In this document: piece after piece, positions 1-64,000 of the stretch
Numbering within the stretch: position 1 is the stretch's first letter
Layout of the letters: each line of letters starts with the position of its first letter
NCBI GenBank assembly: GCA_020137815.1
Contig: CM035353.1
Location: forward strand, 8,060,001 to 8,124,000
Direction: 5' to 3'
Source: Hormiphora californensis
Lineage: Eukaryota > Animalia > Ctenophora
Length of the DNA: 64,000 bases
The notes under the pieces: model-generated
What the model was told of the DNA's origin: nothing
Database searches by the model: none
Seen by the model: the letters and a program-made list of their open reading frames with translations, nothing else
Program-made: the position numbers and the translations under genes

Positions 1-88
1 TGTCAATTAACATGTCAATTAACCAGTCAATAACACGTCAATTAATCAGCCAGCTAATCAATACCCGCTCATTAGAAGGGATACCTAC

Positions 89-3000
89 CTCACACAGTCT
101 ACATAGTTCCTATGAATTGTCCTGGTACTGAAAACAGGGAAATGAACATGTAATACTGGGAATGGTTTCTCTGATCCAGTCTCGTATGTGTAGGAACTCT
201 CAATTGCTGCTTGTACCTCATCTGTCTGTAGTGACCACAACTTTACAGAGTGATCCATACTACATGACATTATCTGCAGGGGAGAGAGGGAGAGATAGTC
301 GCAATATCATTATCTGGTGGGGAGAGAGGGAAATACTACATGACATTATCTGCAGGGGAGAGAGGGAGAGATAAGGGGAGAAAGGGAGAGATTTTATACT
401 GTTTGAGTAGTGGTCCATTTCTGGAAAAATAATATTATGCTTTCTTCTGAAGTTAATTACTTACGAATGATGCATTCAAATCAAAATCACAGCTCAGAAC
501 CTCGTCCCGGTGCCCCTCTAGACCACCTACAACGAGAAATTATTGTTGTACACATGGAACCATTGTACAATTACAGGAGTTATAACTATTTTCAACTTCT
601 GGGAAGTCAGAGCTGTAAATTAACTAGGGGGGAGTTCAGCCCTAAAAGATGCCAAGCCATCGGCCAACATCAGGGTACCCATGGCCTTTTGAGGGCTACA
701 CCCCCTCCCCGTAATTAAGGGATGTTCAGGGAATTCCACACCTACCTAGGACCATGATGCATCGTTTAGTTTTCAGGTTCCATAGTCGGAGGGAGTTATC
801 CTTGCTGGCAGAGAGGAGAAGATTGTTATCCAGGGGGTGACCCTTCACCTCGTTCACAGCCCCACCGTGTCCCATTACTGGAGGAGAGGGAGTATTTTAT
901 GTAGCAGATTGGACAGGAAACCGGTAGAAATCTAGAAAAGCTAAAACGATCATGTTTCTCATTGCTGATACTCACATGTAAACACGTCTTTCATTTTCCT
1001 GACAGACACGACCCTAACTAGTCCTCTTTGTCCCCCAACTGCCAGCAATATCTCAATGTCACCCTTCCCAGTCTCCTGGTACACCCAACACACCTGCAGC
1101 AGGGTAATGGGCATTGGGATTCTTCCAAGTCCCAGTCTTTTATGGCAAGCAGACAGATGAATGAAGAATGGGTAATAGACGGGGTTGTTAAGAATATCTT
1201 GTGTTACCTCCCAGTCTTCACAAACATGTTTCTGACAACCAAACAATGGGCAGTATGAACAAGGAACGAGCTAACTTACGGTATAAAATATTTCATCTAA
1301 ACTGGGATCAGAATAAGATTGGACCATTGTCATGCCATTCCCTGGACCACACTCATACACTGTCACCCTGTTATTACCTACAGACAATTGTAGAAGTTAA
1401 TTGTCTGTCAGAGTGAGGGGGTCTCATATTGGTTTTGTAGGTACGCGAATTATGTACTAACAAACAACAGGTAAGGGTACTTACTAACTGCTACTTAGGG
1501 ATACCGGTACAAAACATTAGGTTTGTTTATCATTTTACTAACCAACTGTTGCGAAAACTGCAGGATCTTCTGGGTTTGTGTAGGGGTTAAAAGAAACACC
1601 AAACAAACTATCCTTGTGGTCCTCCCGAACCCATCCTGCCCACCTGAGAGGATATGTATTACATACAGTCGGACCCCGATTTAGGGGCCCCCGATTTAGT
1701 GGCACCCCGATTTAGGGACAGGATTTTTTTTCCCCGATATACGAAAATTAACATAATTTGAACCCGATTTAGTGGACACCCCGATTTAGTGGACAAGAGC
1801 CTTTCCCCCGAGGGTGTCCCTAAATCGGGGTCCGACTGTATTATGTAACCATGGTAACTACACAATCTGAGAGTGTGTAACCATGGTAACAAACTTGGAG
1901 ATGATATGTAACCATGGTAACTACACAAGGGGGGGGTTCCAACCTATTTTTTTGTATTTTTTTGTATTTTTTTGTACGGACCATACATAAAAGTATCCAA
2001 AATTCCTGTTTTTTTCCATACAAACAATACAAAAAAGTACAAAAAAATACAAAAAAATAATGAAGGATGTGGGTGCGTGAAAAAAGTATAAATAATACAT
2101 GTACATGAACATAAACGGAACCCAGCTATACATAAACGGTAAGAAATTGCGATTCGGGGAAATTTCTCGCTTAGAAAATACGATTCGAGAAAATTTTCTC
2201 GGTAAGAAATTGCGATTCGGGAAAATTTCTCGCTTAGAAAATACGATTCGAGAAAATTTTCTCGGTAAGAAATTGCGATTTGGAGAAATTTCTCGCTTAG
2301 AAAATACGATTCGAGAAAATTTTCTCGGTAAGAAATTGCGATTCGGGGAAATTTCTCGCTTAGAAAATACGATTCGAGAAAATTTTCTCGGTAAGAAATT
2401 GCGATTCGGGGAAATTTCTCGCTTAGAAAATACGATTCGAGAAAATTTTCTCGGTAAGAAATTGCGATTCGGGGAAATTTCTCGCTTAGAAAATACGATT
2501 CGAGAAAATTTTCTTGGTAAGAAATTGCGATTCGAGGAAATTTCTCGCTTACAAAATACGATTCGAGAAAATTTTCTCGGTAAGAAATTGCGATTCGGGG
2601 AAATTTCTCGCTTAGAAAATACGATTCGGGAAAATTTTCTCGGTAAGAAATTAGGATTCGGGGAAATTTCTCGCTTAGAAAATACGATTCGGGAAAATTT
2701 TCTCGGTAAGAAATTGCGATTCGGGGAAATTTCTCGCTTAGAAAATACGATTCGAGAAAATTTTCTCGGTAAGAAATTGCGATTCGGGGAAATTTCTCGC
2801 TTAGAAAATACGATTCGAGAAAATTTTCTCGGTAAGAAATTGCGATTCGGGGAAATTTCTCTCGCGATTTTGGCATGCTACATATGTAAAATATGTATAT
2901 ATTTTGTGCTTAATTGCGTGAAAAAGCGTGGAAGAATGTTTAAAAACAGTAAAAGTTCGAACAATAATGGTAAATTACCATATAAAACTGTTTTTATTTT

Positions 3001-3215
3001 TTTGTATTTTTTTGTACTTTTTTGTATTTTTTTGTATTTTTTTGTATTTTTTTGTTTGAGGAAAGCCCTGTTTTTTTCCGTACAAACATACAAGAAATAG
3101 GTTGGAACCCCCCCCTACACAATCAAGGGGCAGGCAACAAATCATACTTGAACCGGTTTTGTTCATCAGATTGTTTTGGTTCCGCTGTAGTTTTCTTTTT
3201 ACCGGTCTTTGTCAT
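89..3215 (-). CDS. EED: Polycomb protein EED/esc (WD40, PRC2 subunit); 5' seven exons, gene continues beyond position 1
   Basis: GT-AG exons 3215-3148, 1643-1543, 1377-1280, 1093-976, 877-746, 526-465, 273-89 join in frame. Peptides [89 protein letters not shown] and [19 protein letters not shown] match EED hallmark motifs. Confidence 0.96.
1666..1838. mobile_element. MITE, Tc1/mariner-type ends, in EED intron 1
   Basis: TIR CAGTCGGACCCCGATTTAGGG ... CCCTAAATCGGGGTCCGACTG flanked by TA on both sides; internal CCCGATTTAG repeats. Confidence 0.9.
1929..3115. mobile_element. Non-autonomous foldback DNA transposon with G-tract/C-tract termini, carrying a satellite
   Basis: Starts GGGGGGGGTTCCAACCTATTT and ends AAATAGGTTGGAACCCCCCCC; 7-8 bp TSD (c)tacacaa at 1921-1928 and 3115-3122; subterminal (TTTTTTGTA)n repeats. 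Confidence 0.88.
2137..2865. repeat. 60-bp tandem satellite (about 12 copies, two related 30-bp halves) inside the foldback element
   Basis: Unit CGGTAAGAAATTGCGATTCGGGGAAATTTCTCGCTTAGAAAATACGATTCGAGAAAATTTTCT repeats in register every 60 nt. Confidence 0.95.
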
Positions 3216-3400
3216 TCTATTGCAAGTATTTGGAGTTAAATTAGTGGTCAAATTTAATCAGAGTAGGAGATATACAGATGATTTTCAACATGTGATAAAC
3301 ATAATGTTAAATCTGAATTATATTTAAACATTGTATAACTTTAACATGGAATAAGCCATTTTACGGTAACAATTATTTTGCATATTTTGCCCCAAAATGT

Positions 3401-6400
3401 TCATTTAAAGTTTTCAAGTCCAGGCATTATTGATGCGATATTATTTAACATCTTGATTTGGTTTTCCTCTGGGATAACCTGAAATGAAAGAAAGGGTACA
3501 AGTTGGTAATTAGCCCCATAGATATCTGTATCGTGGACCCATGTAATGGCATGTTCTACATAGGGCGGCGAGAGGCAAGATAATAACACAAACCTGAAGT
3601 TGGTCAACATGATTTGTAAGGTAAAGAAGGGGAGCTGTAGCGCACACCAGACAGTCCAGCATGTCATTCATTAACCGGGGTACTGTTAGATCAGTCGGCT
3701 CACCAGTCTCTAATGCCTGATGGGATTGGAAAAGTTTTAGATCTACTGATAGACTACGATCCACAGAAATTGGACCATCCTTCTGGACTGATTGACTAGT
3801 CTACCTGGTACCTTCCCTGCCAGTTGCCACTCGGCACTCACTGAGTCCCAGTGAGTCTCACTGATGAGTCTCAGTGGGACTCTCACTGAGTCTCAGAAAG
3901 AGCGGGTAAACGCGCGCGAGAGTGTAAGACATTGCGCGAGATAGTCAAGAAAAACTGTCTCGCGCCCTACGTCTTTATTCCCATGTTTACTTCTTTTGTG
4001 GGCAGTTTTACCTCTGAGGCTATTTCTCCCATTTTGGCGAAGGAATCGCCCAACAGCTTCATATGAGCAGCCAGATCCAGGGCCTCAGGTGGTGTATCAG
4101 GAGCCGGTGCTGCAATACCCTTCCTCTTTTTAGATGTCTTTAATCCAGCCTGAAATATAAAAGAATGAGAATCAGTGTTTCGGGGGCTGACATAGACTGG
4201 CTTGAAACCTCTCAAAACAATACCTTAATATTTTCCTCTTCTTCCTTGTTTCTCCAGTAATCCTTGTCAGTATCTCCTAACTGGGCCCACATACTGGCCA
4301 ACTTGGCTGTAATACCACTATCAAGAAGGCCTGGGAAAGATTATAATAATCTGCATGGTGTGTCAGATCTCCTGATCAAATGACATTCATGATATCTCCC
4401 CTGAAAATAGTTCTAACCTGGGTTTTCCTCAGCAACTTTGTCCCTGGTTTCTTCTGAGAAGAGAGAGTAAGCAGTGATTGAAGGTTTCTTGGGCTCTCTC
4501 TTCTTCCTTACTCTCTTCTCCTTTTTCTCTCGCTTCTGTTTCTTCTGAGATAGTTGGAAGTTTGAAAATTTAAGGATTTATCGGAAATGTGGTTTATTGC
4601 TTGAACCAACACCATACATAATTCCTAACCTCGGTTTTAATAGGTTTTGGTTTGAGAGTTAACTTCCTCCGTTTCTCAATGGCTGCTATTTGTTCTGGTT
4701 CCCGATCAGGGGCCTGCCCCTCCTCCATCACTTCCTCCAAGATGACCGCCTTTTGAGGGGTGTCACCCGTGCCACCCGTAGTTATCACCTCTTCCTGGAC
4801 TGTCACCATCTGATCCTCGGGAATCGGCACCGAGGACAACTGGGGAGGGAGATGGGGGTGTCAGTGGGAGAAAACTGGGGGAAGATGGGGGTGTCAGTGG
4901 GGAGATAACTGGGGGATATGGGGTGTCAGTGGGGGAAATCACTGGGGGGGGGGGGGTGTCAGTGGGAGATAACTGGAGGAGATGGGGTGTCAGTGGGGGA
5001 GATAACTGGGGGGAGATGGGGGTGTCAATGGGAGATAACTGGAGGAGATGGGGTGTCAGTGGGAGATAACTGGGGGGAGATGGGGGTGTCAGTGGGAGAT
5101 AACTGGAGGAGATGGGGTGTCAGTGGGGAGATAACTGGAGGAGATGGGGTGTCAGTGGGAGATAACTGGGGGGAAATGGGGGTGTCAGTGGGAGATAACT
5201 GGGGGAGATGGGGGTGTCAGTGGGGAGATAACTGGGGGATATGGGGTGTCAGTGGGGGAAATCACTGGGGGGGGGGTGTCAGTGGGAGATAACTGGAGGA
5301 GATGGGGTGTCAGTGGGGGAGATAACTGGGGGGAGATGGGGGTGTCAATGGGAGATAACTGGAGGAGATGGGGTGTCAGTGGGAGATAACTGGGGGGAGA
5401 TGGGGGGTGTCAGTGGGAGATAACTGGAGGAGATGGGGTGTCAGGTGGGAGATAACTGGAGGAGATGGGGTGTCAGTGGGAGATAACTGGGGGGAAATGG
5501 GGGTGTCAGTGGGAGATAACTGGGGGAGATGGGGGTGTCAGTGGGAGATAACTGGGGGGATATGGGGTGTCAGTGGGAGATAACTGGGGGGGGGGGGGGA
5601 GAGATGGGGTCAGTGGGAGATAACTGGGGGGAGATGGGGGTTGTCAGTGGGAGATAACTGGGGGGGAGATGGGGTGTCCAGTGGGAGATATAACTGGGGG
5701 AGATGGGGGTTGTCAATGGGAGATTAACTGGAGGAGATGGGTGTCAGTGGGAGATAACTGGGGGAGGAGATGGGGGGTGTCAGTGGAGACTACCTGGGGA
5801 GATGGGGTTGTCAGTGGGAGAGATAACTGGGGAGATGGGGGTGTTCAGTGGGAGATAACTGGGGGAGATGGGCGGGTGGTCAGTGGGGGAATAACTGGGG
5901 GAGCTACTGGGGGAAGATGGGGGGTGTCAGTGGAGATAACTGGGGGAGATGGGGTGTCAGTGGGGGAGATAACTGGAGGACGATGGGGTGTCAGTGGGAG
6001 ATAACTGGGGGGGAAATGGGGGTTGTCAGTGGGAGATAACTGGGGGAGATGGGGGTGTCAGTGGGAGATAACCTGGGGGATATGGGGTTGTCGGTGTCAG
6101 TGGAGATTTAACTGGGGGGGGGGAAGATGGGGGTCAGTGGGAGATAACTGGGGAGATGGGGGTGTCAGGGGAGATAACTGGGGAGGGAGATGGGGGTTGT
6201 CAGTGGGAGGATAACTGGGGGGAGATGGGGGTGTTCAGTGGGAGATAACTGGGGGGAGATGGGTGGTGTCAGTGGGAGAGAACTGGGGGGAGATGGGGTG
6301 TCAGTGGGAGATTTAACTGGGGGGAGATGGGGTGTCAGTCGGAGATAACTAGGGGAGATGGGGGTGTCAGTGGGAGATAACTGGGGGAGATGGGGTGTCA

Positions 6401-6850
6401 GTGGGAGATAACTGGGGGGAGATGGGGGTGTCAGTGGGAGATAACTGGGGGAGATGGGGTGTCAGTGGGAGATAACTGGGGGAGATGGGGGTGTCAATGG
6501 GAGATAACTGGGGGGAGATGGGGTGTCAGTGGGAGATAACTGGGGGGAGGGGGAGATAACTAGGGGAGATGGGGTGTCAGTGGGAGATACCTGGGGGAGA
6601 TGGGGTGTCAGTGGGAGATAACTGGGGGGAGATGGGGGTGTCAATGGGAGATAACTGGGGGAGATGGGGTGTCAGTGGGGTATATTACATTAGATAGAAG
6701 ATTCAGAAGTCAACTGTCCAGTAATCACAGTTTACACGGTGGGGGGGTTGCCATGGTTACCATTTGTAACCATAGTAACCCACCCTCACTATTTACCTCT
6801 TCCACAACGACATTATCATCCTTCCTATCAAAGAGACTCCGTCCTTCCAT
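3401..6850 (-). CDS. HMGXB4: HMG-box protein HMGXB4 (HMG2L1)-like, 7 exons
   Basis: Exons 6850-6797, 4839-4630, 4544-4418, 4330-4224, 4149-4012, 3716-3594, 3478-3401 join in frame. HMG box PKKPSITAYSLFSEETRDKVAEENPG...AKLASMWAQLGDTDKDYW; C-terminus LDLAAHMKLLGDSF...LDCLVCATAPLLYLT...MLNNIASIMPGL resembles the conserved HMGXB4 C-terminus. Confidence 0.88.
4840..6680. repeat. G-rich 32-33 bp minisatellite (about 55 copies) filling HMGXB4 intron 1
   Basis: Unit CTGGGGGAGATGGGGGTGTCAGTGGGAGATAA starts exactly at the acceptor of exon 2; the middle part is indel-rich. Confidence 0.95.
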
Positions 6851-7137
6851 GCTTTCTAATTGAATGCTTTCTAATTGAATATACCAAACAATACAATAAC
6901 TTGCCAAGCTAGACTGTGTTTCGGGCCCCCAAATGTAAAGGGAGGGTTAGATCATAACAAACACTATTTGTTATGATCAACAGAATGGAGCACTGTTAGG
7001 AATGGTACTAACAAAAGCAATAACAAAACCACTAAAAAGTACACTAACACTGTACTAGTACAGTGTAGTAGTAGCAGCGGCAGAGCAAAGTTAAAATACG
7101 GGTGCCTTCCATAGTTAACAATTCATCGATTTTGTTA

Positions 7138-7663
7138 AAATCTGGGTGCCTTTCGTTGCTAACAATTCGTAGTTTTAGCACGCCCGACGGGTTAGGGCTA
7201 TCCGTTAGGGTCTCGTTAGGGTTTGGTTTGGGGTTATCGGTTAGGGCTATCGAGTATCGATTCTCTTCCAGTTACGGTTTAGTTTACTCAAATTGGCCAT
7301 GTGGTTGCGTGGCTATAGCCGTTTGAAAAAAGTCGGTCTAAGTGTAAAGTCGGATTTTTTGAAGATGTCACCCCCCTGGGTGGCACACGAGAATTATTTG
7401 CACGTCGGAAACTTGTCGGAAGCATGTTTTGGCTCTCACGCCTTTGTTTCTTGACCAATTTCGTCAAACCAAAGTTTTACGGACTCACAAAGTTATGCTC
7501 TTTCCGCTGATATGCGGTTTTTTGCCGAAAAGTGAGAGCAAGTGGGGGCTGTCACGTGCAAATACGACGCCACGCGTGAAAAGGGGGGTGACAACTTCAA
7601 AAAATCCGACTTTACTCTTTTGGTAGCGCACACCTGTAAACAGGCCGCAAGGCACCCAGATTA
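7138..7663. mobile_element. MITE family A (TIR AATCTGGGTGCC, internal GGTTAGGG motifs), interrupted by a family B MITE
   Basis: TA-flanked AAATCTGGGTGCC ... GGCACCCAGATT; uninterrupted homologues at 16751-17000 and, inverted, 17122-17393. Confidence 0.85.
7347..7612. mobile_element. MITE family B nested in family A at a TA
   Basis: TIR AAGTCGGATTTTTTGAAG ... CTTCAAAAAATCCGACTT with TA duplication; the empty site is visible in the 16751-17000 copy (GGTCTAAGTATACTTTTTGG). Confidence 0.88.
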
Positions 7664-7941
7664 TAATCGTGCCCTGCCTTATCCCGCGCTGCAAGGACGG
7701 CGCTCGTGGGTGTGAGGTGTCCGGGTGTCCGCAGACACCCAGACCAAAAAAACGGAGAGAGAAAAGAAGAAAAAATGGAAAAAAACAACAAGAATTTGAA
7801 AAAAAAATTTTTGGGGGGAGAGCGCTCCCGTATTGAAACCTTGGTTCCGAGAGCTGTACTCGGATGTACATGATGGATGCGCTCTCTGGCGCCAAAATAA
7901 CTCTGTGCTATTTTCCGTACGACTGCTTCTTGCTAGCTTCG

Positions 7942-9843
7942 TTTCAAGATTCAAGATTCAAGATTAAAACAGAATTTATAATGTCAATAAAATCAACGTC
8001 CGCTCATACACTATACGAGCCTCGATATGCACAATGCAGTTTGCACTAACATATAACCAGGCCCGGTAATAATAATATTACTAGTTACCTTAAGCGGAGT
8101 ATAGCAATTAGGTAACGAGAAATATGTAAGTACATTAGGTACTGTCCGAATCATCAAGTCAATCAATACATTACATAATAACAGTTGGTTTTCTTACACA
8201 TTGATTAATGATTGGGTGCCACACGAATAATAATAGTAATGAGAAAACACAGTTAGACAAGCCATCATTATAACACTGTTTCTGATATGGATTAAGCAGT
8301 GAAGTAAAGGGACCTAAAGACCGATGTGAATTTAGGTTGGAGTAAAGGAACCCAGGAATGATGTCGCAAAGGGGGGGGGGGAAGGACCCAGGACTCATGC
8401 TGGAACTGATGGGAAGTAGGCTGAAGTGAAAGGACCCGGAAAAACCGATGGGAAATAATGTTGGAGTAAAAGGACCCAGTACAGATATTACAATGCAGTT
8501 ACTGTCCGTATGCTTTATAGAAGAGGTGTGTCTTCAGTGCTGTTTTGAATGATGATAGGGATTTGGAGTCACGAATCCCTCGTGGTAATTCATTCCACAT
8601 TTTTGGAGCTGCAACACTGAACGCCCCTTTGGTGCTCTCGTAGTGAAACTCACTTCTCCGTATTTCCTTGAGGGTTGTATCATCGTTATCAATCCTGAGT
8701 GACTGAACTTTCTGAGGTCGCTTCATTAACATTTCAGCCATGTAGGGGGGTGATTTTCCATGGATGGTTTTATATACCAGTAAGCAAATTTTATACTCTA
8801 TTCTTTGTCTTACAGGTAAGAAATGTGATTTCATTCTCAGTTTTGTCACACCGCGTCTGCCTCTCTTGCCATATATAAATCGTGTCGCAGCGTTTTGGAT
8901 CTTTTGGAGTCTCTTTAGATCACTATCTTTCATAGAAGAAAACAGGGAATTGCAGTAATCTATACGACTATGGATGAGAGTTGTCACCAGCTTCGTTTTC
9001 TGCATCTTGTTGAGTTTCCCAGCAATCCTCCACATTTGCACAAGTTGAAAGTTACATGCTTGAACAACTTTAGTAACGTGATCGGACATGGATAGGGTAC
9101 TGTCGAATATCACGCCCAAGTTTCTTGCAGATGGAGCGACCGTCGTTTCCTCCTCTTCTGGATCAATTTGAATAGTCTCAGTTTCTGCTGCTTTGCTCCA
9201 TTTACTCTTCAAGATGAGCACTTCTGTTTTGTCAGGATTTAGTTTCAACATATTGTGTGCCATCCACACCCTTATATGTGCCACACGTTTCTGTAACCTA
9301 TCAATGACATCAGCGATGGAGTCTGGTTGAAAGGAGATGTGAAGCTGAGAGTCATCAGCGTACATGTGGAGGCTGAGACCATATAGAGCAGCAATCTTTT
9401 CTAAATCCTTCGTATACAAGATAAACAGAAGTGGTCCCAGTATGGACCCTTGGGGAACGCCAATCTCGATCTGATTGGGACTGGACTCAATAGTTCCTAT
9501 CTTAACCTTGGCAGATCGTCCAGATAGGTAGGACTTTATCCACTTGAGAACCCGGCCTCCCATTCGATATTCAGTCTCAAGTCGATGTAATAGTTTGGAA
9601 TGAGAAATCGTGTCGAAGGCGGCAGATAGGTCCAACAAGACTAAGATAACCTGAGACTTTTTGTCTATCTGCATGAGGATGTCATTGACAATCTTCACAG
9701 TGGCAGTTTCGCAGCTATGGTTAGTTCTGTAAGCAGATTGGAACTTAGCAAATAGATCATGTTTCTCTATATGTCCTATCAACTGGTCTGCCACACATTT
9801 CTCTATCACTTTCGAGAGGAAAGATAAGTTTGAGATGGGTCTG
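7942..9843 (-). mobile_element. 5'-truncated L2-clade non-LTR retrotransposon (RT and C-terminus, ORF stop at 8499)
   Basis: RPISNLSFLSK, QSAYR, LLDLSAAFDT, GVPQGSILGP, YADD, SRIDYCN, LKTHLF; 3' tail (TCTTGAA)n at about 7942-7965. Confidence 0.93.
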
Positions 9844-10049
9844 TTTCTTTGGTAGAGTTGGTCGAGGGGAGTGTCGATATAGGAGGGCGAATTGGCATGG
9901 AAAATTCGCACATCCATATGAGCCAGCTGCATTTTTCGCCACATGTCAAGTGCGACCACGTCCATCCTTGCACCAGGGGCTGTGTTTGCCGAAGGGTGAA
10001 AGTGGATGCCGTCCGGACAAGGGAGAAGTAGCTTCTCTGTTTCCACACC
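9844..10049 (-). mobile_element. Fragment of a CRE-like retrotransposon restriction-like endonuclease region, fused in frame to the L2 ORF
   Basis: VETEKLLLP...ANTAPGARMDVVALDMWRKMQLAHMDVRIFHANSPSY matches the recalled pattern VE.EP.L...AN....AR.D....W.......DVR..HPN..SY of animal CRE elements; such a motif does not belong upstream of an L2 RT. Confidence 0.75.
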
Positions 10050-12750
10050 TTTGATTTGATTTTAAACTAATTTGCAACATATACAGGAAAAGTAGCACAC
10101 ATAAAAATATAAATATATATAAGTCCCTGTATATAGAGCAGATTAGGGGCAGGTCTAATTAGACGCTTACGCCGCAGAGTCACACTAAATCAATTTATAG
10201 GGTGATGTAGATAATAAATTAGTTAATAAATTAGAGGTATTGATTTATTTAATTTTATTTTTGTGTATTTTAGATTATTTTGTCCTGTCGGTGAGTCACG
10301 TCATATAGTCATGCTGGAGAGAGTGTTTTAGGAAGTAGAAAGAGTGCAGGAGGGAGAGATATATTAGAGAGGTTTTGAGAGAAGGGGAGAATGAGGGAGA
10401 GAGAGAGAGAGAGAGAGAGCGAGAGTGAGGGAGGGAGAGAGAAAGAGAGTGCAGCAAAGTGCTTCACAGCTGTACTTTCCTTAAATCTAGGATTAGAGGG
10501 CTAGTAATAGAGATACAGCTGTAGTAGAAGATATTTTATGTTACTCCATGTTCTAGCATGTGGTTCTTGAGTTTAATGGAAAAAAGTGAAGGGTTGCATA
10601 TTTCTCTTAGAGACAGTGGAAGTAAATTCCAGGCCAAATGTGTTCTGTAGAAAAATGACTGCTCAAATGACTCAAGTCTTGCCCTCTCGGTACAAACAAT
10701 ATGAAGGTCATCTCTCTCACTCTGGAATCTCGTTGTTCTAGTAAAATCGGATTGTCTGTCATACATGTGTAGGTATGCAGGTAGTTGCAGAGGAATGTGA
10801 GAATAAACTATTTTGTGCAGAAGAGATATATCGGTGTAAAGGAATTTGAGGGACATCGGAAGTAGTTTCAGTTCACATAATTTCTCTCTATATTCAGTGT
10901 CAGTGTAGCTAGCATATTGTTCATTAAGAATAAATTTCACAGCCCTTTTTTGTATCTTTTCAAACTTACTGAGACCATTATCACTTGAAGGTCTCCAGAT
11001 TGGTGAACAGTGTTCAAAAAGTGACCTAACTATAGCTATGTAAAGAGTTCTTTTAGCTTGTGTCTGACAGACCATATTACAGTGCCGTTTGATCAGACCT
11101 AGTTTTTGTGAAGATTTTGATACAACAGATTCGATGTGATCAGTGTAGCTTAGTTTGGCCGTCATAATCACCCCCAGATCCGTTTCTGACGATGTACACT
11201 CTAGTTCTACTCCCCCCAATAAGTATCTAATATCTATAACATCACGTTTACATGTACTACGTATTACTTTACATTTAGAGGGATGAAACTTCATTTTATT
11301 TGCAGTGCTCCACGCTTCTAAATTATCTATATCTAACTGCAGACTGTCGTTTTGACATCTAATTTCCCGCCAAATCTTGAGGTCATCGGCATATAATTTT
11401 ATTTGGGTACCATCTCCTACACTATCAACAATATCGTTTATAAATAGGACAAATAGTAGGGGGCCTAGAATAGAACCCTGAGGTACACCAGATGTTACAG
11501 GAGTCCAATCTGAGAATGTGCCATCTACCATTACACGCTGTCTTCGATTTTGGAGATAAATTTTTATAAAGTTTAGCAGCTTACCGTCTATATCAAATTG
11601 GTTCTTAAGTTTTTCTAATATTAAGTCATGGGAGACACTATCGAAAGCCTTAGAGAAGTCAAAATAAACTATATCAGTTTGGAGATGATTGTTTAGATTA
11701 TAGGCAAGTTGACTAGAAAATTCAATAAGCTGTGTGTTACATGATTTATGAGGAACAAAGCCATGTTGATGTATTGTTATTTTGTCTTTGCATTGAGAGT
11801 AGAGCTTGTCCCTGACTAAATTTTCAAAGACTTTCATAACTAAACATGTGAGAGATATGGGCCTATAATTCCTAACATCGTTCTTGGCACACTTTTTGTG
11901 TATAGGGACAACATTTGCATCTTTCCATTCGGCAGGGATAACGCCAGCGTGGAAACAGCTATTAAAAAGTAAGGAAAGTGGTTTACTAAGAGAAAATCTG
12001 CATTTCTTTAAGACAATACCCTCTATATTATCTGGACCAGTGGCTTTAGTTGGATCTAAATTTTTGAGCACTTTAAAAACATCACTTTCCATAAAATAAG
12101 TGTCATTACAGTCCGAAAGATTATTTCTACTATAATTAACGTGAGTTTTGTAATCACTGCTACCCGAGAACTGTTGACTAAAAAAGTAATTAAACATGTT
12201 ACATTTATCTTCTGAATTGGTGGATGTGGTATTTTCGTTATGTAGAACGTCAGGGATTCTAGTACTATGTGATAGAGATCCAATGTGTTTGTACAACTTT
12301 TTAGACACAGAGTTTCCAGAGCCTTCGCAAGTGAAATAACTTGCCATTTTATTTTTAACCATTTCCCTATATGACACTTCAAGTTTTAGGAAAAAGTCTT
12401 TAAGAGCAGGATCTGACCCAGAGCTATTAGCTGACTTTCTTGCTCTATCGAGTCTATTTTTTAGATTTTTCAGCTCACTGTCATACCATGGGGGTTTATC
12501 CCCAACTTTAACGAGAACCATAGGAATATGTTTTCTAAGAATTATGTCCAGTTTTGATTTAAAGATGTCTAGCTTTTCTTTAATTGTACGGTTTCTAAAA
12601 ATAGGCCCCCAGTCAACTTTACCTAATTCATTATTTATGCTGTTCCAGTCCGCCTTCTTGTAACAAAATTTTCTCACTTTCGTGACAGACTTGGGTTTCT
12701 TGATCAGGGAGATATCAGCTGTTAACGTGAAATGATCAGAAGAAGTAAGG
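10050..12750 (-). mobile_element. 5'-truncated CR1-clade LINE (end of APE, intact RT, ORF stop at 10536)
   Basis: SDH end of the APE domain, ATGPDNI, YRPISLT, QHGF, YFDFSKAFD, SGVPQGSILGP, YADD; 3' UTR with (CT)n and a short (AATCA)n tail at about 10050-10062. Confidence 0.93.
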
Positions 12751-12783
12751 CCCGCATGAGGCCCCTCGGAAATGTTCAAGTCG

Positions 12784-12879
12784 TGCACAATCAAGTCACG
12801 CCCACCAATCACAGCTCAGAACGCGCGAAGCACCCCGCGCGTTCTGAGCTGTGATTGGTGGGTGTGACTTGATTGTGCA
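12784..12879. repeat. 96-bp near-perfect inverted repeat between two LINEs
   Basis: TGCACAATCAAGTCACGCCCACCAATCACAGCTCAGAACGCGCG, an 8-nt loop, then the reverse complement with one mismatch. Confidence 0.9.
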
Positions 12880-12916
12880 TCATCATCATCATCATCATCA
12901 TCATCATACAAATATT

Positions 12917-12950
<34 letters not shown>

Positions 12951-15730
12951 TATACATTTGATATACCGCTTTTATGCGTTATAAATGGAGGAAACAACTA
13001 AAGAACCTAATGGCTAGTGTTGTATGAACATCTCTCCACCGCGACTAAAGCGGTCGTCTTGGAATAATAGAATAAAAAGCTATGCTTAGATAATGGCCAG
13101 AGATAATAAATTAAAGTTAGATTAGTTAAATATAGAAAATTGTTTAAAAAACAGTTAGAAACAGTTAGAAACACACACATACGCACTACTGTCTAGCTGT
13201 AAAACCTAGAAGATCTTAACTAAACAGAACCTAGTCCTCCACACTCTATGCGACAGGCTGATTCAGAAACACTCGAATGAAATCCGTAACACACATACAA
13301 ACAGAATTCGAAACTCGTTCTCAACCCATGCTCAGTAAATGGAAAAATTAATATAAATACAATTTCATTCTGAATTTCATTACTCATACACCACACACAG
13401 TGATACAGAAACAACTCCATGTCATAAATAAACAAGAGCTCCAAAAGTAAAGTCTCAGTCTCAACTCAGTCTCAACTCAGTCTCAACTCAGAAACACGAG
13501 TTCTTAATACAGCATTGGAGATATACTTTGAAAGTCACACGTCATGAGGAAGAAAACTCATGTTACAATTAAACCTCTCAATTCAAGAAAAGTCACACGT
13601 CATGAGGTTGAAAACTCATGTTACAATTTAACCTCTCAATTCAAGAAAACATACTATGAGGTAGAAAACTCAAGTTAAAAGTTCGAAAACAATCACTCGT
13701 ACGCTAGTCTAAAAAGATGAGTCTTTAATCTAGTTTTAAACATTTCCACAGTTGATGATTCACGGATGCCTCTAGGAAGTCCATTCCAGAGCTTTGGGGC
13801 ACTTATGCTGAATGCAGCACTGGTTTGACGGTACTTAGAAGAGAAGGATCTTTCGAGAAGTGTCAGATCATTATCGTTTCGAAGGTTGCGTCCAGTCTGT
13901 GTCCTCGGTGTGATGAGATCTTGCAGATATAGAGGTGCTAATCCATTGATGCACTTGTAGGTCAATAGCAATATCTTGAAGTCAATTCTAGCGTTCACTG
14001 GAAGGAAGTGCAGTTCTCTCCTCAGTTTCGTTACACCTCGACGTCTCCTGTGGTTGTTGATGAACCTGACAGCGCTGTTCTGGACTTTCTGTAGACGGTT
14101 TATATCTTTTTTCGAGGCTTGCTTCAGTAGGGCGTTTCCGTAGTCCAAGCGAGAATGGATCAGGGTGTGGACCAACTGGATCTTTGTCTGTCGATTTAGC
14201 CTGTTTCCGATTCTCCACAGGTTTGAAAGCTGGGCCCAGCAAGAGCGGACAGTCCTGGAAATGTGTTCAGTCATTGACAGCTTGGAGTCAAACCAAATCC
14301 CTAGGTTTCTTGCTGTTTCTGCTACTGTGAAGTCTTCTTCGTCAGGATCTAAACATAACGTTTCTGGAATGGATGACTTGTCCGCCTTGTTGGTCAGCAC
14401 TAGAACTTCAGTCTTTGAAGGGTTTAACTTTAAAAAGTTCTCTCCCATCCACCATTGAATGTGTTTGAAACATCGCTGGAGTCGTCTGAACACGTCATCT
14501 GTGTTGTTTTCATCAAAGCTCACATAAATTTGCGTGTCATCAGCGAAAAGGTGAATGTTGAGATCGTAGACACGAGCAATGTCTTGAAGATCCCTGGTGT
14601 ATAGCACAAAGAGAACGGGTCCCAATATACTGCCCTGGGGAACTCCAATTTCAACCTCCAGAGTATCAGATCGGTTGTTCTCAAGTAGTACAGATGTTGA
14701 TCTACTTTGTAGGTAAGATTGAAACCATTTCAAAGCGTTGCCAGAGATCCCATACTGATCCTCTAACTTCATCAGGAGTCGGCTGTGTTTCACAGTATCA
14801 AAAGCAGCACTGAGGTCGAGTAGCAAAAGGATAGTCTTTGATTTGGAGTCCAACAGAACTAACAGATCGTTCACAATCTTCAGGGTGGCTGTTTCACAGG
14901 AATGAAATTTGCGATAGGCTGACTGATGAGAGGGAAACAAGCCATTATCTTCGAGGTAGTCCACGAGCTGGATACTGACTGCCTTCTCCACTACCTTGGA
15001 GATGAACGACAGATTGCTTACAGGGCGATAACTTGATAGGTCCTCAGGGTCTAGCTCCTTTCCCTTGAAAGATGGTCTGATTATTGCCTCTTTGAATGAC
15101 TGCGGGAAGATACCGGTGAGGAGACTATCATTCACGATCTTGGAGATTGTAGGAAGTAATTCTGGTAGACACTCCATGATTAGGGATGTTGGCATCGGGT
15201 CAAGCTGGCAGTGCTTCCTGTTCATTTCCCTGATCATCTTTAGAAGTTCTTCATCAGATACTGGAGAAAAGGCAGTGAACTTTGTTGTTGGTTTGTCTGG
15301 CTGAGGGGTGACTGCAGGGGGTGGAATGGATTGAGACTCTATCTGTTGGTAGATCTTGGTCACTTTTGATTTGAAGTACTCGTTGAATTCAGGTGCAAGC
15401 TGGCTTGGTTCTTTATCAGATGGTAGAGTCGTTGGAGATTTTTCAATTCCAAGAAGTCCGTTGACCACAGAGTACATCCCTTTTGCATTGCCCTGCAGTC
15501 GTTTAAACTCAGCTTGGTAGTACTTGGATCTTGCATCCTCGAGGGTTTTTACAGAAACTTTGCTTGCTTCTTTCCATTCAATGTAGACTGATGTAAGAAC
15601 CCTGGCGTTGCACGATTTCAGTAGTCGCGACTTCCATCTCCTCTCTTTAGCTCGGCGGATTCGTCTCACTCTCAGGCAGGTGACATTTTTCATCCATCTT
15701 GGGACAGTTCTTATCTTCACCTTCTACTGC
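12880..15730 (-). mobile_element. 5'-truncated L2-clade LINE (ORF 15720-13693)
   Basis: LDPMPT, YRPVSNLSFISK, QSAYR, DLSAAFDTV, GVPQGS, FADD, SRLDYGN, LKTHLF; long 3' UTR with about 58-bp tandem repeats, GCGGTATAT terminal motif and (TTA)n/(GAT)n tail. Confidence 0.93.
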
Positions 15731-16073
15731 TAGAAGAGCACTTACATATATGCTAAATCACACACAGGCAAAACTAACGACTTTCTAAAGCGGTGAAGCC
15801 TACTTCGAATCGCTCGGTAACACATACAACTTGTGTATAGGCCCAGGCCATGACTTGAACATTTCCGAGGGGCCTCATACGAGCATATCTCCGCCATTTG
15901 GCAAACGTTGCTTATGGCCCCCTGTTCTGCGCCACGCGCAGCGCGGGATAAGGCAGCGCTTTTCAACTCCGCCATAAGGTCCCTGATGTTGTCGTGACGG
16001 AGGATGGAATTTGAAAAAAATTCTGAAAACTGCGAAATTTTGGCCAAAATTTCGCAGTTTTCCCTCTTTATTA

Positions 16074-16291
16074 GTGGAAGCTCTTACGGTATTTCCCACG
16101 CCCCGTGGGAAAGTTTTTGACCGTGGGAAAGTTTTCAAACCGTGGGAAAAGAGAGATACATACAATAACATTAAAAAAATAATTATTTTTTTAATGTTAT
16201 TGTATGTATCTCTCTTTTCCCACGGTTTGAAAACTTTCCCACGGTCAAAAACTTTCCCACGCGGCGTGGGAAATACCGTAAGAGCTTCCAC
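16074..16291. mobile_element. Spacerless palindromic MITE
   Basis: TA-GTGGAAGCTCTTACGG ... CCGTAAGAGCTTCCAC-TA; about 109-bp arms meeting at AAAAAAATAATTATTTTTTT. Confidence 0.88.
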
Positions 16292-16295
16292 TATA

Positions 16296-16405
16296 TGCTC
16301 TGCCGTGCGTTACAGGTGCGCGCAGTGCATCTGGGTGTCCGGGCAAATCCGGATTTGCCCGGACACCCAGATGCACTGCGCGCACCTGTAACGCACGGCA
16401 GAGCA
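16296..16405. mobile_element. Second spacerless palindromic MITE, abutting the first
   Basis: TA-TGCTCTGCCGTGCG ... CGCACGGCAGAGCA-TA; perfect palindrome centred on AAATCCGGATTT. Confidence 0.82.
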
Positions 16406-16527
16406 TAAAGAGGGTTCTTTCGCGCGTCACAGTGCATTTTGACGTGACCAGGGTGTCCCCAGAAAATTGTGTGCGCGCGCGGCCGCGGATGATTTTTTTT
16501 TCTCGTGATCAGCAAAGGAAAACGTTA

Positions 16528-16748
16528 AAGTCGGATTTTTTGAAACTGTCACCCCCCCTAAGTTTTCAAATTTCTTTAAATGACCATAAGTCCGGTTCCT
16601 GATAAGATAGAGACTTGAAATTTGGAGGTTATAAAGATCTTGCTAAGTTCTTCCGAACCTCCAAATTTCAAGTCTCTATCTTATCAGGAACCGGAGATAT
16701 GACAAATTTGTTATTTCAGGGGGGTGACAGTTTCAAAAAATCCGACAT
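16528..16748. mobile_element. MITE family B, second member
   Basis: Same GTCGGATTTTTTGAA...GTCACCCCCC termini as 7347-7612, TA-flanked, different interior. Confidence 0.85.
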
Positions 16749-16750
16749 TA

Positions 16751-17393
16751 AAATCTGGGTGCCTTTCATTGCTAACAATTCGTAGTTTTGGCGCGCGCGA
16801 CGGGTTAGGGCTATCTGTTAGGGTTTGGTTAGGGTTTGGTTTGGGGTTACCGGTTAGGGCTATCGATTCTCTAACTGATACCGTTTAGTTTACACAAATC
16901 GGCCATGTGGTTCCATGGCTATAGCCGTTTGAAAAAAGTCGGTCTAAGTATACTTTTTGGCAGCGCGCACCTGTAAACAGGCTGCAAGGCACCCAGATTA
17001 TAAAAAAAATCGCGCCCATCAGCAAACTTTCATTTTTCTTGCCAGGTTAGACTGTTTTTTCGCGCGCCCCGCAAAACAAAACAACATTTTTCACAAAACG
17101 CCTCAAAATGGGGCGCGATTATAATCTGGGTACCTTGCAGCCTGTTTAAAGTCCGTTTCAAGCGACTTGACCCGTAATTCTTGGAATTTGGCGCATTGCG
17201 CGTGTATTTACAAAGGGGAAATCCTGAATGGAACCACATGGCCGATTTGAGTAAACTAAACGGTATCAGTCAGAGAATCGATAGCCCTAACCGATAACCC
17301 CAAACCAAACCCTAACCAGACCCTAACGGATAGCCCTAACCCGTCGCGCGCGCCAAAACTACGAATTGTTAGCAATGAAAGGCACCCAGATTT
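16751..17393. mobile_element. Two family A MITEs in inverted orientation (16751-17000 and 17122-17393)
   Basis: Each is bounded by AATCTGGGT(G/A)CC / GGCACCCAGATT; together they form about 165-bp outer inverted arms with GGTTAGGG/CCCTAACC motifs. Confidence 0.85.
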
Positions 17394-17550
17394 TAACGTT
17401 TTCCCTCAAAATGTCCAAAGTTTTCGTGTGGCTTCGCCCCCTCAAACCCACCGGGGCTTGCAGCCCCTGGACCCTGCCTGCAGGGGGCTCTGCCCCCGCC
17501 GGGGCTGCGCCCCTGGACCCTGCTTCGGTTAGGGCTATCGATTCTCTATC

Positions 17551-17593
17551 AGTTTCAAACTTTTCAACACTACTTTAAACAAATTAATTTGAG
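17551..17593 (+). ncRNA. Genomic copy of the ctenophore trans-spliced leader (SL) exon
   Basis: AGTTTCAAACTTTTCAACACTACTTTAAACAAATTAATTTGAG agrees with the Pleurobrachia/Hormiphora SL as I recall it. It is followed by GC rather than a GT donor, and the ATG of the next gene lies 20 nt downstream. Confidence 0.8.
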
Positions 17594-17613
17594 GCGTGAG
17601 CCTCTAGGTAGTG

Positions 17614-20600
17614 ATGGGAACGAAAGACAACGTGGGCGATAACCCTATGAATGAACGGCTGAAGAAGTCAGTGAATGACTATGTTTTGGAGATCATGAGA
17701 TTGGAATTCGCAGGAACCTCGGAAGAGATGGATGTTGAACCTCATGTGGTAACTGATAACTACAACTTTTTCAAACAATTTCCTGAGTCAAAACTGACCC
17801 CTGATAGTGCTGGTACAGTTTATAAAGATATAAACACCTACTACAGTCACGGATTGAGATATAATATAGGTAGAGACAGAGAGATCAACGTAAGATTATT
17901 CCAGATGTCTATCTAATTTGGTCAAACACCATTTCCTTCGTTTAGCCATGGTTTGGAAAGTTTACGAGGGTATGCGGTACTTTGAAGACAGCACTGAGTA
18001 CGAGTTACAGAGGTTTCAGAGAATCTACCAAAACTGGGAGAAGATGGTTGAAGTTGGTCTGCTCTCAGCTGACAGCCACTTTTACAATTACCGTCCCTCT
18101 TCCTGGGCAAAAGATAAGGCAAGACTTGAACGATGTAAGTGCAGTGACAAATCTTAACTTAGTCTGGGTTAATTACTGCAATCTGCATCAAAGTATGTAA
18201 CACTTCATTCTTTGTTTCAGTTCAAGAAGCTATGAAAAGGCACAAGGAGGGTTTAGAATCTCTAGAAGAAGAGACTGATACCGATCCAAGAGAGGGACAA
18301 CCTCGTACACCCTGCCTTCCAACTCCTGAATTCTCCCGTCCCAAGTCGGGGAAGGAACGTGTCTCTGTGGAACTATCTCCAGTTCTAATAAAACAAGAAA
18401 TGGAGGACTTGGAAAGAGTCCCACAACATCTCATTCACATTGCTAGAAAGTAAGTGTGATTTATCTACTATTGTTAAAACTCAATTGTGTTTTGTAACAC
18501 ACTACAACTACAAATCAACACTTTAATTTGACTAAATACACCTCATATTATTCTTAGGGTTAACAAAGATACGAAAGAACCGGACGTTTATCTAGACGAG
18601 ATATTGATACAGTCAATTCCAGATAGTTTGAATAAGATAACTGCATTACTGCACCAGAAGGATCTCACAATGTTTGTTGCTGACACAGTTGTTGATATGA
18701 GAGATGTTATGGAATTTAGCCCTGGATCTAAATACGAAATGTTGGAATGTTTAGAAGAAACCCTGACTGAAGAAGAGCTGTTATTTCTGGAGGAGGAAAC
18801 TAAACTTGCTAAAATGGAGCTGCAAAATTTAAGGTTTGAATTGTGGAACTTTAACCCTTTCTTCCTATTATTGCTGAGTCAGCATGTGAATAGTTGGAGA
18901 AAACGTTTATTTTCTGTTGCAGTGATGCAGAGTTGAAAAGGGAACTGGAAAGTTTGGAATCAGTGTCTTGTTACCCGCTCTTTCCGCATCCTGAAGAAGA
19001 GTTTCTTGAGGAAGAGGAGTTGGATAAAATTGACCGATACACTGCCGATATCCTAACATTGACTAAACAAAAAGGCAATCTTTCAAACGAAGAGTGAGTA
19101 TAGAAAAATCAGAAAAATTGCTATTTCTTGTGCTTACAGATCTGGCTTCTTTTCATCAAATGCTTAATTTCAGATAATCTAACATCTATATCCTGATCAG
19201 GTTTGATAAAAAGATGCGAGATATTCTGATAGAATATGAGAGGATTGTTATACCAGACGATGAAAGTGTCCTTGAAAAAGATACCCAGAACGGTACCGAA
19301 TCTGCAGATAACAAATTGACTAGTCCCCAACCAACAACCATCACATCAGCACCCACTACATTACATGAGAAACAAGATGAAATAGATGATTTTGATTTTC
19401 TCGGAGATGAAGATAATGTGATGAGGTATCTAACCAGTGAGAACAAGGATCCTGGAATATCGGAACTACCATGTATGCCACTACCCCAAGAAGAAGCTGT
19501 GGGCAGTAAGAATGAGGAAGGGGAGGGTAGTGTGAGAAGGAACCCGGTGAGGAAAGCTAAGGAAGGAATCTCATACACTCTTTGTGATGATGATGATGAT
19601 ACTGATGATTATTGTAAGTGTCCGGGGGTTTCGAGTTTATCAGCCAATTCCTTACATATTGATCCCATTTCCTTCCCTCAGATTGTTGGAGGTGTAAGGA
19701 CTTTGTTCCCTCTATTTGTGAGCTACATGGCGACCTGGAACCTTGTTCAGAGATCATTACTGCTTCTGGTACTAAAGACCCCAAAAAGTTCCCCGTCCCC
19801 AGTTTCATCAAGATAACTACCTCCAAAATACCCAATGCTGGGTTTGGTGTCTTCGCTGCAGAGTTTATCAGACCTGGAGTCATCATTGGTAAGTGTGGTG
19901 TGTACAGATAATGGGCAGCCCATTGTCTGTACACCCTAATTATGGGCTAATTAGATGATTAGATCTAATGCGCTAACCGCTAATTAGATCATTAGATCTA
20001 TTAGTATAGCTCTGTTTCTTGTAATTGTAGATTAGACTTTTTCCAAAGCTGTAAATACCCATTTCTCAGGTGAATACAGAGGAAAGAAGCTTACTCAAAA
20101 GAAGTACCAAGAACTGGAACAAAGTGGGAAAGAGTCTGGGTACGCATGGAAGGTTAAAACCAGTAAAGGGGTCCACTTTGTGGATGGTTCATCCTACAGA
20201 TCAAGCAACTGGCTCCGGTTCATCAACTGTGCAAGGGGCCAGTGTGAAGAGAACGTTCTGATGAGAGTTTGCAAAGGTTTGTTGCTACTTCTAAGTTCTA
20301 TCAACCAACAAAGTACAAACCAACTGATGATTTTAATTAACGTTATCCTCTTGCCCAGCTTTATAATTACCAGCTATTTTCTCTCAGGGGTTGTCCAGTA
20401 CTATTCCTACAAACCAATTAGAATTGGCCAGGAATTACTACTCTTCTATGGTGATGAATATTTCTCTGATCTTGGCTATGACATCTGCCGTGAGGATTCT
20501 AGTAATGGTAAGTGCAACAAATAGAAACACGTTGGTTTACATGTAAACCAACGTGTTTCTATTTGTTGTACTATCTGCTCTCGGTTCCACGCCGATAGAG

Positions 20601-21547
20601 CTCTCTTGTGGCCTACTGAAACAACCATATTAATGGTAAGTGCCACAGATTTGAAGCTGAACCGTCAATGTGAATGTGTGTGATGGCTAGATATTTTATT
20701 GTTTGTTTAATAATTAATTTACAAAGCCTCATCCTCAGATAAGAAGTACCACTGCAAGAAACCTAACTGCCATCGACTCTTCAAAACCGAGACTGAACTA
20801 CTGAACCACCAATGTAGCACTGTGAAACGGAAAGTTAACCGTAGTATTGAACCAAAGAAGATCCACCAGTGCCCCAAGTGTGACAAGAGATATACTGAAA
20901 AACAAAACCTTCGCAGTCACATCAGGAATGTACACGAGGGTGTAGGAAATTACAAGTGTTTGTACTGTGGTTACCTTACTGATAGTAAGTCTTTATTTGA
21001 TAAACACAAAGCTACACACTCAGAGGAGAAGATGTTTCAATGTAACCAGTGTAACTACAGTGCTATTGAAAAGAGAACACTTACTCTTCATGTACATAGA
21101 CACCACAGCAGCACAAAGACCTTCAAATGTAGGTATAAACAGTGTGGTGTCAAGAAACCGTCCCAGGAGGAGTTGTACGAGCACATCAGAACTGAACACC
21201 CGATAAAGAAACACCAATGTACCGTGTGTCCCATGTCATTTGGAGATACCCAGGCTTTATCCAGGCACATGTTGACCCACAGTGGTGTACGGCCGTTCCA
21301 GTGCGAGTACTGTGGTAAGGGGTTTACACAGGAGGGTGATTACAAGAAACACCAACTGGTACACTCAGGTGCACAACCACACAAGTGTACGGTGTGTGGT
21401 AAGGGGTTTAGTCAGAAAGGTGATCTTACAAGACACATGAGGATACACACAGGGGAGAAACCCTTTGCTTGTTCTTACTGTGGGAGAAGGTTTAATCGGA
21501 CTGGACATGCTAGGGACCATGAGTCTACCTGTCCACAGAGACCTTAA
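17614..21547 (+). CDS. PRDM9: PRDM9-like histone methyltransferase: ancestral KRAB, SSXRD-like segment, Zn-knuckle, PR/SET, post-SET finger and 8 further zinc fingers; 10 exons
   Basis: Exons 17614-17869, 17946-18134, 18221-18449, 18558-18833, 18923-19093, 19201-19613, 19682-19888, 20070-20276, 20388-20507, 20739-21547 join in frame with GT-AG. KRAB-like YKDINTYYS...YELQRFQRIYQNWEKMVEVGL...RP; RRNPVRKAKEGISYTLCDDDDDTDDY; CWRCKDFVPSICELHG; SKIPNAGFGVFA...GEYRG...GYAW...SNWLRFINCAR...ELLLFYGDEY. Confidence 0.85.
20512..20571. repeat. 60-bp palindrome in intron 9 of the PRDM9-like gene
   Basis: CAACAAATAGAAACACGTTGGTTTACA|TGTAAACCAACGTGTTTCTATTTGTTG. Confidence 0.85.
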
Positions 21548-22283
21548 ACTATTGATGTCATAAATCATTCACATTGTGGAATCGAACATTGATGTACAGA
21601 TAGGGTGCGGATACTGTTGGGCGTATGACAATATTCTAGGCTTGAGGTTTTGGTCTGTTGGATCGCATATATCGTGTATTTTGTTAAAAATCGATGTCAC
21701 TCTGTCGTTACTTGTGTTTTCTATTTTGTGAGCCAATCGTTTTATTTCTGTCAAAAGTCAAACCAAACTTTGAAAAGCTGCATGCAGTTCCCTCTACAAC
21801 TGCACTGTCCTAGTGACACCTATCATATCTTCATCTCAGCTTGTCAAAGACCAAAGTATCCCAAACTAAACCTGATCACCTGTTGGTCATGGTTGCTGCC
21901 AGGCAAATCAGGAGTTGACACGTTCCTTGTCTGTCAGCTCTCACACCGGGCCTTCGGCCCGGTGTGAGCTTACGCGAGCTGACAAGTCCGAGGCCGATAG
22001 ACAGACTGCGTAGCATGGCAAATCAGGAGAGACGTCCACCACCACAGTCGGTACCTCATTGAGTTATGTAACGCGCGGGTATTCTCTACAGGGTAAAGTA
22101 TCTTGGTGTCACCTACACGCGCGCACTTTAAACTCTGGTTTCTGCAGCTGCTGCGACAGATTCAGTTCTCTGTCTGCCTCGTTATTTGCCGCTCCGGGAG
22201 TCGGGACAAGTTGTTTCTGTTAGTGTTAGGATTCTGACACACTTCTCTGACAGAACTGAGTAGTACCAGTGAGTATCTGATTA

Positions 22284-23037
22284 GGGTAAGCTGGGGTAAA
22301 AGTGGCCCACTTTTAACGTTTTAGGTTCTAAAATACGCAATTTATACAGCAGGAAGAAAAAAATTATATAGGCTATCCAATGAAACCTTTTCCTTTCAGC
22401 CGAGCTAAATTTTATTATCTACAAGTTTTATTTAATGGGTTAATTAATCAATTCAAATAATTTGGTGAGGCGTTTTTTGGAAAATTTGCACCGGGGCAAA
22501 GTGGCCCAAGCCAATAGCATTGCTCGATTTTATCACGTGCCTGGTGTTGTTAGACGAAACGATCAAACTAGGGGCAAAGTGGCCCATGTTCTGCACCGGA
22601 ACATGGGCCACTTTGCCCCTAATTTGATCGTCTGTACTACATTTTTGTGCATTCCAATATCACGTGGTATTGCAGGCGCCATTTCATTGGTCCTAGAGGT
22701 GGGCCACTTTGTCCCAGACCGGACCACTTTGCCCCGGAGAGTGGGCCATATTTGCCCCGATTTCACAAAATTGACAATTAAGACAACAAAAATGCCAATT
22801 TCTTCAAAAATTTTTATACCACGTTTTAGAGAATTATAAAGCCTAACTGGCAGTTTTTGCAAAATTAAAATCGGCCAACCCAAACAGAAATGACAGCAGT
22901 TTTAAAGCGAAAATTCGGAACAGAACGAGCAGGTCTCCGCTGGAGAAAAAGTCACGTGACCACATGTAATAACTAGGGCCACTTTGCCCCATACATGGGC
23001 CACTTTACCCCGCGGGCCATTTCACCCCAGCTTACCC
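22284..23037. mobile_element. MITE with TA TSD (Tc1/mariner/pogo-type)
   Basis: TA-GGGTAAGCTGGGGT ... ACCCCAGCTTACCC-TA; internal GGGGCAAAGTGGCCC repeats in both orientations. Confidence 0.88.
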
Positions 23038-23350
23038 TATATGAATTCGTAGGATGTGCATGTGAGAGACGTTCCCGGCGTGTGAAACTTTCACTGAAGC
23101 ACTACAACTCAACAATAGCAGGTACGGACTTGCTTCTTCACAATTTAAACTCTAGCTAGAGTTTAGACGCTTCGTGCCATAACTACTTGACATGCTATAC
23201 CACTGTCCTCCTGTCAGAGCATTGGTCTGACCCTACTATCATTTCTTTCAGAGCATTGTCTTGGCCCGACAGACCCAAAACCCAAAGACAAGCAGTGTTG
23301 ATACCGATATTATAGACCGCTGATATTATAGACCAACTTACACAGGATAC

Positions 23351-23699
23351 CGGTAAAGGTTGACCCGTCTCCTGAGAATTATATTTTTATTTGGCCAAAA
23401 CTCAGCCATTTCTTGACCAATTTGCAAAATATTGGGCTCGTTGGAAAGAGGACATTGAGCTCTTTCATTTGAGCCCAAGAAAATCAAAATCGGCGCAAAT
23501 TGCGCGGCGCAATGGCGCAAAATGCGCGTTTTCGCCACTACGCCGCGCAATATGCGCCAATTTTCATTTTATTGAGCTCATTTTAAAGATCTTAATGTCT
23601 TCTTTCCAATGAGCCCAAGATTTTGCAAATTGGTCAAGAAATGGCTGAGTTATGGCCAAAACAGTTTTAAATTCTCAGGAGACGGGTCAACCTTTACCG
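23351..23699. mobile_element. Foldback MITE
   Basis: 30-bp perfect TIR CGGTAAAGGTTGACCCGTCTCCTGAGAATT with near-palindromic interior; no clear TSD. Confidence 0.82.
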
Positions 23700-24586
23700 C
23701 TTACCATCATATGACTATTATTGTTCATCATTCACATTGTTATGTGATTGGGGGAGGGGGTGCCAAGTGATGTTTGTATAAGCCTGATCACAATATTCCC
23801 TTTCAGTTTCGAACGCTGGAGCCGTACCAACACACTATCACTACATGTGGACTGTGGAGATATCCCAAAACAATAACAACTTTTGGCTTCTCCTCTCCTC
23901 CTACATACTGGTAACTTCATCGTGAATTTCATTGATAATTGATCATTCTAAAAGCAGAACAGAAATGTGTGGGACCCTTTGTTTACAATATCACCTCCTT
24001 GTCCTCACCCCTTTTTATTTCTCTCTCTCACTCCTTTTTAATTTTATTTATCTCCCTCACCCTTTTCAATGTCTCGCTCATTCATTCTACCGCGGTCGTG
24101 TGTAGAGTTTCTCTCTCAGTTGGCAGTGGTCTGGTAATTCTGGTATTTCTATCTCCCCCGTCCCACTTACTCCGGTACCGGGGCTGGAGCACTCTTTCTA
24201 TGTCTCAATACTTTATTTTCCCTGCGTTCTATTTCTCTCTCTGTGTTAACCTTAACGTTGGAGTAATTGTTAAAAGTGATCCCTTATATAATCCTACCGA
24301 AAAATATTATATACCGGCCTAAATCATCGAATTCCTTTCTCTCGCCCTAGTGATAATTTTGTAGCTGCTTTAAAGATCGACCTGGTTACATAACAGTGTA
24401 TTCTGAGATGTGGTATATCAGTCACACACACACGTCTCAATTGATGGACCTGGTTATTGAGCACGTGTGTATATGAGTTGTACATTGTTCTCACTGGAAG
24501 AGCTGTTTACTACTTGGTGTGTATATTGTTTCGGTAGTCAATGACTGTAGTTACTATACCTCCCAGCTGTACACACACATTACATC

Positions 24587-25254
24587 GGGGGGGGGGGGGG
24601 GCCGGCTGAAGTTTTTGAAGTTTGAAGTTTTCCACCCTACTTTTTGAGTTTTTGAAGTTTTTGAAGTTGACTTCAAAAACTTCAAAAACTTCAAAAACTC
24701 TAAACTACTTTTATATGCTATCAGTGACTATTATTACACTTGTTTAGGTTAGTTTCATGCTTAATACATATTGTGGCAAAGTTATCCGTTCTTGTCTGCC
24801 CTTTTTCTACCACAAATTAGGATATTTACAATGATTCCTAGCCATGAAATCCATGGCACAATTTGGTGTAAAAAATTTAAATTTTTTGTAAAAACAGATT
24901 TCATTTTCATTCTATAACTCAAAAAATTGCCTAGAAAATGCTAAGAAAGTGTTTAAAAATTATGAAGTAAATTTTCAAAAAAATTTTTGGGGGCCACACC
25001 CTTTTTGCCAGTTTCACAAAATGCAAATTTTTTATTAAGGGAGTAGTGAAAAAAATATGGACACCAAAATCATCAGCGGCCTCGAGTTTATATAAGAGTT
25101 ATGAAGCAACATAGGGCCTATCTCCAACGGTTTAGGAGATATGAGTTTTTGAAGTTTTTGAAGTTTTTGAAGTTTTCCACCCTAAGTTTCTCTTTGAAGT
25201 TTTTGAAGTTGACTTCAAAAACTTCAAAAACTTCAGCCGGCCCCCCCCCCCCCC
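24587..25254. mobile_element. Non-autonomous DNA transposon with G-tract/C-tract termini
   Basis: (G)n-CCGGCTGAAGTTTTTGAAG ... CTTCAAAAACTTCAGCCGG-(C)n; TSD attacatc at 24579-24586 and 25255-25262; (TTTTTGAAG)n subterminal repeats. Confidence 0.9.
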
Positions 25255-25661
25255 ATTACATCACACGCACCGTCCTGATCAAATCTGGAACTTAATTCAC
25301 CCGGCCCTCTGAGCTCCCTTCTCCCTTTGATGTTTATCAGCCATTCTTCTACTAGAAGTTCTAGCAATTGTATTTTTGTTTCAAGGGTACAGTTTGTTTG
25401 AGTTATTCCAATTCCATTTCCACTGGAAATGATCCAGTATTCAAGGGCCGTAATATCATAGCATCATGGAAGACACAAGATATATGTGTGATTGTTATAC
25501 GTCACACATAGCATCCCATATCATAACATGCACATTAGTTGGCCCATGGGGAGGGGTGTGTGTGTGGTTTGACTTCTGCAGTTCTGTTGTTGTAATTTCC
25601 TTCGCGCTCTTTCTCGTCTTTCTTGTTCTCTTCTTCTCTTGTTGCTTGTTCTCTCTTTTTT

Positions 25662-25779
<118 letters not shown>

Positions 25780-26068
25780 AGCCCCTCCTAGCCCCATGTG
25801 TTTACATATCATGCCCCTTTGAATATGACTGCATATATATTGTGTGTTATTCTAGCGGTCCTCCCCTCATCCTTCTCACTCCCGTCGGAACACAAGGAAT
25901 AGCCTAACTTGTTGAAGCTACTAATTCTTGTTTAGTTTTCTTGACATTTTTTATTTTCTTTTTGCATTTTTCAGTTTCTTGCGAAAAATACTACTTCCAT
26001 GCCTTTACAATGTTTCCTGACAGGTCAAAACAAGAAATGTATTATTACTGAGTTGTGACAATGAGACA

Positions 26069-54529
<28,461 letters not shown>

Positions 54530-54909
54530 GGCTACATCGTCTGGGACAATGGACTGCTGTGAAATCAAAACTTAAATCAATCTGATTCCTTGAACAATCT
54601 GGAAATCTTGAAACTTTTTAGGGACTTAAAAGGGTCAAGGTTCTTTTTAATTTTTAGATAAACCTTCTTATCTAGGGATCCTAATGTGACATGTGATCTG
54701 ACATGTGAATGTGATATAAATGTGTGCAAGTTGTGTTTTTTCTATTTCAGTTCTTGACACCTTACCGTGGTTGTCAAAATTTAATTGACCGACTCCTCCG
54801 AATTAAAATACAGAAAGTGGGTATATTAAACATTCATGCGACTATTAAACAATCATACAGATCACATTTCAGCGCTCAAAATATCAGGTAACAACCTGGT
54901 TGACTGTTC

Positions 54910-56119
<1,210 letters not shown>

Positions 56120-56712
56120 TATCTGAACGTGGAAATGGTTTATTAGGACTTTATAGCTGCATTATAGTACAGAGAAACACGGGTCTGTAGTGTTCAGATA
56201 ATCGACCCCCATCCGCCTTCACAGTGAAGTTCACCACGAGAAAATTTCAGAAAGGCCGGGCCCGGGTCAGGGACAACAAGAAAAGTTGGAGGGCACGTAG
56301 TTTTATGAATTGTGCTGCAGGGTGCAGTTGGGAACTGCGTCATGTGGGCAATGCATGGGCAGATCGGGACTGGGAAGAGGACGACCCGGCCGCAACAGAC
56401 AGAGACTGTGGAGCTGTGGAAATTATTTTTGGACCGGGTTGGACTTGGATAGACCAACTATTTTATTCTGATCCTTTCAGTTCCACTTCCAGCCTAGTTT
56501 CCGAATTGGATTCAAATTCCCGTCTCCTTTTTCGGCCGATCGGAACCGAACCAATAGGATTTTACCTATACCATGAGACTTGATACACAGAGATTTTGGG
56601 GGTTTTTGAAATAAATTGCTTCGTAAAGAATACAGTAGTAATGCATATAATATCTGCCCTCATTCCTCAACCCTATAGTATCGCACTAAACGATATTGGA
56701 TCTAATGTAAAC

Positions 56713-57555
56713 GGGGGGGGGGGGGGGGGGGGGGGGGACATGTTAATTTTGTTAACTTTGTTAATATTAACATCGAGAAAACAGGTGATTTATTAACAAA
56801 ATTAACAAAAAGTTAACAAACGTTAACAAATGCCATTTATGCCATCTAAATCCCCTTTAGCACGTATTTTTGGTATTTAACACTTGTTCTGTGAGCAAAG
56901 TTGGTCCATCTGCCCGATTTACATACCACCACTACCTCTTCTACGGCTTTTTTACAGCGATTAGTTCAATTGTGTAAATTTTAATAAGAACTAGCCAAAC
57001 TAAACTGCAATTGAAGTCAAATGACCCTAATCCACATTTTCCAACCCTAAAAATTAAATAAGACTCGTGACATTACCTTAAAACGAAAAAAATCCCAAAA
57101 ATCTATTTTTCTAAAAAACACAAGGATTTGTAGCGAAGCAAATTTCAATCTTTGACCAAAAAATTGATTTTGGAAAAATTGTATTCCTTTTTCCAACAGA
57201 AACGTTGTATATCATCTTGTTAAGTCCAAAGAATCGATTACCAATGAAAAAATTACGTTAAAGTGAGATTTTAGACACTTAATTGAAATATTTGTAACTT
57301 TTGGATTTTTATCGATTTTGAGCCAAAAAACCTGTATGTCGGACTTTGGTTATCGGAAAAGGCCATATTTGGGTAAATATGTGTTAGGTAAGTCATTAAA
57401 CTATAAAATTAAACCAGTTAAAATCGTATTATCAACCAATAAGAACAGTCTTTTAGCATTTGTTAATTTTGTTAATTTTGTTAATTAACGTTAATTAACA
57501 AAATCGAAAAAAGAGGTGATTTATTAACAATTAACATGTCCCCCCCCCCCCCCCC
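56713..57555. mobile_element. Non-autonomous DNA transposon with G-tract/C-tract termini
   Basis: (G)n-ACATGTTAATT ... AATTAACATGT-(C)n; TSD atgtaaac at 56705-56712 and 57556-57563; (TTTTGTTAA)n subterminal repeats. Confidence 0.9.
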
Positions 57556-58044
57556 ATGTAAACAGCTAAAACTGCCCTCGAATAGCTTTTTACCAATAAA
57601 CGTTTAGTTCAACAGTCATATCTCTGAGATAGAGACTGGTTACGCAACCAAGATCTCAATCTCATCAGGTAATACAGCTGAGATACGTCGCGGACCAGGG
57701 TTCAGAGCTTTACTTTACCCTTGTATAAATAATAGTTCTTTTCGCTTACTTGTCATGAGCCCTCCCACAAGCACTCAAACATTTTAATAAATATTAATTG
57801 GTCCTGAATTACCAATGAGCATTTCTAGCATCTGCATAGGATCAGCAGTAAAAATGAATGATCAACATTCAACAGTTAAAAGAGTCTTTAACAATTCAAG
57901 CTCACTCTAACGACTCTTCTCTCCGCTACTATCACTAATTATAAATTACTTCTTGCTAGATCATACTCAATTGTCTCTCAAAACACCCTCATATAAAAGT
58001 TCATTGTTCATTGCACGGGGTCCTAATTAATTCCCCTCTCCTCC

Positions 58045-61000
58045 TTACAACCACGGGTAGAGTGCAGGGTCCAGTTTACACAGTATTTCAGGGGTCGTCA
58101 TGAGACTGATGATGGAGGGTAGCTTGCTCTCAGCCTTGTCGAAACTCGCTGCAGTCTCAAGTCGAACAGTTATCTGGTTCACTGCACACTGAAATGATGT
58201 GGTTGTTATTAGGGAGGAGGAAAAGTGTGAGGGATGGCGTAGTGCAAAGCATAGTTTCGGGTAGTTGAGGACCCCCCTTCAAACAATAGCCAATGAAACC
58301 CCCAGGTCCAAGTTACTAACCTGAGTGTCCTCTATCATGGCGAGGTTCCTTGCCTCACTGGGATCTTTGATACACGCCTGGGCTTCATCCTTTAACATGG
58401 CATACAGTATAGCATCTGTACCTGTTGTACAGAGGAGGGGTGGGGTTAAAGGAGGGTAGTTACATAACAACATATTATAAAACTGAGGTTTGTTCCACGG
58501 GATCACAGACGCCACGTCTACACTCTACAATCTACATACCTAGTTTAGGGTCAATAAGGGTGCGTGCTGCTGCAATCATTGCAAACAGGAAGGGACCAGA
58601 TAGTGCGATTGGGCCCATCAACATGATCATATTGGGGGTCACCCTCAGTGGTATATGCTGCTCCTGGACGAACTCTCCTGTGGTGAAGTCGTGGGGTTAG
58701 GGTGGGGTTAGATGTCACATCACGGGTGTCGGGTTTAGATCTGGGGACGGTTTGGGGTGTCACATCACGGGGTTAGATCTGGGTTTGCCCGCGTAGCGGG
58801 CAAGCCCCGTAGGGGCGCGCGAACATGAGGGGCGCGACGTGCCCAAGATCTGGGTTTTGAAAGGCTGCAAACAGCGGGGTTTGGAATCCTACCTGTCTCC
58901 ATGTTGCATGGTATGTGGTAGTGTATTGCCGACAACTGCCCTGTCTCTTGGGTAATGTAAATGTGTTCAGGTTTCAGACTGATCACATACAGAGAGAACT
59001 GTGCCAGACAGTCCAGGGCGGTATGTCGGGTGATTTGCTGTCTGAAGTTCCAGAACATAACAGGATCAGGGTAGGTCTTCTTAGCCCAATCTGAGAGGGG
59101 TGGGAGAGTGTCAGTACAGAGTGGGAGTGTCTGAGAGGGGTGGGAGAGTGTCAGTACAGAGTGGGAGTGTCTGAGAGGGGTGGGAGAGTGTCAGTACAGA
59201 GTTGGAAGGGGGATCGTTGAATTGTAGTTACTTCGAGACCCTAATCTTCTGCATGAGCCACTACATACACCTGTATACACCTACCAAGAAGTACAGTGGG
59301 AGGTAGGATGTGGGTCTGAATGTAATGGTATATCTTGTTAAGTGCTATCCTGTTCAGCACTGACCCATCATTCTGCATGTGTCCTGGAGAGAAAGAGCAG
59401 GTTTAGATCAGTCTCACCCAATATTTTATGTTAAAATTAATATTAAGATACATCATGATACCACAAAATGAATGGGATACAGAAAACCAACTCCAATATA
59501 CCTAGCTGATCGTAATAGTAAGCGATGGGAGCATCTATTTCCATTTCAGGGGTCCGTGTCTTGCAGTACCACCTGTATATCTCTAACAGTGACATGTTGG
59601 TAGTGTTATCCTCTATTAGCCTGCTTCCCGGTGCTATGGCAACCACTTTAGGAACATTCCATTGGAGGTTCCTCCTGCAGGATTCCTTCCTTTGCAGCAG
59701 AGAGGAGTTCAACATTCGGAGGAGCTGTAGGAACCTGTGGAGTTAAATTGTGTTAGAGACAACGCCTGGTACTGTAAATACTAAAAGTATGTGATGTTTA
59801 TGGTGGCTAGATACACAGTGTGCACTGTGCAGTGTAGTCCCTTGTATAAAGTGAGATCAGTCAGGTTGTGTTATGTACTAACCTCTCCTCGGATCGTGCA
59901 CGGGGAATGTTAGCTGATGTATTAACCATCAGATACGGGTACACTTTACCATTACTACCCCTGTAATAATAATGTTAGTTAGGGTTAACATTTGATCTAT
60001 AATGATAAACAGGGATGTAGTTCTATAACGGGGGACTATAACGGGGAACTATAACTCAGTAGAGTGACTACAATAATGTTGTCACTGAACAGGTAACACT
60101 CAGTATAGTCACTACAACACTTATTGACCTACCTAATAAAGAGTCTGCGGGCGGTAAGGCTGTGTTTCCTCACTGTCTCAATCTTGGGCAGGAACCTGGC
60201 AATCTTGATGTAGTGAGACTTGGGTGTCAGATACTCCCCTATCAGATACACATCTGGGGAGGGAGGCATTACTATTAGGAGGGGAGGCATGAGAGGAGGG
60301 GTTGTGGCCAGAGAGTTACTGTCAATGATCGAATGTCCCGGATTTCAGGCCGGGTTTGATCATTCTATCCCCCTGCAATGTAGTTGATTGAAACACAATA
60401 CCTGCAGTGCTGGGGCAGAATTTTGAGAGGAAGGAACACCGTTCCTCGATATAAGTTTTGCTGCTGTTCATTTGTGTCTTATCCAGCATCTTCACCCAGC
60501 ATTTCAGAGTCTTTAGCACCTGTAACATCACACATAGTTGGACATTGGTCACAAGATATGAGTGCACTGTCGCTGAGAATCAAAACAGGGGACAGCACAG
60601 GGAGAGGGTCTAACATTGTAGTACCCACGGTGCAAGGTTGGGAAGGGATCTCAATATGTTACCTTGTGCAACTTCTTTCCCTGGTTGTTGGTAAAATCAA
60701 AGTCTGCTTCAAATCGCTGCTTCATGTTTTGTCGGGAGCTCTCACGGGAACCTCTGCTGGGTACTGTGTAGAGAGGGAATGATAAAACTAGTGCTAACAA
60801 AGAATACAATAATATCAGGACAAGATCAATTCACCACCAGGGCCAGGGAAGGGTTACTATTATAAGTTCCAGGGAGGGGTTAGTGACCCCTGAGTTACCA
60901 TGACTACTATACCAGTGGCAGTAATACCTTGTTGTAGGTAGGTAATGATTCCGGTTATGTAGCGGTGTATTTGGTGTGATATCTTGACATTGAGCACATC

Positions 61001-64000
61001 CTGCCTGTGTACAATCTTGAAGGCCTCAGTCTCACACATGTGGATTGCTGTGTAGAGTTTCTGTAGCACTTCATCGTACCTGTACAGAGAGAGGGGGAGG
61101 TTAGTGAACATGTAGTTCAATTTAAACCGTGTCTCGCTATGTAATACCGGAACCGGGTGTACCTCTCGCGATATGTAACAGTAATATGCAGTAAGACAAT
61201 GAACACCATACAGACACAATATATAATACACGTACCAGGCATCCTTCATGAAACAGAGGGTATCTATAATGCTCTCCAATGCCAGGAACAATGTGGGATG
61301 TAGCTCTCTAACCGTGTTAAGAAGCTTGGTACACCTAAAAGAAGGAAAAACAGTTAGGAATCACTTCAAGATCCCAGGATGTACCTCAGTTGTGTGTAGA
61401 TATGAAAGACATACCATGTCTATAGTTTGTACCGGACCCTTTTTCAACTATTTATTTCTGGGTTAAGAAGGGTCGGGTGTAACACATACCATGCCATGCG
61501 GGGTCTCAGTCTGTTTAATTCTGGAGGCTGCTCTGGGATATCTCTCTTGTCGGGATCACCCTCAGGTAGGTTCTTGTTGTGTTCCTTGATTGCCGTGTGT
61601 TTAGCCATTATCTCCTGGTACTCACCACGAACTGAATAATAGGCAATGTTTGGTGTGGGGGAGGGGGTTGTGGGTAGGTATAGGGGTTGAAATGGGTCAG
61701 GTTGGAGAACATGGAGCGTGGACGGGAGTGAATGGGTCTGGCATTTATGTCATCAAATATGGGGTATGGGAAGCTGAAGTGAATCAATCGGGTGGGGATC
61801 GCACATAGGGCGTGTGGAGCTGAAGTGGACCGATCCAGGTAACAACATTTAAGCCTGATTGACTGTACCTGTCAGGATGAGATTCCTAATAGGGAAGTAC
61901 AGGGCCTGGGGATGTTGTCTCCCTATCTTGTTCAGAATGGGGTGGAGCAGTTTCGCCTCCTTACTGCCCAGTCCAGACAGTAGTTGTGGCACCCATTCTA
62001 CCCATCTGTCAATGGAGACACACCCAGAGAACTTCTCCAGTGTCTTACCCAGTACTTCCTCAGAGCTGAAAGTGAGGAGAGGTTATTTAACGGGGGGGGG
62101 GGGGGGTGTATAACATTGATGCATATCATACGACAAACAACTTGTTTTAGGTACGATGTATGTTTGTAGATCTTATAAAAGAGGGGTTGCCCAGTCATCA
62201 TGATTCATGGTACTTCCTTTACCTGTCAAATGTGATGAGCCACAGGATCCTTGCAATGAATTTCCTTGTTTTACAGTCATCCTTCTGTTTACTGCAGGCC
62301 TGTAGGTAGCACGCAATGGCACTCTCGGCATTGTACAGGTTCGCTCTGTAGACACTGGCCCTGTCCACCTTCTCTTTATCTCCACACCCTTTCTCAACCT
62401 GGGGGTGAGGGAATTTGGAGGTTTGTGGGGTATCATGACAGGGTCAGATAATCGATTGGGACCGAGGTGTTGTAGTGGAGTAAGGAATAAGAACTGTACC
62501 CACTATTAAAGAACCACCCACTCTCCCAGTATTCAAAAGGGTAACAACTGCACCAGCAGTACATACCTCGTTGTGGAAGAGCTCATCACAGTACTGAGCC
62601 CATAGAGCCCAGGCACCCGGGACATTAGCACTAATCTGTATTGCCCCACTAAAGGTCTTCATGGCATCTTCACTCTTCCCCAATATGGCGTATATATGGG
62701 CCTTCTGAGCTAGCACATAGGACTTGTACTCCGGTTGGGAGAGAGCCCTCATGTTAACACCTGGGGGGGTGTTAGTCATGCACTGTGTGGGTGGGGAGGG
62801 GGTGTTAACACCTGGAGATGGGGGAGGGGTGTTATATGTCATGGCAGACTAGAGAGAGACAGGGAGAGAAAGGGAGAAAAAGGGAGTGAGCGAGAGAAAA
62901 GGAGAGATGGGGGTGATTGTAAAAGAGATTTACAGCATGAAATGAGAGAAAAGTATAAAGGAACCTATCATGATTATAATGAATGAAACTAAAGAGAATC
63001 CTTCTCATGATCAGGGCTCAGGCTAAGCCAACTTCAAGGAGAATATAGAGCCCGGTCAGCGGATCACAGGGATAGGGGAGCGGAGATGTGTGAGTGTACC
63101 CAATTAGATCCCAATCTCGACTTGACGGAGGGCGCGATAATTCGAGATCTCTACAGTGCTGAAATTGTATTTTATTTTCCGTACGCCAGTTGTGTTTAGG
63201 TCTCACTTTAGTCATGTACTGTGTGGATGGGGACTGGGGAAGGGGGATTGGGATGTTAACACTTTTATAGGAGGGGGTTTTTAGTGATTTTATACAATCT
63301 TGATAACACTTCGATAACACCATAAAAAACCATTGGCTGCCCTGGTCCTCTGTACAGGAGTGGGTACCTACCACTACCACCCCGGTACCTACCCTCAATA
63401 ACATCTAGAGCTGCCACAAGGTCCTGTTGAGATGCAGGAGGGAGGAGGTGGGTCTTTATCTGTTCCTTTAGTTTCTTATAACAGTCAGTTACAGGTACAC
63501 TGGGTAGTGTGTGGACCCTAGCCAGCCACTCCTGGGCCATACTGGACATACCGTGCTTTCGGGCCAGGGATGCGTACGTGACCTGGAGGACGGGGGGGTT
63601 GTATTGGATATGAATCTCAGCTGCCAAACATGTGTTAGTCAGTGTAGTACTACCGGGTATGATAGTATCACGACTAGTGTTGGACAATGTCATAACTAAC
63701 CATGGCCGATGCAGAGCTCTGTTGTGCTACGTGAGCGTTCTGTAGGTTGAATGCACCCATCTGGTCCATGTCAACCATACCGTTCTCGATCGGCCCGTAG
63801 AACTACGAGAGAGGAGGTGTGTTAGTAATGCACTAAAAAGTTTAGATGTGTTAGTAATGAACTCAAAAGTGTCTCTCTAGAAAGGATATATTATGTGAGG
63901 GGACACTAACATCGATGATCTTCTGATGGTAGTACTGTCTCCAGCTGTAGATGTCGTTCCAGTGGGAGATATCATCTGAGATAACCAGGGGCCTGTTCCT
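58045..64000 (-). CDS. TRRAP: TRRAP/Tra1 (PIKK pseudokinase), 3' multi-exon part: FAT, kinase-like and FATC regions; 5' part beyond the window
   Basis: LARKHGM...VHTLPSVPVTDCYKKLKEQIK, HPQALYFPIRNL, RFLPKIETVRKHSLTARRLFIRGSNGKVYPYL, RSEERFLQLLRMLN...VPKVVAIAPGSRLIEDN, C-terminal LCKLDPALYPWL then TAA at 58047-58045. Confidence 0.95.
59091..59202. repeat. 40-bp tandem triplication of a TRRAP intron 3' end
   Basis: CTGAGAGGGGTGGGAGAGTGTCAGTACAGAGTGGGAGTGT about three times, starting at the acceptor. Confidence 0.92.

What the first reader, a model, noticed from the sequence alone, without database searches (positions are those of the whole stretch)
17525..17620. A spliced-leader exon is hard-wired in the genome 20 nt upstream of an intron-containing PRDM9-like gene
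Seen: 17551-17593 reads AGTTTCAAACTTTTCAACACTACTTTAAACAAATTAATTTGAG, followed by GCGTGAGCCTCTAGGTAGTG and the ATG at 17614. It has no GT donor, no clear Sm site follows, and it is preceded by a MITE family A fragment (GGTTAGGGCTATCGATTCTCT) and TC, giving an initiator-like TCAGTT. Recalled knowledge: this is the ctenophore SL, normally added to mRNAs only by trans-splicing. SL plus short UTR plus ATG is the layout of a mature mRNA 5' end, yet the gene keeps nine introns and I see no poly(A) or TSD. Inference: either a trans-spliced but not cis-spliced pre-mRNA (or cDNA 5' end) was reverse-transcribed back into the genome, or an SL gene was captured in cis so that the gene makes its own leader. 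Active-looking LINEs next door could supply RT.
Basis: partly seen in the sequence, partly recalled or inferred. Interest (0 to 1): 0.92.

Follow-up and report, generated by a model that had tools for sequence, protein, structure and literature searches.

The report
Spliced leader written into comb-jelly gene
A perfect DNA copy of the short leader that comb jellies normally splice onto their messenger RNAs sits directly in front of a coding exon upstream of an intron-containing PRDM9-like gene, likely because the front end of a processed RNA was copied back into the genome, a process known from dinoflagellates and, for jumping genes, from flatworms.

Summary
Positions 17551-17593 equal positions 2-44 of the published Hormiphora californensis spliced leader (SL). 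There is no GT at the exon end and no canonical Sm site.

Corrections:
- It is not unique: 718 genomic SL copies are already reported, unclassified. In one DNA run 23 contigs leave the SL end with other sequence.
- The family's conserved start is the ATG at 17948, behind an acceptor, not 17614. The 17614 frame looks coding but has no homologue; its splicing to the gene is unshown.
- At least one intron is ancestral, so this is no mature-mRNA retrogene.

The left junction is 23 nt identical to the adjacent MITE plus a 7-nt inversion overlapping the SL start.

Best reading (0.5): an SL-capped RNA 5' end was copied into this gene copy, leaving the introns in place. Rivals: a foreign SL-tagged fragment (0.25), or an atypical SL RNA gene (0.12; the SL pairs with the next 27 nt). 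The junction is unconfirmed in reads. This scan noted SL-tagged copies before in Euglena and dinoflagellates.

The parts
16745..17399 (.). MITE-like inverted-repeat element next to the junction; likely template of the filler
   Evidence: self-BLAST; very high depth in all four DNA runs
17526..17548 (+). 23-nt interior MITE piece: 100% identical to both arms of the adjacent element (16851-16873, 17272-17294), 88% over 25 nt to the copy at 7237-7261; read as filler DNA
   Evidence: filler reading is inference
17548..17554 (+). 7 nt equal to the reverse complement of the MITE's next 7 nt (16873-16879); the last 4 are the first 4 of the SL (microhomology)
17551..17593 (+). Ctenophore spliced-leader exon copy, 43 of 43 identical to positions 2-44 of the published leader; followed by GC, not GT
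17561..17620 (+). Predicted RNA stem: 17561-17575 pairs with 17606-17620, plus a 5-bp hairpin 17591-17604 across the SL end
   Evidence: -18.5 kcal/mol; 5 of 5000 shuffles; 4 of 2394 post-YAG contexts
17594..17613 (+). 20-nt spacer (5' UTR-like)
17614..17889 (+). Repeated, coding-like frame from ATG 17614 (open 100 codons if unspliced, to 17916); candidate first exon ending at 17869 (in frame) or 17889 (stronger donor, out of frame in this allele); no homologue found
17870..17945 (+). Candidate intron 1 (76 nt, or 56 nt from 17890); its acceptor could equally be the gene's own trans-splice acceptor
   Evidence: use as an intron not shown
17946..18134 (+). First conserved exon; family start ATG at 17948, 2 nt after the acceptor
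18221..19613 (+). Four linker exons (18221-18449, 18558-18833, 18923-19093, 19201-19613)
   Evidence: gene model; alignment to P0003
19682..20507 (+). Zinc-knuckle and PR/SET exons (19682-19888, 20070-20276, 20388-20507)
   Evidence: Pfam PRDM2_PR E 9.3e-16; 82% identity to P0002 over 148 aa
20739..21547 (+). Last exon, C2H2 zinc-finger array and stop
   Evidence: Pfam zf-C2H2
8499..15723 (-). Three LINE-type reverse-transcriptase frames upstream (8499-10061, 10536-12815, 13693-15723); a possible RT source in trans, not shown to have acted here

Best explanation
The 43-nt leader at 17551 is likely a DNA copy of the 5' end of a trans-spliced RNA, joined to local MITE-derived DNA on the left and heading a coding-like exon that probably is a lineage-specific first exon of this PRDM9-like gene copy. 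Shown: exact SL boundaries, no GT or canonical Sm site, filler-like left junction, coding behaviour of the frame, an ancestral intron kept, no poly(A) or target-site duplication. Inferred mechanism (about 0.3 of the 0.5): a cDNA of the SL-capped mRNA patched a break at the 5' end of an existing gene copy. One end would recombine inside exon 1 by homology; the other would join by 4-nt microhomology and template switching to the adjacent MITE. That would replace the upstream acceptor region with the SL and leave every intron in place. The alternative within this reading (about 0.2) is reverse transcription of a whole trans-spliced but unspliced nuclear pre-mRNA. Whether the copy is transcribed, and whether the SL serves as a built-in leader, is untested.
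For: Exact match from the leader's second published base to its last; PMC8527503 notes that over half of annotated transcripts begin with AG, so 17551 may be the true first base (inference). Left flank is a MITE interior piece, not a promoter-like unique sequence, with a 7-nt inversion overlapping the SL start. Frame from 17614: open at least 85 codons in 0.001 of 5000 dinucleotide shuffles; codon score 0.129 against -0.72 and -0.64 in the other frames (0 of 1000 shuffles reach it; 3.2% if stops are ignored). Of the 9 differences listed for this segment, 2 are silent, 7 conservative and 0 radical, P about 0.01. In organism A (X1, X5) segment and gene exons have similar depth, about 1200-6600 against 900-9200. 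Raised depth ends about 100 nt after the stop (2795 to 279 in X1). A contig of X5 joins 17813-17954 with 0 other letters and 7 extra letters; if these are exonic the stronger donor at 17890 is in frame. The intron after codon 62 (phase 1) is shared with L001 and implied in 16 of 23 related gene calls, excluding a fully spliced template. Precedent: intron-retaining DinoSL copies (PMC5585692, PMC6050394, passages).
Against: No listed contig bridges the SL-spacer junction (one search shows 32 of 32,497 pieces), and no RNA was laid. Relatives are conserved only from Met 17948: 10 of 13 named Bolinopsis proteins start there and none matches 17594-17945 (best E 0.24). Two close relatives (P0001, P0026; P0001 is 89% identical in the first conserved exon) show a forced stop and no ATG in the frame an upstream exon would need, and no detectable likeness to 17700-17889 (190 and 105 of 200 shuffles score as high). 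In organism B (X7, X11) most listed depths on the segment are several times those on the gene exons (X11 3100-11000 against 380-1760), and a contig leaves at 17850, which fits an independent repeat; the tool warns that contig depth is no copy number. The in-frame donor at 17870 is the weakest of the nine. The SL-downstream stem is not explained by this reading.
Confidence: 0.5

Rival explanations
1. SL-tagged fragment of another multicopy transcript (a transposon or an unrelated gene) inserted about 350 nt upstream of the PRDM9-like gene's own acceptor. The gene would still be trans-spliced at 17946 and start at 17948; the neighbourhood is incidental or at most a young chimeric exon.
For: No homologue of the 17614 frame in the family or databases. 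Close relatives lack it. Higher depth than the gene and a branch at 17850 in organism B. 23 contigs in X1 leave the SL end with non-G sequence, so SL-tagged pieces are common. Flatworms have 597 SL-bearing loci tied to LTR/LINE elements (PMC12582326, passage). About 30% of Hydra transposon Iso-Seq reads carry an SL (PMC12220107, passage).
Against: Depth parity with the gene in organism A; the X5 contig runs through the segment into the first conserved exon; in-frame donors exist; reverse transcription from a poly(A) end leaves 3' rather than 5' fragments (established knowledge); no poly(A) or second junction is visible near 17850-17890.
Confidence: 0.25
2. A dispersed, decayed or atypical SL RNA gene (GC at the donor), whose 'intron' part is the sequence after 17593; the frame from 17614 and the gene downstream are separate matters.
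For: The SL alone has no predicted fold (0.0 kcal/mol), but with the next 27 nt it gives -18.5 kcal/mol: 5 of 5000 shuffles, 4 of 2394 post-YAG contexts and 1 of 1290 gene positions are as stable; with 20 or 35 nt 13 and 19 of 5000. Three of 4 departures from a perfect complement are A-to-G and keep G-U pairs. A 5-bp hairpin spans the exon end. The downstream segment is repeated and uniform (one 212-nt contig at depth 1191 in X5).
Against: No GT at +1 and no canonical Sm motif in the 167 nt behind (criteria from PMC7986045, passages). The U-run at 17683 is 90 nt away and predicted paired. The z-score fades from -2.65 to -0.44 as the stretch is lengthened. The long stem alone is matched by 146 of 5000 shuffles, the length was chosen after seeing the fold, and the SL also pairs at -12.8 with the exon at 17946. 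The coding signals of the frame are unexplained. No Rfam match.
Confidence: 0.12
3. Capture in cis at DNA level: an SL RNA gene upstream was fused to exon 1 by loss of the DNA between its donor and the gene's acceptor, so the gene makes its own leader from an SL promoter.
For: Explains intron retention and the lack of poly(A) or duplication; hundreds of dispersed SL copies give opportunity; 43 of 43 identity beside a segment 7.5% diverged from its main type (P about 0.03) fits selection as well as recent origin.
Against: The DNA left of the SL is a 23-nt MITE piece that ends at the leader's first bases, leaving no upstream promoter; a base-exact deletion itself usually needs a cDNA.
Confidence: 0.06
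4. Assembly artefact or cDNA contamination.
For: The junction itself is not seen bridged in the pieces listed.
Against: The SL joins intron-containing DNA and local MITE DNA; X1 holds four contigs with 0 differences to this locus, introns and 3' flank included (4 of 8 listed; X1 may be the assembly's source); other non-G SL continuations occur in DNA contigs.
Confidence: 0.04

Closest known systems
DinoSL-tagged retrogenes of dinoflagellates ('mRNA recycling'), including intron-retaining ones (PMC5585692, PMC6050394; passages read)
   Same: Genomic SL directly upstream of a start codon; introns of the parent kept in some copies; SL proposed to double as a promoter
   Different: Animal host; one full-length SL with 43 of 43 identity rather than decayed relics; filler-type left junction; link to the gene unproven; no parent copy identified
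SL pieces on LTR/LINE loci of parasitic flatworms (597 loci; PMC12582326, passage read)
   Same: Animal genome with SL sequence fused to non-SL-gene DNA, read as integration of trans-spliced RNA
   Different: There partial leaders on retroelements; here a whole leader before a frame with no RT or transposase match, upstream of a host gene
718 genomic leader copies of Hormiphora californensis and 491 of Mnemiopsis leidyi (PMC8527503, passages read)
   Same: This copy is very likely one member of that published set
   Different: The passages read count the copies but do not sort them into SL RNA genes and fusions
Ctenophore PRDM9-like PR/SET-zinc-finger family (Bolinopsis microptera XP_063688670.1 and its 26-member cluster)
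   Same: 35% identity over model residues 88-958; same domain order; multicopy
   Different: Bolinopsis proteins lack the 86-aa extension; no KRAB or SSXRD match, so orthology to vertebrate PRDM9 is not shown
5' terminal hairpins of non-trans-spliced C. elegans mRNAs (PMC9984361, abstract only)
   Same: A hairpin at the mRNA 5' end tied to escape from trans-splicing
   Different: There a mimic without SL sequence; here the SL itself pairs with the spacer, and function is untested

Membership tests
Ctenophore SL exon | Identity to the published leader, ending in TGAG | tested here: met
   43 of 43 against positions 2-44
SL RNA gene | GT donor directly after the exon | tested here: not met
   GC at 17594-17595; GT 2 nt later scores 0.2
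SL RNA gene | Sm site (AT4-6G) 20-60 nt behind the donor, single-stranded | tested here: not met
   no canonical motif in 17594-17760; ctenophore Sm motif itself not available to me
SL RNA gene | Stem-loop pairing exon with intron start | tested here: met
   -18.5 kcal/mol, 5 of 5000 shuffles; predicted only
SL RNA gene | Short capped transcript, tandem array or snRNA-type promoter | not testable with these tools
SL-tagged retrocopy (DinoSL type) | SL fused without donor to a UTR and start codon | tested here: met
SL-tagged retrocopy (DinoSL type) | SL-less parent with an AG acceptor at the same point | not testable with these tools
   no genome held; L001 has no similar SL in 1470 nt upstream (59 of 300 shuffles score as high) but does not share the segment
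Classical processed retrogene | Parental introns lost | tested here: not met
   ancestral intron after codon 62 kept
Classical processed retrogene | Poly(A) tail and target-site duplication | tested here: not met
PRDM (PR/SET plus C2H2 array) | PR/SET domain followed by zinc fingers | tested here: met
Full-length PRDM9 | N-terminal KRAB and SSXRD | tested here: inconclusive
   no Pfam or PDB match for 24 aligned N-terminal exons; a by-eye likeness to the PRDM9 KRAB is recalled only
Helitron-captured gene | 5' TC, 3' hairpin plus CTAG, both ends repeated with the element | tested here: not met
   motifs present (17549; 21783-21813) but the 3' part is at single-copy depth in X1 and nearly absent in organism B

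The most novel reading that the evidence does not exclude
Ctenophores recycle SL-capped RNA into their genomes on a large scale: a good share of the hundreds of genomic SL copies head intact, intron-containing genes. This expanding PRDM9-like subfamily carries a hard-wired leader, folded onto its own 5' UTR, that makes its mRNAs independent of trans-splicing. That would be the first animal counterpart of dinoflagellate mRNA recycling and a visible tag for otherwise invisible RNA-templated gene rewriting.
Probability: 0.15. Interest if true: 0.8.

Novelty: new member of a known kind. Interest (0 to 1): 0.5.

Why it matters
An SL in DNA marks sequence that passed through an RNA stage. If it heads a gene that kept its ancestral introns, it records RNA-templated rewriting of a gene's 5' end, which cannot normally be seen in animals. 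It also turns the unexplained 718 genomic SL copies of this group into a testable question: how many are SL RNA genes, how many are fusions, and where are the real ctenophore SL RNA genes? If the rival holds, it is ordinary SL-tagged repeat debris beside a gene.

Tried and rejected
Dead ends:
- No whole genome is held, so SL copies could not be classified.
- Derelle et al. 2010 and a second ctenophore genome paper tried by a recalled id are not held. The supplement of PMC8527503 could not be read and may classify the 718 copies.
- Metagenome scan with the first conserved exon: 0 of 230 candidate stretches confirmed. With alignment A1: 1 of 85 (L001); L001 has no similar SL upstream, but its species' SL is unknown.
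- ESM Atlas hits for part of the 17614 frame were at chance level (recognition 1898, about 100 of 256 features shared). The word search found no candidate at near lengths only.

Considered and rejected:
- A second, decayed SL near 17750-17787: 182 of 2000 shuffles score as high.
- KRAB: no match.
- Rfam: 0 matches in the window.
- Helitron ends: the 3' end is not repeated.
- Mature-mRNA retrogene with regained introns: one intron is ancestral.
- An 8-nt flanking repeat (17541 and 22081) as target-site duplication: chance level.
- Two of three comparisons of the filler were out of register and are not used; BLAST is cited instead.

Literature: searches listed no paper whose title or abstract start reports an intron-containing animal host gene with a genomic SL. 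I read only passages of some, and subscription papers are not covered.

Full report
Observation. The 43-mer at 17551-17593, a 20-nt spacer and an ATG at 17614 are present as described. The 43-mer equals positions 2-44 of the leader printed for Hormiphora californensis in PMC8527503 (passages). It occurs once in the window, against 0.01 expected. The same passages report 718 genomic copies in that species and 491 in Mnemiopsis without sorting them; the supplement could not be read. The window is therefore probably from H. californensis or a close pleurobrachiid; the SET region is 82% identical to a Pleurobrachia bachei protein. No whole genome is held.

Not a canonical SL RNA gene. The exon is followed by GC; a GT two bases on scores 0.2 against 3.5-10.9 for the model's donors (a matrix from only nine sites). 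No AT4-6G motif lies in 17594-17760, the criterion used in PMC7986045 (passages). One SL RNA-like feature is present. The SL alone does not fold, but with the next 27 nt it forms a 14-bp interrupted stem plus a 5-bp hairpin across the exon end, at -18.5 kcal/mol. This is reached by 5 of 5000 shuffles and 4 of 2394 post-YAG contexts. The length was chosen after seeing the fold, the long stem alone is matched by 146 of 5000 shuffles, and the signal fades over longer stretches. I treat it as a real but unexplained hint.

The gene. A ten-exon model from 17614 is open for 958 aa; from 17948 it is 872 aa in nine exons. PR/SET and C2H2 domains are matched by Pfam. The model aligns at 35% identity over residues 88-958 to a Bolinopsis PRDM9-like protein. 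That protein's 90% cluster has 26 members; 11 of the 13 named ones lie on one chromosome-size contig. KRAB was not detected.

Where the gene starts. Conservation among 23 relatives begins at the Met encoded at 17948, 2 nt after an acceptor (the same spacing in L001). Ten of 13 named Bolinopsis proteins start there and none matches 17594-17945. Two close genomic relatives keep weak likeness to the last 56 nt before the ATG (4 of 200 shuffles) but none further up (190 and 105 of 200). They also have a forced stop with no ATG in the frame an upstream exon would use. So 17614 is not the family's ancestral start.

The 17614 frame nevertheless behaves as coding. It is open for 100 codons (0.001 of dinucleotide shuffles reach 85), and its codon use fits the gene's exons (0 of 1000 shuffles; 3.2% when stops are ignored). 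The 9 differences listed for it (a table cut to 40 of 726 rows by the tool) are 2 silent and 7 conservative (P about 0.01). No homologue was found.

Introns. The intron after codon 62 (phase 1) is in L001 at the same place and is implied by the read-through Cys in 16 of 23 related gene calls; the other 7 end at an earlier intron. It is ancestral, so a fully spliced mRNA was not the template. Other positions differ: L001 has two introns the window lacks and lacks one the window has. There is no poly(A) and no convincing target-site duplication.

Read data (four DNA runs kept as contigs; depth is no true copy number). X1 holds 4 contigs with 0 differences to this locus among 8 listed (depth 144-348). 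The gene exons and the 17629-17840 segment are repeated. In X5 one 212-nt contig covers the segment at depth 1191 with 16 differences and no gap. Another joins 17813-17954 at depth 133 with no other letter and 7 extra letters; these would put the stronger donor at 17890 in frame if exonic. Raised depth ends near 21640, about 100 nt after the stop. In organism A segment and exons have similar depth; in organism B the segment is mostly several times deeper and one contig leaves it at 17850. In X1, 23 contigs leave the window sequence exactly at the SL end (agreement 0.42, consensus not starting with G) and 16 enter near its start. SL copies with varied flanks are therefore common in the DNA. None of the 32 listed pieces (of 32,497) bridges the SL-spacer junction, and no RNA run was laid, so junction and expression stay open.

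Left junction. The 23 nt ending at 17548 are identical to both arms of the MITE 250-680 nt upstream and 88% to a farther copy. The next 7 nt are the reverse complement of what the MITE has next, and their last 4 are the SL's first 4. Short locally templated filler with microhomology is typical of break repair by end joining (established knowledge). Applying it here is inference from a pattern noticed after the fact.

Mechanism. I commit to an RNA-derived SL heading what is probably a lineage-specific first exon of this gene copy (0.5). The most likely route is a cDNA of the capped mRNA patching the 5' end of an existing copy, which needs no intron loss, poly(A) or duplication. Less likely is reverse transcription of a whole unspliced pre-mRNA. 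LINE RT frames lie nearby, but their role is not shown. Rivals: an SL-tagged fragment of another multicopy transcript beside the gene (0.25); an atypical or decayed SL RNA gene (0.12); DNA-level capture of an SL gene (0.06); artefact (0.04).

Known kinds. SL-tagged gene copies, some with parental introns, are described in dinoflagellates (PMC5585692, PMC6050394, passages). SL pieces on retroelements are described in flatworms (PMC12582326, passage), and SL-bearing transposon transcripts in Hydra (PMC12220107, passage). Passages of PMC12460157 and PMC4760075 added nothing on this point; PMC9984361 was seen as abstract only. Ten library searches listed no report of an intron-containing animal host gene with a genomic SL, but Derelle et al. 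2010 could not be read. Earlier notes of this scan describe SL-tagged copies in Euglena and dinoflagellates; none is from this genome.

Verdict. A real feature; a new member, in an animal, of a known kind; link to the PRDM9-like gene likely but unproven; interest 0.5.

Noticed in passing
window 40537-53663: A long frame from 40537 runs into about 425 copies of a 27-nt unit (41702-52991), preceded by 32 copies of a 21-nt unit and followed by a 33-nt array; it reads as a giant Pro/Glu/Val/Thr-rich repeat protein exon.
   Followed up: no
window 30398-31343: Inverted repeat with 461-nt arms, 98% complementary, 24 nt apart.
   Followed up: no
P0003-P0015; P0020, P0029-P0037: This PRDM9-like family is amplified into near-identical copies in several ctenophore lineages: 26 members at 90% identity in the Bolinopsis cluster, one a 2002-aa doubled protein, and several copies per contig in unnamed assemblies.
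   Followed up: partly
L001 1334-2424: Intron positions differ from the window gene at three of four places compared; a possible 8-codon in-frame first exon (1334-1358, phase 1) lies 106 nt before the acceptor.
   Followed up: partly
window 17813-17954: An X5 contig has 7 more letters than the window here; the window allele may carry a frameshifting deletion in the candidate first exon.
   Followed up: partly
window 17606-17620: 11 of 15 identical to the reverse complement of part of the SL; 3 of the 4 differences are A-to-G, which fits G-U pairing or, speculatively, editing of a fold-back RNA.
   Followed up: partly
window 21783-21813: 7-bp DNA hairpin followed by CTAG then T, Helitron-end-like, but at single-copy depth.
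   Followed up: partly
window 19094-19200: Intron 5 keeps the frame open only with the acceptor at 19200; the stronger-looking one at 19173 gives a stop.
   Followed up: partly
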